Shown: piece after piece, positions 1 to 54,473 of the stretch | How the letters are laid out: the number at the start of each line of letters is the position of its first letter | Position numbering within the stretch: the stretch's first letter is position 1 | IMG/VR virus record: IMGVR_UViG_2588253749_000004 | Strand: one strand, 5' to 3' | DNA: 54,473 bases | Source of the DNA: a virus | Taxonomy: Duplodnaviria > Heunggongvirae > Uroviricota > Caudoviricetes | The notes under the pieces: model-generated | The model's database searches: none | What the model was told of the DNA's origin: nothing | Seen by the model: the letters and a program-made list of their open reading frames with translations, nothing else | Position numbers and translations under genes: made by a program

Positions 1-1284
1 TTACAGACTTCTGGAAGGTTGCGCAGCTCTTACAACACGCGGTTGATCTTCCGCAGCGTCTTCCAGCGCACTTAAATCACGGTCTTTCACCTCTGGCATT
101 TTCAGCGCAGAGATTAAACCAATTACTGAATATGCCATGATCATAATGGCGATCGGATACCAGGATTCCGTCATGGTGCAGAAAATACCCGCCAGGATAG
201 GACCAAAACCGGAAGCGATAAGACCACCAATTTCTTTAGAAATAGCCATCCGGGTAAAGCGGTTTTTACAGCCGAACATTTCTGCCATGGTAATGTTTTC
301 CAGAGCAAATAATCCCAGCACCGCACAGTTATGAATCACAATCAGTGCAACCATAATGGTGCTCGGGGCATAGCTTTTATCTACAATGATAGAAAGCATT
401 GGCCATGCCAGCACAATCGCGGAGGTATTCATAATAATATACGGGATCCGGCGACCAATTTTATCGGATAACCAACCAAGGAACGGAATGGTCATAAAGC
501 CGAGAATCGAACTGATCATCAATGCATCTGTTGGAATTGCTTTGTTAAACAATAACGTCTGCACTAAATAGCCTGCAAGGAAAGTCTGAATTAACCCGGA
601 GTTACCCGCCTGACCAAAACGCAGCCCTGTTGCCAGCCAGAAGGATTTGCTCTGGAACATGCTACCAGCAGGTGCAGGTTTTGCTGTCGGTTGGTTACTG
701 TCGTTAACCTTCTCAAAGACCGGGCTTTCTTTCAGATTCATACGCAACCAGATAGCAAAGACCATCACGACAACGCTCGCCAGGAACGGTATACGCCATC
801 CCCACGCCAGCAGTTCCTCTTTACTGAGAATGAAGAACATAAAGGCCCAGATTGCCGTTGCGCTCAAGGTTCCGCAGTTAGTTCCCATAGCCACAAATGA
901 GGAGATAATTCCGCGCTTACCTTTTGGCGCATATTCCGCCAGCATCGTACCGGCACCGGAAATTTCCGCACCTGCACCCAACCCCTGAATAATACGCAAC
1001 GTCACCAGCAAGATGGGTGCAAAAACACCAATCTGTGCATAGGTCGGTAACACACCAATTAAGGTGGTACAGATCCCCATCATGGTGATGGTAATAAAGA
1101 GCACTTTTTTACGCCCTATTCTGTCGCCCATTTTGCCGAAAATAAATGCTCCGACAATACGCGCCACATAACCTGCACCGTAGGTTCCCATTGCCAGAAT
1201 TAACGCCATTGCCGTTGATGATTCAGGAAAAAATATTTCATGAAACACTAACGCTGCGCCGAGCGAATATAACTGGAAATCCAT
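1..1284 (-). CDS. ydfJ: MFS (metabolite:H+ symporter type) transporter YdfJ, apparently 5'-truncated at the prophage junction
   Basis: 427-aa ORF with multi-TM MFS character. It begins MDFQLY, which looks like the conserved TM1 motif (EWYDFxLYG) without its leading residues, and an in-frame TGA lies two codons upstream of the ATG. Recognised from memory as E. coli YdfJ. Confidence 0.8.
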   Translation of the reverse strand: MDFQLYSLGAALVFHEIFFPESSTAMALILAMGTYGAGYVARIVGAFIFGKMGDRIGRKKVLFITITMMGICTTLIGVLPTYAQIGVFAPILLVTLRIIQGLGAGAEISGAGTMLAEYAPKGKRGIISSFVAMGTNCGTLSATAIWAFMFFILSKEELLAWGWRIPFLASVVVMVFAIWLRMNLKESPVFEKVNDSNQPTAKPAPAGSMFQSKSFWLATGLRFGQAGNSGLIQTFLAGYLVQTLLFNKAIPTDALMISSILGFMTIPFLGWLSDKIGRRIPYIIMNTSAIVLAWPMLSIIVDKSYAPSTIMVALIVIHNCAVLGLFALENITMAEMFGCKNRFTRMAISKEIGGLIASGFGPILAGIFCTMTESWYPIAIMIMAYSVIGLISALKMPEVKDRDLSALEDAAEDQPRVVRAAQPSRSL

Positions 1285-2069
1285 AATTCACAGGTGTTTT
1301 TTCCCATCCTGTGGTTTCCTTGGCGTTTTCTAGGTTTTTTCAGATAGTTGCATTTTTTAAAAAGCATCCTAAGTTCGATCTCAGTGTCTATCTGGGGCCT
1401 ATTTCTGTCCCATATATGCCCCAAAAAAACTCCCCAACAGATAAGTAGTTTTTTCATGGATTTATGCGTAAAATCAAGAACGGCTGGAAATCATTCAATA
1501 CTCACACTATCGAAAAATTTACCAGCCAACCGCAGCACGTTCTTGCATAAGGCGTGTCTGCGGTTTTTCAACTATTCAGATACATCACTCCCATCACATT
1601 CATTCCTCCGCATCAAAGGCATATAGGCTATATCACCTTGATATTTTTCTTCTTCAGATAAAAACTGTTATCTATGTATACTTTTAAACCCAATCCGTGT
1701 AGAGTCTCTGCATAAGATAGTTTGCAGTTGCCGCTTCAGCTTGCGCCATAAACCGCCTGATTTTTGCTGCCACCTGTTAGCATTCCTGTATACCTGAAAC
1801 GACAATGTTTATCTACGAACTTTAAGAACACCCAAGATAAAAATTGTCAACTATATCATATATAACACATTACTAATTCGAGGCTATATGAACAGCATAC
1901 TGATAATCACTTCTCTCCTTATCATATTCAGCATTTTTAGTCATGCCCTAATAAAATTAGGGATTGGCATATCCAATAACCCAGACAAAACCGATGTATA
2001 AGCCAACATATCCTGAATCAGACATACAATATCGCAATGAAAATCAATAATATTTTAAGGAATATCTTC

Positions 2070-2303
2070 ATGAAATCAAAAGACACCCTAAAGTGGTTCC
2101 CTGCGCAGCTTCCTGAAGTAAGAATTATCCTAGGGGATGCTGTAGTGGAAGTAGCAAAACAGGGAAGACCTATCAATACCAGAACATTGCTTGATTACAT
2201 TGAAGGAAACATAAAGAAAAAATCATGGCTGGATAACAAAGAATTATTACAAACAGCGATATCAGTTCTTAAAGACAACCAAAATTTAAATGGTAAAATG
2301 TAA
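2070..2303 (+). CDS. ydfK: YdfK/YnaE-family cold-shock-induced prophage protein
   Basis: ORF 2037-2303; sequence from MKSKDTLKWFPAQLPEVRIILGD matches my recollection of Qin/Rac YdfK/YnaE. Start chosen at the internal Met; uncertain. Confidence 0.65.
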   Translation: MKSKDTLKWFPAQLPEVRIILGDAVVEVAKQGRPINTRTLLDYIEGNIKKKSWLDNKELLQTAISVLKDNQNLNGKM

Positions 2304-2619
2304 TATAATAAACTTACTTTTTTATCATTTTTCCACTTTAACAACATTTTGCTCCACTTTTCCACGACCAAACAACTTGAAATCTGGTTAAAATAACACG
2401 CAACACTATTCTTCTTCCTTGAATCCGCCCGGAACTCGAAAAACAAACCGAGTTAAAGCCATTTTTCACAAAATCGATTTTGGGTCTCACCAAAATTACG
2501 GGGTTGCATACGCATTCGTTTATTTTCGAACGTGTACATACAAATATGTACAAAAATAATCAAAATTATTTTCTGAGATGCATTATGATATGAACACCAA
2601 TTTCGTATAGAATCTCACT

Positions 2620-3210
2620 ATGTCTCGAATTTTTGCTTACTGTCGGATATCAACGCTGGATCAGACCACCGAAAATCAACGCCGGGAAATCGAAAGTGCA
2701 GGTTTTAAAATCAAACCTCAGCAAATAATCGAAGAACACATTAGCGGCTCAGCAGCAACCAGTGAGCGTCCTGGTTTTAACCGGTTGCTTGCTCGCCTGA
2801 AATGTGGTGATCAATTGATTGTGACAAAACTGGATCGCCTTGGTTGTAATGCAATGGATATCAGGAAAACAGTGGAACAACTGACCGAAACAGGTATCAG
2901 AGTGCATTGCTTAGCATTGGGGGGCATTGACCTGACCAGTCCAACAGGAAAAATGATGATGCAAGTAATTTCAGCAGTCGCTGAATTTGAACGAGACCTT
3001 TTACTTGAACGCACTCATTCCGGGATAGTAAGAGCCCGCGGCGCAGGGAAACGTTTTGGTCGACCACCTGTGTTAAATGAAGAACAGAAACAGGTGGTAT
3101 TCGAACGAATTAAGTCAGGTGTAAGTATAAGTGCCATTGCCCGGGAATTCAAAACCTCGCGGCAAACCATTTTAAGAGCCAAAGCAAAACTTCAGACACC
3201 TGACATATAA
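2620..3210 (+). CDS. pin: Serine recombinase, Pin/Gin/Hin-family DNA invertase
   Basis: 196 aa. N-terminal resolvase catalytic region (YCRISTLDQ, catalytic Ser) and C-terminal HTH; adjacent to tail-fibre genes as in e14/Mu/P1. Confidence 0.9.
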
Positions 3211-3307
3211 AAAATAATCTCGGTGTGAGATGCTTTACGTCTTCCAAGCCCCCTTCCTTGCCGTAAATGGAAAGATACATCTAATTATAGAATTTATATG
3301 TTTTACC

Positions 3308-3883
3308 CTACGGCAGTGCTGGCCATTCAATATCCTGTGCAGTTGACGTATCAACACGGTTCAGCAATACCCGATACTTTTTCCATGCTTCCAGCAACGA
3401 GATTTCTTCCTCCGTTGCAATTTCCAGATCTGCAGCATCCTGAAGCGGCGCAATATGCTCACTGGCTACCTGCATCAGGTTGTTTTTTGTTTCTTCCGCC
3501 TCCCGGATCCGGAACAGTTTTTCTGCTTCCGTATCCTTCACCCAGGCTGTGCCGTTCCACTTCTGAAACTCCCCTTCCGGGGATAACCAGGTGACATTTT
3601 CCGGTAATGGGCCAAGTTCAGAAATAAATAACGCGTCGCCGGAAGCCACGTCATAGACGGTTTTACCCCGATGATCTTCAACGAGATGCCACGATGCCTC
3701 ATCACTGTTGAAAACAGCCACGAAGCCAGCCGGAATATCTGGCGGTGCAATATAGGAACTGTTTGCTGGCAGACCTGTATGAGGCGGAATATATGCGTCA
3801 CCTTCACCAATAAATTCATTAGTTCCTGCCAGCAGATTATAAATTTTTATGGTCCGTGGTTGTTCACTCATTCTGAATGCCAT
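3308..3883 (-). CDS. tfa: Tail fibre assembly protein (Tfa)
   Basis: 191 aa, immediately downstream of and overlapping the stf stop; sequence typical of lambdoid Tfa chaperones. Confidence 0.85.
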
Positions 3884-6804
3884 TATGCAAGCCTCACAAT
3901 GTAGTTAAATGCGATGTTTTTGACAGTGTTTTCCGCGTTACCAGCAGCGTTAACGGTGATGGTGTGTCCATGTGAGCCAATCGCAACAGAGTGCGTATGA
4001 GCACCAATACCGACAGTATGTGCGTGAGCACCTGCAGATGCAGCTGTGCCGCTGACACTATGAGTGTGCGCTCCTGCAGCACTTGTATTCACACTGGCCG
4101 CAGACACTACCTTATGTACTGACCCATTTTGTGACCACTGGCTGACTGCTGATGCGCCTGTGACACTATGAGTATGGTTTCCGGCACTTGCGGCTGTACC
4201 GCTCACACTGTGCGTATGCGCCCCGGTGTTATTCGTGGATTTAGTGCCGTAATCAAACGACGATGTGGTTTTCGTCCCCAAATCCGTACTGGATGCACTG
4301 GCGCTGTGGGTGTGCGATTTAATGCCGTCCTGTTCCTGAGACAATACGGCCCGACCACTGGCAGGTTTGCCCTTAATCGTCCAGCCACGCATATCAGGGA
4401 TCACGCCTGACGGATAAGCGGTTGCAAGTTTCGGGTAAGCGGATTTGTCAAAAGTCTGCCCCTGCATCAGGGCATAACCAGACGGAACGGTATCTGATGG
4501 CCACGGGATTGGTGCGCCAGGCGGATAAAACTGCTCTGATGGCGTATAGAGTGAATAAACTGTACCGTCCGTTAACCCTTCCGGCTTATTAGCAGAATAT
4601 GCTGGTGACGTATGAATAGTCACGCTGGCATTACTGGTATAATCCCATTGAATATTTACACCAGTCGCATAATTTCCGATTGCAACGTAAATATCGTAAG
4701 TATCACCAGATGTATTGACCCAGGCAAAATTTGTAAACCCTGTCGATGTGCGCTGCCATAAAGCACCAGTAATCCCCTTCGGATTACCATTACCTGCACG
4801 CAAAACAAGTTCAGATATACCTGCCTGTTGAGGTGACCCCACGTTAAATCCCGCGCCACCAATCAACGTAATTGAAACAACAGAACTCGCCTGTGGCATG
4901 GTTACCGTTGCTAATTTGAACCAACCAGCACCACCGCTGAATGACATTGTTGTTGAGTTAAGCGTACCAATATCTTTCGGCGTCAGTGTTATATCCGCTG
5001 AAAGCGCCTTACCATTCACCTTACGGGCAGAAGGTACCCGACCATTCGCATTATCATTAGCTGCTTTCACTGCTTTCGGTGTCGCGGCAAGCGTTTCAGA
5101 TGCGCTGTTGGTTGCACTACTGAGCTGGACAATTCCTTTTTGTGCTGTCGTAGCGTCCTGAGCAGTATATTTCCCGTTAGCAAGGTCATAGGCTGCCTTT
5201 ACCGACTTTGGCGTTGCCGCCAGCATTTCAGATGTGCTGTTGGTCGCGCTGCTGAGCTGAACTATCCCTTTCTGTGCTGTCGTTGCATCCTGTGCGGTGT
5301 ATTTCCCGTTAGCCAGCTCATACGCGGCCTTAACGGCTTTTGGCGTTGCCGCCAGTGACTCGGAAGTGCTGTTAGTCGCACTGCTGAGCTGTACTATCCC
5401 CTTTTTCGTCGTGCTCGCATCCTCAAGCGCCACGGCGGATGCAATATCCTCTGCCCGTTTTGCCGCTGTCTCGGCGCGCGTTGCCGCGGATTCCGCCGTA
5501 CTTTTGCTCTGAGCTGCCGCCGTCGCACTGCCAGCTGCCTCTGTCGCCTTCGTGGATGCCGTCGTGGCGCTGCCCTTTGCTGCTGACGCCTGTCTGGTCG
5601 CCTCATCTTTTGAAGAAGACGCAGATGATGCCGATGACGCCGCCGAACTGGCGGACGATGCGGCAGCCGTTTTTGAGGATTCTGCGCTGGTTTCCGACGC
5701 TTTCGCGTTCGTCTCGGATGTCTTCGCTGCGGAAGCAGACCTCGCTGCTGCGCTGGCCTGTTCAGTGGCTTCGCCAGCCTTCGTTGTGGCTGTTGAAGCG
5801 GACGATGCGGCGCTTTCTGCCGATTTTCCGGCAGCGGTGGCACTGGCTGAGGCCTGCCCGGCACTTGTTGACGCGGCACTGGCAGACGACGCAGCCGCTG
5901 TTTTTGAGCCTGCCGCAGCTGAGGCGCTCTGTCCCGCTGCCGTCTCAGAAGACCTGGCGTTCGTCTCGGACGTTTTTGCCGCCTTCGCGGAATTTGCTGC
6001 CGCCGTTGCCGAGGAAGCTGCGCTACTGGCGCTCGAGGATGCGTTCGTTTCTGATGATTTTGCCGCCTCTTTTGAAGCCGACGCATCCCGGGCTGAGGTG
6101 GCAGCTTCTGACGCTTTCGTAGTCGCGGTGGATGCAGAAGTGGCGGCTGATTGTTGTGACGCTGCAGCATTCGTTTCTGACGTTTTCGCGGCAGCGGCAC
6201 TGGTAGCTGCCGCGCTTTTTGAGGACTCTGCAGCGGCAGCACTTTTTTCCGCTTCAGTGGCCTTTGTTGATGCCGTTCCTGCGCTGGAAGACGCTGACTG
6301 AGCCGACGACGCGGCCTGTCCGGCTGACGTGCTGGCTGCACGTGCTGAATCTGCAGCATCAGTCGCATGGGTTGCCGCCTCACGGGCAGATGTGCCGGCA
6401 TCACTGGCTGACTTCTTCGCGGCTGCCGTGTTCTGTGCCACCACGGACGCGTTACGCGCCACCTCTTCCACCATCTGTTCAAAACGGCGCAGTGCCTCCG
6501 GACGGGCATCATCCTCCGTCATGGCACCGAGAAAATCATTCAGCGTACCGGGTTGAGAATCTTCATACACGGTGATGGTCCCGGCATGTGACGGCGGGAA
6601 TCCTTCCACCAACAGAATAACGCTGTACTGCCCGTACTCAACGTCCATGCTGTAACGCCCGGCTTCATCCGGATTTTCTGAGGCCAGCGTGTTCACCACC
6701 ACCGTGGTGCTGTTACGTTTTGCTTTCAGCTGGATTGTGCAGTTCTGTACCGGTTTTCCTGTGCCGTCTTTCAGTACACCTGAAATCTTTACTGCCATAT
6801 TCAC
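3883..6804 (-). CDS. stf: Side tail fibre protein (Stf)
   Basis: 973 aa. Long Ala/Ser/Thr-rich low-complexity central region, three tandem ~44-aa phage tail-fibre repeats ([14 protein letters not shown]...), C-terminal HxH-rich receptor-binding region. Confidence 0.85.
5060..5410 (-). repeat. About 2.7 tandem copies of a ~132-bp coding repeat inside stf
   Basis: Near-identical DNA blocks visible in the sequence; they encode the repeated [15 protein letters not shown](S/M/T)LAATPK(A/S)VKAAY segment. Confidence 0.7.
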
Positions 6805-6810
6805 CCCACA

Positions 6811-6835
6811 AAAAAGCCCGCCTGAACCGGCGGGC
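6811..6835 (-). terminator. Putative intrinsic terminator between lom and stf
   Basis: On the minus strand: GC stem gcccgcc/ggcgggc with a short loop, followed by a T-run. Confidence 0.45.
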
Positions 6836-6862
6836 TGTCATAACACTGTGTTACCTGGCTAA

Positions 6863-7462
6863 TCAGAACTTATAACCGACACCCACGATGAAACCGTCAG
6901 TGCGCCAGTCGCCACTGCCGGAGCCTTCATAAGCAATATCAATGGCCACGGATTCGGTCGGGTTAAACTGCACGCCAGCTCCCCACGCCAGAGACGTGTT
7001 GCTGTGGCGACCGTCATCACTTCCGGTCAGCACGTCGTGCGTTTTCCCCTTGTTGTCAGTTACGCGGAGATAATCCCCGGAGAAAGTCGACACACGGCTG
7101 TAAGCCACACCCGCCATCGCATACGCGCTGAACCATTCATTCACGCGTACAGACGGCCCCACCATCACGCTGAACCAGCGGTTACGCACGGAATCTTCAT
7201 GCCAGCGGGTATCGCTGTAACGGGTAAGCTGGCGATTCTTGTCTCCTGCATAGCTGAATGACGTCACCAGCCCCAGTGTGTCCGTAAACTCATAACGGTA
7301 TTTCACGTTAATCCCGTTCAGATCATCACTGCCGGGAACGTTCGTCTGGGCATGAAGATACCCCGCGCTCAGCGTGGACTGATGTTCAGACGCCCATGCA
7401 GGCGCACCGGATACGGCCAGACAAATGGCTGCGGACAAAATGGCGGCATAAAGTTTACGCAT
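6863..7462 (-). CDS. lom: Lom outer-membrane protein (Ail/Lom family)
   Basis: 199 aa, signal peptide, beta-barrel OMP features, C-terminal ...GYKF; located between J and stf as in lambda. Confidence 0.9.
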
Positions 7463-7484
7463 AATTACCTCTCGCTTTTCTGCA

Positions 7485-7510
7485 ATAAAAAAGGCGTCAT
7501 TTCTGACGCC
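7485..7510 (-). terminator. Putative intrinsic terminator downstream of J
   Basis: On the minus strand: stem ggcgtca/tgacgcc followed by TTTTTT. Confidence 0.4.
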
Positions 7511-7528
7511 CGTTCTGGGTTATAAAAT

Positions 7529-10930
<3,402 letters not shown>

Positions 10931-10987
10931 TCACGCTCCATAAACGATAAAACCGCCCGGAGGCGGTTTCACATAAAACATTTTGCA

Positions 10988-11635
10988 TCAGCGACCAATC
11001 ACCACAACCTGACCACCATCCCCTTCGTCTGCCGTGCTGATCTCCTGAGAAACCACACGTGACCCCACGCGCATTTCACCGTACAGAACAGGCAGAACAT
11101 TGCCCTGGGCAACCATGTTATCCAGTGAGGAGAAATAGGTGTTCTGTTTGCCGTTATCTGTACTGGCTGCCGTGGGCGTCCTGGCTTTCGGTGCCAGCAT
11201 CTGCGCCACTCCGCCCAGGATCATACTGGCCCCTGCCGCATACATGCCCGATACAGCCGCGGCCCCCAGCCAGCCCACAGGGTTCCACCATGCCACCGCA
11301 ATCAGCGCCGCCCCAAGCACCACCTGAAACACACCGCCACTTTTAGCTCCCGCCAGACGCGGCACGATGTGGATCACGGCACCATTTGCCAGCGGCTCAT
11401 TAAGACGGGCAGATAATTCATTTTCGCCTGCATCACGCCCGGCAATGCGCACCTGATACCAGCCCTCATTCAGTTTCTGACGAAACACCGGGAGCTGTGT
11501 GGCCAGTGCCCGGATGGCTTCAGCCCCCGTTTTCACACGAAGGTCGATACGGCGACCAAATCGTTGCAAATCCCCGTAAAGGCAGATGCGTGCCATGCCC
11601 GGTGACGCCAGAGGGAGTGTGTGCGTCGCTGCCAT
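10988..11635 (-). CDS. I: Tail assembly protein I
   Basis: About 215 aa between K and J; start may be at a downstream Met, and it overlaps the K 3' end. Confidence 0.8.
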   Translation of the reverse strand: MAATHTLPLASPGMARICLYGDLQRFGRRIDLRVKTGAEAIRALATQLPVFRQKLNEGWYQVRIAGRDAGENELSARLNEPLANGAVIHIVPRLAGAKSGGVFQVVLGAALIAVAWWNPVGWLGAAAVSGMYAAGASMILGGVAQMLAPKARTPTAASTDNGKQNTYFSSLDNMVAQGNVLPVLYGEMRVGSRVVSQEISTADEGDGGQVVVIGR

Positions 11636-12285
11636 TTGTCGGTGTACCTCTCTCGTTTACTCAGTTGTTCAGGAATATGGTGCAGCAGCTCGCCGTCGCC
11701 ACAGTAAATGGCGGCATGATTCGGCACCGATGAACCAAAACAGCACAGCAGCACATCGCCCGGCTGGGCCGCTGACAACGGCACCTGATACAACCCCGTT
11801 GCCTCCATATTATCCAGATAGAGATTCTGGCCGTGACGCCACCAGTCATCCCCGCGATGAAAATCCGGCATCTCAATTCCCGCCAGATGGTAAGCGTCCC
11901 GGAACAGCGTGTAACAGTCCGTCACCCCGTGCTCAAAGCGCCGCCCGGTGAGATGCGGCACACAGCGGAATTTATGAATCGCCCCCCGGCAGACCAGCCA
12001 CCACGGCAAATCACTCTGCACCTGCAGCCGCCGGTCGGCCTCACTCAGCCAGGGCAGACCACCGGGGTGGCTGTGGACCAGCGCCACAATCTCTCCCTGC
12101 ATTTCTGCACTCAGCCAGTCCTCCGGCGACATCCGGAAATACGCCTCCGGCTCACCAGAGATATTCACGCAGGGAAAATATCTTTCCCCCTCCGGTGTTC
12201 TCACCACGAAGCCGCACGACTCCGCTGGCGCACATCGCCGGGCGTGCGCCAGAATCGCTGATTCTGTCTCTGTCATGGGATTCAC
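11533..12285 (-). CDS. K: Tail assembly protein K (NlpC/P60 plus JAMM/MPN domains)
   Basis: 250 aa; HSHPGG metalloprotease-like motif; position between L and I. Confidence 0.85.
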   Translation of the reverse strand: MNPMTETESAILAHARRCAPAESCGFVVRTPEGERYFPCVNISGEPEAYFRMSPEDWLSAEMQGEIVALVHSHPGGLPWLSEADRRLQVQSDLPWWLVCRGAIHKFRCVPHLTGRRFEHGVTDCYTLFRDAYHLAGIEMPDFHRGDDWWRHGQNLYLDNMEATGLYQVPLSAAQPGDVLLCCFGSSVPNHAAIYCGDGELLHHIPEQLSKRERYTDKWQRRTHSLWRHRAWHASAFTGICNDLVAVSTFV

Positions 12286-12980
12286 TGCGAAAGTTTGTTA
12301 ATGGAAAGGAAGCCGCCAAAGTTGCCGACGTTATTGCGAAACTTACAGCCGCTCAGGCATTTGCTGCATTTATCCTTCGTGATATCGGACGTCGGCTGAT
12401 CATATTCATCCGCGACCGCCGGACCGTGATAACCGCACTCGTCACCGCGATAGGTCCAGGTGCAGGTGTTGGCCAGCATGATGCGCCCCGGAAAAACGGC
12501 ACCGTCCGTTTCCGTCGGCGTGGACAGTACAAAAGAGGCACTCACCGCGCTCAGTTCGCTGCACTGCTCGATGCGCCAGCGGCTGATCACCTCCTGCTCC
12601 GGATCGGCGTCACTGTTTCCGTTGACGAAGTTCACCGCATCCAGAAAACGGGCGTAAACCTTACGCCTGACCACCGTTCCGCCGACCAGACTCTGCAGAT
12701 CTTCCGCCATCCCGGTGACCATGCCGTGCAGGTTAGAAACCGTCAGTGTCGGACGGGCAGCACTGCCCTTGCCATTCAGTTCAAATCCCGTCCCCTGAAT
12801 GGGGTATGCCTGATACTGCCGCCCCTGCCAGGTAACCGGCTCACCTTTTTCGTTCTGCTCATTACAGAAAAAATAACGTTCACCACCGACCTCTGTCAGA
12901 TCGATTTCCCAGAGCACCACCTGGGCTGACTGAGTGAGGCGTGTCGTCTCATGATGTGTTTCCTGTGGAATATCCTGCAT
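12282..12980 (-). CDS. L: Minor tail protein L
   Basis: 232 aa, same as lambda gpL; Cys-rich C-terminus; synteny. Confidence 0.9.
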   Translation of the reverse strand: MQDIPQETHHETTRLTQSAQVVLWEIDLTEVGGERYFFCNEQNEKGEPVTWQGRQYQAYPIQGTGFELNGKGSAARPTLTVSNLHGMVTGMAEDLQSLVGGTVVRRKVYARFLDAVNFVNGNSDADPEQEVISRWRIEQCSELSAVSASFVLSTPTETDGAVFPGRIMLANTCTWTYRGDECGYHGPAVADEYDQPTSDITKDKCSKCLSGCKFRNNVGNFGGFLSINKLSQ

Positions 12981-12989
12981 CAGAGCCTC

Positions 12990-13319
12990 CTATGCCACGA
13001 CCTGTTCAAAATCTGCCGTTATGGTTACCCACAACGCCCCCACGCTTGCCGACCATTTACGACAAACCACCCTGATCGGCTTCCAGTCATAAGGTGGCGT
13101 CCACTGAAATGCGCGGACGCCACCGTGCCGTTCCAGAAAGGCTTTTAAAGATGGGTGTTCACATTTACGAACACGTATCGTCACGCTGTAAATCGACAAC
13201 TGGTTATTCAGTCCCGCCGCACGACGCTGTTCATAACCATCGCCCAGCTTCACTGTCACCACTTTCGGCTCTGATACCACATTCATATCCGGGCGCACTT
13301 TCCAGTGAAACGTCTCCAT
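12990..13319 (-). CDS. M: Minor tail protein M
   Basis: 109 aa, same as lambda gpM; synteny. Confidence 0.9.
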   Translation of the reverse strand: METFHWKVRPDMNVVSEPKVVTVKLGDGYEQRRAAGLNNQLSIYSVTIRVRKCEHPSLKAFLERHGGVRAFQWTPPYDWKPIRVVCRKWSASVGALWVTITADFEQVVA

Positions 13320-16300
13320 TACCGATATGCTCCACTTAACCGACCACCATCACGGGCCTGCTGTTGCATAAAGTCCGCTGCCGCTTTTTTCCCAAGGTCA
13401 TAAACCACCTTCAGGGCAGCCGGACCTATCTGCCCGTTCGTGCCATCGTTATTGATCTCGATGTTGTACTGCGGGGCAAACATCGCCATACCTGAACCAC
13501 CAATATCCGCCACAACCCCCAGCTTACCGTCAGCACCACGACGCAGTGGCAGAATGGCTTCAGGTCCCGCTTCCCCCATCACACCCGCGCCTTTTGCAAA
13601 AGCAAAAAACGTCGGACGGTTAACCACCGTGCCACTGTAACGACTCAAATCAGCAGACTGATAAATCCCCCCATTGGCATTCAGGGAAAGGCTGCTGAGA
13701 TCAAATCCCAGCACACTGCCAATCCCTTTTATCGATTTCATCATGGTTGCCTGCGCCAGGATTTTCGCCATATCTGACAGCACAGAAGAGGTGAAGGATT
13801 TGAAATTGAGTTTGCCGGTAGTGACAAAAGTTGCCAGGCCATTTCCCATGTTGCTGAAGGCTGACGAGAACACCTGTTCTGCTGTTCCTGCCGTATTATC
13901 TGCATCCACGGTAAAATCCTGAAATGCACGCAGGACTCCGTTTTTCCAGTTACCCTGCACAACTTCAAGCTGTTGCCAGTAACGGCGATTCTCATTCAGT
14001 TGTCGGTTCAGGCTCTCCGTCAGCGCCTGCTCGGCCTTTCTGTAGTCATCCGTGTTATATGTTCCTTTCTGCTCACTATCCCGCCTCAACTGCTCCAGCT
14101 GTTGCTGGTATTTCTGGCGAAGACTCAGTTGTACCTGATATCGCTGCCGCTGCTGATCACCCATACCCACCGTGGCGATATCCAGGTCATGTTGCTGACG
14201 CTGAGCGCGCTCTTCTTCAGCCAGTTGACTGGTCAGCTGAATTGTTTTTTTCTTCAGCTCGTTGAGTGCCGTCTGTTTCTGAAGCTCCTGCTGTTTTACA
14301 TCCAGCAGCGTCAGTGCCTGAATCAGTTCATCTTTACGGGCCAGCACACTCTTTTCATCTGCCGTCAGTTTTTTCCCGTCCAGGTCGCTGATGCGCTGCT
14401 GCAGAGCCAGAAGCTGTTTATGCGCTTCTGTCATCCTTTCCGTGGCAATGCCTGCTGACTGTCTGGCAGCAGCAATCTGTCCTTCCACCTGTGCCTGTTG
14501 CTGACTGTACTGCAGCAATAACCGGGTGGCCTCATCATTACGGGGTTCGCGTGTTTTTTTCTTACCGGATGCCAGGGCTTTCTCGTAACGTTCATTTTCA
14601 CGTTGTATCGCTGCATCCCTGACAGCCTGATCGGCGTACTGCATGGAATTAATACGCGCAATTTCACGCTGATGTCGTGCTGCTTCCGTTTCATTCATCC
14701 GGTTCAGTGCAGCATTTTCAGCATTACGTCGTTTCTGTTGCTCCTGATAATTCCGCTCTGCCTGCTCTTTTGCATCCTGCAAATCCTTCTGGCGTTTTTT
14801 CTCCTGAAGATCGTTAAGACGCTGCTGATCGTATTCAACCTGAGAAGATGATGCCGTCCAGGGGAGTCTTTTCGCCCGCGACACTTTCTCCTGTAAAGCG
14901 GCAATCTGTTCATCCAGCGAGTCTTCACGACCAATATTCATGGCCGCATCCCAGAAACGACTCCACAAATCAGACAGATACTTCAGCGTACTGCCAAGCG
15001 CATTGAGGTTATTATCAATATCCGCAGTACGCCGACCGGTTTCCTCTGCCAGTGCAGACATGGCTATCCGTGCAGCATCACTGGACCGTCCCTGATCCCC
15101 AAGGACACGTATCTGCTCAAGCTGAGTGGCAGTAAGAAAATGCAGCTCATTGTCCAGAGCCTTCGCGGCATTTACAGGATCATCCTTCAGCCGCTTAAAC
15201 TGATTTATGGTATCGCTGACCGACTGGCCAACCGATCGCTCCATCTGTGCGGCAGCTCTCGCCACCATACCGATATCGTTTCCACGAAATGCACCACTCC
15301 CCACCACCTGAGCCAGCGCACCGGCTGCAGCATGTTGCGTGATACCATTCCCGGAAATAGCACGACTGAGCGTCCACAGCTGCCCGGCAGTGACTCCGGC
15401 ATAATGCCCCGTCAGCGACAACTGGCGGTTAAATTCTTCCCCCTCCTTCTGACCGTCATACCAGGCTTTACCCAGACCATAGACGGACGCGGCAATACCG
15501 CCAATAACCCCGCCAAGCATCATGCCTTTCGGTGACATCAGAGTGTCTATCCATCCGGCACGGTTAGCCAGCGTTATCCCGGATCCCCTCAGCGCCCCTA
15601 AATTGCCGCGGGCCAGTTCACCTATCAGAACGCCAATCTCCTGGCGGGCCGCTGCACTTTTCAGACCCAGCGAATGCGTGGCTTTTCCTGCCTGCTCCAT
15701 TTTGCGGATATACACTTCTGCAGCACTGCTTACCCCCAGCTGGGCAGCCTTAGCACGAAGCAACTCAGAAGAAGAAAGATTCTGGCGGGTTGCCTGCTCT
15801 TTAAGCTGACGGATAAACGCCACTTTCTGTCGGGTAGCCTCTTCCTCAGCCTGCGTAAGAACACGGGTTTTCGCCGTAACCTCAGAAATCAGCGCCAGAT
15901 AATCCTGCTGACCAATCCCGCCACTGTTTCTGGCCTGTCGGATCTGCTGCTGAATACGCTGTAATTCCTGCAGCCCCGCACTGGCCTGTTTCACACTGTC
16001 AATCTGACGATAAAACGCGGCAGCCGCTTTATCCTGAGCCTCCGCCAGAGCCATGGCCTGCGCCTGTTCCTCGCGCATTTTCTGGCTCAGTGCCTCCATA
16101 CGCTGGCGGGTTTGCTCCACCTCGCGGGCCATGCGTTCATGAGCCTGTGCGCTCTTCTCCACCGTCTGCGCATGGACGGATGCGGCTGTTGCAGCCGAAG
16201 AAGCCGCCTGCATTGTCTGCCGGGCGGCCTGAGTCTGACGCTCCATAAAACGCTGCATACGGGCAGAAGACCGTTCTGCATCGCTGGCTGCACCATTCAG

Positions 16301-16414
16301 AAGGTTTTTGATACGGGGAATTTCATTTTTAAACTCTGCCGCATCAATCCCCAAATCAATGACCAAGTTGGCTATCTGGTCCATAACGCACACCTCCGGA
16401 AATACCTTCCCCAA
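13319..16414 (-). CDS. H: Tail tape measure protein H
   Basis: 1031 aa, coiled-coil/Gln-Ala rich, downstream of G/T. Confidence 0.9.
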   Translation of the reverse strand: MGKVFPEVCVMDQIANLVIDLGIDAAEFKNEIPRIKNLLNGAASDAERSSARMQRFMERQTQAARQTMQAASSAATAASVHAQTVEKSAQAHERMAREVEQTRQRMEALSQKMREEQAQAMALAEAQDKAAAAFYRQIDSVKQASAGLQELQRIQQQIRQARNSGGIGQQDYLALISEVTAKTRVLTQAEEEATRQKVAFIRQLKEQATRQNLSSSELLRAKAAQLGVSSAAEVYIRKMEQAGKATHSLGLKSAAARQEIGVLIGELARGNLGALRGSGITLANRAGWIDTLMSPKGMMLGGVIGGIAASVYGLGKAWYDGQKEGEEFNRQLSLTGHYAGVTAGQLWTLSRAISGNGITQHAAAGALAQVVGSGAFRGNDIGMVARAAAQMERSVGQSVSDTINQFKRLKDDPVNAAKALDNELHFLTATQLEQIRVLGDQGRSSDAARIAMSALAEETGRRTADIDNNLNALGSTLKYLSDLWSRFWDAAMNIGREDSLDEQIAALQEKVSRAKRLPWTASSSQVEYDQQRLNDLQEKKRQKDLQDAKEQAERNYQEQQKRRNAENAALNRMNETEAARHQREIARINSMQYADQAVRDAAIQRENERYEKALASGKKKTREPRNDEATRLLLQYSQQQAQVEGQIAAARQSAGIATERMTEAHKQLLALQQRISDLDGKKLTADEKSVLARKDELIQALTLLDVKQQELQKQTALNELKKKTIQLTSQLAEEERAQRQQHDLDIATVGMGDQQRQRYQVQLSLRQKYQQQLEQLRRDSEQKGTYNTDDYRKAEQALTESLNRQLNENRRYWQQLEVVQGNWKNGVLRAFQDFTVDADNTAGTAEQVFSSAFSNMGNGLATFVTTGKLNFKSFTSSVLSDMAKILAQATMMKSIKGIGSVLGFDLSSLSLNANGGIYQSADLSRYSGTVVNRPTFFAFAKGAGVMGEAGPEAILPLRRGADGKLGVVADIGGSGMAMFAPQYNIEINNDGTNGQIGPAALKVVYDLGKKAAADFMQQQARDGGRLSGAYR

Positions 16415-16718
16415 GATGCATCAGTTCTTCGTCCGTTCGCTCCGGTATCCCGTTCTCTTCCGGTAAAAGGCTGAAATCAGCCACCGCAGCATCACTGCTA
16501 CCGGACACCATTCTCACGATCAATGCCTTCAGCGAGGCAAACTGCGCATCCATCCACACATCACTGAAGCTCTGCATCCGGAAATAATCGCCCCACTCAC
16601 CAAGCTCAGTGGCCGACATTTCCGACAGCATCCGCCGCCAGTCTGCCCGCCGGAACTCCCGGGCAAGCCGCATGACAAACTGCATTTCCCGCGTCAGGAC
16701 TTTTCCGGCGTCAGCACC
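16356..16718 (-). CDS. T: Tail assembly chaperone T portion (expressed as a G-T fusion by -1 frameshift)
   Basis: The -1 frame is open from 16718 to 16356 and overlaps the G 3' end; a GGAAAAG slip-like motif sits at 16700-16706, just before the G stop. Confidence 0.7.
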   Translation of the reverse strand, partial: GADAGKVLTREMQFVMRLAREFRRADWRRMLSEMSATELGEWGDYFRMQSFSDVWMDAQFASLKALIVRMVSGSSDAAVADFSLLPEENGIPERTDEELMHLGEGISGGVRYGPDSQLGH

Positions 16719-17122
16719 TCATGCTCCAAATCCCCGGCATTCTCAATGACTCCCATACCGCTCAGCGACAGAACCATCTCCGCCCCCGCTCCCAGGGCAT
16801 CATACGACCATGTTGTAATAACGGATGCGCAAAGCGTCTCAACATCCTGAGACTGTTCCGCATTCCACAGTGAGCGGGAAACCAGCCAGGCATTGATATC
16901 CATCCCCATCCGCAGAAAAGCAATCTGTCGTTCAGCCTCCGGCAGTTCTCCCTCTTCGGCATCAAACTTTGCCGTTCGCTGCTGAACAAACGCCAGATAT
17001 TCAATTCTCTGCAGCCCGGACAGCTCACTGAGCACCACGGACTGCTTTTCATAATTAAACGTGCCCTGTTTCAGAAACATCATGTTCTCCACCTGCAAAA
17101 AAGCCCCGGATAACCGGGGCAA
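16694..17122 (-). CDS. G: Tail assembly chaperone G
   Basis: 142 aa between V and H; ends ...TPEKS immediately after the slip motif. Confidence 0.8.
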   Translation of the reverse strand: MPRLSGAFLQVENMMFLKQGTFNYEKQSVVLSELSGLQRIEYLAFVQQRTAKFDAEEGELPEAERQIAFLRMGMDINAWLVSRSLWNAEQSQDVETLCASVITTWSYDALGAGAEMVLSLSGMGVIENAGDLEHEVLTPEKS

Positions 17123-17140
17123 ATGATGAGTATCGTCCTG

Positions 17141-17890
17141 TTAACCTGCGGCGCTGACAGCCACCGCAGCCACTGCCACAAAATCGCCGTCAGAAGTCAT
17201 GCCCACAATGCTGACACTGCCCTGCTTCACGCCTTTCACCGTGGCCACAAGCCCGTTCAGGGTCACCGTGGCAGTCTGTGGATCTGTCGAATGCACACTG
17301 ATCGCTTTGTCACTGGCTCCGTCAGGTTTTACTGTAAAGGTCAGCGTGGTGGTTGCTCCCACTTTTACACTGGCAGATGCCGGTGCCACCGTCAGCCCGG
17401 TAACGCTCACTGTTTCAGTGCCTTCCTCTGCCAGATACGGACGCCCCACACCGCTGATTTTCACTGTGCGGGTCATCACGTCTTTTGAGGCAATGGTTTT
17501 ACCCAGTGAGCTCAGCCAGCCACGGAAAACATCAACAGTGCCGTTGGGATATTTGATACGAAACGCGCAGACTTCACCGGAGTCGAACAACTGAACCAGT
17601 TTTTTCTGCCCGCTGTCACCCGGACGCCAGGCCAGCGTCGCCGAAGTATCACCGACGGATTTCTGCCCCTGGGTTGTCGTTTTCCAGTCTGCATCTTCAT
17701 CATCGAGATAAGTGTCATCTTCTGCATCAGCGGTCATTTCGCCAGGTTGCAGATCCTTCACCATCGCAAGACGCAGCCAGTCAGTGTCCGATAAAGGGTT
17801 CGCAAACGCATCGCCCTTGCCGGTGTACATCCAGAACGTCGTTCCCGCACCTTTCGTTTTTGCCAGTGGATTTGGTGTGGTCATTGCCAC
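17141..17890 (-). CDS. V: Major tail protein V with C-terminal Ig-like domain
   Basis: 249 aa (lambda gpV is 246); C-terminal Big_2-like region; synteny. Confidence 0.9.
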   Translation of the reverse strand: MAMTTPNPLAKTKGAGTTFWMYTGKGDAFANPLSDTDWLRLAMVKDLQPGEMTADAEDDTYLDDEDADWKTTTQGQKSVGDTSATLAWRPGDSGQKKLVQLFDSGEVCAFRIKYPNGTVDVFRGWLSSLGKTIASKDVMTRTVKISGVGRPYLAEEGTETVSVTGLTVAPASASVKVGATTTLTFTVKPDGASDKAISVHSTDPQTATVTLNGLVATVKGVKQGSVSIVGMTSDGDFVAVAAVAVSAAG

Positions 17891-17895
17891 CTCCT

Positions 17896-18309
17896 TTAAT
17901 TCGTGTACGTGATCTGGTACGTGATTTCCGCCATCGCCCAGGTGGCCATCTCATTATCACGTTGATAGTTAAAACCGAGAGGGATCAGGGTGTCGATGAG
18001 TCCGGAAAGTGCCGGTATATCATTCAGGGCCGGGAAAATGGTGCTCTCCATCCACATATCCAGCTCTGAATCCGGTGCCTGTGCCCGGATGAAGACAGCA
18101 ATATGCAGAACAGCCTGCCAGTCATCTTCATCCGTCATTTTTCCGGTGTACTGAGCATCACTCAGCCACACCGCCACGGCAGGCAGTTCCTGCGCATCAA
18201 TAAATGCCGGAAGCCCGTCAAAAAACGTGGCGCTGTCTCCACACTGTTCCCGAAGGCGTGCCAGTACGGCCTGGCGGATTTGTGTATGTCGGTTCATCGG
18301 GTCAGCCAT
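17896..18309 (-). CDS. U: Tail terminator protein U
   Basis: About 133-137 aa immediately upstream of V. Confidence 0.8.
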   Translation of the reverse strand: MADPMNRHTQIRQAVLARLREQCGDSATFFDGLPAFIDAQELPAVAVWLSDAQYTGKMTDEDDWQAVLHIAVFIRAQAPDSELDMWMESTIFPALNDIPALSGLIDTLIPLGFNYQRDNEMATWAMAEITYQITYTN

Positions 18310-18872
18310 AACCTCAGTTGTTGTTTCAGTGCATACCCCAGCTGTTTCGGCATTTCCGCAGCAATAATGCGGTCGCGGGCATCTTCAAATGCCTGTGTCA
18401 GCGGTCCGGACAGCGGGACTTTCACCACATCAATGGGGTAACGATTTTTGCCATCAATACGCCGCATCACATGCCAGCGACCATTCGCCAGTTGCTGAAT
18501 AAACGCATCCCGGAAAAGATATTTACCCACCTTCAGCACACTGCCACGGTACTGCAGTTTTCCACCACGCCGGGCCAGTCTGACCCGGGCTGTCCCCAGC
18601 TTAATAGCGGGCAGATTGCCCCGGTTAACGCGGATCCTGGCCGTCATTTTTCCTGACGGACTGGCTTTAAACACCCGGACACGCTGACGTACCAGTTTCA
18701 GGGGGATCCCTTTCACCTGGTTATCTCCCGCAACGGTATTCCCGGCAACCTGCCGGGTGGCGACCGAGACCGCTTTCTGTGCCACACGGTTTATCGCCCA
18801 TGCGCTGGCCTGTGGCACCATACGGGTATCAAGGCTGTTCAGATTACGGATGGCATTCTCAAGCCCCTTCAT
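18294..18872 (-). CDS. Z: Tail completion / head-tail adaptor protein Z-like
   Basis: 192 aa (same as lambda gpZ); position between the FII-like gene and U. Confidence 0.7.
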   Translation of the reverse strand: MKGLENAIRNLNSLDTRMVPQASAWAINRVAQKAVSVATRQVAGNTVAGDNQVKGIPLKLVRQRVRVFKASPSGKMTARIRVNRGNLPAIKLGTARVRLARRGGKLQYRGSVLKVGKYLFRDAFIQQLANGRWHVMRRIDGKNRYPIDVVKVPLSGPLTQAFEDARDRIIAAEMPKQLGYALKQQLRLWLTR

Positions 18873-18883
18873 CCCACACCTCT

Positions 18884-19159
18884 TTACTCAATAAAGATCA
18901 TTGGCTTACCGTTAAAACGTTCATGCCGTGTGACCGTCCATTGTTGTCCGTCATAAACAACGCGATCCCCGCGCCGTGGGCGGTATCCCGAAGAAAACAC
19001 CACCAGAGAGACCGCAGGTCCGGACAGAGCATTCAGCTCTGCCAGTGTTTCTCCCGGGATCACAGTCATATCGACATCATTAATCGAGGCTGTCTTTCCC
19101 ATCTTTCTAACCGTGATAGCATCCATACGCGCTGCCAGCCGGGAAAAGGGATCAGACAT
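18884..19159 (-). CDS. Head-tail connector protein (FII-like head closure)
   Basis: 91 aa; position after the capsid genes and before Z. Confidence 0.55.
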   Translation of the reverse strand: MSDPFSRLAARMDAITVRKMGKTASINDVDMTVIPGETLAELNALSGPAVSLVVFSSGYRPRRGDRVVYDGQQWTVTRHERFNGKPMIFIE

Positions 19160-19475
19160 TGAGTTTTACCGGCACTTCTTCTGCACTGGTTCCGGCATCT
19201 GCCCAGACAACCCCGACCAGCGGATCAGAGCCGCTGTTAGTCAGCTGAACTTTTCCGGACTTCAGATAAACCTTCTTACCCGTTTTCATGTCATCCGTTT
19301 TCAGCTTAGGCAGCATAAACACACCTTCGGTCATGCCGTCGCCTGTTTCACCCTGTGGAATATCGGTCAGCGCCACCGCAAAAACATCGCCCACCTGCAC
19401 CAGATCTCCGCTGCTGATGGCTGCACTGGCAACAATCGCCACCGTTTTTCCTTCTTCTACAAAATTCTTTGCCAT
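19152..19475 (-). CDS. Small head-associated protein (DUF2190-like; possible decoration protein)
   Basis: About 107 aa from the internal Met MAKNFVEEG; lies directly downstream of the capsid gene. Function is inferred from position only. Confidence 0.45.
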   Translation of the reverse strand: MAKNFVEEGKTVAIVASAAISSGDLVQVGDVFAVALTDIPQGETGDGMTEGVFMLPKLKTDDMKTGKKVYLKSGKVQLTNSGSDPLVGVVWADAGTSAEEVPVKLNV

Positions 19476-19561
19476 AACTGTCTCCGCACAGCCCCGTTCA
19501 GGGGCTGATTTCAGGTACAAAAAAAGCCCTTACGGGCCATCAGAGTTGTTGTCTGCGACGT

Positions 19562-21520
19562 TTACGCCGTACATTTCACCAGACCGCGGTGATCAACTGG
19601 CGCGACACCGGCGTCAATACGCACTTTCGTTGTCACGCCATCCACACTGAAGCCCTCCATCTGATCAATATATGGCGTATCCACACCGTTGAGATAAGCC
19701 ACTTCAATCGTATCGGAGCCTTTTGACGCAGCCAGGTAGAAGGTGGTCTGGCTGTTATCATCAAGACGAGGCTCTGCAATAACGGTCGCAAAATCTTTCA
19801 CCGGGTTAATAATACCGGCGTTAATGTCAGCCCCCTTGACACTTGAGGAGCGAATGACCTGGTTAGCAACAGACTCCATCGCCGTCGGTACCAGTACGAA
19901 CGCAGGACGAATATTCAGATGACGCTCCCCCTCTTTCTGAACGCGCATCAACTGGCGGGCTTTATCCAGCGATGCCACGTCCATTGCAGCGCTCTCCAGT
20001 ACGTTTGCATGTTTCGCTTTATCGAACAGACTTACATTATCTGTGGAGATTTTCGGGTTAGACGTCAGAATGGCATAAACCAGATCGGCAATAGTGGATT
20101 TCGCCGCACGGCCCAGTTTCATCGGGACATCGGTCAGCATATTCAGATCATCATTGATAATGGCCTGACGGGTGATACTGAACAGCTCGCCATAGGTCGC
20201 CAGTGCAATAGTGGCCTGTTTATCTCCGGTGGTGACGTATTTATATTCCGCCCCTTCACGCACCTGACGTAGAGCACTGAAGCCCCCCATACCCACACGA
20301 TGGGCAATTTTAAAATCAGACAACTGACCTTTCCGCGTCCACTGTTCATAGGTTTCAGGGGCATCTTCCCAGCCCTGCAGAATGGCTTTGTTCGCAACAT
20401 CCAGCAGAATATTACCGAAGTCAGACGTACTGTGTGTGAACGCCGCACCGACCATCTGCATCGGGTTATAACCGGAAACCCCAATACCCCGTTCAGTTAG
20501 TGACATACGGGCATATTCACGCAGGGTCATCCCGTTGTAGACATTATCACGTTCGGTTTTTTCAAATCCGGCACGCGCCATCAGCGCCTGGCGAATCCCG
20601 TCCCCCACAAAATTACCGTTACCGGCATAAATATGAGCCGGGGTATTTTTATTGGATGGCGTGGACTCGCGCCCCATCTCGTTCAACAGCTTTTCACGGG
20701 CCTGCTCCAGCGAACATTCAGGATCGGCAAGACACTGGGCCTGCAGCGTCTGATAACGCCCGCCAAACATGGCAAACAGATCATTAATACCGTTTACACG
20801 CGCTTTTTGCTCTGCCAGTACCTGCGCACGGATACTGTTTTCATCCACCACGGGTGCTGCTGCCTGCACTGGCGTCCGGGAGGCTGCAGGTTCATCATCC
20901 TGTACGCGTGGAGCACTGTTGCGTGGCGGAGTAATCATGTTTCGAATGGATTCCGGCATCTTTTTAAATTCCTCTGTACGTTTTGACTGAATACATGCCA
21001 TTGCCTTAACGGCTGGTGTCACCTGATCAGCAAATCCCTGTGCCAGACATTCGGCACCGGACATCCAGGTCTCATCCGCCAGCATGGCAGCAATTTCATC
21101 GGTGGTTTTCCCGGTTTTCTGTGCATAAGCGGGTAACAGAACCGCCTCAACTTTATCGAGCAGGTCGGCATAGGTGCGCATGTCCTCCGCATCACCGCCC
21201 GTAAAGCCAAATGGTTTATGAATCATCATGAAGGAGTTTTCCGGCATAATGACCGGGTTTCCCACCATCGCAATGACCGACGCCATTGACGCCGCCACAC
21301 CGTCGACATAAACGGTAATGGACGCACCATGTGTTTTCAGTGCATTAAAAATGGCGATGCCTTCAAAGACATCGCCACCCGGTGAATTAATATGGAGATT
21401 AATGTGGGTGATATCGCCCAGTGCATTCAGATCACTGATAAACTGCTTCGCTGTAACACCCCAGAAACCAATCTCGTCATAAATATAAATATCCGCGTCA
21501 CTCTGGTGACCTGCCTGCAT
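19562..21520 (-). CDS. Prohead protease (ClpP-like S14) fused to a major capsid protein
   Basis: About 652 aa from the Met at ~21520. The N-terminal domain has ClpP-like motifs (INSPGGDVFEGIAIFNALK ... MASVIAMVG); the large C-terminal domain sits in the capsid position. Resembles the Gifsy-2-type fusion. Confidence 0.8.
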   Translation of the reverse strand: MQAGHQSDADIYIYDEIGFWGVTAKQFISDLNALGDITHINLHINSPGGDVFEGIAIFNALKTHGASITVYVDGVAASMASVIAMVGNPVIMPENSFMMIHKPFGFTGGDAEDMRTYADLLDKVEAVLLPAYAQKTGKTTDEIAAMLADETWMSGAECLAQGFADQVTPAVKAMACIQSKRTEEFKKMPESIRNMITPPRNSAPRVQDDEPAASRTPVQAAAPVVDENSIRAQVLAEQKARVNGINDLFAMFGGRYQTLQAQCLADPECSLEQAREKLLNEMGRESTPSNKNTPAHIYAGNGNFVGDGIRQALMARAGFEKTERDNVYNGMTLREYARMSLTERGIGVSGYNPMQMVGAAFTHSTSDFGNILLDVANKAILQGWEDAPETYEQWTRKGQLSDFKIAHRVGMGGFSALRQVREGAEYKYVTTGDKQATIALATYGELFSITRQAIINDDLNMLTDVPMKLGRAAKSTIADLVYAILTSNPKISTDNVSLFDKAKHANVLESAAMDVASLDKARQLMRVQKEGERHLNIRPAFVLVPTAMESVANQVIRSSSVKGADINAGIINPVKDFATVIAEPRLDDNSQTTFYLAASKGSDTIEVAYLNGVDTPYIDQMEGFSVDGVTTKVRIDAGVAPVDHRGLVKCTA

Positions 21521-21848
21521 CCTGAACCAGGAATTATTCTTCGGACTGGTCGTCGGTGTGCTGCGGCTCCTGTCGTTTCGTTGCGGCACTGCTGCCTCCT
21601 TTATCACTGGCCGGATCGGTATCAAATACCAGATCCAGCTTGCGGTTTTCATCAATTTCGGCCTTGCGCCGACGTTTGACATCATCCGGATTACGACCAC
21701 CTGCACGTACCCAGTCTGATTCTGTCGCCGCTCCACCACGAATCTGAATTTTCCAGGCCTCAGCCTCCTTAACAGGGTCAATCCACGGCATCACCGGTCC
21801 GGAATACACCGCGGTATACAGTGAAGAACGATCAAGATCGCGGGGTAG

Positions 21849-24015
<2,167 letters not shown>

Positions 24016-25000
24016 TTACGAAAAGTTTCAAGGTTAGGATTGGGACGATCCGACTTCACCATTCCGATTTCTTCGCCGGGTTTCAGATCGTCGTAAATAA
24101 TGCCTGGCTGAATGGTAAGCTCGCGTTCATTCTCCTTGCTGCCATTACCATCCGGTTCATAGCTCTGCCCGTCGCCTTTCCGGATGTACATCCCCAGAGC
24201 AGCGGCGATCCTTGCTGCAGTCAGCTCAGAATCTTCATACTCTTTCAGGGCACTGAGGCGGATCAGCACACCGGACAACAAAGACGTCCCGCGCATCTGG
24301 TGCAGACGGCGAACAAATTTAAGATGCAGCATTCGCTCTGCATCCACTTCTTTGGTTTCCATCTGCCGCCCGGATACGGGACGGCTTTTATACACCAGAT
24401 ATTTTTCGGGACGCCCCCAGTCATCAACAAACACGCCCTGATTCAGCCTGTTGCTCTCATCACTGGTCATGGGAATAAAGTCCGGCTCGAGCGCCTCCAG
24501 CCAGAAATGAACACCGGCAGAAGGCGTCAGGCTGTTTATGCGCCCGGAAACCATCTGGGCAAACACCTCACCATCGCGCAGCCAGGTACGCAGCATCAGA
24601 CGTTCCAGCATCGGACGGGTAAACTGCCCGGTGACTTCCGGACTGACAGACCATTCACTCCATCGGGTGCGTATCTCCGCTGCCAGATCACGGGCAATGG
24701 CCCCATTGCGTAATACCGGATGTGGCTCGACAATAATCCCGTTTTTCCCCACCACCCGTTCTTCCAGCTTGTCAAATACACCAATAACCAGATCGTGGTT
24801 GTTATCAAGGTAACGGGCCTGCTCACGTAACGACACGGCCCCGTACTGGCTTAACTGGTCGGCAGTTCGGTTTTCCCGCCGGGCTTTGTGTGTCCGTGTC
24901 GTTTTTACGGCCTCATAAGCCTGGATCACCGCACGGGAACGCAGCCTTGCCGCTTTCCATCCTGGTGAAAAAACGCCAATCACATCATCAAGAATTGCCA

Positions 25001-25219
25001 TCAGAACCTCGCCAGCCGGTACCCGGGATGCCCCCGTCGTCGTGTAATCAGAGCCGCAAGGCGGCGCTCCCACTCCTGCCGTCCCTGCCGGATCTCAGAT
25101 AAGTTTTCCATGGTCATCTGCTGACCATTAAAGGTGACGGATTTTCCGTCCAGCACCGCCATTTCAGCTTCCGTATAACGCTGAATCATGGCTTCGATAT
25201 CATTCTGGTTCATAACCAT
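25001..25219 (-). CDS. W: Head-tail joining protein W
   Basis: About 70 aa between terminase A and portal. Confidence 0.7.
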   Translation of the reverse strand: MVMNQNDIEAMIQRYTEAEMAVLDGKSVTFNGQQMTMENLSEIRQGRQEWERRLAALITRRRGHPGYRLARF

Positions 25220-27312
25220 CCTCCGGAAGTCAGCCAGGGGTTAACATCGTCAGTTACTGTTTTCTTCCGTTTTTGTTTTTTAACAGGCGTGGATACCGGT
25301 TCCGGTGTGGGTGACGGTTCGGTACTGTCCGGGACACACTCCAGCCAGGTTTCCCGGCTCGCCCACTCCGGTGCATCCGGCCAGCGGATCTTTTCGTATC
25401 CATGCAGAATGACCAGAGCCTCGGCATACACCATCAGGTCAAAAGCTTCGTTGGCACCGCGACCCGGCTTACTCCATTTCCCGTCACTGCTCCGCTCTTC
25501 ATACGTCAGTTCGTCGTAAAACCAGCTCCCCAGCCAGTCAGGGAAATGCACATAGCCGGGACCTGGCGAGTCACGCCATAACGCGTTATTCACCCGGTCT
25601 TTCAGGGCATCCGTCTGAAGAAGCCAGAGCGGCACATCACCTGCGGCCTGCGCCCGGCGGCCCGTTCGTCCGGTGTTATCAGGGAATGTACGGCTGATCA
25701 GTTTTGCGCGCCGGATGCTGTCACCCTTAAACAGGTAAATACGTTTACCAAGGCCATCACGACGGCAACGACGCCAGAATTTATAGGCATTATCAGTGAC
25801 CCCGTCTTCACCGCCGGAGTCCACCGCCATTGCCATCAGTCGCATTTGTTGAGAAGGATCGGAGGCCAGCGACCAGCTTTTATGAAAAACATCCGTCAGC
25901 AGGACATCCCAGTCTTCCGGATAGCTGGCCGGATCAATTCGCTGGCTCTCCCCGTCGCTGTCACCGCGCAATGACTGCGTGATGTTGTAACGATCAATAA
26001 TCCAGCGTTCGCCACGGCTGCCATAGCCCGTTACCTGAACCACAAAACGGCGATGACGTCCCGCCTGCACATCCACTGTCGCCACAAGGAAATTAACGCC
26101 ATCCGGCACACTGCGGGAAGGAACTGGCTCTGCCCGCTGCTCAAGCAATTCACTTTTTCGTTGCTCCATGCTGGCGCGGGGAAGATAAGGTAATCCCCAG
26201 TCGGTATTGATAACCGTCTTGAGTGTCTCTTCACTTCCGGTTGTCTCGTATTCCTGTTCTGCAGTAAGCAGTTTGTAAACGAGTTGCGAGAGTGTCTGAT
26301 AAGCAGCTGCCGGACCCTCCATCCAGAATGACGCAATACGTGAACGCCGGGGATCACCATAACGACTGCCATCTGCATTGATGGATTCACCATCCCGTAA
26401 CCAGACCCCACGTCCGTTCAGCTCGCGTTTTTGTTCAGGCAAAATCCGTCCTGAACAGGAAGGACACTGAATATAAGCCGCCTCACTTGCCAGCACAGGA
26501 TCGGCAATATCACGGAAACCAGCAACCACATCGCCGCAGGGCTGAAAATACTCACCACAGTGTGGACAGGGCCAGTACCAGCGACGGCGATCGCCACGGT
26601 TATAGAGCGACAGGATCCCCGTGGTTGGTGGAGCCTCATGCGGTGAAGTCCGTCGCCATTTCACATCCTTCACATCCCTGCCGGGGGAACTCTCCACCAG
26701 CGTCATACCACTGGACATAAATGTGGTGGTACGTTTTGAGGCAAGAGAGAAGGCATCCCCCTCACCATCAATATCTTCCGGAAAACGGTCATAATCCGTC
26801 AGCGCCACGCATTTATAATCTGATGAAGACATGATATTGACTGACGGCCAGCCGATTTTCAGGTAGTTGCCAGCAAGGAATGTTCTGTCATAAACGTTGT
26901 TGTCATTTTTGTTCGGACTCAGGCGACTGACCACTTCCGGGCTGACGCGAAACGTTCTGGCGAGTCGTTTTTTGGAGTGTTCGCGGGCTTTTTCCTCCGT
27001 CATCTGAATGATCAGCATATCAGCAGGATCGCAAATCACGTTGTAAATCACCCAGCCGTCAATCAGGCCGATAGTCTTGCCGGTTCGTGCCGGGCCAACA
27101 AATATCACTGCGTCGTATTCACGCGAGGCCAGGCAGTTCATAGGCTCAATAACATACGGTGCCACCAGCGGATCCCACGGGACTGAGTTCCCTGCCCCCA
27201 TAGGCACCCGCATATACTGAGCAACGGCATCAGCAACCCGCATTCGTCTCGGTGCGCGAAGGATATAACCTGAATCGGTTCGTGCTGCCTTTGCGGTTTC
27301 CTGATTCAGCAT
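25210..27312 (-). CDS. A: Terminase large subunit (gpA-like)
   Basis: 700 aa; putative Walker A-like segment VGPARTGKT; position after Nu1 and before W/B. Confidence 0.9.
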   Translation of the reverse strand: MLNQETAKAARTDSGYILRAPRRMRVADAVAQYMRVPMGAGNSVPWDPLVAPYVIEPMNCLASREYDAVIFVGPARTGKTIGLIDGWVIYNVICDPADMLIIQMTEEKAREHSKKRLARTFRVSPEVVSRLSPNKNDNNVYDRTFLAGNYLKIGWPSVNIMSSSDYKCVALTDYDRFPEDIDGEGDAFSLASKRTTTFMSSGMTLVESSPGRDVKDVKWRRTSPHEAPPTTGILSLYNRGDRRRWYWPCPHCGEYFQPCGDVVAGFRDIADPVLASEAAYIQCPSCSGRILPEQKRELNGRGVWLRDGESINADGSRYGDPRRSRIASFWMEGPAAAYQTLSQLVYKLLTAEQEYETTGSEETLKTVINTDWGLPYLPRASMEQRKSELLEQRAEPVPSRSVPDGVNFLVATVDVQAGRHRRFVVQVTGYGSRGERWIIDRYNITQSLRGDSDGESQRIDPASYPEDWDVLLTDVFHKSWSLASDPSQQMRLMAMAVDSGGEDGVTDNAYKFWRRCRRDGLGKRIYLFKGDSIRRAKLISRTFPDNTGRTGRRAQAAGDVPLWLLQTDALKDRVNNALWRDSPGPGYVHFPDWLGSWFYDELTYEERSSDGKWSKPGRGANEAFDLMVYAEALVILHGYEKIRWPDAPEWASRETWLECVPDSTEPSPTPEPVSTPVKKQKRKKTVTDDVNPWLTSGGWL

Positions 27313-27806
27313 TACTCCTCCTGCTGTAATTCCTCCTCATCATCCGCACCTGCTTCAGTCACCCGCAGGGCTATCTGATCGCGCAGATCATCAATAATGG
27401 ACTGAACACGGCTCACAGCGGCAGGCTGCAGACCGCAGTCACGTTCAAGAATATCCGGTAATGTCTCCAGCACCTGCACGACCGCTTTTGCCCAGATGGC
27501 AAACTCCCGTCTGACATCACTGGCCGGAATGAGTTGTGCCGTTTCCTGTTCGAACTTAAGACGCTCACGTTCAGACTGATACCAGGCTTTGCGCTCATGC
27601 GCGTCCATTTCGCCTTCTGCAACCGGCGGTGGTAATGCCAGAAATGCCGACACAATATCAACCACCCGATAAAGCTTGAGGTTGCTTTCATGCCCCCCTG
27701 CAACGGGTAGATTTTGCAGCCTTGCCGCAGCAGTCTGGCGATGTACACCTGACAATGCCGCCAGTTGACTGATATTCAGCGTCAGATTTTTTAACTCTCG
27801 ATCCAT
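27312..27806 (-). CDS. nu1: Terminase small subunit (Nu1-like)
   Basis: 164 aa with N-terminal HTH (LNISQLAALSGVHRQT); its stop overlaps the A start. Confidence 0.8.
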   Translation of the reverse strand: MDRELKNLTLNISQLAALSGVHRQTAAARLQNLPVAGGHESNLKLYRVVDIVSAFLALPPPVAEGEMDAHERKAWYQSERERLKFEQETAQLIPASDVRREFAIWAKAVVQVLETLPDILERDCGLQPAAVSRVQSIIDDLRDQIALRVTEAGADDEEELQQEE

Positions 27807-27959
27807 ACCCGCTCCAGAATGTTTTAAACATGCATCTTGCGAACAACTTTAGGCAAACGGTGTTAGCGATGAACAAAAAACAATCAGAATCGACACCATA
27901 AAAATAAAACCACTGTAATATCAATAAATTACAGTAGTGGTGATGACGAATAAAATTTC

Positions 27960-28000
27960 AAAAACTAGCCTTTTTCCGCGACGCTCCCGCCCCGTGGCAG
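27960..28000 (-). other. Candidate cos site (cosN-like)
   Basis: Minus strand reads acGGGGCGGGAGCGTCGCGGaaaaa, resembling lambda cosN (GGGCGGCGACCTCGCGGG); about 170 bp upstream of Nu1. Confidence 0.4.
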
Positions 28001-28358
28001 GGACCCCCACTGGGAGGACCCGACAGCCTGACAACCGTGACGAGCATCTGAAACAGAGCTTTACATAATGGCATGGGGATAATTCAGAAGGACATCACAG
28101 CATGCCCACACAAATTAGTGTGAGTGTCCTGTTTCTTACTACGCGCAGGACTGACGAGCATGAGGGGAAAATACGCGAACCGAAATGCCTTATCTTCAGA
28201 AATGCAGCCGGCATCCGAACTGGACGATATTGTAAATTCACCTAAATACGAGGCATTGCTGTAGTTGAATTGCAGTACTGTATTAGCCTTACAGTGACAG
28301 AATACGATATTGACTCTGTCACTTGTGAAATGGTCAGAATGGTTAGCAGTTATGGTGA

Positions 28359-28565
28359 TCAGTCAACCACCAGGGAATAATCCTTCGTATTCTTATCGTG
28401 CTTTACTAACGCGGCCTCAATTGCCCTGAATGCTTCCAGAGATACTTGATGTTCTATACATGCAATTACAACATCCGGGTAACCCATCGAAATGGTGCTA
28501 TTAAGCATAGTTTTTACACGAACCTGCTCCTGGGAGGGGGCATCAGTGTATTGATCTTTATGCAT
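28359..28565 (-). CDS. Small hypothetical protein (68 aa)
   Basis: ATG at 28565 with GGAG RBS; the longer track ORF (to 28670) borrows its N-terminus from the IS end, and an in-frame stop exists in the pre-insertion sequence. Confidence 0.5.
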
Positions 28566-28659
28566 TTTGTCGCTCCATTCGTTTGCTCGTAAGCGTACAG
28601 CCTGAACCGTCTGGTCAGAATCTGACGAATTAGACAAAGTGGTGTCCACCAAATAAGTA

Positions 28660-29061
28660 GTGGGAACCAAAGTGTCAGATATGCAGAAAAATGTGACTCC
28701 CGGCAGGCGAAAAGGCTGCCCTAATTATCCTCCCGAATTTAAACAGCAGCTCGTTGCTGCCTCCTGTGAACCCGGGATATCCATCTCAAAACTTGCTCTT
28801 GAAAATGGCATTAACGCCAATCTGTTGTTCAAATGGCGACAACAATGGCGCGAGGGAAAGCTGCTATTACCTTCTTCAGAGAGCCCCCAGCTACTTCCTG
28901 TGACTCTCGATGCAGCTGCCGAACAGCCAGAATCGCTCGCAGAGGACCCGAAAACCCTCAGTATCAGCTGTGAGGTAACGTTCCGGCACGGGACGCTCCG
29001 CTTCAATGGCAATGTCAGCGAAAAGCTCCTGACTCTGCTGATACAGGAACTGAAGCGATGA
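28660..29061 (+). CDS. tnpA: IS66-family accessory protein TnpA (Orf1)
   Basis: 133 aa with HTH; first gene of the IS66 three-ORF arrangement. Confidence 0.85.
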
Positions 29062-29405
29062 TCCCGTTACCTTCCGGGACCAAAATTTGGCTGGTTGCCG
29101 GTATCACCGATATGAGAAATGGCTTCAACGGCCTGGCGGCAAAGGTGCAGACGACGCTGAAAGACGATCCGATGTCAGGTCACGTTTTTATCTTCCGTGG
29201 GCGTAATGGCAGTCAGGTAAAGCTCCTCTGGTCTACCGGCGATGGACTGTGTCTGCTGACCAAACGGCTGGAGCGCGGCCGCTTCGCCTGGCCGTCAGCC
29301 CGGGATGGCAAAGTGTTCCTCACACCGGCACAGCTGGCGATGCTCCTTGAAGGTATCGACTGGCGGCAGCCTAAAAGACTGCTTACGTCCCTGACTATGT
29401 TGTAA
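29058..29405 (+). CDS. tnpB: IS66-family TnpB (Orf2)
   Basis: 115 aa; overlaps the tnpA stop (ATGA). Confidence 0.85.
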   Translation: MIPLPSGTKIWLVAGITDMRNGFNGLAAKVQTTLKDDPMSGHVFIFRGRNGSQVKLLWSTGDGLCLLTKRLERGRFAWPSARDGKVFLTPAQLAMLLEGIDWRQPKRLLTSLTML

Positions 29406-29453
29406 GCCTCTTTATCCTGGTCGACGCTGAATGAGCCTGGTAATATACCCGGT

Positions 29454-30992
29454 ATGAGCAGCTCACTTCCTGACGATATCAATGCACTGAAACGTCTCCT
29501 TGCCGAACAGGAGGCGCTGAACCGTGCCCTGCTGGAAAAGCTGAACGAGCGTGAACGCGAAATAGACCATCTGCAGGCACAGCTGGATAAGCTGCGCCGG
29601 ATGAACTTCGGCAGCCGCTCCGAAAAAGTCTCCCGTCGTATCGCACAGATGGAAGCTGACCTGAAGGCACTTCAGAAAGAAAGTGATACCCTTACCGGTC
29701 GGGTTGACGACCCGGCCGTGCAGCGCCCGCTGCGTCAAACCCGCACCCGCAAACCGTTCCCCGAATCACTCCCCCGCGATGAAAAACGGCTGCTGCCGGC
29801 AGCGTCATGCTGCCCGGAATGTGGAGGCTCACTGAGCTATCTGGGTGAGGATGCCGCCGAACAGCTGGAGTTGATGCGCAGCGTCTTCCGGGTTATCCGG
29901 ACTGTACGTGAAAAGCATGCCTGTACTCAGTGCGATGCCATCGTGCAGGCCCCCGCGCCTTCACGGCCCATCGAGCGGGGTATCGCAGGACCGGGGCTGC
30001 TGGCCCGCGTGCTGATCTCAAAGTATGCAGAGCACACCCCGCTGTACCGCCAGTCTGAAATGTACGGCCGCCAGGGCGTGGAGCTGAGTCGTTCACTGCT
30101 GTCGGGCTGGGTGGATGCATGCTGCCGGCTACTGTCACCGCTGGAAGAAGCGCTTCAGGACTATGTGCTGACTGACGGTAAGCTCCATGCTGATGACACG
30201 CCTGTCCCGGTGCTGTTGCCAGGCAATAAGAAAACGAAGACCGGGCGGTTATGGACCTACGTTCGTGACGACCGTAACGCCGGGTCAACGCTGGCGCCGG
30301 CGGTGTGGTTCGCTTACAGCCCGGACAGAAAAGGCATCCATCCGCAGACCCATCTTGCGGGGTTCAGTGGTGTACTGCAGGCGGATGCATACGGCGGGTT
30401 CAACGAGCTGTACCGGGATGGCCGGATAACGGAAGCCGCCTGTTGGGCTCACGCCCGCCGTAAAATCCACGATGTGCACGTTCGCACCCCGTCAGCCCTG
30501 ACGGAGGAAGCGCTGAAACGGATCGGCGAACTGTACGCCATCGAGGCAGAGATAAGGGGAATGACGGCGGAGCAGCGCCTTGCCGAACGTCAGTTGAAAA
30601 CGAAACCGCTGCTGAAATCCCTGGAAAGCTGGCTGCGTGAAAAGATGAAAACCCTGTCGCGACACTCAGAACTGGCGAAAGCGTTCGCATACGCCCTGAA
30701 CCAGTGGCCGGCGCTGACGTACTATGCAGATGATGGCTGGGCTGAGGCGGACAATAACATCGCTGAAAATGCGTTGCGGATGGTCAGTCTGGGCCGCAAA
30801 AACTACCTGTTCTTCGGTTCGGATCATGGAGGAGAGCGGGGAGCGCTGCTGTACAGCCTGATCGGGACGTGCAAACTGAACGGAGTGGAGCCAGAAAGCT
30901 ACCTCCGCTATGTCCTTGACGTCATAGCCGACTGGCCGATAAACCGGGTCGGCGAACTGCTCCCCTGGCGCGTAGCACTGCCGACTGAATAA
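29454..30992 (+). CDS. tnpC: IS66-family transposase TnpC (Orf3)
   Basis: 512 aa; leucine-zipper N-terminus, CxxC zinc motif, DDE-type core. Confidence 0.88.
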
Positions 30993-31309
30993 CACATCCC
31001 CGTCAATACGGTTCTTGCTGCACGCTTACGTTTGCTCTTCACTTGCGGCTAAAAATATAACGTCAAATCACTCAGCATGAAAGAGTGAAAGTTTCAGCGC
31101 GTTTCCCTTACATAATCTGTCGTTTGTATTCTCTTCAGGCATACCGGAAAGACTAGGTATTGTCACATAACCAATACCATCGACAATCGAGATTTATATC
31201 TATTCGGTAATGTTTAAATATAACAAAACCCCGTAAAAACGAGGTTTATGGGTAATTTGTATTGTTGAATAGCATCTGATGAGAAATTGATGCTAATACT
31301 ATAAACATG

Positions 31310-31483
31310 CTAGATTAAATCAATCTTGATATCATAGCTTTCAAGACCAGTCATTTTTTCCCGTGCAGTAAACTGGATACTGGTAACTTCTTTCCCGGTC
31401 TTTTTCTTAAGCTCAATGATTTTTTTTGTTATATATTCAGAAATATCTGCTTCTGTTTTTGTTTTTAACTCTTCAATGTTCAT
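31310..31483 (-). CDS. gnsB: GnsA/GnsB-family small protein
   Basis: 57 aa from the internal Met: MNIEELKTKTEADISEYITKKIIELKKKTGKEVTSIQFTAREKMTGLESYDIKIDLI, matching my recollection of GnsA/GnsB. Confidence 0.8.
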   Translation of the reverse strand: MNIEELKTKTEADISEYITKKIIELKKKTGKEVTSIQFTAREKMTGLESYDIKIDLI

Positions 31484-31747
31484 CATTTCCTCTTTTAGTC
31501 TGTTATGACTGTCCTGGTACACAGTAGTGTCAATTATATGGAGCAAACGTATAAAAGATAAGATGAAACATCGCAATAATCAACATACGACGGTCTAAAT
31601 TTCACACAAACAGATAAAGATGATTATCATTTATTATCAATGCATTAGAATCAAATTAGACTGGCCCCCTGAATCTCCAGACAACCAGTATCACTTAAAT
31701 AAGTGATAGTCTTAATACTAGTTTTTAGACTAGTCATTGGAGAACAG

Positions 31748-32113
31748 ATGATTGATGTCTTAGGGCCGGAGAAACGCAGACGGCGTACCACACAGGAAAA
31801 GATCGCAATTGTTCAGCAGAGCTTTGAACCGGGGATGACGGTCTCCCTCGTTGCCCGGCAACATGGTGTAGCAGCCAGCCAGTTATTTCTCTGGCGTAAG
31901 CAATACCAGGAAGGAAGTCTTACTGCTGTCGCCGCCGGAGAACAGGTTGTTCCTGCCTCTGAACTTGCTGCCGCCATGAAGCAGATTAAAGAACTCCAGC
32001 GCCTGCTCGGCAAGAAAACGATGGAAAATGAACTCCTCAAAGAAGCCGTTGAATATGGACGGGCAAAAAAGTGGATAGCGCACGCGCCCTTATTGCCCGG
32101 GGATGGGGAGTAA
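31748..32113 (+). CDS. insC: IS2 OrfA (InsC)
   Basis: 121 aa starting [14 protein letters not shown]. Confidence 0.95.
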
Positions 32114-32976
32114 GCTTAGTCAGCCGTTGTCTCCGGGTGTCGCGTGCGCAGTTGCACGTCATTCTCAGACGAACCGATGACTGGATGGATGGCCGCCGCA
32201 GTCGTCACACTGATGATACGGATGTGCTTCTCCGTATACACCATGTTATCGGAGAGCTGCCCACGTATGGTTATCGTCGGGTATGGGCGCTGCTTCGCAG
32301 ACAGGCAGAACTTGATGGTATGCCTGCGATCAATGCCAAACGTGTTTACCGGATCATGCGCCAGAATGCGCTGTTGCTTGAGCGAAAACCTGCTGTACCG
32401 CCATCGAAACGGGCACATACAGGCAGAGTGGCCGTGAAAGAAAGCAATCAGCGATGGTGCTCTGACGGGTTCGAGTTCTGCTGTGATAACGGAGAGAGAC
32501 TGCGTGTCACGTTCGCGCTGGACTGCTGTGATCGTGAGGCACTGCACTGGGCGGTGACTACCGGCGGCTTCAACAGTGAAACAGTACAGGACGTCATGCT
32601 GGGAGCGGTGGAACGCCGCTTCGGCAACGATCTTCCGTCGTCTCCAGTGGAGTGGCTGACGGATAATGGTTCATGCTACCGGGCTAATGAAACACGCCAG
32701 TTCGCCCGGATGTTGGGACTTGAACCGAAGAACACGGCGGTGCGGAGTCCGGAGAGTAACGGAATAGCAGAGAGCTTCGTGAAAACGATAAAGCGTGACT
32801 ACATCAGTATCATGCCCAAACCAGACGGGTTAACGGCAGCAAAGAACCTTGCAGAGGCGTTCGAGCATTATAACGAATGGCATCCGCATAGTGCGCTGGG
32901 TTATCGCTCGCCACGGGAATATCTGCGGCAGCGGGCTTGTAATGGGTTAAGTGATAACAGATGTCTGGAAATATAG
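32071..32976 (+). CDS. insD: IS2 OrfB transposase (InsD)
   Basis: 301 aa with DDE integrase core; overlaps insC (frameshift fusion expected). Confidence 0.95.
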
Positions 32977-32991
32977 GGGCAAATCCACAAA

Positions 32992-33222
32992 TCAATTCAA
33001 GAGTCTCATTGCTGCTTCCAGAATTTCTTCTGAAGTTACATGTCGATCCGCTGCTACATAAATGACTTTATGATCTCCGGTCAGAGATGGAAACCCTGCG
33101 GCCATTACAGTGAGGTGTGTTTTTTCGCCATTTGGATATTCACGCATGATGGTGTTAACTCCAGTCATCGCTGGCACTACCACTGCTGGTTCAGAGTTAA
33201 AAAAAACTATGATTTTTTTCAT
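32992..33222 (-). CDS. Small hypothetical protein (about 76 aa)
   Basis: ORF from the internal Met MKKIIVFF; its TGA stop overlaps the IS2 target-site duplication. Confidence 0.4.
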   Translation of the reverse strand: MKKIIVFFNSEPAVVVPAMTGVNTIMREYPNGEKTHLTVMAAGFPSLTGDHKVIYVAADRHVTSEEILEAAMRLLN

Positions 33223-33493
33223 GATGTTACCGTAGTATGTGAGTATCCATCGAATAGATACCAAGCAAAAAAGCTCCCGAAGGAGCCTTCATTTTCACTT
33301 TTTTAAATCCAACGACAGACGGCTGGCATTTAAGTATTGTGAAATATTATCAAATGTAATCATCATTGATTTACAAAAGATACATTTTGCCCCGAAAGGA
33401 TTCATGTCAGAAACATCAAAAGATGATGTTCTATACTGGGAACCATGACAACACGGGCATCTAAAGTGAATATGGTTTGTAATATTGTCTACC

Positions 33494-33706
33494 TCAAAGC
33501 GCCACTACATGAACAGCGGCAGGACCTTTAGGTCCGTTCTCAATACCAAATTCAACTTCCTGATTCTCAGTTAATGTTTTGAAATCGTTGCTCTGAATTG
33601 CTGAGAAATGGACAAACACATCTTTGCTGCCATCTTTCGGCGTGATGAAACCAAAACCTTTTTCAGGGTTAAACCATTTCACTAAACCAGTCATTTTGTT
33701 AGACAT
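33494..33706 (-). CDS. cspI: Cold-shock protein CspI-like
   Basis: 70 aa; CSD motifs [12 protein letters not shown] and VFVHF. Confidence 0.9.
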
Positions 33707-34069
33707 AATTATTACCTTTTGAAGAAATTAGCCCTTGGGCAGAATGGTCCGAAAAAAAATATCAGAGAGAAAAACCAACAAGGAAATCTCAAGAGGTACA
33801 AATAATAAAATTATAACAATGACTGCTTCAGATAAATTTGTAACAAACCAGAACACCATTAACGCATGATTAACCACCCATAGCAAGGATTACTTTTGTA
33901 AAGAAAAACACAGCAATGAAAGAATAGCTTTATTTATTAATAATAACGTGTCATTCTGATTAAGACCTTTTATCTTACCCTTAAGATTTCAGGAATTTTG
34001 GCTCATGGAAGAGTCCTTTTTATTTAAATTTTACATTCCGCGATGTAAATGTTCCGATTTAATATTACC

Positions 34070-35093
<1,024 letters not shown>

Positions 35094-35097
<4 letters not shown>

Positions 35098-35405
35098 AGA
35101 TATTTATGATGAGGACGCTCGTGCTTATTGGCAGGATTTTCAATCTTAAAGGAGTACTGATGCTGCAGATAAGACTCAACTTTTTCTGACAATTTTTCTG
35201 CTACTTCCAGGAAGACTTGCCGGACGCTCATTCTGGCTGCTGCCTCATAAAACTCCAGCGCAGCTCCTTCAACACGGTCCATGGCGACATCCAGGCCAAA
35301 AATTTCACCGTCAAAGCGTTCTTTGTCCTGTAAGGCTACAGTTACCGTAACTTTATTCTCAAAATTACGGACTCCTTTCACAACCAGTTCATAGTCTTGA
35401 GTCAT
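35094..35405 (-). CDS. ydfR: YdfR-like protein (DUF1327)
   Basis: 103 aa between holin and endolysin, as in Qin. Confidence 0.75.
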
Positions 35406-35409
35406 TGGA

Positions 35410-35625
35410 TTACTCTCCTCTCGCAGCCTTACGCCTGTCTTCTTTAATCTTGAAATAAAGATTTGTCAGATACGTCAGCATGCCAAATACCAGACTACCC
35501 AATACACCTATTGCCGCCCACTGTGAGGGCGTGACTTTATCGAGCAACTGTAAAAACCAGTAGCCAGCACTGCCTGCAGAGGTGCTGTAGGCGATGCCCG
35601 TTGTTAACTTATCCATGGATTTCAT
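35410..35625 (-). CDS. Pinholin (phage 21 S21-type class II holin) with dual-start motif
   Basis: 71 aa starting MKSMDK (Met1/Met4 dual start); sequence closely matches my recollection of S21; two TM segments. Confidence 0.85.
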
Positions 35626-35815
35626 AGCCTCACCTCCGCAGATAACGGATGGTGTACACGGTTTGGTTCGAAGAAGGAAAGAAGTTACATTAGCGTAAGG
35701 CCCGAACATCTATTCAAAAAGAAAAACGCCAGCAATTATTCTGGCGTAGCTAAAAATATCGTATAATCTTACACTTCAAAAAATAACTTTATAAAATGCC
35801 ATCACATCATATCTT

Positions 35816-36538
35816 CTAAGAAAATCTTGATAAATATTGGTGCGGAGGCACACCAAAATATCCTCTAAAAACACTTACAAAATATGATGCATTGTCATAC
35901 CCGCATATTCCCGCCACCTTGCCGACAGTATGGTTACTGTAGATCAATAATCTTTGCGCCATCATCATTCGTTCTTCAAGAATTAATTTACTAAACGATA
36001 ATCCTTCGTCTTTTAATTTTCTTTTTAACAAACTCTCGCTCATATATAATCTTGAAGATATATCACAAAGTCTCCATGACGCTGAGATATCCGAGTGAAT
36101 AATAGCCTTAACTTTACAACCTAAGCTATTAAGACTTCCGAACAAAAAACTTTGCACTATTTTCTCTGAAGATAAGACAGCAAGACATGCAAGTGATATT
36201 TGATTTCTAACTACATCCACGGTTTTGCTATCACAATTCAAGCATGCAACCAAGTTCTTTAACAATGAAAAATCTTCACATTCTACTATCAAGTATGACG
36301 GATAAAACCTTCTTACAGAAAAAGGTGAGAGTGTGTAGTTTTTAAAGAAATCATTAACTGTTTTCTCCTCAACATCTACGATCATTAGATGATCTGTATT
36401 TGACGAAAAAAGATCTTTTAAATTGTATTCAATGAGGACAGCATTTCCTTTTTTAAACAAAATATCTTCTTTACCAATTCGGACACCAAACGAGTTCAAC
36501 ACCAAAATGATAGAACATATGTATGACATATTATCCAC
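35816..36538 (-). CDS. AraC-family transcriptional regulator (AppY/GadX/YdeO-like)
   Basis: 240 aa; C-terminal AraC-type HTH; visibly AT-rich gene. Confidence 0.8.
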   Translation of the reverse strand: MDNMSYICSIILVLNSFGVRIGKEDILFKKGNAVLIEYNLKDLFSSNTDHLMIVDVEEKTVNDFFKNYTLSPFSVRRFYPSYLIVECEDFSLLKNLVACLNCDSKTVDVVRNQISLACLAVLSSEKIVQSFLFGSLNSLGCKVKAIIHSDISASWRLCDISSRLYMSESLLKRKLKDEGLSFSKLILEERMMMAQRLLIYSNHTVGKVAGICGYDNASYFVSVFRGYFGVPPHQYLSRFS

Positions 36539-36935
36539 CTGATATCATTGGGGTTACACCAGGTAAGTATAGGTGGAAAATCAATATTCGCCAGTTCAAC
36601 AATAAGGAAAATCTCATTGCATCACAACTATAAAACCATGTGTTTAACTCACAAAAAACAAATCATTAAACTAATCTGTTATATTATAATAGCTGCGTGC
36701 AATAATAATATTATATGCTCTTTATATTCACTTGAAATATCTTCATATAAAAACAGATTGAATAAAATCTTTTGGGGTTGGTATGTTTACCAACATTAAA
36801 TTGCATCTCAATGTTTTCTTTAGCGTGAACAGGATTTTTATAAAAAATGACACTATGAGCATCATAGCGTAGTTTTTACGATTGTAAATATCCTGCATAC
36901 AGGAACTCATCACTTTCAGATGATATCGCATACAG

Positions 36936-37896
36936 TTAATTCACCATCAGTCTTAGAGCCAGTTCTTCCGGATAGGGATCGAAGTAATTCTGTGTAAGCA
37001 AGTAATCATTAGGATACTCACCCAGATAATGCTTCAGCAGAGTCAACGGCGCAAGAAGAGGCAATGTGCCAAAGCGATAGTTAAGTATAACCTCGCTCAA
37101 CTCTTTACGCTGGCGTGTACTTAAGTAATTACTAAAATACCCCTGTATATGCATCAGCACATTCGTGTGATTTTTACGTGATGCTGGTTTTCTGAGAATC
37201 GCCATCAGATTATCACGATACACCTCAAAGTATGATTCAAGGTCCGCCCACTCGTGTATTGCAGCCACAAATGGTCCCATATCTTTATAGCCTGCCTGGC
37301 TATGCGCCAACAACTGAAGCTTATAACGACTATGAAAAGCTAATAACTCTCTTCTTGATAATTTCTCCTTGTAAAGGTGATTGAGCTCATGCAAAGCAAA
37401 AACTCTTTCAATAAAATTCTCACGAAGCACTGGATCATGTAATCGCCCATCCTCTTCAACCGGTAGCCAGGAAAACTTTTCCATCAAAGTGCTCGTAAAT
37501 AGTCCCACTCCATCTTTACGACCTCGATTACCATTTTCATCATAGACACGCACGCGCTCCATGCCACAGCTGGGAGATTTAGCACAAACCACAAACCCCG
37601 ATACATCCTTTAATTTGTCCATATAAGAACGACTAAACTCTGTCATTCTCTCTGTCACATCCTCATTCTGGTCGTGGCTGAAACACATCCGTATATTTCC
37701 TTGCTTCGAGCGCACAAGTCGTAGAGCAGGACGCGGAAACTGGCAGCCCTATAGCCATTTCCGGACATACTGGTCTGAATGTTACCCATTCCACTAATTT
37801 GTCCATTAAAAAGTCATCTCTTTTGTGACCACCATCAAAACGAACAGCAGAACCGCCCAAACAACCGCTGATCCCAATCACAGGTTTTTTTATCAT
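36936..37896 (-). pseudogene. YbgA-like (DUF523 + DUF1722) gene split by a single-base frameshift
   Basis: ORFs 37663-37896 (N-terminal part) and 36936-37715 (C-terminal part) together cover a YbgA-like protein. Removing one T from the GTTT run at ~37737-37740 restores ...IGLPVPRPALRL... Confidence 0.7.
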
Positions 37897-38088
37897 TTCC
37901 TCCCCCTTGACTAATTCATTAACACATAAACTTTGTAGTGCACGGACTAAATTGCCTTTCTGGCTTCATCACTGACAATTTTTCTGTTATTGACTATTCC
38001 TAATATAGTAGGAAAGTTCTTTAAGTGATCGGTCGTACTCATCTATCTTTCATACTTACTCTCAACTATCAAAAGTACAGGATTTATT

Positions 38089-38613
38089 ATGAAGTTATGG
38101 CCTGTGTTGACTGGCATTGCACTCTCTTTCACTCTTATAGCATGTAAGGCCCCGACACCACCTAAAGGTGTGCAGCCGATTACAAATTTTGACGCCAACC
38201 GCTACCTCGGAAAATGGTATGAAATAGCTCGCCTCGAGAACTGGTTCGAACGTGGTCTGGAACAGGTCAGCGCTACTTATGAAAAACGGAACGACGGAGG
38301 GATTCGCGTACTTAACCGTGGATACGATCCAACGAAAAACAAATGGAGCGAGAGCGAAGGTAAAGCATACTTTACTGGAGATACTAAAACTGCAGCGTTG
38401 AAAGTTTCGTTTTTTGGCCCCTTCTATGGTGGCTATAATGTAATCAAACTGGATGATGAGTATAAGTATGCTCTTGTCAGTGGTCCGAACAGAGAATACC
38501 TATGGATTCTGGCAAGGACCCAAACTATTCCAGATAATGTAAAAGCAGACTATGTGCGTACCGCTCAAAAGTTGGGATTCAATGTCAATGAACTATTATG
38601 GGTTAAACAATAA
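38089..38613 (+). CDS. blc: Outer-membrane lipoprotein Blc (bacterial lipocalin) paralog
   Basis: 174 aa; lipobox LIAC; lipocalin motifs (NFDANRYLGKWYEIAR ...) closely matching my recollection of E. coli Blc. Confidence 0.85.
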   Translation: MKLWPVLTGIALSFTLIACKAPTPPKGVQPITNFDANRYLGKWYEIARLENWFERGLEQVSATYEKRNDGGIRVLNRGYDPTKNKWSESEGKAYFTGDTKTAALKVSFFGPFYGGYNVIKLDDEYKYALVSGPNREYLWILARTQTIPDNVKADYVRTAQKLGFNVNELLWVKQ

Positions 38614-38641
38614 AATCCCCACCCGAAATGATACTTATTAG

Positions 38642-38668
38642 AAAAAAACCAGCCTTTGGGGAGGCTGG
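38642..38668 (-). terminator. Putative tR'-like intrinsic terminator downstream of Q
   Basis: On the minus strand: stem ccagcc/ggctgg followed by TTTTTTT, about 100 nt after the Q stop. Confidence 0.4.
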
Positions 38669-38768
38669 CTAAATCAGGAAACAAGCTGTTATATGATAAT
38701 AACTACGTTGCGATTCCAACATTTAAAATGTTAGACTAATGAAAATCAGACAGCAACTTTTCCTTTAA

Positions 38769-39146
38769 TTATTTCGAACAATCAGCATCCATCTCCAATC
38801 GGAGATCCAACACCATCAGCATGCCCTCCACTACGCCCTCAGCTTTCTGGAGCATCCTGCCAACCCAACAATCAGATCGCCCATGCTTATGTGCAAGCGC
38901 CATAAAAGTCATGCCGCCGACATAATAGTCCACCAATAAATCATGTAAATCGCTGTTGTTTTTTTTCAGGCGAGCCATACATTCACAAATGATCATCGCG
39001 TCATCGTCACAGCATTGCGGACGAGATCTTACTTTTGAAGGAATTAATCCCTTAAAACCGGCGGCAATGGACGACCAGGTCACATCTTCATGATTATTAG
39101 CCGCCCATGCCCCCCAACGCTCAAGAACCATCTGAATATCACGCAT
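38769..39146 (-). CDS. Q: Late-gene antitermination protein Q
   Basis: About 125 aa starting [22 protein letters not shown]; Cys-rich zinc-binding region; matches my recollection of Qin QuuQ. Confidence 0.85.
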
Positions 39147-39163
39147 CAACTTACTCCACAAAA

Positions 39164-40213
39164 TTAGGCCAGCACACCAATTGCCAGCGCGCGATCGATA
39201 AATCGAAAAATCAGCTCCAGTTGGGAGCCATACTTCTCTTCAAATGCCACGGTATCCGTATGCAACTCGTCGTGATGCTTTCTGCACAAAGGCAAAACAA
39301 AGAGATCATGTGCTTTGGTTCCCATTCCGCCCTGCCCGTGACCAATCAGATGATGCGGATCGTCGGCTGGCATACCGCAGCAAGCACACGGCTGTGTCTT
39401 AACCCAGCGTGTGTATTTCTCCTTAACCCACCGGTGACGTTTAGGCAGCTTCATGAAAGATTCCGGAGACTCTGGATCAACGGTGATGCTTACCACCGTC
39501 TTTTCCTGTGATGGGTTTTGTTGCTGGTGGGCGTGAGGCAACGGTGCAAGATTTTTTGTGCGCTGTTTCAATATGCTGGTGGCGGTCTGCTCTCCCGGTA
39601 CGATGTCGCTTTCGCGGTACACCGAGCAGATTTTTTCCGCTGGTAATCCCAGCGAGCGACGTAATACCGCTTCCGGTAGCGCGTCCGCCAGCTGATTGCG
39701 GACCGCCCACCAGGATAATTCAGCCAGAGATAATTCACGCTCCTGCGTACCGCTTATTGCGTGACCGATGACGTCAATCATCCATGCTGACAGGTTTTGA
39801 TGAGCAAGTTGCTCGAGTGATTCGGATGTCTGGTCACGCAGCTGGTTGTCGCAGTGCCAGCACAACACCATTGCGCCGGTACCATATCGGTGAATAACGG
39901 TTTCGCTGTGATGATAATCGCCGTGTGGCCACTGGCAGGATTTAATATGGCGCAACAGCCAGTCAGACAATGCACCAGCACCACCAGCAGCACGAATTAC
40001 CCGTGCGTTACTGAAAAACGGCAGCAATGTTTTGTCTTCCACCAGCGGCTGGCGAACGGCAGGAACGACCCCGGACGGCAGATTACGCATGCTTTTCGGT
40101 TCCGGCTCCACCAGTACCCGGGTATTGTGGAATACCGGCATGGATTCACGGCCCGGCTTAACGACCACCAGCCCGAGTTCCGGTACCAGAACAGGTCGAA
40201 GTAATACCCGCAC
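39164..40213 (-). CDS. ydfU: YdfU-like DUF968 protein with HNH-like C-terminal motif
   Basis: 349 aa; C-terminal CACCG...HHLIGHG...CRKHHDELH (HNH/zinc-finger-like); position upstream of Q as in Qin. Confidence 0.75.
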
Positions 40214-40214
40214 G

Positions 40215-40493
40215 TTACCTCCAGAGGCGTTGCTGGAATGTACGGGACGGACGCGGTGGGCGTTCGGAGTAAGGCAATCTGACTGAGATTATCCAGTGAC
40301 GGTAGTCGAGGCTAAGGGCTTTTTTAACCTCGTATCCGCGCCTGCGGTAACACTGAATTATCCATTCAGCCTGCTCTTCAGTGCATGGTGGATGCTGGAA
40401 CCAGTCCGATTTGAATGCATGAAAACGCCGTCCGCACCTGCTGGCAAAGACGGCAGAATCATCAGAATTGTGTAATTTGGTATCGTGCGCCAT
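40215..40493 (-). CDS. Small hypothetical protein
   Basis: About 92 aa from the internal Met MAHDTKLHNSDD; sits where rem lies in Qin, but identity not confirmed. Confidence 0.45.
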   Translation of the reverse strand: MAHDTKLHNSDDSAVFASRCGRRFHAFKSDWFQHPPCTEEQAEWIIQCYRRRGYEVKKALSLDYRHWIISVRLPYSERPPRPSRTFQQRLWR

Positions 40494-40951
40494 CGGTTGT
40501 CTCTGCTGGCGCAGCAGGTGCCAGTTGTTCAGGCTGGCGTATAAAGTATAAATAAACTGGTTCCAGTGTAAAGCCCCTACATTAATGGAATAAAAGTCAA
40601 ACAACAGATTGTTGGGATAAACACAACGCTTATTATTAAAAGCGATTAGATAAATTAAATTTTAATGTTATGCAATTTTACCAGATCACCATAACATCTC
40701 GTTTGAAACCACCAAAACAACAACCATATCAATATTGATTATGTTAAAGTGAGTAAATATGGAAAACAACAAATCTGCACATTACGCTCCTTTTTTATCT
40801 GTGATACTTTTTGTTTTATGCTGTGTGTGGGCATTATTTTTATAAAAATATTTACAGATAAAATAAACCCGCCGAAGCGGGTTAAGTGCGGGTGCATTGA
40901 GGATGCCTGACACATCAGAGGTGGCGAGGGATTTCTCCCTCGCCTGGTCTC

Positions 40952-41107
40952 TTACTCCTCAGGTTCGTAAGCTGTGAAGACAGCGACCTCCGTCTGGCCG
41001 GTTCGGATTCGTACCTCGCAGAGGTCTTTCCTCGTTACCAGTGCCGTCACTATGACGGTTAAACAGATGACGATCAGGGCGATTAACATCGCCTTTTGCT
41101 GCTTCAT
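40952..41107 (-). CDS. hokD: Hok-family type I toxin (HokD/RelF-like)
   Basis: 51 aa MKQQKAMLIALIVICLTVIVTALVTRKDLCEVRIRTGQTEVAVFTAYEPEE; the upstream in-frame extension looks mok-like; hairpins flank the gene. Confidence 0.9.
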   Translation of the reverse strand: MKQQKAMLIALIVICLTVIVTALVTRKDLCEVRIRTGQTEVAVFTAYEPEE

Positions 41108-41722
41108 AGCCTGCTTCTCCTTGCCTTTCGGCACGTAAGAGGCTAACCTACATGTGTCTAGCATGAAATTGGCCTCAGATTAATGTTAAGCGTCTTGCAG
41201 GACGCGTAATGTTAACTGGGGCTTTTCTCTATCTGCCTTTGGTGTTCATGCCTGAGGCAGATAGCCTCAAGCACCCGCAGCAATTCTACTTAACTCACGT
41301 CACCTCGCCAATATAAAATCAATCAGAAAGGCGATCCGTAAGAACAACAGCAAGACAATAAATTGCCATTACAGCCGCAATAGCTAGCGCACATTTGAGA
41401 ACCAGCACGACAACCTCCTGTATTGGACGTACACCAGTCCTGATAAATATGAGGCTGTCTCATCATTGATTCAATATAACTATTGGGTATAGTTTCTGTG
41501 ATTTTGTTCTGTAGAAATGGAACACAACAACCAGTCTCCACCAGCACTTCTTTAAATACGCCAAGTCCGACGCAAGCTAACCTTCTAGTCCGCTTTGAGC
41601 GAACTGTGGAAGCTCGCAAATGTTGTTACATCTGATGAAGGCATTACTCAAAGGAGGGGATAGTAGTCAACGTGGAGCAGGCCATGTTAGTATTTTTATA
41701 CAATTCGACTAAGGGAAAAACA

Positions 41723-42592
41723 ATGAGGCTTTACATAATAGGAAATGGATTTGACATGCGTCATGGCTTACCAACAGGATACAAGCACTTTAAGTCGTAT
41801 GTAGAAAAAAATGACCAAGATCTATATGACGCGATAGAAGAATACATTCCTGCTGGGGACGAGTGGAATGAGTTAGAAAATGCTTTAGGTGAAATTGATT
41901 ATGAGCTTATCCTTCAAAACAGTGAGATATTTTTGGCTTCATACAATACCGATGATTGGAGCGATGCTTATCATCACGATTACCAATATGAAGTAAATAA
42001 AATCACACAAATGCTGTCAGCTCGTTTGAAGGAGCAATTCGCTGATTGGGTTAAAGGGATTAACATAGCCGATGCTTACAATCCTAAGCAATACATCCCG
42101 CCCATACCAAGAGAAAGCATCTATTTTTCATTTAATTATACAAATACCTTGCAGCAGATCTATGCCGTTCCAGACGAGCAAATCATACATATTCACGGCA
42201 ATTGTAGTTACGATGACGATCTCATACTTGGTCATAGTTTTAGGGTGGAAAAGTCACTAAATCCATATATAGGACCGGATCAAGATACAAGAATAGCAGA
42301 GGCATACGACAGAATAAACGAATACTTCGGTAATACATTCAAGCCCAGCGAAGACATAATTAAAGAAGAAAACGTTTTTTTCTCATCGCTTAAAAATGTG
42401 GACGAGGTCATCGTTTTAGGCCACTCGCTCGCCGAAGTTGACGGTGAATACTTTACTGAAATAAATAAAAGCATCCAAGAAAATGCTCGATGGATAGTTG
42501 CTTTATATAGAGGTGAGAAAAAATCAGGCAGTTTAGAAGATTATGGTATCAGAGGCTCAAATATTTCTTACGTACAGTATGAAGATATCTGA
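41723..42592 (+). CDS. AbiH-family protein (abortive-infection AbiH-like)
   Basis: About 289 aa from MRLYIIGNGFDMRHGLPTGYKHF, which resembles the AbiH N-terminal signature as I recall it; visibly AT-rich; RBS present. Confidence 0.7.
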   Translation: MRLYIIGNGFDMRHGLPTGYKHFKSYVEKNDQDLYDAIEEYIPAGDEWNELENALGEIDYELILQNSEIFLASYNTDDWSDAYHHDYQYEVNKITQMLSARLKEQFADWVKGINIADAYNPKQYIPPIPRESIYFSFNYTNTLQQIYAVPDEQIIHIHGNCSYDDDLILGHSFRVEKSLNPYIGPDQDTRIAEAYDRINEYFGNTFKPSEDIIKEENVFFSSLKNVDEVIVLGHSLAEVDGEYFTEINKSIQENARWIVALYRGEKKSGSLEDYGIRGSNISYVQYEDI

Positions 42593-42675
42593 ATGAGACT
42601 TCATATTATAACTATAATTATGTAAAAAAGGCTGGTATTTTATACCTTGAGGAAAATAGATAAGAGGAATGAGGT

Positions 42676-44073
42676 TTGGTTATGATGAATTATACTGATG
42701 AGTCAACTTTTCTTGAAAAGTACAAACCGTTTAGGAAGTTTTGGACAATTTTATCACCTCATTATGTATCTTTAATGCATGCACTTGCCAAAATGATAAG
42801 GGGAGGGAATCCAATTCAAGAACTACCTTCCAATGATGAGGATTTTCTTGCAGAGTATGAAACCTGTCTCAAAAATTGGAAACACTCACAAAAAATCATA
42901 TCTTTTGAGATTATTATTCGGCTGAGAGATATAAAAAGATTGGAAACTGAAAAAAAAGAGCACCATCGAAACAAGGATAAAGAAAATAAAGAAAAGTGTA
43001 TTGATGAAATAAGTTTAAAAAAATTTGAAATTCTTATTCTTCGCCGTTGTATTGACTCAATAATTTGGAGCATTCTTGATGAAGAACACTCTAGTTTGCG
43101 GCGTTTACCTATTAATGCAAGCAATGACAATCTATCAGAAGATAACATAATTGATTCTATGGTCGCAGCCGATCTTATCAACCAGGACAAACACTCCGTA
43201 GCGATTGTCTCTGACATGAGCACATTTGTTCATGTGGGAGATTTAGTCACCTTTAATCTACTGGATGGCTTCCAGCTCGTGGAAGTTAAAACAGGTGAAA
43301 AGAATAATGAGCTTTATGAAGCTGCTGAATTTTCTGTTATCTCAGAATGTCCGCACTTTGAAGAAAACTTCATTAACAATATGCCTGATAATGATGTTAA
43401 GCAATTTAATCGCATAAAAAGGCAAATCATTCGTGGCATGAATGTTCTGGAGGCGATTAATACTGGCGAGGGCTTTGACAACTTTCATCAGTCTAAAGTT
43501 AAAATCAATGAGATAGATCATCCGTCTGAATTTTATACCCACCGCTTAGTTAAAATGTGGGAGATTATTCGCGGAGGAAAAAATTGGGCAATTGATACTA
43601 TTGATGAATGTTTGTTCTTAGGTATGTACCGTGATTCTGAAATGGGCTTTGTTGCCTTCAATGGATGGATGGATAGTCTCGGTATAAAAAGCCCTGTTGT
43701 GAATATAAATGATTCATTCTTTGACCCTTTGTCTCGACCATTTATGAGTTTGCATCTGCCAACTGAAATGCTCTCCGATCTCATGTCGGGACAAATAATC
43801 ATCGTCATGTGTTTTGACAATGAACTTTTTTTTCACCGTGCTAACAAAACGTACCCGGGTTTATATCTCCTTAGCGATGCAGCAAGAACAAAGCAGCCAT
43901 TAGAAAATATTCTTCGTGTTGGTTCACAAGGGATAGCTTCTTACGTAGATGGGAATACCAGCTTTTTAGGTAATGGTATTGAATCCCGTATCCTTTTCGA
44001 TCAGCAACGACCCGACAACATTATTGAGTGGAGCTATGCTAGAAGCGATCTCAAAAAGCAACATGAAGCATAA
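42676..44073 (+). CDS. Hypothetical 465-aa protein, co-oriented partner of the AbiH-like gene
   Basis: Long uninterrupted ORF with GAGG RBS, 83 bp after the AbiH-like gene; visibly AT-rich; contains a possible PD-(D/E)xK-like motif (VHVGDLVTF...LVEVKTGEK). Function unknown. Confidence 0.6.
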   Translation: MVMMNYTDESTFLEKYKPFRKFWTILSPHYVSLMHALAKMIRGGNPIQELPSNDEDFLAEYETCLKNWKHSQKIISFEIIIRLRDIKRLETEKKEHHRNKDKENKEKCIDEISLKKFEILILRRCIDSIIWSILDEEHSSLRRLPINASNDNLSEDNIIDSMVAADLINQDKHSVAIVSDMSTFVHVGDLVTFNLLDGFQLVEVKTGEKNNELYEAAEFSVISECPHFEENFINNMPDNDVKQFNRIKRQIIRGMNVLEAINTGEGFDNFHQSKVKINEIDHPSEFYTHRLVKMWEIIRGGKNWAIDTIDECLFLGMYRDSEMGFVAFNGWMDSLGIKSPVVNINDSFFDPLSRPFMSLHLPTEMLSDLMSGQIIIVMCFDNELFFHRANKTYPGLYLLSDAARTKQPLENILRVGSQGIASYVDGNTSFLGNGIESRILFDQQRPDNIIEWSYARSDLKKQHEA

Positions 44074-44335
44074 GCCGTTGGATGGGATTTCCCATGAATT
44101 GCCATGGATAATCTAGACACTTCGAGCCGTTGATAATGTTGATTTTCGTATTCTGTCGGTGGAGTATCCCGAAAGGTATAGAGCAAAACCTGGAGAAAAC
44201 ACACAGCATCCCATTTTAATCTTTAACTCTGACCTTCTATAATGTCCGCTGTTGGCACAAAGCGGACAACCACGCTAGCTCTACCCTGTGCCACAAAATG
44301 TCAATTTGCATCTGAACTAATGCACTTTAATCTCG

Positions 44336-44758
44336 TCACTTCAATAAATACCGAACATCCCCCTGATAAAACGACAATATGCGCTGCATAACTTCGCTTT
44401 TACGACACTCAGTACAAATCATATTATGACGCCTGTCGTAACGACGTATTTCTCCATCAGGTAATGACCAGATAAGGTCCGGATCAACCGCAGATGGTTT
44501 CTTCAGCTTTGCCCTTGAGAGCTTTTTACGGGCATTTTGCCAGTCCTTACGCGCCTGTTCAGACGGGAATAACCCGTAACCAGAGTTGTATACATCGCCA
44601 CTGGCAACCAGCTCTCTGGCCAGAACGTTCATCATATATTTTGTTGCCCCAGTTTTAGTTTCCAGTTGTCTTAACGTCTCGCGCCCACTCTGGCGTACGA
44701 GTTCAACAACCTGCCCTTTAATTTTTTCCCGCTCTTCTTGTGTAAAAACTTTTGCCAC
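44336..44758 (-). CDS. Hypothetical protein (140 aa)
   Basis: ORF downstream of the O-like gene; CxxC near the C-terminus. No confident assignment. Confidence 0.45.
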   Translation of the reverse strand: MAKVFTQEEREKIKGQVVELVRQSGRETLRQLETKTGATKYMMNVLARELVASGDVYNSGYGLFPSEQARKDWQNARKKLSRAKLKKPSAVDPDLIWSLPDGEIRRYDRRHNMICTECRKSEVMQRILSFYQGDVRYLLK

Positions 44759-44798
44759 AAGCCCTCCTGAAAATTACCTCATGACCAGAAATTAACAC

Positions 44799-45875
44799 TT
44801 ACCCCCTGAAGCCCGGCGGAATTTCGTTATCCGGTTCAGAAATATGATTCACACAACGCTGGTTGTTCGTGCCGCTTACCGGGAGCAACCAGGGGTTCTC
44901 AAAATTCCGGTCCGGTCCAAAAAACGTCGTCGCTCGCTGAACAAATTCCGTTCCCGTTTTCCCGGTAGCCGCCAAGTATCTTGCGTAACGCCTCACGCCA
45001 TCCAGCATGGCCTCTGGTGGCACCCCCTCGCGTAATCTGGCCTTCCAGGCACTGAAAGCGGATTTCTTCGGGTTTGCTCCGGCACGCAACGGGTACTCCC
45101 GCCAGACCTGTTCGAACACATCCGGATAATCCACTCGTCCCACAGACTGCCCGGTGTTTTCCGGGACTACCCGATCGGCTTCCCGCTGAATGGCGGAATC
45201 GGCTTCGGGCTGCTGCAGTTGGTGTGATTGCTCCGGCCTTGCGGTCATCACCTGCTGCACAGCGCCCGAATCGGCTTTCAGCGCATACGCTGAATCGGCT
45301 TCCGGTGTCGTGCCTGCTGGCTGACCAAGATTGACGGTCTGAACATCCCCTGCCTGGTTCGTGGCGTTTTTTACGCCATGGACCATAGTGTTTTGATCTT
45401 CTTGATCTGTATCTTTATCTGTATCTTTATCTGTCGTGACTCGTCGTGACATGTGCGTGACATTTCGTGACGCGCCGTGACAATCGCCATTTTGTTCCCG
45501 CTTTCTTTCCCTCTCTCGCTGCGCCCTCTTGCGCTCTGCAGGAGATTTTGCGGTTTGCGAAATATTGCCGTTGTCCTCTTTAAGCACCTGGCGTTTTTCC
45601 CATCCAGTGATTAAATCACCATCAAGTACCCGCCCCTGCATCGTCTGCAAAATTGAATCAATTACCTCTTCTGTCACGTCGAGCGCACTTGCCAAATCTT
45701 CTGTCGTGACATCAATGTGACCTCGCGTGACATTTCGTGACGCGCTCACCAAGAGGTGGATATACACTGCCATCACTGTTGCAATTGGCTGCCCTGACAC
45801 CCTGGCAATTGTTCGCCACTTAGGGTCATTTGGCATGTCATGCCATAATCTGAGCCAGGCGTTAGCCATACTCAC
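44799..45875 (-). CDS. Putative replication initiator (lambda O-like role) carrying intragenic iterons
   Basis: 358 aa, downstream of the ydaS/ydaT-like genes. The gene contains two arrays of CGTGAC repeats with ~10-bp phasing. Confidence 0.55.
   Translation of the reverse strand: MSMANAWLRLWHDMPNDPKWRTIARVSGQPIATVMAVYIHLLVSASRNVTRGHIDVTTEDLASALDVTEEVIDSILQTMQGRVLDGDLITGWEKRQVLKEDNGNISQTAKSPAERKRAQRERERKREQNGDCHGASRNVTHMSRRVTTDKDTDKDTDQEDQNTMVHGVKNATNQAGDVQTVNLGQPAGTTPEADSAYALKADSGAVQQVMTARPEQSHQLQQPEADSAIQREADRVVPENTGQSVGRVDYPDVFEQVWREYPLRAGANPKKSAFSAWKARLREGVPPEAMLDGVRRYARYLAATGKTGTEFVQRATTFFGPDRNFENPWLLPVSGTNNQRCVNHISEPDNEIPPGFRG
45437..45483. repeat. Iteron array 1: five CGTGAC repeats at 10-11-bp spacing (candidate ori)
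   Basis: CGTGAC at 45437, 45447, 45458, 45468, 45478; a neighbouring 9-bp tandem (tatctttatctg) lies just upstream. Confidence 0.6.
45705..45741. repeat. Iteron array 2: four (C)GTGAC repeats at ~10-bp spacing
   Basis: Copies at 45705, 45716, 45726, 45736; shares the 13-mer gacatttcgtgac with array 1. Confidence 0.55.
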
Positions 45876-45940
45876 CTCTTTTGATACCGAATCTTTTTAC
45901 TCACAAATTGCCGGAAGTGATCCGGTATGAATATTGCGAG

Positions 45941-46366
45941 TCAATGCACAGCCACAATATTTCCTGCAGGGCCACCACGATTCATCTGGTTGAAACCAGC
46001 GATCGCCACTGCGACAAAATCATCAGCGTCTCTCACCAGTCGTTCCCGCGTCTCCACTAGTTCCCGAAAATAGGCTGAGCTATGACTGCGCATTCGGGCC
46101 ACCAGCAGAGGTGGCATTGCTTTTTCGATAGCTGGTAACAACGCCTGAATTTTTTTAACCGCATCAGGGGTGTCTTTCTCCACCCAGCGGAAAATTTTCT
46201 GAGTATTGCGAGCCAGGGCTTCCGGATGGCTGTCGTCATACAGTTCCGGGAACGTCATTCCCAGCTCGAAATACGCTTTGGTAATTTTCGCAGCCGGTAC
46301 TTTTTCGCCGTCCGGATGCGCCCAGGCATTCATCGCCATGCGGATGTGTTCATGCTTGATTTTCAT
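45941..46366 (-). CDS. ydaT: YdaT-like protein (Rac-type toxic regulatory protein)
   Basis: 141 aa; recalled as Rac YdaT; operonic with the Cro-like gene. Confidence 0.75.
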   Translation of the reverse strand: MKIKHEHIRMAMNAWAHPDGEKVPAAKITKAYFELGMTFPELYDDSHPEALARNTQKIFRWVEKDTPDAVKKIQALLPAIEKAMPPLLVARMRSHSSAYFRELVETRERLVRDADDFVAVAIAGFNQMNRGGPAGNIVAVH

Positions 46367-46617
46367 GAATCAACTCCCATCAGCTTTTTCGTAGTAGTTT
46401 TATTCCTGCCAATAGTTAAAATTGCATCGGCAGAAAATAATCCGTTTGATGCAAGAGCGATTTTTTCAGCGTAATTTGTTTCGCCGGTATATTCTGTGCG
46501 AGGCAATTTTCCGTTATCCATCCATTTATAGATTGCTCTTTGGCTGACACCACAAACGTCGGCCACAACAGCAACGCGAACAGTTTTGATTACATCTTCA
46601 AGTGTTTTCTGGTTCAT
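46363..46617 (-). CDS. ydaS: Cro/YdaS-like HTH regulator
   Basis: About 84 aa from MNQKTLEDVIK...; HTH (VCGVSQRAIYKWMDNGKLP); divergent from the repressor gene. Confidence 0.7.
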   Translation of the reverse strand: MNQKTLEDVIKTVRVAVVADVCGVSQRAIYKWMDNGKLPRTEYTGETNYAEKIALASNGLFSADAILTIGRNKTTTKKLMGVDS

Positions 46618-46696
46618 ATCACCCTCACAATGTGAACTTTGAGTACATGCTATAACAGAACTGACAGTACATTCAAGAGCGAATATCATTGAACTT

Positions 46697-47116
46697 ATGG
46701 TTCATGAAGATAAAGCGCGTAAAGAGTTCGCCAGTAGGCTTGCGCTAGCCTGTGAAAACGCTGGTTATGAACAACATGGAAGGCAGGCAGAAATTGCCCG
46801 TCGAATGAAATTAACACCAAAAGCGGTTAGCAAATGGTTTAATGGCGAAACAATTCCTCGCCGGGAGAAATTAAGGGAATTAGCAACACTAATAGGAACA
46901 ACACCAACCTATCTTTTGGGAGAGGATACAGAAGAAAGTGGACAGGTACGTTTCTATCAGGAGTTAAACCCAAGACAAAAAATCATCATTGACCTTCTGG
47001 ACGAGCTCCCTGACAGTGAGACAGATGAACTTTTAAAAACTCTTGAAGAGAAAAAACAGAAGTACAATGCAATTTACGAAGAGTTAGCACGAAAGAAAAA
47101 ACAAAAAGCCTCTTAA
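46697..47116 (+). CDS. XRE-family HTH repressor (RacR/CI-like prophage repressor)
   Basis: 139 aa; HTH_XRE (QAEIARRMKLTPKAVSKWFNGETIP); divergently transcribed from the ydaS-like gene with a 79-bp intergenic region. Confidence 0.75.
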   Translation: MVHEDKARKEFASRLALACENAGYEQHGRQAEIARRMKLTPKAVSKWFNGETIPRREKLRELATLIGTTPTYLLGEDTEESGQVRFYQELNPRQKIIIDLLDELPDSETDELLKTLEEKKQKYNAIYEELARKKKQKAS

Positions 47117-47413
47117 ACCAGCATAAATCCGGTAGCGCCTTCCTCCGGGTTTGTGCTTCACTTTATCCCATCTCATTTTTTTACACACAAAATGTACTAA
47201 AAGTACTTTACAACAATGAACGCAAAGTACATTATATGCCTGCCACCCACCCCGCCCCACAGAATGCAGGGCAATACTTCGAGTTACCAGGCAGTGGTCA
47301 GGGGTTAAGTAGCCAGCCCGAGGCGTAAGAACATGACGGCAGGGTTCAACTTTAATAACTATGCAGCAGGTTTTTGTTCCGCTACCCCGGCGTTAAGGGG
47401 AAATGAGGTCAGC

Positions 47414-47569
47414 ATGGATACTATCGATCTTGGCAACAGCGAATCTCCGGTATGTGGCGTGTTCCCCAACCAGGACGGTACGTTCACCGCGATGACGTAT
47501 ACCAAAAGCAAAACGTTTAAAACCGAAAATGGTGCCCGTCGCTGGCTGGAAAGAAACTCAGGTGAGTGA
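47414..47569 (+). CDS. YdaF-like small protein (DUF1391)
   Basis: 51 aa MDTIDLGNSESPVCGVFPNQDGTFTAMTYTKSKTFKTENGARRWLERNSGE; identity recalled from memory, unverified. Confidence 0.55.
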   Translation: MDTIDLGNSESPVCGVFPNQDGTFTAMTYTKSKTFKTENGARRWLERNSGE

Positions 47570-47570
47570 T

Positions 47571-48146
47571 ATGGATTTCGACACAATCATGGAAAAGGCT
47601 TACGAAGAATACTTCGAAGGTCTTGCCGAAGGCGAAGAAGCTCTCAGCTTCAGTGAGTTTAAACAGGCACTCAGAATAAGAATGTGCTCTCACAATGACG
47701 CGGAGCACAAATATGAGAAGCAAAATCAGACCGCAGAAAATTTTGTTCTGGAACCCGGAGAAACGCTTTTCAAAATTCCCGTTACGTGCCCCATTTGCGG
47801 TTTTACATCAGAAGAACTTGACGACTCCTGTAACAATCAGGAAACAACCAAGTATGTCGAAGATGATACCGAGTGCGCACTAAGAACGATTATATCCACG
47901 AGTCCAAACTCCAGGACCAATAAATCTCACTTTGAGAGGGTGATTAATCCACTCCCCCAAACCAATAAAAAAGATGCCGGAGGACAAAAAACCCAATGGA
48001 ACAACGGGATATCTGTCAAAAAAAGACGTTCCATTAAAGACAAACAACGCAGCGCCAACAACTGTAAGCGCTTTATACCAGTAATCAATTTTCATGTTCT
48101 TAAGCGGATTTATTGGTGGTTGCGACATTGCTTAATGAATCCTTAA
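47571..48146 (+). CDS. Hypothetical early protein with CxxC zinc-ribbon-like motif
   Basis: ORF from MDFDTIMEKAYEEY...; the C-terminal third is low-complexity and overlaps a minus-strand membrane ORF, so the true extent is uncertain. Confidence 0.35.
   Translation: MDFDTIMEKAYEEYFEGLAEGEEALSFSEFKQALRIRMCSHNDAEHKYEKQNQTAENFVLEPGETLFKIPVTCPICGFTSEELDDSCNNQETTKYVEDDTECALRTIISTSPNSRTNKSHFERVINPLPQTNKKDAGGQKTQWNNGISVKKRRSIKDKQRSANNCKRFIPVINFHVLKRIYWWLRHCLMNP
47880..48128 (-). CDS. Possible small 2-TM membrane protein
   Basis: 82-aa ORF with two hydrophobic segments; antisense to the previous ORF, so one of the two may be spurious. Confidence 0.3.
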   Translation of the reverse strand: MSQPPINPLKNMKIDYWYKALTVVGAALFVFNGTSFFDRYPVVPLGFLSSGIFFIGLGEWINHPLKVRFIGPGVWTRGYNRS

Positions 48147-48632
48147 AACTGTGGTGATTTTAAGGATACCACCTCGCCTGACGTGGTTAAAAGCAGGCAC
48201 ACAACACGAAAGCGCACGGCGAAGTTCGTCTCACTGTACGGTGTCGTTAAATTTAATTCGACCGTGCGCTTCCGGTTGTGGCAACCCGCGAAATGGCGCG
48301 GCGGTAAGTATGGCGGGGTTATTCCTTCCCCGTTGAGGACACCGAGTTGTCAGGTTGACCATACGCTTAAGTGACAACCCCGCTGCAACGCCCTCTGTTA
48401 TCAATTTTCTGGTGACGTTTGGCGGTATCAGTTTTACTCCGTGACTGCTCTGCCGCCGTTTTTAAAGTGAATTTTGTGATGCGGTGAATGCGGCTAAGCG
48501 CACGCGGAACAGTTAAAACCAAAAACAGTGTTATGGGTGGATTCTCTGTATCCGGCGTTAATTGTTAACTGGTTAACGTCACCTGGAGGCACCAGGCACT
48601 GCATCACAAAATTCATTGTTGAGGACGCGATA

Positions 48633-48821
48633 ATGAAAACGTTATTACCAAACGTTAATACGTCTGAAGGTTGTTTTGAAATTGGTGTCACTATCAGTAA
48701 CCCTGTATTTACTGAAGATGCCATTAACAAGAGAAAACAAGAACGGGAGCTATTAAATAAAATATGCATTGTTTCAATGCTGGCTCGTTTACGTCTGATG
48801 CCAAAAGGATGTGCACAATGA
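48633..48821 (+). CDS. Small hypothetical protein (62 aa)
   Basis: ORF from MKTLLPNVNTSEG; its TGA overlaps the next gene's ATG (ATGA coupling). Confidence 0.4.
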   Translation: MKTLLPNVNTSEGCFEIGVTISNPVFTEDAINKRKQERELLNKICIVSMLARLRLMPKGCAQ

Positions 48822-49009
48822 ATTCAGCATTTGCGCTTGTTCTGACAGTTTTTCTTGTTTCCGGAGAGCCAGTTGATATTGCAGTCAGTGTTCACAGGAC
48901 AATGCAGGAGTGTATGACTGCAGCAACCGAACAGAAAATTCCCGGTAACTGTTACCCGGTCGATAAAGTTATTCACCAGGATAATAACGAAATCCCGGCA
49001 GGTCTTTAA
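48818..49009 (+). CDS. Small hypothetical protein with signal-peptide-like N-terminus
   Basis: 63 aa MNSAFALVLTVFLVSGEPVD...; translationally coupled to the upstream gene. Confidence 0.4.
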   Translation: MNSAFALVLTVFLVSGEPVDIAVSVHRTMQECMTAATEQKIPGNCYPVDKVIHQDNNEIPAGL

Positions 49010-51476
49010 AACAGTTCCGTAATAAACATCCGATTTCATTCTTATATGCCAGCAATGGCAGGGATTTGTTCACCCTTAAATCTGTAATGAGGTAAAACAA
49101 AATGAGTAAAGTCTTTATTTGCGCCGCCATTCCGGACGAACAGGCAATAAAGGAAGAAGGTGCCGTCACTGTAGCCACTGCCATTGAAGCCGGTGATGAA
49201 CGTCGCGCCCGCGCAAAATTTCACTGGCAATTCCTGGAACATTATCCGGCTGCTCAGGACTGCGCTTATAAATTTCTTGTTTGCGAGGATAAACCCGGTA
49301 TACCCCGCCCTGCCCTCGATTCCTGGGATGCTGAATATATGCAGGAAAACCGCTGGGATGAGGCGTCTGCTTCCTTTGTCCCGGTCGAGACTGAATCCGA
49401 TCCGATGAACGTCACTTTTGACAACCTAGCCCCTGAAGTACAGAACGCTGTCATGGTTAAGTTCGACACATGTGAAAACATCACTGTTGATATGGTGATT
49501 AGCGCACAGGAATTGTTGCAGGAAGACATGGCAACATTCGACGGCCATATCGTTGAAGCGTTGATGAAAATGCCAGAAGTTAACGCTATGTATCCGGAGC
49601 TTAAGCTGCATGCCATCGGGTGGGTTAAGCATAAATGTAAGCCTGGTGCCAAATGGCCCGAAATTCAGGCAGAGATGCGCATCTGGAAAAAACGTCGCGA
49701 AGGTGAACGCAAGGAAGCCGGAAAATACACGTCTGTTGTTGATCTCGCCCGCGCCAGAGCCAATCAACAGCACACTGAAAATTCAACAGGAAAAATCAAC
49801 CCGGTCATTGCTGCCATTCATCGCGAATACAAGCAGACATGGAAAACACTGGATGACGAACTGGCCTACGCTCTCTGGCCTGGTGATGTGGATGCCGGAA
49901 ACATTGACGGCAGCATCCATCGCTGGGCAAAAAATGAAGTTATCGACAACGACCGCGAAGACTGGAAGCGTATCTCGGCATCAATGCGCAAACAGCCTGA
50001 TGCCCTTCGCTACGACCGCCAGACTATTTTTGGCCTTGTCCGTGAACGTCCGATCGACATTCACAAAGACCCTGTGGCACTGAACAAATACATTACTGAA
50101 TACCTGACTACAAAGGGCGTGTTTGAAGATGAAGGAACAAATCAGAGCGCAACTGATACTCTCTCGTCGCCAGTACCAGAAACTGATGCAGTGGAAACGG
50201 CAATTCCAGACAACGAAAAAACCGAATGCAAAGTGGAAGTCGAACCATCTGTAGAACGTGAGGGGCCGTTCTACTTCCTCTTCACCGACAAGGATGGCGA
50301 AAAATACGGTCGCGCAAATAAACTTTCTGGTCTGGATAAGGCGCTGTCTGCTGGGGCTACTGAAATCACGAAAGAAGAATATTTCGCCCGCAAAAACGGT
50401 ACATACTCAGGTTCACAACAAAATACTGGTGCATCTGACACGACCGCACAACCAGGGTCAGTAAAAGTTACCGCTGACGAAGTAAACAAAATTATGCAGG
50501 CAGCCAATATCAGCCAGCCTGACGCCGATGAACTGCTTGCAGTATCACGTGGTGAATTTGTTGAAGGGATTAGCGACCCGAATGATCCGAAATGGATTAA
50601 GGGGATCCAGACCCGCGATTCTGTGAACCAGAACCAGCAAGAAACGGAACAGAACGACCAGAAAGCGGAACAAAACAGCCCAAATACGCAACAAAACGAG
50701 CCAGAAACGAAACAACCTGAACCAGTAGTGCAACAGGAACCGGAAAAGATCTGCACCGCCTGCGGTCAGAGCGGTGGCGGCAACTGCCCTGATTGTGGTG
50801 CGGTGATGGGTGACGCAACATACCAGGAAATATTCGATGGAGAGAATCAGCCTGAAGTTCAGGAAAATGATCCGGAGGAAATGGAAGGCACTGCGCATCA
50901 GCACAAGGAGAACACTGGCGGCAATCAGCATCATGCCAGCGATAGTGAAACTGGCGAGGCGTCAGATCCCTTAATTAAGGCAAACGGTCATCATAATCTC
51001 ACATCCACCAGCAGAACGGGGATTCATCTGATGATCGACCTTGAAACCATGGGAAAAAATCCCGATGCCCCGATTATCTCAATAGGTGCAATATTTTTCG
51101 ATCCGCAAACCGGAGATATGGGACCGGAATTTAGTAAGACTATCGATCTGGAAACTGCTGGCGGAGTCATTGATCGGGACACCATTAAATGGTGGCTTAA
51201 ACAATCACGCGAAGCGCAATCTGCCATTATGACCGATGAAATCCCGTTAGATGATGCACTGTTACAATTGCGGGAATTTATCGACGAAAACTCCGGTGAA
51301 TTTTTTGTTCATGTCTGGGGAAATGGAGCCAACTTCGACAACACGATTTTGCGCCGTTCATACGAACGGCAGGGGATCCCCTGCCCGTGGCGTTACTACA
51401 ACGATCGCGATGTACGCACAATCGTTGAGCTGGGGAAAGCCATAGACTTCGATGCCAGAACGGCTATTTGTAGTGG

Positions 51477-52808
<1,332 letters not shown>

Positions 52809-52906
52809 TGATCCCGAGTCAGGCTGATTCTTAATGTTCAACTGTCGCCGGTTGTGACTGGTATTCTGCAACCGGCGCTCGTCTGATGTAAGAGATAAAG
52901 AAATCG

Positions 52907-53158
52907 ATGAGCAAAGTAATCATGATTGTCTCTCCCGGCAAATGGGTATCCGAAGAGCAGTTAATTGCGCTGAAAGGAATAAAAAAAGGTACGTTAAAAA
53001 AGGCCCGGGAAAAATCGTTTATGGAAGGAAGGGAATATAAGCATGTCGCTCATGACGGTATGCCATGGGATAACAGTCCATGCTTTTACAACCTGGAAGA
53101 AATTGATCGCTGGATTGAGCGCCAGGCATCAGCAAGACCAAGACGTCATCTTACTTGA
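52907..53158 (+). CDS. xis: Putative excisionase / small DNA-binding protein
   Basis: 83 aa immediately upstream of int; basic N-terminus. Confidence 0.5.
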   Translation: MSKVIMIVSPGKWVSEEQLIALKGIKKGTLKKAREKSFMEGREYKHVAHDGMPWDNSPCFYNLEEIDRWIERQASARPRRHLT

Positions 53159-53177
53159 CTAAAAGCCACACTAACTA

Positions 53178-54473
53178 ATGAGAGAAGTTGAAATGAAATA
53201 TCCGACAGGCGTGGAAAACCATGGAGGGAAATTACGTATCTGGTTTGTTTATAAAGGCGTAAGAGTCAGGGAAAATCTGGGGGTTCCTGACACAGCAAAA
53301 AACAGGCGCGTTGCAGGTGAACTACGCTCCTCTGTTTGTTACGCAATAAAAACTGGTGTTTTCGACTATGCAAAACAGTTTCCCTCCTCACGCAATCTGG
53401 AAAAATTTGGTGAGGCCCGACAAGATTTAACCATAAAAGAACTGGCTGAAAAATTTCTGGCACTGAAAGAAACTGAAGTCGCCAAAACATCACTCAACAC
53501 ATACCGTGCCGTCATCAAAAATATCCTGAGCATAATCGGTGAAAAAAATCTTGCCTCATCGATTAATAAAGAAAAATTACTGGAGGTTCGTAAAGAGCTA
53601 CTGACTGGATACCAGATCCCCAAAAGTAACTATATTGTTACACAACCAGGGAGATCGGCTGTAACTGTAAATAATTACATGACAAATCTTAACGCCGTGT
53701 TCCAGTTTGGTGTTGATAACGGTTACCTGGCAGATAACCCGTTTAAGGGGATCTCGCCATTAAAGGAATCAAGAACCATTCCGGATCCTCTTTCGCGGGA
53801 GGAATTCATCCGTCTTATCGATGCGTGCAGAAATCAGCAAGCCAAAAATTTATGGTGTGTTTCTGTTTATACTGGCGTTCGCCCTGGTGAGCTGTGTGCA
53901 CTTGGATGGGAGGACATAGATCTGAAAAATGGAACAATGATGATCAGGAGAAATTTAGCAAAAGACCGTTTCACGGTCCCAAAAACACAGGCGGGAACCA
54001 ATCGGGTCATTCATCTTATTAAGCCAGCAATCGACGCTCTCCGGAGTCAGATGACATTAACGAGACTGAGCAAAGAGCATATCATTGATGTTCACCTCAG
54101 AGAGTATGGCAGAACAGAAAAACATAAATGCACCTTTGTTTTTCAACCTGAAGTGTCAGCGAGAGTAAAAAATTATGGTGACCATTTTACCGTTGACTCA
54201 ATAAGGCAGATGTGGGACGCAGCGATAAAACGTGCCGGACTCCGCCATCGAAAATCATATCAGTCGAGACATACTTATGCCTGCTGGTCGCTGACAGCTG
54301 GTGCTAACCCGGCATTTATAGCAAACCAGATGGGCCATGCAGATGCGCAAATGGTATTTCAGGTATACGGAAAATGGATGTCTGAAAACAATAATGCACA
54401 GGTAGCTTTGTTAAATACACAGTTAAGCGAGTTTGCCCCAACCATGCCCCATAACGAAGCAATGAAAAATTAA
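53178..54473 (+). CDS. int: Tyrosine site-specific integrase
   Basis: About 426-431 aa; C-terminal catalytic region with R...HxxR...Y motifs (RHTYACW ... VYGKW); ends at the window edge. Confidence 0.9.
   Translation: MREVEMKYPTGVENHGGKLRIWFVYKGVRVRENLGVPDTAKNRRVAGELRSSVCYAIKTGVFDYAKQFPSSRNLEKFGEARQDLTIKELAEKFLALKETEVAKTSLNTYRAVIKNILSIIGEKNLASSINKEKLLEVRKELLTGYQIPKSNYIVTQPGRSAVTVNNYMTNLNAVFQFGVDNGYLADNPFKGISPLKESRTIPDPLSREEFIRLIDACRNQQAKNLWCVSVYTGVRPGELCALGWEDIDLKNGTMMIRRNLAKDRFTVPKTQAGTNRVIHLIKPAIDALRSQMTLTRLSKEHIIDVHLREYGRTEKHKCTFVFQPEVSARVKNYGDHFTVDSIRQMWDAAIKRAGLRHRKSYQSRHTYACWSLTAGANPAFIANQMGHADAQMVFQVYGKWMSENNNAQVALLNTQLSEFAPTMPHNEAMKN

What the first reader, a model, noticed from the sequence alone, without database searches (positions are those of the whole stretch)
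28565..31037. IS66-family element inserted 24 bp upstream of a small gene, between its likely promoter and RBS
A 2441-bp element with GTAAGCG... terminal repeats and a perfect 8-bp duplication GTTTGCTC sits just upstream of the ATG at 28565. The annotated 103-aa ORF is an artefact that reads into the IS end; the real gene is probably 68 aa. The insertion may silence the gene or drive it from an IS-borne promoter.
Basis: seen in the sequence. Interest (0 to 1): 0.4.

Follow-up and report, generated by a model that had tools for sequence, protein, structure and literature searches.

The report
ISEc22 insertion upstream of prophage ybcW-like gene
A well-known jumping gene (ISEc22, IS66 family) has recently landed 23 bases in front of a tiny, function-unknown gene of a decaying lambda-like prophage in E. 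coli; this cuts the gene off from its upstream signals and is an ordinary event.

Summary
Window 28589-31029 is an intact 2441-bp IS66-family element. It has GTAAGCG-type terminal inverted repeats, tnpA/tnpB/tnpC on the + strand, and a perfect 8-bp duplication GTTTGCTC.

RefSeq names it ISEc22, not ISEc8 or ISEc23; an ISEc8 copy is only 88.6% identical. Copies 100% identical occur on chromosomes and plasmids of related human stool strains.

Removing the IS and one duplication copy rebuilds a site found at 100% identity in many E. coli genomes and in phage HannyBb. The occupied site occurs in 1 of 5426 complete genomes (TW10573).

The small minus-strand gene (28359-28565, 68 aa) is a homologue of K-12 YbcW and lambda lambdap79, function unknown. 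In the empty site a TGA lies 8 codons upstream of its ATG. The 103-aa ORF is therefore a chimera created by the insertion.

The element lies in the late transcription unit of a Qin-position prophage that also carries IS2 and IS100. It faces away from the gene, and I found no convincing outward promoter. Silencing or strong reduction is the likeliest effect, but this is inferred, not shown. The finding is correct, ordinary and already annotated.

The parts
28589..31029 (+). Complete ISEc22 (IS66 family), 2441 bp
   Evidence: 100% identical full-length copies in several E. coli chromosomes and plasmids, annotated 'IS66-like element ISEc22 family transposase' with tnpA and tnpB. It is the only copy in the window. 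GC is about 58%, against 32-43% in the flanks.
28589..28610 (+). Left terminal inverted repeat (IRL, tnpA-proximal), GTAAGCGTACAGCCTGAACCGT
   Evidence: Pairs with 31008-31029 at 19 of 22 positions.
31008..31029 (+). Right terminal inverted repeat (IRR), ...ACGGTTCTTGCTGCACGCTTAC
28581..28588 (.). Left copy of the 8-bp target-site duplication GTTTGCTC
   Evidence: Present once in empty-site genomes.
31030..31037 (.). Right copy of the 8-bp target-site duplication GTTTGCTC
28681..29061 (+). tnpA, accessory protein with HTH_Tnp_1 domain. Start as called by RefSeq; the longest ORF starts at GTG 28660.
   Evidence: Pfam PF01527, E 1.7e-12. NCBIfam IS66 TnpA. RefSeq WP_001466366.1.
29058..29405 (+). 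tnpB (IS66 Orf2-like). Its start overlaps the tnpA stop in ATGA.
   Evidence: Pfam PF05717, E 1.6e-38. NCBIfam IS66_TnpB. The overlap is seen.
29454..30992 (+). tnpC, DDE transposase of 512 aa
   Evidence: Pfam DDE_Tnp_IS66 matched over 1-283 of 284 positions, E 1.6e-106, plus the LZ, zf-IS66 and C-terminal domains. NCBIfam transpos_IS66, E 6e-140.
28359..28565 (-). ybcW / lambdap79-family gene, 68 aa, function unknown (RefSeq WP_000548593.1)
   Evidence: RefSeq annotation. PHROG 657 matched 1-68 of 68, E 4.6e-48. 79% identical to the lambda and K-12 copies. Start Met is invariant in the alignment.
28573..28576 (-). Shine-Dalgarno GGAG, 7 nt before the ATG. It is left intact by the insertion.
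   Evidence: Read from the sequence. Conserved in lambda and K-12 DLP12.
28566..28670 (-). Artefactual 35-codon N-terminal extension that produces the 103-aa ORF. It starts at a TTG inside the IS.
   Evidence: The extension is IS and duplication sequence. No SD precedes the TTG. The same 103-aa product exists once in a database as a mis-call (P0001).
31039..31041 (-). In-frame TGA that closes the reading frame 8 codons upstream of the ATG in the uninterrupted site. The IS now separates it from the gene.
   Evidence: Translation of the reconstructed empty site.
31054..31081 (-). Weak candidate native promoter: -35 TTCATG at 31081-31076, 16-nt spacer, -10 TATATT at 31059-31054. The predicted start is about 10 nt upstream of the insertion point.
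   Evidence: Home-made PWM score 6.4, below the window's background median of 6.8. The same elements are conserved upstream of lambda lambdap79 and K-12 ybcW. This is a candidate only.
31226..31247 (-). Intrinsic-terminator-like hairpin plus T-run after gnsB. It marks the upstream limit of the small gene's own control region.

Best explanation
An intact, probably active ISEc22 (IS66 family) transposed into the leader of a ybcW/lambdap79-family gene of a Qin-position lambdoid prophage. This happened in an ancestor shared with strain TW10573.

Shown:
- The insertion duplicated 8 bp (GTTTGCTC).
- It left the coding sequence and Shine-Dalgarno intact.
- It placed 2.4 kb of IS DNA between the gene and everything upstream of position -24. 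That includes the in-frame stop codon, which is why a spurious 103-aa ORF appears.
- The IS genes point away from the small gene.

Inferred:
- Transcription from the gene's own control region, or from the phage late promoter, must now cross the whole IS antisense to reach the gene.
- No convincing outward promoter exists at the IS end.
- The most likely effect is loss or strong reduction of expression of the small gene in the lysogen, plus one more obstacle in the late operon.
- The prophage is already decaying: it carries IS2 upstream of gnsB and IS100 in the portal gene, and its sister prophage in TW10573 has IS3-family and IS1 elements in the exonuclease region.
- No benefit to the host needs to be assumed.
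For: - Anatomy of the element.
- Identity: 100% identical ISEc22 copies elsewhere, including one copy on TW10573's 78-kb plasmid and exactly one on its chromosome.
- Empty site: 100% identical in many chromosomes (example ECCWS199) and in the sequenced phage HannyBb.
- Occupied site: 1 of 5426 genomes.
- Shared descent: the window is not TW10573. It lacks that strain's ISEc43 and has an extra IS100, yet shares the ISEc22 and IS2 insertions. These two are therefore inherited and older.
- Gene length: 68 aa is the conserved form.
- Late-operon position: the gene order is Q, holin, lysozyme, Rz, cspI, ynfN, gnsB, the 68-aa gene, terminase small subunit-like DUF1441 gene, terminase, portal, all on the minus strand. 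The lambda homologue lies at 47738-47944, just before cos.
- Promoters: no outward promoter-like site above background at the IRL. The best score is 6.6, against a background median of 6.8 and a 90th percentile of 9.3. The consensus scan found none on the minus strand.
- Precedent: the IS66-family element ISCro1 in the afa regulatory region lowered afaA transcript by 2.5 log2 and lowered promoter activity (PMC8764528).
- A promoter-trap screen in Paracoccus localised outward promoters in tested IS3-, IS5- and IS21-family elements. The passages read name no IS66-family element in that role (PMC3281130).
Against: - There are no transcript data, so silencing is inferred.
- The native promoter could not be located above background. 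The size of the loss is therefore unknown.
- Q-modified RNA polymerase reads through terminators (established knowledge of lambda). After induction, late transcription might still cross the IS.
- Weak sigma-70-like matches do exist at the IS end, for example TTCTGA-17-TACGCT ending 26 nt before the ATG, score 5.2.
- The quoted length of the reference ISEc22 is 2454 bp (PMC5001619), against 2441 bp here. The name rests on RefSeq's transposase naming, not on an alignment to the reference.
Confidence: 0.85

Rival explanations
1. The IS drives the small gene. An outward-facing promoter in the left end of ISEc22, or a hybrid promoter spanning the junction, replaces the native promoter and keeps or raises expression.
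For: The Shine-Dalgarno and coding sequence are intact, only 23 nt from the IS end. Weak matches exist on the outward strand: TGGACA-18-CAGATT (score 6.6) and TTCTGA-17-TACGCT (score 5.2). Other IS families are known to do this (PMC8764528, PMC3281130).
Against: These scores are at or below what random 233-nt pieces of the same window give (median 6.8). The stricter consensus scan finds none. The end next to the gene is the tnpA-proximal end, whose known task is inward transcription. The one measured IS66-family case read here, ISCro1, reduced expression.
Confidence: 0.1
2. The gene is still expressed by read-through. Transcripts from the native control region at 31038-31225, or from the Q-antiterminated late promoter, cross the 2.4-kb IS antisense and reach the gene. 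The insertion would then be nearly neutral for expression, at least after induction.
For: The gene lies in line with the late operon. Only two weak terminator-like hairpins lie on the minus strand inside the IS (28761-28745 and 29803-29789), and the total count is no higher than in shuffled sequence (4 found against 3.2 expected). Q-modified polymerase ignores terminators (established lambda biology).
Against: A 2.4-kb untranslated antisense RNA is a typical substrate for Rho-dependent termination in uninduced cells (established knowledge, not tested here). IS2 also sits further upstream in the same transcription unit.
Confidence: 0.2
3. The 103-aa ORF is a real fusion protein made from the IS end and the small gene.
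For: The frame is open from TTG 28670. One database entry has the same 103-aa product (P0001).
Against: The extension is IS and duplication sequence. No Shine-Dalgarno precedes the TTG. The empty site has a stop 8 codons upstream of the ATG. Homologues are about 68 aa with an invariant first Met. RefSeq aa. No assembly on record encodes exactly this product.
Confidence: 0.02

Closest known systems
ISEc22 (IS66 family; ISfinder name as used by RefSeq/PGAP)
   Same: The transposase is named 'ISEc22 family' in every top hit. Copies are 100% identical over all 2441 bp. Published ISEc22 insertions also give 8-bp direct repeats (PMC4048246).
   Different: The reference length is quoted as 2454 bp (PMC5001619), against 2441 bp here. 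I could not align to the ISfinder entry.
ISEc8 / ISEc23
   Same: Same family, same three-gene layout, same GTAAGCG ends and 8-bp duplication. An ISEc8 copy in strain Res13-Lact-PEA14-20 shows all of these.
   Different: Only 88.6% nucleotide identity to ISEc8. By the usual IS-naming convention that makes it a different element. ISEc23 was not compared.
ISCro1 (IS66 family) in the afaF-afaA regulatory region of E. coli ST131
   Same: An IS66-family element sits upstream of a gene in an AT-rich regulatory region. The measured effect was reduced transcription and promoter activity (PMC8764528).
   Different: That insertion is 440 bp upstream of the start codon, within a regulatory region. This one is 23 nt from the ATG, in a prophage gene of unknown function. 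No measurements exist here.
K-12 DLP12 ybcW (b0559) and phage lambda lambdap79
   Same: 68 aa and 79% identical. The position is the same, between the lysis cassette and cos/terminase. The roughly 115-bp upstream block and the GGAG are conserved.
   Different: In K-12 and lambda the upstream neighbour is divergent (ybcV / lambdap78). The FNR-bound sequence reported in K-12 (PMC1802558) appears as TGTTGATGATTTATGTCAAATATT, about 180-200 nt upstream of the ATG. Here the upstream neighbour is co-directional gnsB with its terminator, and that sequence is absent.

Membership tests
IS66 family of insertion sequences | DDE transposase of the IS66 type (TnpC) with N-terminal leucine-zipper and zinc-finger regions | tested here: met
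   PF03050 matched over 1-283 of 284 positions, E 1.6e-106, plus PF13007, PF13005 and PF13817. NF033517, E 6e-140.
IS66 family of insertion sequences | Two accessory genes, tnpA and tnpB, upstream of the transposase, with the tnpB start overlapping the tnpA stop | tested here: met
   PF01527 and PF05717. NF047595 and NF033819. ATGA overlap at 29058-29061.
IS66 family of insertion sequences | Imperfect terminal inverted repeats of about 20-30 bp beginning 5'-GTAAGCG | tested here: met
   19 of 22 positions match and both ends start GTAAGCGT. ISEc8 and ISEc43 copies have the same ends.
IS66 family of insertion sequences | 8-bp target-site duplication | tested here: met
   GTTTGCTC on both sides, present once in the empty site. 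8-bp repeats are listed for IS66-family elements in PMC3281130 and for ISEc22 in PMC4048246.
ISEc22 (specific element) | At least 95% nucleotide identity to the ISfinder reference sequence | not testable with these tools
   No ISfinder copy is available. The indirect basis is RefSeq naming of the transposase in 100%-identical copies. The length differs from the quoted 2454 bp.
YbcW / lambdap79 family (PHROG 657) | Full-length sequence match to the family profile and to named members | tested here: met
   PHROG 657 matched 1-68 of 68, E 4.6e-48. 79% identical to K-12 YbcW and lambda lambdap79. No Pfam or NCBIfam family matches.
YbcW / lambdap79 family (PHROG 657) | Conserved position at the end of the lambdoid lysis/accessory region, just before cos and the small terminase gene | tested here: met
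IS elements that activate neighbouring genes (outward or hybrid promoter) | A sigma-70-like promoter, or an outward -35 box, at the IS end facing the gene, at a workable distance | tested here: not met
   Nothing above background on the outward strand of the IRL or the junction. This is a sequence prediction only. Promoter activity itself is not testable here.

The most novel reading that the evidence does not exclude
The AT-rich accessory segment between the lysis genes and cos of Qin-type prophages may be a preferred landing zone for IS66-family elements, in one orientation.

Three different family members sit within about 1.1 kb of native DNA in different strains:
- ISEc22 in this window.
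- ISEc43 in TW10573, at window 31574-31581.
- ISEc8 in Res13-Lact-PEA14-20, at about window 28082-28090.

All three have their tnp genes opposite to phage late transcription. In K-12, Hha was reported to bind the ybcW region and induce the gene. That would hint at target choice guided by nucleoid-protein-coated AT-rich DNA. With only three cases, and with relaxed selection in a dead prophage as the obvious alternative, this is weak.
Probability: 0.08. Interest if true: 0.35.

Novelty: already known. Interest (0 to 1): 0.1.

Why it matters
It matters little beyond good annotation.

- The finding shows how an IS insertion creates a spurious longer ORF (103 aa instead of 68 aa). One database already holds this mis-called product.
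- The shared ISEc22 and IS2 insertions, against the strain-specific ISEc43 and IS100, give a small lineage marker and an order of events for the decay of a Qin-type prophage in TW10573-like human stool strains.
- The affected gene belongs to a tiny family restricted to lambdoid phages (lambda lambdap79, K-12 ybcW) with no known function. A natural promoter-disconnected allele could serve as a comparison strain if anyone studies that gene.

Tried and rejected
- Promoter location, consensus scans: scans of the occupied site and of the empty-site locus gave no minus-strand promoter in the relevant intervals. Counts were no higher than in shuffles.
- Promoter location, PWM scan: a home-made scan found only sub-background candidates in the native upstream region, the IS end and K-12 ybcW.
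- Published start-site data for K-12 ybcW: one paper had no supplementary text held and another was not in the library. The 2006 FNR ChIP paper lists the distance from its ybcW site to a transcription start as unknown.
- Function of the 68-aa protein: no Pfam or NCBIfam family. PHROG 657 is 'unknown function'. An AlphaFold model (three helices, pLDDT 78.8) had no Foldseek match in the PDB. An exhaustive search of 1.84 billion representatives gave only 122 hits, mostly fragments.
- Other assemblies with the chimeric 103-aa product: none on record.
- Known RNA families near the junctions: none. The only hit in the region is the cspA thermoregulator at 33467-33852.
- Rejected idea, 'second genome with the same insertion': hit H42 has a different element (ISEc8) about 500 bp away, on the other side of the gene.

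Full report
**1. The observation**

The sequence shows an element from 28589 to 31029 (2441 bp).
- Its ends are GTAAGCGTACAGCCTGAACCGT and, as reverse complement, GTAAGCGTGCAGCAAGAACCGT. They match at 19 of 22 positions.
- GTTTGCTC abuts both ends, at 28581-28588 and 31030-31037.
- The + strand carries three ORFs.
  - tnpA runs 28681-29061 (RefSeq start). It has an HTH_Tnp_1 domain.
  - tnpB runs 29058-29405. It is IS66 Orf2-like, and its start overlaps the tnpA stop in ATGA.
  - tnpC runs 29454-30992 (512 aa). It has a full-length DDE_Tnp_IS66 match plus the leucine-zipper, zinc-finger and C-terminal domains.

**2. It is an insertion, and a recent one**

- I joined the flanks with a single copy of the 8-mer. 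This 800-bp reconstruction matches many E. coli chromosomes at 100% over its full length, and 962 genomes cover at least 80% of it.
- The same uninterrupted junction is present in the sequenced phage HannyBb.
- The occupied configuration is found in one of 5426 complete genomes: TW10573, human stool, Guinea-Bissau.
- The element is 100% identical to copies on chromosomes and plasmids of a few related human isolates. TW10573 has one copy on a 78-kb plasmid and exactly one on its chromosome.
- All top hits are annotated 'IS66-like element ISEc22 family transposase'. An ISEc8 copy is only 88.6% identical. The name is therefore ISEc22, not ISEc8/ISEc23.
- One loose end remains. A paper quotes ISEc22 as 2454 bp (PMC5001619), and I could not align to the ISfinder reference.

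**3. The window is not TW10573 itself**

- It lacks that strain's ISEc43, which sits at window 31574-31581 with the duplication CAATAATC.
- It has an IS100 in the portal gene that TW10573 lacks.
- Both share the ISEc22 and the IS2 (31657-32987, 5-bp duplication CAAAT).
- Those two insertions are therefore inherited from a common ancestor and predate the strain-specific ones. This ordering is an inference.

**4. The small gene**

- The minus-strand ORF 28359-28565 encodes 68 aa (WP_000548593.1 in RefSeq).
- It is 79% identical to K-12 DLP12 YbcW and to lambda lambdap79 at 47738-47944.
- It matches PHROG 657 ('unknown function') over 1-68 of 68 positions.
- All aligned homologues share the same first Met.
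- In the empty site an in-frame TGA lies 8 codons upstream of the ATG, with no start codon between them. The IS now separates that stop (31039-31041) from the gene.
- The frame therefore stays open 35 codons into the IS, to a TTG at 28670 that has no Shine-Dalgarno. A single database entry carries the same mis-call (P0001).
- The family is tiny: 122 representatives among 1.84 billion proteins.
- It has no Pfam or NCBIfam model.
- A three-helix AlphaFold model (pLDDT 78.8) has no PDB fold match.
- For K-12 ybcW, the literature read here reports:
  - a 8.9-fold lower mRNA level in a pdhR deletion mutant (PMC7660256);
  - an FNR ChIP target (PMC1802558);
  - binding and induction by Hha (PMC2408971).
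- None of these papers assigns a function.

**5. Context**

- RefSeq annotation of the collinear TW10573 region shows a Qin-position lambdoid prophage. It runs from an integrase at one end to pinQ, ydfK and a truncated ydfJ at the other.
- On the minus strand of the window the order is: Q, holin, ydfR, lysozyme, Rz, cspI, ymcF, ynfR, ynfN, [IS2], gnsB, [ISEc22], the 68-aa gene, a DUF1441 (Nu1-like) gene, large terminase, portal [IS100], and the capsid and tail genes.
- As in lambda, the small gene lies in line with the late transcription unit, just before the packaging genes (plus established lambda biology).
- A terminator-like hairpin follows gnsB at 31247-31226.
- A block of about 115 bp upstream of the ATG is conserved with lambda and DLP12, although the upstream neighbours differ. 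This suggests the block holds the gene's own leader and control region. That is an inference.

**6. Effect on expression (inferred)**

- Only 23 nt remain between the IS and the ATG. They include GGAG at -11 to -8, which is intact.
- A sigma-70 promoter needs about 35 nt upstream of its start point. Any native promoter is therefore displaced or broken by geometry alone.
- I could not identify that promoter. The consensus scans found nothing on the minus strand.
- A PWM scan gave only sub-background candidates.
  - The best conserved one is TTCATG-16-TATATT at 31081-31054, score 6.4, against a background median of 6.8.
- It would place the start about 10 nt upstream of the insertion point.
- On the outward strand of the IS left end, the best matches score 6.6 and 5.2, again at or below background.
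- The IS genes are divergent from the small gene, so their promoter cannot serve it.
- The one measured IS66-family precedent I read, ISCro1 upstream of afaA, lowered transcription and promoter activity (PMC8764528).
- A promoter-trap study localised outward promoters in tested IS3-, IS5- and IS21-family elements. The passages read name no IS66-family element in that role (PMC3281130).
- I therefore favour silencing or strong reduction in the lysogen. Read-through across the IS (about 0.2, chiefly after Q-dependent induction) and IS-driven expression (about 0.1) remain as rivals.

**7. Comparison with the known, and verdict**

- All four defining features of the IS66 family were tested and met.
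- Membership of the small gene in the YbcW/lambdap79 family is also met.
- The defining feature of 'activating' IS insertions, a usable outward promoter or -35 box, was not met by sequence prediction.
- Element, gene and insertion are all already annotated in RefSeq for TW10573.
- This is a correct reading of an ordinary event: one IS hop in a prophage that is being eroded by several IS elements. Interest is low.
- The only mildly unusual point is that three different IS66-family elements, all in the same orientation, occupy the same 1.1-kb AT-rich segment in different strains (GC 32-43%). With three cases this may simply reflect relaxed selection.

Noticed in passing
window 31657-32987 (duplications at 31652-31656 and 32988-32992): A complete IS2 (1331 bp, 5-bp duplication CAAAT) sits at the 3' end of ynfN, 168 bp upstream of the gnsB start. 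It is divergent from gnsB. The site is empty in ECCWS199 and in phage HannyBb. gnsB is thus bracketed by IS2 and ISEc22.
   Followed up: partly
window about 22011-23954 (istB 22077-22859, istA 22856-23878, minus strand): An IS100 (IS21 family) interrupts the phage portal gene. It is absent from the otherwise near-identical TW10573 prophage. The window therefore comes from a sister strain, and this prophage cannot make particles.
   Followed up: partly
window 31574-31581; L001 9394-11934: TW10573 carries an extra IS66-family element, ISEc43 (duplication CAATAATC), between gnsB and IS2. The window lacks it.
   Followed up: partly
window about 28082-28090; L003 3002-5442: Strain Res13-Lact-PEA14-20 has an ISEc8 (duplication ATTCAGAA) on the other side of the same small gene, between it and the DUF1441 gene. 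ISEc22, ISEc43 and ISEc8 all have their tnp genes opposite to phage late transcription, within about 1.1 kb of native AT-rich DNA.
   Followed up: partly
window 33467-33852, minus strand: There is a full-length match to the Rfam cspA thermoregulator (RF01766, 112.8 bits, E 6e-29), lying just upstream of the prophage cold-shock gene cspI and overlapping its start.
   Followed up: no
window 28294-28322: An inverted repeat, GTGACAGA-N13-TCTGTCAC, lies just downstream of the small gene's stop and has no T-run. It could be a transcript-end or cos-region feature.
   Followed up: no
window 31310-31483, minus strand: gnsB (GnsA/GnsB family, Pfam PF08178, E 8e-33). The mechanical ORF list extends it to 88 aa from a TTG, while RefSeq aa. 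This is another over-long ORF call in the same neighbourhood.
   Followed up: no
L004 1390-5256 (TW10573; corresponds to the right-hand part of the window): In TW10573's annotation, an IS3-family element and an IS1A break up the prophage exonuclease gene into partial pseudogenes. I did not check whether the window carries the same two insertions.
   Followed up: no

Follow-up and report, generated by a model that had tools for sequence, protein, structure and literature searches.

What is the AT-rich block that separates the late-gene antiterminator Q from the lysis genes in this Qin-type lambdoid prophage, and how might its genes serve phage or host? The window (i.e., the whole stretch of DNA analyzed here, 54,473 nucleotides) had been described in a sequence-only reading as carrying, between Q and the lysis cassette, an AT-rich cargo island with an AraC-type regulator, a frameshifted ybgA-like gene, and a Blc lipocalin paralog. 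Such a block is indeed present: the island between Q (38769 to 39146, minus strand) and the holin (35410 to 35625, minus strand) spans positions 35655 to 38768 and has a GC content of 38.0%, compared with 49.3% for the whole window. The GC content along 35.6 to 38.8 kb is 29 to 44%, and that of the flanks is 47 to 56%; the base composition of the island thus differs from that of neighboring phage genes (47% for the lysis genes and 54% for ydfU). The island contains three genes, which encode an AraC/XylS-type regulator, a protein with DUF523 and DUF1722 domains, and a Blc-family lipoprotein (Table 1). On its lysis side follow genes for the holin, a DUF1327 protein, lysozyme, and Rz (35625 down to 34070, minus strand). 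The prophage has also acquired several insertion sequences; one of them, an IS21-family element within the portal gene, is absent from strain TW10573.

Table 1. Coordinates of the cassette, its borders, and its predicted control elements
Feature	Position	Strand	Basis or remark
Class II holin (essD/essQ)	35410..35625	-	PF04971, 116 bits; TW10573 annotation; first lysis-cassette gene, downstream border of the cassette
Predicted intrinsic terminator, interval between AraC gene and holin	35726..35747	-	Terminator scan; outside the region common to K-12 (which starts at 35654)
AraC/XylS regulator, 237 aa, WP_000120340.1; PatE/Psr/GadW/AppY/YdeO subgroup	35816..36529 (ORF to 36529/36538)	-	Pfam, BLASTP
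Intergenic region/leader upstream of the AraC gene	36530..36935	-	AT-rich (30.5% GC); allele with ~54 bp of extra sequence
Promoter-like element TTTACA-N16-TATGAT, candidate AraC-gene promoter	36861..36888	-	10/12 consensus match; just past the rudS stop
rudS (TudS/DUF523 + DUF1722; tRNA 4-thiouridine desulfidase), pseudogene in this window	36936..37896	-	Pfam on both ORF halves
rudS frameshift site, +1 base (AAA vs AA on the plus strand)	37737..37739	-	Codon 54
Divergent control region blc2/rudS, 192 bp	37897..38088		Mean column identity, 96% (window, 1H12, IdasGreatGrand)
blc2, Blc-family outer-membrane lipocalin lipoprotein, 174 aa	38089..38613	+	Pfam, NCBIfam; direction opposes the late operon
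Predicted intrinsic terminator, tR'-like, followed by a T7 run	38647..38670	-	Terminator scan; ~100 nt downstream of Q
Late-gene antiterminator Q, 125 aa	38769..39146	-	PF06530, 170 bits

Comparison with Escherichia coli K-12 delimits the exchange. Homology to K-12 Qin stops at 35654 and restarts at 39164; the two prophages have the lysis genes (97%) and ydfU (90%) in common, and the DNA in between is different. The segment swapped relative to K-12 (35655 to 39163) therefore includes Q itself. As anticipated in the sequence-only reading, the region holds accessory cargo in a moron slot downstream of Q, and the equivalent slot of K-12 Qin is occupied by cspB and cspF. Judged from this comparison, the cassette is a moron, i.e., a dispensable insertion between conserved phage modules that is absent from K-12 Qin. 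The same slot, after Q and the late terminator and before the holin, accommodates tRNAs and ECs_1085 to ECs_1087 in Sakai prophage Sp4, and stx in Stx phages. The genes differ among these cargos, and here the cargo has been swapped along with the Q allele.

The Q protein is 94 to 98% identical in amino acid sequence to those of phages 1H12 and IdasGreatGrand, and it has no nucleotide similarity to quuQ of K-12. The same Q always accompanies the cassette, both in 953 E. coli genomes and in these two phages. The tR'-like hairpin (folding energy, -14.9 kcal/mol; z = -4.1) is identical in 1H12, IdasGreatGrand, and one further copy (L072), apart from a single deviation in 1H12 at motif base 30, in the T run. 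We tentatively place the late promoter within 38671 to 38768. Rfam searches of the whole window (gathering thresholds) and of the island (E ≤ 1) returned no island match except a subthreshold one (28.6 versus 50 bits), which is merely the tR' hairpin.

The cassette is present in 953 of 5426 complete E. coli genomes (about 18 to 20%). The gene order Q-blc2-rudS-araC-holin is also found in the viable phages IdasGreatGrand (92% at the nucleotide level) and 1H12/Lambda_ev* (86%), as well as in a Logan contig (L006), and PHROG families exist for all three cassette proteins. The AraC proteins of different copies differ by 15 to 24%, with the three genes still together. Sequence divergence indicates purifying selection on each of the three genes (dN/dS, 0.07 to 0.28), with ratios of 0.07 to 0.23 for blc2, 0.11 to 0.28 for rudS, and 0.20 to 0.27 for the AraC gene. 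The BL21-RIPL assembly retains blc2 and a 5' stub of rudS and nothing else of the cassette. The view that Blc and YbgA homologs are unexpected at this position does not hold, given this prevalence, the earlier listing of blc as a moron (PMC6969025), and the published assay of a phage RudS (PMC11417400). The cassette is a known kind of moron, of which only the regulator is uncharacterized. Our literature search found nothing on the three RefSeq accessions or on a lipocalin, ybgA, and AraC genes together in a prophage; with the cassette in approximately one-fifth of complete E. coli genomes, these genes represent a widespread but unstudied part of the accessory physiology of the species.

The blc2 product matches Lipocalin_2 (PF08212; 146 bits, cutoff 24) and the NCBIfam Blc subfamily (NF007786; 312.6 bits, cutoff 267; positions 1 to 174 of 176). 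Its signal peptide reads MKLWPVLTGIALSFTLIA-C19-K, with the lipobox LIAC and Lys at +2, and Blc2 is accordingly predicted to be a lipoprotein whose lipobox cysteine is followed by an outer-membrane sorting residue. It resembles E. coli Blc (b4149) in being a Blc-subfamily lipocalin with a lipoprotein signal peptide but is only 59% identical to it; the identity reaches 77 to 80% with a second lipocalin lineage, encoded beside rudS on the chromosomes of Enterobacter, Leclercia, and some Citrobacter. The earlier label of a Blc paralog needs correction, since these values indicate that blc2 does not derive from E. coli blc. The blc gene of 1H12 and the Lambda_ev* phages is an ortholog of blc2 (96% amino acid identity), and, according to Mathieu et al. 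2020 (PMC6969025), over 50% of the lambda phages of the infant gut carry blc as a moron.

The middle gene had been taken for a frameshifted copy of ybgA. The frameshift is real in the sequence as given, whereas the gene is rudS: K-12 YbgA matches only residues 164 to 315 of RudS, the C-terminal half, with 49% identity, and K-12 does not have the TudS-DUF1722 fusion (PMC11417400). In the window, rudS consists of two overlapping minus-strand ORFs (37663 to 37896 and 36936 to 37715) that jointly cover the 2-thiour_desulf (DUF523) and DUF1722 domains, so that the fusion is divided between two frames; it occurs in one polypeptide in the TW10573 allele (319 aa) and in the phage copies. The intact TW10573 allele is 91.8% identical to RudS_vir (gp66, H3V29_gp66) of Escherichia phage 1H12 and is like it in length and two-domain architecture and in the cluster-binding cysteines Cys12, Cys44, and Cys110, as listed for RudS_vir (PMC11417400); it also has the catalytic residues Glu46, Ser107, and Ser109, which we assigned by position relative to Glu51, Ser111, and Ser113 of RudS_KT. 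RudS_vir occupies the same position as the gene studied here, between blc and the AraC gene and downstream of Q. The window copy encodes all six residues but differs in its +1 frameshift, which parts Cys12 and Cys44 from Cys110 and DUF1722, and this copy is presumably inactive. RudS_vir reduces the 4-thiouridine (s4U) of tRNA in E. coli (Jamontas et al. 2024, PMC11417400), yet its tRNA desulfidation was below that of the other RudS enzymes tested although protein levels were good (PMC11417400); tRNA may be neither its sole nor its main substrate. Phage rudS genes qualify the published view that RudS is lacking in E. coli, a view that is true of K-12 and not of the species, and they provide a natural setting in which to study why a temperate phage would remove a tRNA modification.

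The lesion itself is an extra A on the plus strand (GGAAACTGG versus GGAACTGG), i.e., TT to TTT on the coding strand, and is the sole difference from TW10573 across 3.8 kb. An 81-bp segment around it is carried by 1077 E. coli genomes, of which at most one matches at ≥99%, and every one among the matches listed has a 1-base gap. The frameshift, which the sequence-only reading had counted as part of the island, is essentially a private lesion of this sequence, to judge from these alignments. Programmed frameshifting was ruled out because every other copy of rudS is in a single frame. A sequencing or assembly error, with the gene intact in the real genome, would explain both the change in length of a short homopolymer by one base and the virtual restriction of this base to a sequence otherwise equal to TW10573 over 3.8 kb; however, three bases make a short run for an error of the homopolymer type, and private pseudogenizing mutations are common in cryptic prophages, so that we regard such an error as possible but somewhat unlikely. 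On the preferred reading of a genuine mutation, only blc2 and the regulator can still function in the window, and any benefit based on RudS is inapplicable to this strain, as its rudS is broken. For the window, the practical upshot is limited: its cassette is of a known moron type, and one of the three genes is disrupted.

The cassette appears to have more than one source. A search for RudS yielded 64 loci, of which 62 are chromosomal and 2 are E. coli phage contigs. In 41 of the 62 chromosomal loci, blc2 lies on the opposite strand at most 6 kb upstream of rudS, and none of the 62 has an AraC homolog. Divergent lipocalin-rudS pairs are found on Enterobacter, Leclercia, and some Citrobacter chromosomes; the two genes are directly adjacent in Citrobacter sedlakii, where they have the same divergent arrangement with a gap of 187 bp (L021). 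The cassette is thus apparently a composite of a blc2/rudS pair from an enterobacterial chromosome and a separately acquired AraC gene. The phage copies have a GC content of 43 to 44%, compared with 57 to 59% for their closest chromosomal relatives; this gap weighs against the proposed capture, whose direction is one that we infer.

The regulator is an AraC/XylS protein with an intact C-terminal domain of about 100 aa containing two helix-turn-helix (HTH) motifs (HTH_18, 59.9 bits, cutoff 33.6, profile positions 2 to 79 of 80; HTH_AraC, 42.6 bits, cutoff 26.6), and its DNA-binding domain is thus complete. The suggested comparison with AppY, GadX, and PatE also proved apt. BLASTP identities are 48% to PatE (residues 1 to 237), 38% to ECs_1087 (1 to 235), 33% to GadW (1 to 232), 30% to AppY (1 to 235), and 30% to YdeO, and BLASTP and a multiple alignment show collinearity with the PatE/Psr/GadW/AppY/YdeO subgroup over the full length, including a short N-terminal domain of ~135 aa. 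The Psr comparison is based on Sakai ECs_1087, which has been named psrA (PMC13502914). Scores far below the NCBIfam equivalog cutoffs (114 versus 348 bits for YdeO; 90 versus 500 bits for GadX) indicate that the regulator is a relative, and not an ortholog, of YdeO or GadX. It belongs to phrog_1450, with alleles of 237 and 243 aa. The recognition segment of the first HTH motif, SESLLKRKLK, is identical in PatE, and in the alignment of the relatives, the columns of Lys169 and Lys171 show little or no variation; one of these columns is presumed to match the DNA-binding Lys170 of AppY. An identity of 48% to PatE would not guarantee the same DNA targets. In an AlphaFold model built from an 11-sequence alignment (mean pLDDT, 70), the N-terminal half is poor (<50 for residues 99 to 133) and the DNA-binding domain reaches pLDDT values of 86 to 95. 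The latter superposes on 3mkl, a dual regulator of E. coli K-12 that we take to be GadX, with an rmsd of 1.2 Å and 40% identity. The top structural matches of the full-length model are Rns, CsvR, and ToxT, with TM scores of about 0.43, which can be read as hints of fold class only.

The characterized relatives of this protein point to a role in the control of host stress genes. PatE (Z0321/ECs_0287), ECs_1087, AppY, YdeO, GadW, and GadX are small AraC-like activators of GAD/AR2 acid resistance; the regulator is like them in having no sugar-binding cupin domain and, like genes of PatE-type regulators, its gene is prophage borne and AT rich. PatE, PsrB, and AppY bind promoters such as those of gadE, hdeA, or gadY, activate gadE/hdeA, and raise acid resistance (PMC10877973, PMC10057817). 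The regulator differs from these proteins in forming a distinct lineage and in its linkage to blc2-rudS, which none of the characterized relatives has. It is a candidate to join AppY, PatE, and PsrA/B among the prophage regulators that tie into acid resistance and virulence control.

This linkage raises the alternative that the regulator acts locally on blc2 and/or rudS and is not a regulator of host acid resistance. AraC-family proteins often control neighboring genes. In Enterobacter, an MlrA/MerR-type regulator and a transthyretin-like gene lie between blc2 and rudS; both are missing from the phage cassette, where the AraC gene adjoins rudS instead and could replace the MlrA-like protein; moreover, the three genes remain linked across copies in spite of the divergence of their AraC proteins. 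On the other hand, the C. sedlakii pair has no regulator in between, and the closest relatives (i.e., PatE, the ev099 and mEp332 genes, ECs_1087, and AppY) act on host genes and have no blc2 or rudS beside them. Several of these relatives stand alone in other moron slots, namely in phages ev099 and mEp332, in Sp1 (PatE), and in Sp4, where ECs_1087 lies directly downstream of a related Q. We therefore consider local control unlikely and favor an action on host regulons.

The layout of the cassette suggests how its genes could be expressed. A promoter scan, which included the divergent region between blc2 and rudS, found none for either gene at the consensus threshold. The candidate promoter of the AraC gene would give a leader of roughly 330 nt. 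Both of its hexamers and most of the spacer are unchanged in four diverged copies, and neither the surroundings nor an overlapping hairpin (36850 to 36870) is conserved. This hairpin was considered as a rudS terminator (-9.2 kcal/mol here) and rejected, as IdasGreatGrand and L006 have alleles in which its stem and T run have decayed; the promoter reading is favored because the promoter-like element is kept while the hairpin is degraded. Two small ORFs in the leader (36743 to 36931, minus strand; 36548 to 36799, plus strand) have no Pfam match, and the frame is not conserved for the annotated small ORFs of other copies; they were treated as noncoding. The predicted terminator between the AraC gene and the holin (-11.3 kcal/mol; z = -2.9) has a stem conserved in 1H12, IdasGreatGrand, and two further copies (L007 and L067).

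Taken together, these observations make it fairly probable that the cassette is a mobile moron that rides with one Q/late-promoter/tR' module, replaces cspB/cspF of K-12 Qin, and combines blc2-rudS with the AraC regulator in the following way. In the lysogen, blc2 would have a promoter of its own and be read in the direction opposite to the late operon, as is bor of lambda, and Blc2 would serve as an envelope-maintenance lipoprotein. The AraC gene would be transcribed from its own conserved promoter and transcription would be halted at its own terminator, thus leaving the holin silent. The regulator would feed host stress regulons like PatE, PsrB, AppY, YdeO, and GadW, most probably gadE/hdeA acid resistance. 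The rudS and AraC genes, being codirectional with late transcription, would be the first to be transcribed by Q-modified RNA polymerase past tR' after induction. RudS, as a [4Fe-4S] desulfidase converting 4-thiouridine at position 8 of tRNA (s4U8) to uridine, would then lower tRNA s4U, and hence near-UV tRNA cross-linking and growth delay, during phage protein synthesis. In the window, the +1 frameshift presumably inactivates rudS, and insertion sequences have done additional damage to the prophage.

A more far-reaching version, which we put forward as doubtful, is that rudS is kept as the first gene of the late operon in order to couple induction to the erasure of s4U8, a near-UV sensor of tRNA, with the AraC regulator and the lipocalin providing the complementary half, for the lysogenic phase, of a single stress-protection package. 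If this were true, the erasure would prevent the tRNA cross-linking, stringent response, and growth delay that would cut phage yield, and rudS would represent a virus-encoded tRNA-modification "eraser" as an auxiliary gene; natural induction is often triggered by UV. It is improbable that the cassette is instead decaying, functionless baggage of a cryptic prophage, idle in this strain: the frameshift in rudS, the insertion sequences of the prophage, and the remnant in BL21-RIPL would fit such decay, but blc2 and the AraC gene are intact, the dN/dS ratios are low for all three genes across lineages, viable phages carry the cassette, and the rarity of the frameshift (at most 1 of 1077 genomes) indicates that the cassette is maintained as a class.

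PADLOC identified no defense-system component among the three cassette proteins. The AraC-type gene occurs commonly in isolates of commensal, animal, and clinical origin.

The window is a lambdoid prophage of the Qin type. Its late genes run on the minus strand, and the cargo island (35655-38768) lies between the antiterminator gene Q and the holin gene. The sequence-only reading had placed an AT-rich cargo block between Q and the lysis genes; gene calls, domain matches, and the GC profile found all of its elements, at the right coordinates, with a GC content of 29-44% in the block and 47-56% in both flanks (38.0% for the island and 49.3% for the whole window). In a comparison with K-12 Qin, the similarity in the lysis genes (97%) ends at 35654 and restarts in ydfU (90%) at 39164; between these breakpoints, K-12 Qin carries ynfU, cspB, cspF, and ynfS, plus a different Q gene. 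The positions of the two breaks and the difference in Q thus reveal that the exchanged unit is Q with its cargo, not the cargo alone. This modular linkage to Q is established, as are the identities of the genes.

Genes of the cassette, its flanks, and the IS21-family element
Feature	Position	Strand	Remarks
ydfU	39164-40213		DUF968
Q antiterminator	38769-39146	-	PF06530
Lipocalin gene (blc2)	38089-38613	+	
rudS (DUF523+DUF1722)	37663-37896 and 36936-37715	-	two overlapping frames
AraC-family gene	35816-36529	-	
Holin	35410-35625	-	followed by DUF1327, lysozyme, Rz
IstA-like	22856-23878		340 aa
IstB	22077-22859		260 aa

The gene previously read as a frameshifted ybgA-like gene does carry a frameshift, but it is not a ybgA duplicate: its two ORFs combined encode a fusion of TudS (DUF523) with DUF1722, and K-12 YbgA matches residues 164-315 only (49% identity). 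This fusion was named RudS, a tRNA 4-thiouridine (s4U) desulfidase, by Jamontas et al. in 2024 (PMC11417400). Escherichia coli TW10573, which harbors a near-identical prophage, has the same 3.8 kb minus one base and encodes an intact 319-aa protein. The intact allele keeps Cys12, Cys44, and Cys110, has Glu and Ser residues where RudS_KT (another RudS) has its catalytic ones, and is 91.8% identical to the assayed RudS_vir of phage 1H12, so that biochemical activity is established for a RudS 92% identical to that of the cassette. The frame shifts at codon 54, where the window has AAA and the others have AA (37737-37739). Among the 1,077 complete E. coli genomes containing the 81-bp segment around this site, at most one matched the window's segment at ≥99%, and every listed match had a one-base gap; the lesion is thus either private to the window or an artifact, which may have arisen in sequencing. 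The same study described E. coli as lacking TudS and RudS homologs (PMC11417400), which holds for K-12, but prophage rudS is present in ~20% of complete E. coli genomes (1,077/5,426). In BL21-RIPL, of the E. coli B lineage (NZ_CP083273.1:1-4000), we observed the same Q, an intact blc2 (identical protein, WP_000780584.1), and, of rudS, just 147 nt of the 5' end, which the annotation calls a partial 2-thiouracil desulfurase; the record starts at this point, and its other end has an unusual appearance.

The 3.8-kb query was covered to at least 80% in 953 of the 5,426 complete E. coli genomes, the lipocalin gene alone was found in 1,134, and the AraC gene (coverage of at least 80%) was found in 995. 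The order Q-lipocalin-rudS-AraC-holin also occurs in phage IdasGreatGrand (92% nucleotide identity), in 1H12 and 10 Lambda_* records (86%), and in a Logan contig whose lysis cassette differs. Between copies, the lipocalin (96-97% identity) and RudS (92-98%) vary less than the AraC protein (76-86%), and dN/dS values of 0.07-0.28 for all three genes indicate purifying selection on each. PHROG families of unknown function contain all three proteins, and none of the three matched in a PADLOC defense search. Two of the genes have previously been reported as phage cargo: blc was listed in 2020 as a moron in more than half of the lambda phages isolated from infant-gut E. coli by Mathieu et al. (PMC6969025), and RudS_vir followed in 2024. 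The remaining one falls within a familiar class of prophage regulators but is itself uncharacterized. A literature search found no paper on the three genes as one cassette or on the chromosomal blc2-rudS pairing. The earlier reading of the island is thus real, rightly placed, and sensible in outline; the unexpectedness it attached to these genes did not hold, as they are common in genomes and phages and two are published. Elements of this kind are known, and the cassette is an unexceptional and widespread one. It is also carried by two short contigs (L067 and L072; JARKOR010000151.1 and JARKOR010000135.1) from a "Candidatus Nanosynbacter" MAG, with Q, blc2, and rudS at 92-97% amino acid identity, the AraC gene at 85%, and the holin; these contigs are almost certainly E. 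coli phage DNA that was binned wrongly.

The AraC DNA-binding domain of the 237-aa regulator is complete, so the objection that it might lack a helix-turn-helix fails and its assignment as an AraC-type regulator stands. As the proposed comparison with AppY/GadX/PatE-type proteins bears out, it aligns end to end with short acid resistance AraC-like proteins, namely, PatE (Sakai ECs_0287; 48% identity), ECs_1087 (38%; named psrA in PMC13502914), GadW (33%), AppY (30%), and YdeO (30%), whereas the match to GadX (41%) covers the C-terminal domain. By NCBIfam cutoffs, it is not an ortholog of YdeO or GadX. An AlphaFold model (mean pLDDT, 70) is weak at residues 60-135 and confident in the DNA-binding domain, which superposes on 3mkl, an E. 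coli K-12 dual regulator, at 1.2 Å rmsd (40% identity). This entry is presumably GadX. The best full-length structural matches are Rns, CsvR, and ToxT. Relatives of the regulator sit in two moron slots: the tail fibre/attachment-end slot (PatE in prophage Sp1 and genes of phages ev099 and mEp332) and the slot directly downstream of Q (ECs_1087 in Sp4, whose Q is 76% identical in nucleotides to that of the window). Published work on PatE, PsrB, and AppY demonstrates that each activates gadE/hdeA and increases acid resistance (PMC10877973; PMC10057817), and homology makes a role in gadE/hdeA-type acid resistance the most likely one for this regulator. The window's protein ends 6 residues before the 243-aa alleles, and its leader (36530-36935) has ~54 bp extra relative to the 1H12, IdasGreatGrand, and L006 alleles. 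Approximately 330 complete genomes carry the window's allele (≥99% identity), and ~680 carry one ~89% identical.

A scan for RudS in one genome per species yielded 64 loci, comprising the two E. coli phage contigs and 62 chromosomal loci, mostly from Citrobacter, Enterobacter, Leclercia, Kluyvera, Lelliottia, and Pectobacterium (66-76% identity). At 41 of these 62, rudS has an oppositely oriented lipocalin gene no more than 6 kb upstream, whose product shares 68-80% identity (mostly 77-80%) with the phage lipocalin, compared with 59% for E. coli Blc. In Citrobacter sedlakii, blc2 and rudS are immediate neighbors 187 bp apart, arranged as in the window (192 bp), and the Enterobacter pairs enclose a gene for an MlrA-like MerR regulator plus a transthyretin-like gene. 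An AraC gene homolog was found in none of the 62 loci, and the cassette is therefore composite: the blc2-rudS pair was apparently captured from an enterobacterial chromosome, and the regulator was added separately from elsewhere. The GC content is 43-44% in the phage copies versus 57-59% in the chromosomal ones, so that none of these chromosomes stands out as the donor. The arrangement blc2 (-), MlrA-like MerR (+), transthyretin/HIUase-like (+), and rudS (+) is conserved in Enterobacter and Leclercia loci (e.g., L036:4021-6960), which suggests that the lipocalin and a tRNA s4U eraser belong to one regulon, possibly a light- or stress-responsive one.

Two conserved terminators are established in the cassette. 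A strong hairpin followed by a T7 run (38647-38670; -14.9 kcal/mol), ~100 nt downstream of Q and conserved in related phages, has the position of the tR' late terminator; the second (35726-35747; -11.3 kcal/mol) lies between the AraC gene and holin. A promoter-like TTTACA-N16-TATGAT directly after the rudS stop is kept in four copies despite diverged surroundings. The rudS and AraC genes are co-oriented with late transcription, and the lipocalin gene is opposed to it. From this layout, blc2 would be expressed in the lysogen from its own promoter, and the AraC gene would be expressed from the promoter-like element, its terminator insulating holin; the regulator would then act on host stress regulons. 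Both rudS and the AraC gene would also be transcribed at high levels, being the leading genes of the Q-antiterminated late transcript, and RudS would lower tRNA s4U during lytic growth. Of the three products, only the lipocalin and the regulator could still function in the window. Alternatively, the regulator may control the cassette itself, in the role that the MerR-type protein may have in the chromosomal cluster. Another possibility is that the cassette is inert within a decaying prophage.

The prophage is otherwise >99.9% identical to that of TW10573, in which the portal gene is uninterrupted; in the window, an IS21-family element (22010-23955) lies inside it. Other insertion sequences are also present, and TW10573 has an ISEc43 copy and one IS1 copy, both absent from the window. 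An AbiH-family abortive infection gene and an adjoining 463-aa hypothetical gene (~41684-44073, +; from the TW10573 annotation, L001:26284-28673) lie within an AT-rich stretch (31-38% GC) between hokD/sok and a DUF977 gene, which looks like a second cargo or defense insertion of this prophage. In other parts of the prophage, Rfam matches above the gathering score (3342-3540, 33467-33852, 41102-41276, 48407-48458, and 52536-52658) comprise IS009, a cspA-type thermoregulator (upstream of cspI), sok antitoxin RNA (with hokD), DicF, and isrC.

Follow-up and report, generated by a model that had tools for sequence, protein, structure and literature searches.

A gene that is split by a single base may have been lost by the organism that carries it or may simply have been misread, and the choice between these two readings is the question raised by a prophage locus in the window, i.e. 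the whole 54,473-nt stretch of caudoviral DNA analysed here (IMG/VR record IMGVR_UViG_2588253749_000004). The gene concerned is rudS (36936-37896, minus strand), which codes for a fusion of a TudS/DUF523 and a DUF1722 domain, as delineated by its ORFs, its Pfam matches and the alignment to an intact ortholog. Its sequence carries one surplus T (TTT and not TT, corresponding to AAA at 37737-37739 on the plus strand), which splits the 319-codon gene into two ORFs of 77 and 259 aa. The initial annotation, which had noticed a single-base frameshift in a ybgA-like gene and had offered a genuine pseudogene or a homopolymer sequencing error as its origin, was accurate as to the lesion, given that the surplus T is the sole difference in the 1051 nt of the alignment between window positions 36900-37950 and the intact gene of strain 2 HS-C.

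The split reading frame and the identity of the gene

On the gene strand the surplus base sits in the context CCAG[T]TTCCG, within a GTTTC element (GAAAC on the plus strand, 37736-37740) that is a GAAC/GTTC motif with an extra base. The deletion of one T had been expected to restore the peptide PVPRPALRL, and this is borne out: the frame ...GLPVPRPALRL... is regained and the CDS, 961 nt as deposited, becomes a continuous CDS of 960 nt and 319 aa, the DNA of which is the same as that of the gene annotated as WP_000592549.1, "YbgA family protein".

As deposited, the N-terminal ORF (37663-37896, minus strand; ORF list and Pfam) starts with MIKKPVIGISGCLGG and terminates with GLPVSASCSTTCALEARKYTDVFQPRPE, its C-terminal end being also given as MAIGLPVSASCSTTCALEARKYTDVFQPRPE; it retains Cys12, Cys44 and Glu46, which are followed by 24 out-of-frame residues up to a TGA codon. 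The C-terminal ORF (36936-37715, minus strand; ORF list and Pfam) lies in the +1 frame relative to the N-terminal one, its upstream extension reads QFPRPALRLVR, and it codes for 259 aa from a GTG at 37715 or for 250 aa from an ATG at 37688 that is preceded by AAGGA; the 250-aa product is annotated in the Escherichia coli record CP005998.1 as L960_0845c. Ser107, Ser109, Cys110 and the DUF1722 domain are contained in this second ORF, and the break, which falls after Val53, leaves Cys12, Cys44 and Glu46 on one fragment and Arg55, Ser107, Ser109, Cys110 and DUF1722 on the other. Specifically, the Pfam profile PF04463 (2-thiouracil desulfurase, TudS/DUF523) matches the first ORF with its positions 1-53 (E 2e-14) and the second ORF with its positions 64-141 (E 1.7e-16), and since the profile is divided between both ORFs the split lies within a single domain, which is uninterrupted after the removal of the surplus T. 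PF08349 (DUF1722) is matched completely by the second ORF (positions 1-117 of 117, E 5.8e-40).

RudS proteins strip 4-thiouridine (s4U) from tRNA with the aid of a [4Fe-4S] cluster bound by three conserved cysteines, and their DUF1722 domain has been implicated in tRNA binding (PMC11417400). The corrected protein of the window shares 91.8% amino acid identity over all 319 residues with RudS_vir of Escherichia phage 1H12, which likewise resides on a lambdoid phage, and its cysteines stand at Cys12, Cys44 and Cys110, the numbering listed in Table 1 of the RudS study for RudS_vir and for the 319-aa Salmonella ORF319/RudS_ST (PMC11417400). Glu51, Arg60, Ser111 and Ser113 are the catalytic residues in RudS_KT (PMC11417400), and Glu46, Arg55, Ser107 and Ser109 of the corrected protein are found at the positions predicted from the cysteine offsets, which were used here in place of an alignment to RudS_KT. 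RudS_vir and RudS_ST/ORF319 from Salmonella LT2 have the same two domains, the same length of 319 aa and the same three cysteines (Jamontas et al., NAR 2024, PMC11417400), whereas the window gene as deposited is split at codon 54 and is located in a Qin-like prophage of an enterotoxigenic strain (ETEC) and not within a light-responsive operon. Overall, the gene is a RudS-type TudS-DUF1722 fusion and a predicted tRNA 4-thiouridine desulfidase. The name given in the initial annotation stands insofar as "YbgA family" is the database name and DUF1722 is common to both proteins, but the K-12 YbgA consists of DUF1722 alone and is without the TudS desulfidase domain, while the window gene is of the fusion type. 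As to function, overexpression of RudS_vir in E. coli lowers tRNA s4U; K-12 YbgA leaves tRNA s4U levels unaltered (PMC11417400).

Distribution of the insertion

Over the 5753 nt compared, the window is 100% identical to the genome of E. coli B7A (CP005998.1), window position x corresponding to position x + 752626 of that record. We take CP005998.1 to be an early PacBio-only assembly, released alongside the SMRT-based mapping study of this strain. B7A is the model strain for DNA phosphorothioation, with G(ps)AAC/G(ps)TTC as the target of its Dnd system, and CP005998.1 served as the reference when its phosphorothioates were located through SMRT and iodine-cleavage sequencing (PMC6459556; PMC6435447). 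The closest complete genome is that of TW10573 (NZ_CP127035.1), in which rudS is intact and the 17.9 kb around the site differ by one SNP and by this indel. Approximately 52 kb of the 54-kb window align with TW10573, and no true one-base indel other than the surplus T is found in them; all homopolymers of at least six bases in the window agree between the two (99/99), and none of the remaining 462 GTTC/GAAC sites within the aligned sequence has gained a base in this way.

The exact 36-mer with TTT is present in none of the 1075 RefSeq complete records holding the locus, and a 22-mer with TTT is found in no IMG/VR viral contig and in no metagenome contig, while the corresponding TT form is present in 110 and 57 of them, respectively. 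The frameshift-specific 77-aa peptide, searched together with one variant, matches only six other contigs. One of them belongs to LR134157.1, an NCTC assembly that is presumably the PacBio-only assembly of NCTC 3000, and the others to five SRA-run assemblies of one narrow accession range (SRR33768434, SRR33768651, SRR33769224 with one more run that yields an identical contig, and SRR33769256), so that the five runs provide four distinct contigs. The insertion is thereby found on at least six different haplotypes, and every carrier that was aligned has an intact twin from which it differs by no substitution. Specifically, one SRA-run contig (L009) aligns with its twin AST19 over 3512 nt with two insertions, a second (L008) with DETEC-E601 over 4340 nt with two insertions, a third (L010) with the REL606 haplotype over 2818 nt with two insertions and the fourth (L203), which carries a 91%-type rudS allele in a DLP12-like prophage, with 2017C-4173W12 over 3462 nt with three insertions, in each case with zero substitutions. 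According to the bit score, on which this comparison relies, LR134157.1 matches FDAARGOS_1077 over 1701 nt save for one gap.

In sum, the four distinct SRA-run contigs show nine one-base insertions and no substitutions in 14,132 nt. In all nine, GTTC has become GTTTC or GAAC has become GAAAC; they are distributed over three sites in two genes and affect 9 of the 94 instances of the motif. Site 1, that of the window (37736-37740), is altered in 7/7 data sets. Site 2 is the second occurrence of GCCAGTTC, near the 3' end of rudS (36958-36965, plus strand, with the motif at 36962-36965), and it is unaltered in the window and extended by one base in 5/5 SRA-run contigs, hence in five data sets. The remaining site, a GAAC within the neighbouring lipocalin gene (38289-38292, plus strand), is unaltered in the window and altered in one data set, SRR33769256, where GAAAC cuts the lipocalin gene short. 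Sites 1 and 2 have GCCAGTTC in common in most haplotypes, and the lipocalin site and site 1 have GTTCCG in common. Only some GTTC/GAAC sites gain the base.

This distribution bears on how the insertion arose in each carrier. A heritable allele would be recognised as a lesion shared by descent, and no such sharing was found in TW10573, which is intact, in the twins, which are intact as well, or in the 1075 RefSeq records; judged from these comparisons, the frameshift is not inherited by descent. The insertions in the SRA runs must be technical, because a real process acting at such density would amount to thousands of frameshifts per genome. The comparison with orthologous loci, proposed in the initial annotation as the way to decide between its two alternatives, has in this way turned up intact alleles elsewhere and favours a sequencing error. 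As regards the homopolymer origin that the annotation had offered, the error is not, however, a classical miscall of a long homopolymer, the run being here only two bases long.

Origin of the surplus base

The surplus T turns GTTC into GTTTC, inside the phosphorothioate motif of B7A. Among the two-base A/T runs of the window only 13% lie within GTTC/GAAC, and for this reason it is improbable (roughly 0.002) that three distinct sites should all fall in the motif by chance. Two features are those expected of an artefact linked to the modification, namely that the error is situated in a motif that the strain itself modifies (GTTC to GTTTC, in DNA that equals B7A over 5753 nt) and that it recurs, specifically at the motif and without substitutions, across independent data sets (nine insertions in 14,132 nt). 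As to the other carriers, a dndC primer scan, a DndC homolog search and a cluster listing yielded only entries from other genera and partial ones from E. coli.

An influence of phosphorothioates on single-molecule reads is documented: the modification shifts polymerase kinetics in SMRT sequencing (PMC6435447), increases the nanopore error at GAAC/GTTC (PMC9069010) and renders nanopore assemblies of dnd+ isolates error-rich, under some basecaller models with the GAAC/GTTC type included (bioRxiv 10.64898/2026.03.20.713089). The insertions described here resemble these modification-induced errors, which are known in nanopore data for phosphorothioate (dnd) and methylation motifs and which likewise stay within the motif, reappear at identical sites of unrelated strains, are missing from short-read-supported assemblies and yield false frameshifts (PMC9069010; bioRxiv 10.64898/2026.03.20.713089). 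Phosphorothioate-linked insertion errors were found documented for nanopore data only and not for a PacBio consensus, and the present case differs from the nanopore reports in that the affected reference is, as we assume, an early PacBio assembly, and in that the error is specifically a +1 expansion of TT/AA inside GTTC/GAAC. A majority-consensus error is, moreover, less obvious in B7A because the phosphorothioate occupancy per site is at most approximately 35% (PMC6459556), and a minority of modified reads must tip the caller.

The surplus T is most likely a sequencing artefact linked to the modification, and rudS would then be intact in B7A. In this mechanism, the Dnd system of B7A would introduce backbone sulfur at G(ps)TTC/G(ps)AAC, the phosphorothioate would slow the SMRT polymerase and perturb the nanopore signal, and a T/A run of two bases beside the modified linkage would be read as three at part of the modified sites, giving GTTTC and, eventually, a consensus error from the single-molecule sequencing of native, phosphorothioate-modified B7A DNA. 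The B7A reference would have gained its T at a modified GTTC in this way, LR134157.1 would have been affected likewise, and the SRA runs would be native long-read data from dnd+ strains. The true gene would be the intact 319-aa RudS, a [4Fe-4S] desulfidase (Cys12, Cys44, Cys110) joined to DUF1722 that would erase 4-thiouridine from tRNA; as cargo of the Qin-like prophage, it is situated between Q and the lysis genes. The frameshift is thus probably no real biological feature.

The chief rival is a genuine pseudogene, in which B7A truly has the +1 T and has lost the desulfidase, and in which the other carriers acquired the base through separate mutations at a mild hot spot. A true lesion in B7A would not be surprising, since rudS is really broken in other strains, where it has been independently disrupted by IS3 (REL606), IS1, IS66, the nonsense change W37*, an A7-to-A8 frameshift and deletions. 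Apart from this base the assembly is clean over the window, a two-base run is an atypical place for a sequencing error, and the break, if real, would inactivate RudS, since in most orthologs the change of one Cys to Ala is enough to abolish the activity (PMC11417400). Against this, rudS is intact in TW10573, the nearest genome, which has one SNP in 17.9 kb around the site, the insertion is present in 0/1075 RefSeq records, the identical insertion lies on at least six haplotypes, of which the aligned ones each have a substitution-free intact twin, and the four haplotypes from one SRA accession range carry one or two further GTTC/GAAC insertions, which independent mutation cannot yield. Ordinary pseudogenes of prophage cargo, the fate by which rudS has truly been lost in other E. 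coli strains, have lesions that vary by strain, whereas the window insertion is identical across unrelated haplotypes and tied to the motif. With this evidence on both sides, a genuine pseudogene is improbable.

The link with the motif could also reflect mutagenesis in vivo, whereby modified GTTC/GAAC would be nicked or oxidised and its repair would add a base, producing real and recurrent +1 frameshifts in dnd+ strains. All 11 insertion events (11/11) fall within the phosphorothioate motif, B7A is dnd+, and phosphorothioate DNA is labile to oxidants (review PMC6435447), in agreement with such a process; at nine insertions and no substitutions in 14 kb (9/94 motifs), however, it would generate thousands of frameshifts genome-wide, which is not viable, the allele occurs in none of approximately 1075 complete genomes, some of which are necessarily dnd+, and relatives would inherit the mutated site, yet TW10573 is without the insertion. 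This reading is accordingly rated as very unlikely. Programmed recoding, in which the T is real and full-length RudS is obtained by ribosomal +1 frameshifting or by transcriptional slippage, has the overlap of the two ORFs in its favour and nothing more; the site CCA GUU UCC is no known +1 slippery or hungry-codon context, transcriptional slippage would require a much longer run than 3 nt, and an unbroken frame is seen in over 1000 orthologs, the experimentally active RudS_vir among them, so that this explanation can practically be discounted. The pattern of the SRA-run contigs cannot be one of inheritance or ordinary mutation and fits a modification-linked long-read error.

Further mechanisms were considered and rejected. 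A single ancestral frameshift spread through descent or recombination is excluded by the private SNPs that three carriers have between the two insertion sites, and the spread from a common donor is excluded both because such private SNPs separate sites 1 and 2 and by the match of each carrier to an intact genome everywhere outside the insertions. The surroundings of site 1 can form an imperfect 9-bp hairpin (CCGGAAATGGC...GCCAGTTCCGG, window 37751-37792, minus strand; -8.8 kcal/mol, z -2.7). Quasi-palindrome templating at this site is nevertheless dismissed, as template switching predicts a G-to-T change and not +T, the mutant hairpin is no stabler (-8.0 vs -8.8 kcal/mol by DNA folding) and a hairpin is missing at site 2. 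Nor can the 8-mer GCCAGTTC provide the rule, since nine further copies in the window and a third copy in the SRA-run contigs are all unchanged; in the DLP12-like carrier L203, site 1 reads TCCAGTTC and the third altered site reads CGTCGTTC, and only GTTC/GAAC is common to all. Lastly, Vsr/Dcm short-patch repair, IS91 targeting of GTTC, invertase pseudo-sites and Cas9-type +1 repair were dropped owing to a mismatch in the predicted product or in the motif.

For long-read assemblies of bacteria with phosphorothioate modification, the observations point to a class of false frameshifts tied to GTTC/GAAC, which would include the reference used for mapping the modification. If CP005998.1 contains motif-linked false insertions, some real GAAC/GTTC sites would be hidden from counts of phosphorothioate sites, and some of the "pseudogenes" in long-read-only assemblies of dnd+ strains would be artefacts. 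The phenomenon is known from nanopore data and would be extended to an early PacBio reference, provided that the platform is as we take it to be. A screen for GTTTC/GAAAC against GTTC/GAAC among close relatives would reveal such false frameshifts. In the far less expected event that hot spots in vivo are true, a defence-related DNA modification would itself make recurrent, site-specific frameshifts, here in a gene for tRNA de-modification.

rudS and its prophage in E. coli

In the window, rudS belongs to a Qin-like prophage, which occupies the Qin attachment region, and has its place between the antiterminator Q and the lysis genes. The antiterminator Q (38769-39161, minus strand; ORFs and orthologous loci) lies upstream of rudS on the same strand, the Blc-like lipocalin gene (38089-38613, plus strand; ORFs, Pfam and orthologous-locus annotation) is its divergent neighbour, and downstream are an AraC-type HTH regulator (35816-36538, minus strand; ORFs and Pfam) and an essD-type holin (35410-35709, minus strand; ORFs and orthologous-locus annotation) with which the lysis cassette starts. 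Since rudS is oriented like Q and the lysis genes, it is probably transcribed together with the late operon.

Of 5426 complete E. coli genomes, 1136 have the rudS locus. The RudS study describes E. coli as lacking RudS (PMC11417400), a statement that holds for K-12 only. A phage-borne eraser of tRNA s4U in about one-fifth of complete E. coli genomes merits a proper name, and B7A, an ETEC strain used in human challenge, probably possesses a functional prophage rudS where the database displays two hypothetical fragments. Phage-borne rudS is always found between Q and the lysis genes, in Qin-like or DLP12-like prophages (orthologous loci L001, L002, L003, L011 and L204), and its alleles fall into three classes of DNA identity, at 99% or above, approximately 97.7% and approximately 91%.

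Many lesions of rudS are apparently real and independent (L012, L014, L016-L021, KMi012, YSP8-1 and REL606). In the E. coli B strain REL606 (L206, 1276-3496), IS3 is inserted at about codon 49; other lesions consist of IS1, of IS66 and IS3-family insertions, of the W37* change (TGG to TGA), of an A7-to-A8 frameshift at codons 2-4 and of a prophage deletion that fuses rudS to rspB.

The prophages of the window and of TW10573 differ chiefly in their IS content. An IS21-family element of the window (22010-23955), absent from TW10573, breaks the prophage portal gene and carries, on the minus strand, istA (340 aa, 22856-23878) and istB (260 aa, 22077-22859). TW10573 has in turn IS elements that are absent from the window, namely ISEc43 and IS2 beside ynfN, and IS1 (window 31574-31581 and 49501-49510). 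Lastly, a patch with approximately 60 substitutions relative to TW10573 (9264-10700) is located in the tail-fibre region of the otherwise near-identical prophage and looks like a recombination tract.

Follow-up and report, generated by a model that had tools for sequence, protein, structure and literature searches.

AbiH proteins are Sir2-like, and one-gene AbiH systems have been validated in Lactococcus and Vibrio (PMC13064643; 10.1101/2024.06.14.598830). PD-T4-5, a relative of Abi_2/AbiD-F, and HEC-08/PDC-S19, a DUF3644 HEPN protein, are related to AbiH neither by sequence nor by their predicted chemistry (HEPN RNase vs Sir2), and Shedu SduA (DUF4263) is a stand-alone effector with a PD-(D/E)xK centre. 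At the P2/P4 hotspots and at the prophage loci of an E. coli pangenome screen (PMC9519451), a fixed slot between conserved flanks takes up exchangeable low-GC cargo, part of which consists of known defence genes. In the window, by which we mean the whole 54,473-nt stretch of viral DNA, two open reading frames on the + strand (41723-42592 and 42682-44073) encode an AbiH protein (gene 1) and a protein of an unnamed family (gene 2), and together they occupy a slot in a prophage. AbiH is already known, and the value of the locus lies in the gene 2 family.

The two genes make up the variable cargo (41604-44240, 2637 bp) of a hotspot between hokD and DUF977, and the host element is a Qin-type cryptic lambdoid prophage of E. 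coli. The GC content of this cargo is 0.373 as compared to 0.493 for the whole window, the lowest of all 2.6-kb stretches within it, and the identity of its flanks with those of three other cargo alleles ends at 41603-41606 on one side and 44241-44242 on the other. The flanking phage genes all lie on the - strand, with hokD, sok, ydfU/DUF968, and Q to the left, while HTH regulators, YdaT, DUF977, and a replication-like gene make up the right flank. These hokD-DUF977 flanks are common to thousands of E. coli genomes, with differing cargo: a DUF5677 protein, a DUF4209 protein (PADLOC PDC-S39), QueH with a methyltransferase, two hypothetical proteins, or relBE. In Qin of the K-12 type, relE-relB directly adjoins hokD in the same place that the island takes, although relBE, a type II toxin-antitoxin pair, is small and lies on the - strand whereas the island consists of two large, unrelated genes on the + strand. 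The original prediction, made from the sequence alone, had placed two co-oriented genes 83 bp apart in an AT-rich accessory island between the replication genes and hokD/Q, where relBE would be expected, and in all of these respects it agrees with what we found. The slot is a hotspot whose cargo comes in many alternative forms. In design it resembles the P2/P4 and pangenome-screen hotspots, but it lies in lambdoid prophages of the Qin type, with hokD/sok on one side and DUF977 on the other; we found no description of it in the literature, and it provides a ready catalogue of more candidate cargo in E. coli prophages.

Judged by its sequence, gene 1 (41723-42592, + strand) is unambiguously a member of the AbiH family, as had been predicted. 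Its product matches Pfam PF14253 end to end (E 6.6e-69, 233.3 bits against a curated cut-off of 30.9 bits, profile positions 1-258 of 260) as well as the AbiH profile of PADLOC (1.3e-27), and it contains the residues that are invariant among 33 aligned homologues (G7-N8-G9-F10-D11, N138-Y-T, H158-G159, and G233-H234-S235). We take the GNGFD, N...H-G, and G-x-S motifs of AbiH to be equivalent to the motif set of the Sir2-like sirtuins, and from what is published on the family the protein is predicted to be a Sir2-like NADase effector; a profile search of the PDB with gene 1 gave chance matches only. The product begins with MRLYIIGNGFDMRHGLPTGYKHF at 41723 and comprises 289 aa. RefSeq uses an upstream ATG at 41684, but 41723 is the better start because copies of the cassette elsewhere are homologous from 41686 only and are annotated with 289 aa. 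Like other AbiH genes, gene 1 shares the invariant motifs of L. lactis abiH and of the one-gene AbiH of Vibrio and rides on a mobile element; unlike them, it is a gammaproteobacterial prophage copy, followed by an unrelated conserved gene.

Gene 1 belongs to a module that is found by itself elsewhere. The stretch 41587-42619 (+ strand), which comprises 136 nt upstream, the gene, and 27 nt downstream, is 89.7% identical to three Morganellaceae loci, all without gene 2, and an AbiH from Serratia that is 75% identical to gene 1 is likewise solo. A solo copy at 90% identity is consistent with the single-gene sufficiency shown for other AbiH genes. Several E. coli genomes carry an IS1 insertion in AbiH with gene 2 still intact.

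Gene 2 ends at 44073 and could start at TTG 42676 (465 aa) or at ATG 42682 (463 aa); the ATG, which is preceded by a GAGGAATGAGG ribosome-binding site, is the likelier start because it is used in RefSeq and in all homologues. The original prediction had called this protein uncharacterised, and it proved to have no match in Pfam, PADLOC, NCBIfam, or PHROGs. Neither gene 2 nor four distant relatives matched any family of PADLOC-DB 2.0 at E <= 1, family scans with distant relatives and with N-terminally extended forms gave no match, and we found no description of the gene in the literature. Its family comprises 684 representatives (at least 684 sequence clusters), and full-length members occur throughout the Proteobacteria. 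AF2 models gave pLDDT values of 83.5 and 93.6. In the 463-aa protein (42682-44073, + strand), residues 52-131 (42835-43074) are predicted to form a long helical hairpin, antiparallel and Lys-rich at its tip (helices 52-96 and 100-131, pLDDT 90-97), and residues 286-463 (43537-44070) a C-terminal alpha/beta domain in which WAI..IDECLxxGxY and FDxxxP are conserved.

Between these, on a predicted beta hairpin, residues 178-203 (43213-43290, + strand) contain D178, G186-D187, and E201-x-K203, which are invariant in alignments of both 111 and 75 sequences of the family. With R244 and Q248 they form a D...D...ExK...R...Q pattern that is invariant over 111 sequences, down to about 20% identity. In the AF2 model D187 precedes the first of two strands (188-192 and 196-200) and E201-x-K203 lies at the end of the second, and the motif lies on a predicted alpha-beta-beta-beta-alpha unit. 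The conserved acidic residue at the start of beta-2 and the (D/E)xK on beta-3 are as expected of the PD-(D/E)xK class, but similarity in sequence or profile to a member family was not found; we regard residues 178-203 as a candidate PD-(D/E)xK-like centre. The GD...EVK motif that had been predicted is present, as G186-D187...E201-V-K203, and forms the invariant core of the family, but comparison of profiles and folds did not confirm the nuclease fold: a profile search of the PDB returned chance matches only, Foldseek found no relative of the model in BFVD, and hhalign gave a probability below 1% against the Cap4 nuclease, PDDEXK_4, and Mrr_cat proteins from the compared loci. Like SduA, gene 2 encodes a stand-alone protein of about 450 aa whose centre is of the D...D...ExK type and whose N-terminal part is variable or helical, and the two kinds of gene share a setting in defence islands and prophage hotspots; unlike SduA, it has no match in sequence, profile, or fold to DUF4263 or any other PD-(D/E)xK family, its C-terminal domain differs, and its nuclease activity is putative.

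The spacer between the genes (42593-42681, + strand) measures 83 or 89 nt depending on the start chosen, and 88-90 nt in other copies of the cassette. It holds a perfect TATAAT (-10 hexamer) at 42613-42618, where the two modules join; we found neither a terminator-like site nor a repeat array in it. A ToxIN-like RNA antitoxin was ruled out, as there is no such repeat in the spacer and no RNA family besides sok (Rfam). At 88-93% identity, the cassette of AbiH and gene 2 recurs in a lambdoid prophage of Klebsiella and on an SSU5-like phage-plasmid of the IncFIB type. Between these copies dS is alike in the two genes and dN/dS is 0.20-0.33, a sign of purifying selection, which together with the many homologues indicates that both genes are real. 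Neither the cassette nor gene 2 was found in GenBank phage records.

With few exceptions, relatives of gene 2 are found as prophage morons, on plasmids, in the cargo of transposons, or in defence islands. Of 30 non-redundant contexts, about two thirds have them solo: in P2-like prophages, often oppositely oriented inside the structural modules, right after integrases (with a 2-nt gap or a 4-nt overlap), on small plasmids, in Tn7-like cargo, and in Pseudomonas. In others the upstream neighbour, co-oriented and 17-90 nt away, is one of three unrelated Abi-type genes, namely AbiH/Sir2, an Abi_2 HEPN (PD-T4-5), and a DUF3644 HEPN (HEC-08/PDC-S19) with an REase; in Pantoea and Dickeya it is PD-T4-5 and HEC-08/PDC-S19, instead of AbiH, that immediately precede the gene 2 relative, although both were validated without such a partner. 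The Abi_2 pairing is found in two subclades of gene 2, in which the Abi_2 proteins are 57% identical and their gene 2 partners only 43%. Whether a partner is present varies even among gene 2 proteins that share 70-79% identity, and co-occurrence of AbiH and gene 2 was not conserved across diverged homologues. Of the 109 genes that lie no more than two positions away from a gene 2 relative, approximately 14 (about 13%) match PADLOC (AbiH, PD-T4-5, GajA/B, LmuA/B, PDC-S19/HEC-08, SoFic, Aga nuclease, and PDC-S31), so that these neighbourhoods are rich in defence genes. Searches for further loci added little: three loci from a scan of genome contigs, one short contig from a degenerate DNA pattern, and two proteins from a word-indexed homologue search with the alignment of distant relatives.

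Defence is the most plausible function of the island, and the explanation we favour, with about as much doubt as confidence, is that it represents interchangeable hotspot cargo composed of two defence modules, each a single gene and each mobile independently of the other, which now move jointly as a 2.4-kb cassette. By analogy with its family, AbiH would sense infection and destroy NAD+, thereby aborting the infection. Gene 2, with its helical hairpin, its D178/D187/E201/K203/R244/Q248 centre, and its C-terminal domain, may be a stand-alone, metal-dependent nuclease-type effector, acting on its own to protect the lysogen from other phages or mobile DNA. The missing entry in PADLOC 2.0 and the failure of PDB, BFVD, and hhalign comparisons to confirm a nuclease fold count against this explanation, and the repeated position of gene 2 right downstream of Abi-type genes, at gaps of 17-90 nt and with no terminator, counts against independence. 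The two proteins may be functionally coupled, and one could envision a modular two-gene system in which gene 2 is the common partner (a sensor, regulator, or back-up effector) of swappable upstream Abi effectors. The three unrelated upstream genes, the recurrence of the Abi_2 pairing in two subclades, the finding that the cassette has stayed whole on three kinds of element, dS being equal in both genes, and the lack of a terminator would all fit such a system. However, AbiH, PD-T4-5, and HEC-08/PDC-S19 are each a validated or candidate single-gene system, AbiH at 90% identity occurs without gene 2, gene 2 is mostly solo and may have or lack a partner among close relatives, and a perfect -10 hexamer sits at the junction; we consider this rather unlikely. 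An obligate and undescribed two-gene system, as originally predicted, is not supported, since AbiH is a one-gene system elsewhere, its 90%-identical copy lacks gene 2, and gene 2 is mostly alone or behind unrelated defences; gene 2 has the look of another defence gene in its own right, not of a partner that AbiH requires. It is also conceivable, though we think it unlikely, that the gene 2 family is a widespread, unrecognised anti-phage protein with a novel fold, working by itself or serving as a second layer that can be added behind diverse Abi effectors (AbiH/Sir2, Abi_2, DUF3644 HEPN, Lamassu); it might, for example, be a nuclease that fires once the upstream effector has been triggered, or has been inhibited by a phage anti-defence protein.

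Two other readings would take gene 2 out of anti-phage defence or tie it to its neighbour as a toxin-antitoxin pair. Gene 2 could serve a selfish or competitive function of mobile elements, for instance as a homing-type endonuclease of the free-standing kind, in the exclusion of plasmids or prophages, or in recombination, which would account for the lone and often opposed inserts in P2-like structural modules, after integrases, and in Tn7-like cargo, for the IS-related remnant adjoining the cassette, and for the absence of the family from defence databases. The same positions are, however, classic prophage moron and defence slots, about 13% of the close neighbours are defence genes, purifying selection has kept full-length proteins across Proteobacteria, and no isolated GenBank phage carries gene 2, which would be unexpected for a phage homing endonuclease; we therefore find this reading improbable. 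That AbiH and gene 2 form a toxin-antitoxin-like module replacing relBE, with one the toxin and the other its neutraliser, is suggested by the exact relBE position beside hokD, by the potential toxicity of AbiH-type Sir2 proteins, and by the IS1-interrupted AbiH copies beside an intact gene 2. Each gene is nevertheless alone in many genomes, both encode sizeable proteins (289 and 463 aa) that have conserved catalytic-type residues of their own, and at a gap of 83-89 nt there is neither overlap nor tight translational coupling; because each gene is found alone we rejected this reading, which we hold to be very improbable.

Two single-gene modules in one cassette remain our preferred explanation, and its interest rests on gene 2, a family with invariant catalytic-type residues and a confident predicted structure but no recognisable fold and no place in the defence databases. 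It is an inexpensive, clearly delimited candidate for a new family of single-gene defences, with D178, D187, E201, K203, R244, and Q248 as its catalytic-type residues, and since it recurs behind three one-gene Abi systems that are unrelated to each other, it makes a concrete case for asking whether adjacent defence genes cooperate.

The edges of the slot and of the cassette carry some minor features. The sok antisense RNA of the hokD module (41102-41276, - strand; Rfam RF01794, 119.9 bits, E 5.6e-28) is part of the conserved left flank and lies outside the cargo. Homology of the cassette with the phage-plasmids stops at 44095, and just past the end of the cassette a short stretch (44094-44161) is 91% identical over 69 nt to positions 1981-2049 of another locus (L024), adjoining an IS3-type rve transposase. 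A boundary hairpin, GTCCGCTgttggcacaAAGCGGAC (44244-44267), marks the right edge of the slot, and its GTCCGCT recurs at the left edge (41588-41594).

Two + strand ORFs lie among prophage genes that are otherwise on the - strand: gene 1 (41723-42592), whose product starts MRLYIIGNGFDMRHGLPTGYKHF as originally predicted, and gene 2, which runs to 44073 from either a TTG at 42676 (465 aa) or an ATG at 42682 (463 aa), the latter being the start in RefSeq and in all homologues, and which follows gene 1 at 83 or 89 nt depending on that start. That the pair is AT-rich was borne out: the cargo holding both genes has a GC content of 0.373 versus 0.493 for the window, and no 2.6-kb stretch of the window is lower. 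An identical region is present in a Qin-type cryptic prophage of E. coli strain 503025, with ydfJ and rspB on either side and the gene order Q antiterminator, ydfU (DUF968), hokD, AbiH, hypothetical protein, DUF977, replication-like gene, YdaT, and two HTH regulators. Because relE-relB directly adjoin hokD in K-12-type Qin, the original prediction was correct in placing the island at the relBE position. The sok antisense RNA is at 41102-41276. In the conserved left flank, an unannotated Cys-rich ORF of 98 aa (41323-41619, - strand) lies between this RNA and the edge of the cargo; it may be spurious. The prophage contains a second low-GC stretch (about 35450-38200, GC about 0.29-0.39), which by comparison with locus L001 corresponds to an IS1 copy, an AraC-family fragment, a YbgA-family gene, and blc.

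The flanks of this slot (40865-41603 and 44241-44700) occur in thousands of E. coli genomes; the whole island is found in only 65 of 5426. Alternative cargoes between the same flanks (loci L055-L058 and L069) are a DUF5677 protein, a DUF4209 protein matching PADLOC PDC-S39 (8e-103), QueH together with a methyltransferase remnant, two hypothetical proteins (333 and 320 aa), and DUF7167 with several hypothetical proteins; O157 has an alpha/beta hydrolase and K-12 has relBE. In three alternative alleles, homology with the window stops at 41603-41606 and restarts at 44241-44242, which defines the cargo as 41604-44240. We conclude that Qin-type prophages have a cargo hotspot between hokD/sok and DUF977, and that its breakpoints are fixed; neither this slot nor gene 2 was described in the literature searched. 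GTCCGCT occurs at both cargo edges, at 41588-41594 on the left and on the right within the hairpin GTCCGCTgttggcacaAAGCGGAC (44244-44267), and a 36-nt imperfect inverted repeat (41575-41610 / 44245-44280) flanks the island; these edge repeats could be a recombination site or could have arisen by chance. Directly after the end of the two-gene cassette, 69 nt at 44094-44161 are 91% identical to a Serratia sequence (L024 1981-2049) beside an IS3-type transposase, and may be left over from an IS end with a role in moving the cassette.

Gene 1 is certainly AbiH, as had been suspected from its N-terminus: it matches Pfam PF14253 end to end (E = 6.6e-69; 233 bits, cut-off 30.9) and the PADLOC AbiH model (1.3e-27). 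A PDB profile search with this protein found nothing. Residues G7-N8-G9-F10-D11, N138-Y-T, H158-G159, and G233-H234-S235 are invariant in 33 homologues, and we take these to correspond in order and spacing to the sirtuin motifs GAGxS, TQNxD, HG, and GTS. A 2024 preprint describes AbiH as a one-gene system whose protein has a SIR2-like domain; the protection measured in Vibrio amounted to 5.7 orders of magnitude (10.1101/2024.06.14.598830). In several E. coli genomes (H23-H25, e.g., NZ_AP024687.1 2481432-2484909), IS1 is inserted in the AbiH gene of the cassette, with gene 2 still intact in the annotation.

Gene 2 is as uncharacterised as had been claimed, with no match in Pfam, PADLOC, NCBIfam, or PHROGs and the annotation "hypothetical protein" in every source. 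A word-indexed search placed its homologues in 48 clusters from Enterobacterales and Aeromonas, and an exhaustive profile search yielded 684 representatives at E <= 0.001 (180 at <= 1e-30), mostly about 450 aa long and with no Pfam domain among them. In an alignment of 111 sequences reaching down to about 20% identity, D178, D187, E201, K203, G205, R244, Q248, and P444 are invariant (numbering of the 463-aa protein). AlphaFold2 (pLDDT 83.5 overall, 93.6 for residues 132-463) predicts a long helical hairpin (residues 52-131), an alpha-beta-beta-beta-alpha unit, a helical segment, and a C-terminal alpha/beta domain, with D187 preceding strand 188-192 and E201-x-K203 ending strand 196-200 of that unit. 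This predicted geometry resembles a PD-(D/E)xK centre, so the GD...EVK motif noted earlier is the core that the family conserves. The assignment to this fold stays putative, as a BFVD fold search returned nothing, PDB profile searches gave chance matches only, and hhalign probabilities against Cap4 nuclease, PDDEXK_4, and Mrr_cat proteins were all <1%. A 485-aa subfamily has a Lys/Arg-rich C-terminal tail, which the E. coli protein does not have, and a few members (including P0164, P0165, P0167, and P0185) are extended at the N-terminus by about 250 aa that match nothing in Pfam or PADLOC. A distant, fragmented relative (26% identity, three small ORFs) on a Bacillus cereus megaplasmid (L068 4001-4890) comes just after the genes for a reverse transcriptase and an AAA ATPase.

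One could envision the two genes as a modular two-gene system, since they travel together in a Klebsiella lambdoid prophage (88% identity over 41588-44268), an Enterobacter IncFIB SSU5-like phage-plasmid (93% identity), and an IMG/VR contig (41686-44095), with 88-90 nt between them in all copies, similar dS for both genes, dN/dS of 0.20-0.33, and no terminator found between them. However, AbiH and its upstream region (41587-42619) recur at 90% identity in several Morganellaceae defence islands that have no gene 2, and a 75% identical AbiH stands alone in Serratia. Relatives of gene 2 are likewise solo in P2-like prophages (between tail genes or immediately following the integrase), on small plasmids, within Tn7-like cargo, after purC in Pseudomonas, and in Aeromonas, where the partnerless gene adjoins Gabija; moreover, a perfect TATAAT at 42613-42618 coincides with the exact junction of the AbiH and gene 2 modules. 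The obligate AbiH-plus-partner system of the original prediction is thus not supported, and we consider even a modular pairing unlikely. With moderate confidence, we instead view the island as composite hotspot cargo, combining a known one-gene Sir2-like Abi with a candidate for a new family of nuclease-like, single-gene defences.

The neighbourhoods of gene 2 relatives are rich in defence genes, a strong argument that gene 2 is linked to defence, and a defence role is likely: of the 109 proteins encoded no more than two genes away from gene 2 at 30 non-redundant loci, about 14 match PADLOC models. In Pantoea and a second lineage, an Abi_2 protein matching PD-T4-5 (1e-31), a system validated as a single plasmid gene, is encoded 18-37 nt upstream of the relative; in Dickeya, the gene 17-20 nt upstream encodes a DUF3644 plus REase protein matching PDC-S19/HEC-08, and HEC-08 was likewise validated without a partner. 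In Xanthomonas it comes after two genes, one for a Cap4 nuclease and one of 572 aa, which we read as Lamassu LmuA-LmuB. The two Abi_2 proteins share 57% identity, but the gene 2 proteins paired with them share only 43% and belong to different subclades. The recurring order of an Abi gene followed by gene 2 could reflect either cooperation or only clustering. In Albitalea terrae (L007 7431-8144), the gene downstream of a gene 2 relative shares 4 nt with it and encodes a Schlafen AlbA_2 domain (Pfam, 1e-16); this gene may be another type of partner.

Follow-up and report, generated by a model that had tools for sequence, protein, structure and literature searches.

Within the 54,473-nt stretch of viral DNA analysed here (hereafter the window), two arrays of a short motif, GTCACG on the gene strand, together with an inverted copy and an adjoining AT-rich tract, probably form a prophage replication origin located inside the gene of its own predicted initiator. 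The sequence-only reading of this DNA had placed a candidate ori within an initiator gene, a proposal supported by the phasing of the repeats, by selection acting at the DNA level, by the AT-rich tract and by the assignment of the host gene to an initiator family. The arrangement is best read as iterons and a putative unwinding element carried in the initiator gene, for which lambda O, SPP1 gene 38 and pSK41 rep are characterised precedents. The features of the locus are collected in Table 1.

Table 1. Features of the candidate origin, its host gene and the neighbouring genes (positions in the window)
Feature	Position	Strand	Description
Predicted replication initiator gene	44799..45869	-	PGAP CDS of 1071 nt, 356 aa
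N-terminal domain, aa 1-126	45492..45869	-	winged-helix-like fold, then basic helix aa 110-126
Predicted disordered linker, aa 127-250	45120..45491	-	pLDDT <50; not alignable between homologues
C-terminal helical domain, aa 251-356	44802..45119	-	exchangeable between relatives
Array A (gene-proximal)	45705..45741	-	4 direct GTCAC(G/A), gene nt 129, 139, 149, 160
Array A residues	45705..45741	-	ASRNVTRGHIDVT, H1-H2 loop of the N-terminal domain (AF2 model)
Inverted core	45673..45678	+	gene nt 193; reads GTGAC on the gene strand (codons D-V-T)
Array B (gene-distal)	45435..45481	-	5 direct GTCACG, gene nt 389, 399, 409, 420, 430
Array B residues	45435..45481	-	CHGASRNVTHMSRRVTT, predicted disordered linker (pLDDT <50)
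AT-rich tract, candidate DNA unwinding element	45385..45434		directly after array B in gene direction
cI-like repressor	46697-47116	+	local gene order
Cro-like gene	46363-46689	-	local gene order
YdaT/cII-like gene	45941-46366	-	directly before the initiator gene in order
DUF977/Ren-like gene	44336-44758	-	directly after the initiator gene in order

Read on the plus strand, CGTGAC starts at 45435, 45445, 45456, 45466 and 45476 in array B (steps of 10, 11, 10 and 10 nt), and array A comprises CGTGAC at 45705, 45726 and 45736 and TGTGAC at 45716 (steps of 11, 10 and 10 nt); the gene-strand form of the motif is (T)GTCACG. The arrays are separated by a gap of 223 nt and lie 270 nt apart from first copy to first copy. 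As reported earlier from the letters alone, both arrays fall within the minus-strand open reading frame 44799-45875, which contains nine direct cores and also one inverted core, the latter appearing as GTCACG in the plus-strand text. The five and four copies described at 10-11-nt steps were recovered at their exact positions, and their clustering goes beyond that of Markov simulations; the span given for them (45437-45741) covers two real arrays with a start set 2 nt inside the first copy, and the inventory covered both direct arrays and missed the inverted tenth copy. Five copies of GTGAC occur within 50 nt, whereas in 100 first-order Markov windows this 5-mer never exceeded three copies per 50 nt and no 5-mer of any kind exceeded four. 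GTGAC is also the top-clustered 5-mer of the whole window, and chance is excluded as the origin of its clustering. No further cluster of the motif was found in the 54-kb window, and the promoter region is devoid of any copy.

The host gene most likely starts at the ATG at 45869, which is preceded by GAGG and agrees with the PGAP annotation; the 358-residue frame described earlier corresponds to a real open reading frame (44799-45875) that opens with a GTG codon 6 nt further upstream, and the ATG start yields 356 residues. PGAP names for the protein are 'phage replisome organizer' or 'hypothetical protein'. Searches against PHROGs returned a full-length match to PHROG 3729, 'replication initiation protein' (E=5e-258), further matches of the C-terminal half to PHROG 1701 ('DnaD-like helicase loader') and PHROG 9327 ('primosomal protein'), and weak matches of the protein to two 'replisome organizer' families, PHROGs 4880 and 5968. 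No Pfam family scored above threshold (none at E<=0.01). The nearest candidate was PF09681 (Phage_rep_org_N), a family of lactococcal Tuc2009/TP901-1-type Rep proteins with the origin within the gene: residues 5-122 align colinearly with profile positions 1-118 of 121 and score 12.8 bits (E=0.12), below the gathering cutoff of 23.3 bits, and the profile is matched by only 2 of 21 members of the window protein's own family. By the Pfam criterion the protein is therefore not a PF09681 member, and at most it would be a distant relative. The fold of the N-terminal domain is predicted to be DnaD-NTD-like with modest structural similarity, and this domain is presumed to be the iteron-binding module; array B and the AT-rich tract fall in the opening part of the linker that follows.

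The C-terminal domain ends in 24 residues (44802-44873, ...VNHISEPDNEIPPGFRG) that match the C-terminus of E. coli DnaT, including the DnaT chains of PDB entries 2ru8, 6aep and 9zbt. Membership of the DnaT family was rejected: the match to the NCBIfam DnaT model (NF002770) is confined to this tail and scores 19.2 bits against a cutoff of 201, and the DnaT DNA-binding domain, PF17948, which occurs in 5 of 21 relatives, is absent from the window protein.

The window is 100% identical to sequence in E. coli chromosomes. The corresponding element in DETEC-E601 adjoins rspB and bears dicB, ydfD, hokD and ydfU, which together identify it as a Qin-like lambdoid prophage. Within this prophage, the gene order listed in Table 1 puts the initiator gene where O sits in a lambdoid early-right operon. 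The 54-kb window carries no gene for a replication protein of the P, DnaC or DnaB type; its sole DnaC-like match is the IstB of an IS21-family insertion (22077-23878). Isolated phages also carry the gene at 98-99% identity (Tritos, Evi and vB_EcoS-689R5), and the module of Tritos is identical in layout to that of the window, with no helicase or loader gene found within 6 kb. By annotation and context, namely its PHROG family, position, fold and downstream partners, the host gene is predicted to encode a replication initiator.

An adjacent AT-rich element, for which a search had been suggested with the original observation, is present directly beside array B. This tract, which encodes DKDTDKDTDQEDQN, has 35% GC in a 60-nt window compared with 55-63% in its flanks, and no other 40-nt window of the gene has a GC content as low as the one found within it (25%). 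It comprises three 12-nt tandem units (45400-45435) and includes two GATC sites (45395 and 45404).

The phylogenetic breadth of the arrangement was surveyed using the N-terminal 150 residues, which retrieved 814 database relatives at E<=1e-3. Relatives of the N-terminal domain in Pseudomonas, Bordetella, Achromobacter, Chromobacterium, Enterobacter and Klebsiella are 58-70% identical and possess different C-terminal domains. From 56 genomic loci retrieved, arrays were tallied over 53, drawn from gamma-, beta- and alphaproteobacteria and a few Acidobacteria MAGs and ranging from 33 to 69% GC; 41 of them have a pair of phased arrays at matching positions in the gene, and clear paired arrays were absent from the other 12. 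In 37 of the 41 loci with paired arrays the lowest-GC 40-nt window of the reading frame starts right after the distal array; these troughs average 28% GC, compared with 56% for the loci, and the trough is present even in genomes of 60-69% GC. The peptide encoded by the trough is always of low complexity (DKDKDK, DTDTDT or REEEI-type).

Closer inspection of the repeats themselves revealed distinct classes of core. GTCAC occurs at identical gene positions in 25 of the 56 loci (35-69% GC), namely nt 129/139/149/160 and ~389/399/409, with 3-6 copies per array; for array A alone, identical positions were counted in about 22 loci. The inverted copy at nt 193 is found in ~20 out of 23 typical loci of this type. 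More distant homologues carry GTAACG in some cases and (C)GAACGC in at least 14, in the same two places and with the same 10-11-nt step. The peptide over the arrays shifts with the core class, for example from SRNVTRGH.DVT to SNATERGRTQN, a correspondence that is partly true by construction because the arrays lie in the gene. Conservation within each repeat is confined to the 6-bp core and does not extend to the 4-5-nt spacers. Among close relatives, array insertions and deletions measure 21 nt, equivalent to two repeats or 7 codons, and array B of the window itself includes such a 7-residue (21-nt, two-repeat) insertion relative to most homologues.

Gene content around these loci further indicates which protein element belongs with the arrays. 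The DUF977, YdaT/cII-like and Cro genes and the window-type C-terminal domain each accompany arrays in only 1-5 of the 56 loci, leaving the N-terminal domain as the only protein element that always does so. Furthermore, the Stx phages POCJ13 and 75/02 share the C-terminal half of the gene at 82% nucleotide identity and possess unrelated N-terminal halves, in which no phased repeats were found; since these phages have the C-half and lack both the N-domain and the repeats, the arrays can be assigned to the N-domain of the window protein. Elsewhere, the gene following the initiator was found to encode a lambda-P-type loader (PF06992; one locus), a DnaC/IstB-type ATPase (two loci) or a DnaB helicase (two loci). 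From its gene content, this order of initiator and loader or helicase corresponds to the classic lambdoid-phage module.

As the arrays are translated, we examined whether they might be a by-product of coding, arising through internal duplication of the peptide SRNVT..VTT or through codon bias, without any role for the DNA sequence as such. Over a 39-nt stretch the two arrays are 72% identical and encode similar peptides, as would fit an ancient duplication. On the other hand, the cores occupy all three codon phases (2, 0, 1 and 0 in array A; 1, 2, 0, 2 and 0 in array B), as follows from a step of 10-11 nt, and encode different pairs of amino acids, reading in order SR, VT, GH, VT, CH, SR, VT, (M)SR and VT. 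When the protein was held fixed and synonymous codons were drawn from the window's own usage, recoding failed to reproduce the copy count: the gene has 9 copies of GTCAC where 1.95 +/- 1.28 were expected, and 8 of GTCACG where 0.83 were expected and no more than 4 arose in any of 3000 trials. In addition, synonymous sites within the cores are frozen over deep divergence. Comparing conserved degenerate residues over the first 480 nt of 23 homologous loci (median pairwise identity 65%), third-codon positions inside cores show a major-base fraction of 0.95 and an entropy of 0.21 bit (n=14) versus 0.57 and 1.31 bit outside cores (n=78; Mann-Whitney p=7e-8 for entropy), and the valine codon of the inverted copy is invariably GTG in the same alignment. 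Other classes, moreover, change both core and peptide yet retain phasing and positions. These comparisons indicate that the repeats are kept by selection on DNA rather than on protein. The peptide repeat SRNVT...VTT described earlier is real and occurs twice; since the cores are translated in every one of the three codon phases, the DNA repeat gives rise to the peptide repeat rather than the reverse. A coding origin is thus effectively refuted by codon phases, the recoding null and the frozen synonymous sites, and we regard it as extremely improbable. The combination that might have undone the proposed origin, a host gene of a non-replication family and repeats explained by coding alone, is contradicted by the match to PHROG 3729 and by the recoding null.

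Granted a role at the DNA level, the arrays might serve the initiator mainly as control sites, with unwinding and helicase loading occurring elsewhere; roadblock autorepression, titration, handcuffing or a P4 crr-like auxiliary enhancer would all be conceivable modes. Plasmid iterons commonly act in both initiation and control, two separated arrays with an inverted copy exceed the needs of a minimal origin, and the arrays stand in the transcribed path of the early operon. However, the AT trough abutting the distal array, the deepest of the gene in nearly all loci with paired arrays, is predicted by an unwinding element and not by a pure control site, and the motif has neither another cluster in the window nor a copy in the promoter region, so that we consider these control modes, taken jointly, unlikely. 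Alternatively, the repeats might be bound by another factor, as a pac site, a ParR/parC-like centromere, a site for a host or phage transcription factor, or the target of an mRNA-binding protein. Helically phased 10-11-bp direct repeats in two arrays do resemble parC of plasmid R1, a centromere built from two such arrays, and also the pac sites located within terS genes. Here, though, the N-domain is the sole partner travelling with the arrays, no ParM/ParR-like or TerS gene is adjacent, the host gene is assigned to replication by PHROG family, fold and downstream partners, and the inverted copy, being conserved, points to recognition of double-stranded DNA rather than to an RNA motif. A parC-type centromere in particular was rejected, the arrays being intragenic and flanked by cII-like/YdaT, Cro-like and DUF977 genes with no partition ATPase or adaptor among these neighbours. 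Binding by another factor is accordingly judged very unlikely, and an origin bound by the initiator that the same gene encodes is the reading pursued below.

We compared the proposed origin with characterised systems in which an origin lies within an initiator gene. In lambda, oriλ places the iterons and an AT-rich tract in the middle of O (PMC7466680, PMC6022878), and the O genes of lambda and Stx phages contain four and six iterons, respectively, with 13 extra residues (PMC7466680). The window gene resembles lambda and Stx O in having a mid-gene origin within the pR operon, with repeats followed by an AT-rich tract, and its family resembles them in that iteron copy number varies and protein length changes in step. 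The division of labour also appears similar, with the N-terminal part of lambda O acting at the origin and the C-terminal part directed to helicase loading, although binding by the window protein is inferred. The parallel with lambda drawn in the sequence-only reading therefore holds for the repeats and AT tract in an initiator gene at the O position, and fails for homology and repeat structure. Searches of Pfam gave no match to the lambda O family (Phage_rep_O), either at E<=0.01 or among the hits listed at E<=1. Lambda-type origins comprise four to six 19-bp imperfect inverted repeats in one array, whereas the window has 6-bp direct cores at steps of 10-11 bp in two arrays ~260 bp apart, one of which, unlike in lambda, lies inside the coding sequence of the presumed DNA-binding domain itself. 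Lambda also requires its own P protein, and the window phage has no loader gene.

Similarities beyond lambda are of architecture. In SPP1, oriL lies in gene 38 and comprises direct repeats and a DUE bound by gp38 (PMC6316719). As appears to be the case in the window, where binding is inferred, SPP1 has two separate repeat regions (oriL and oriR) for one protein; these lie ~13 kb apart and are each a complete origin, in contrast to the closely spaced arrays of the window, and SPP1 encodes the loader gp39 and the helicase gp40, neither type of which is encoded by the window phage. We liken gp38 to the window protein by architecture and not by sequence relationship. The closest architectural match is pSK41 Rep, a RepA_N protein in which a DnaD-like winged-helix N-terminal domain binds Rep boxes central to its own gene, the origin encodes a dispensable linker, and the C-terminal domain is host-specific and links Rep to the replication machinery of the host, with the N-terminal domain and ori exchanged as a module in pPR9 (PMC5703833). 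The window protein is predicted to share this layout of N-terminal domain, origin-encoded linker and C-terminal domain, and the Pfam search found no sequence match between it and RepA_N (PF06970). At the C-terminus, the last ~24 residues of the window protein are near-identical in pattern (VSEPDxxIPPGFRG) to those of E. coli DnaT (primosomal protein I), which PriA and PriB recruit to forks and not to a sequence-specific origin (PMC13377028).

From these features we propose a mechanism in which the winged-helix N-domain would bind one 6-bp core per helical turn, a spacing that implies four to five protomers arranged head-to-tail on one DNA face at each array. Oligomerisation of the protein may bridge arrays A and B, and the arrays and inverted copy would thereby organise a higher-order complex. 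The AT-rich tract would then melt under the stress of this complex and of pR transcription through the gene, as in lambda. The phage has no gene for P, DnaC or DnaB, and so the host DnaB-DnaC helicase and loader may be brought in by the C-domain through its DnaT-like tail. In the structural model, the array residues sit in a loop and in the disordered linker, where a protein sequence dictated by DNA appears tolerable. The loop in question (residues 44-57) reads RNVTRGH..VT in the GTCACG class and NATERGRT.. in the GAACGC class, and represents the main class difference within an otherwise near-identical winged-helix domain; the helix-turn-helix and wing are near-identical from one iteron class to another, and variation in the basic helix shows no correspondence with the core. 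It is conceivable, if quite unlikely, that this array A loop itself reads the core, such that the DNA word and the peptide reading it would be encoded in the same nucleotides. If so, a change of iteron would automatically alter the reading head, and new, mutually compatible origin specificities could result.

The principle of an origin within an initiator gene is classical; what is new here is an apparently unstudied and widespread initiator family. A literature search, conducted mostly outside subscription journals, found no publication on the repeat or on the protein family, which PGAP still labels mostly as 'hypothetical protein' and for which Pfam has no model. Of 5,426 complete E. coli genomes, 327 match the 2.9-kb region surrounding the initiator gene over nearly its full length, and prophages of many further genera carry the N-domain, among them those of Pseudomonas, Bordetella, Enterobacter and Klebsiella. 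For a common E. coli and Shigella prophage module, these results provide a testable candidate origin of ~360 bp (45385-45741) together with its predicted initiator, and the DnaT-like tail suggests that the module may consist of a single replication protein, with the tail as its route to the host helicase loader. The pairing of phased arrays with an AT trough offers a simple annotation signature for prophage origins. The locus also constitutes a clear example of an overlapping DNA signal that holds protein sequence invariant across phyla, and its three natural specificity classes (GTCACG, GTAACG and GAACGC) on one scaffold may provide a system for studying how origin specificity evolves.

Within the AT-rich tract that directly follows the distal array of candidate iterons in the initiator gene, positions 45395-45435 contain three 12-nt tandem units (TCTTGATCTGTA / TCTTTATCTGTA / TCTTTATCTGTC) as well as two GATC sites separated by 9 nt. 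The sequence GATCTGTATCTTT at 45404-45416 resembles the consensus of the oriC 13-mer, GATCTnTTnTTTT, with agreement, compared by eye, at 9 of the 11 specified positions.

Among the homologous loci, irregular arrays were identified in three, where the irregularity spans gene nt 140-225 and 410-455. In Erwinia phyllosphaerae (L026), GTCAC recurs in 5-nt steps at gene nt 160, 165 and 170 and again at 412, 417 and 422, while the Pantoea and Enterobacter loci (L023 and L027) carry GTAAC with mixed spacing of ~10, 18 and 21 nt, together with a longer loop peptide. These three homologues may represent intermediates between iteron classes. Phased arrays were not found in a Serratia MAG (L044) or Pantoea sp. 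(L056), in which a different C-terminal region of greater length (396 and 434 aa, respectively), bearing a '(Y)VGISxNPWAR..DLK' motif, is joined to the N-domain, nor in three loci from hosts of 33-35% GC (L029, L031 and L042). Origins at these array-less loci may lie elsewhere, or may be built on motifs outside those searched. Two further relatives look like products of contamination or mis-binning rather than indicators of true host range: a partial protein attributed to Staphylococcus saprophyticus (P0036), which is a 99-100% copy of the E. coli prophage initiator protein, and a similarly 99-100% copy on a 1.8-kb scaffold attributed to a Collinsella MAG (L057), which additionally encodes a YdaT-like protein identical to that of the prophage.

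Features of the initiator tail and of other regions of the prophage.
Feature	Coordinates	Strand	Details
ClpP-protease/major-capsid fusion gene	19562-21781		739 aa; adjoins IS21-family element
IS21-family element	22077-23878	-	istA + istB
istB	22077-22859	-	PF01695, E=8e-112
istA	22856-23878	-	rve integrase
465-aa ORF	42676-44073	+	just beyond DUF977 gene; opposed to early operon
DnaT-like C-terminal tail, ...VNHISEPDNEIPPGFRG	44802-44873		final 24 codons of initiator gene; basis: DnaT matches
Cro-like ORF	46363-46689	-	108 aa in mechanical ORF list

Given the position of the IS21-family element beside the capsid fusion gene, the prophage morphogenesis region may be interrupted. The start codon of the Cro-like gene is uncertain, since the ORF is also 327 nt long in the record of phage Tritos, an isolate with a near-identical initiator gene, as opposed to 255 nt in the PGAP CDS; the longer form overlaps the upstream region of the divergent repressor gene by only ~8 nt. 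For the 465-aa ORF no Pfam family was found, and its homologue in E. coli strain DETEC-E601, which carries a matching prophage, adjoins an AbiH-family abortive-infection gene; this ORF may be a defence moron.

The initiator tail is a close match to the C-terminal end of DnaT from E. coli (PDB 2ru8, 6aep and 9zbt), and the same tail also terminates many relatives with differing middle domains. No P, DnaC or DnaB gene was found in the window, or within 6 kb of the initiator gene in phage Tritos. Taken together, the tail and the lack of these genes suggest that the initiator constitutes a one-protein replication module tapping the helicase-loading route of the host.
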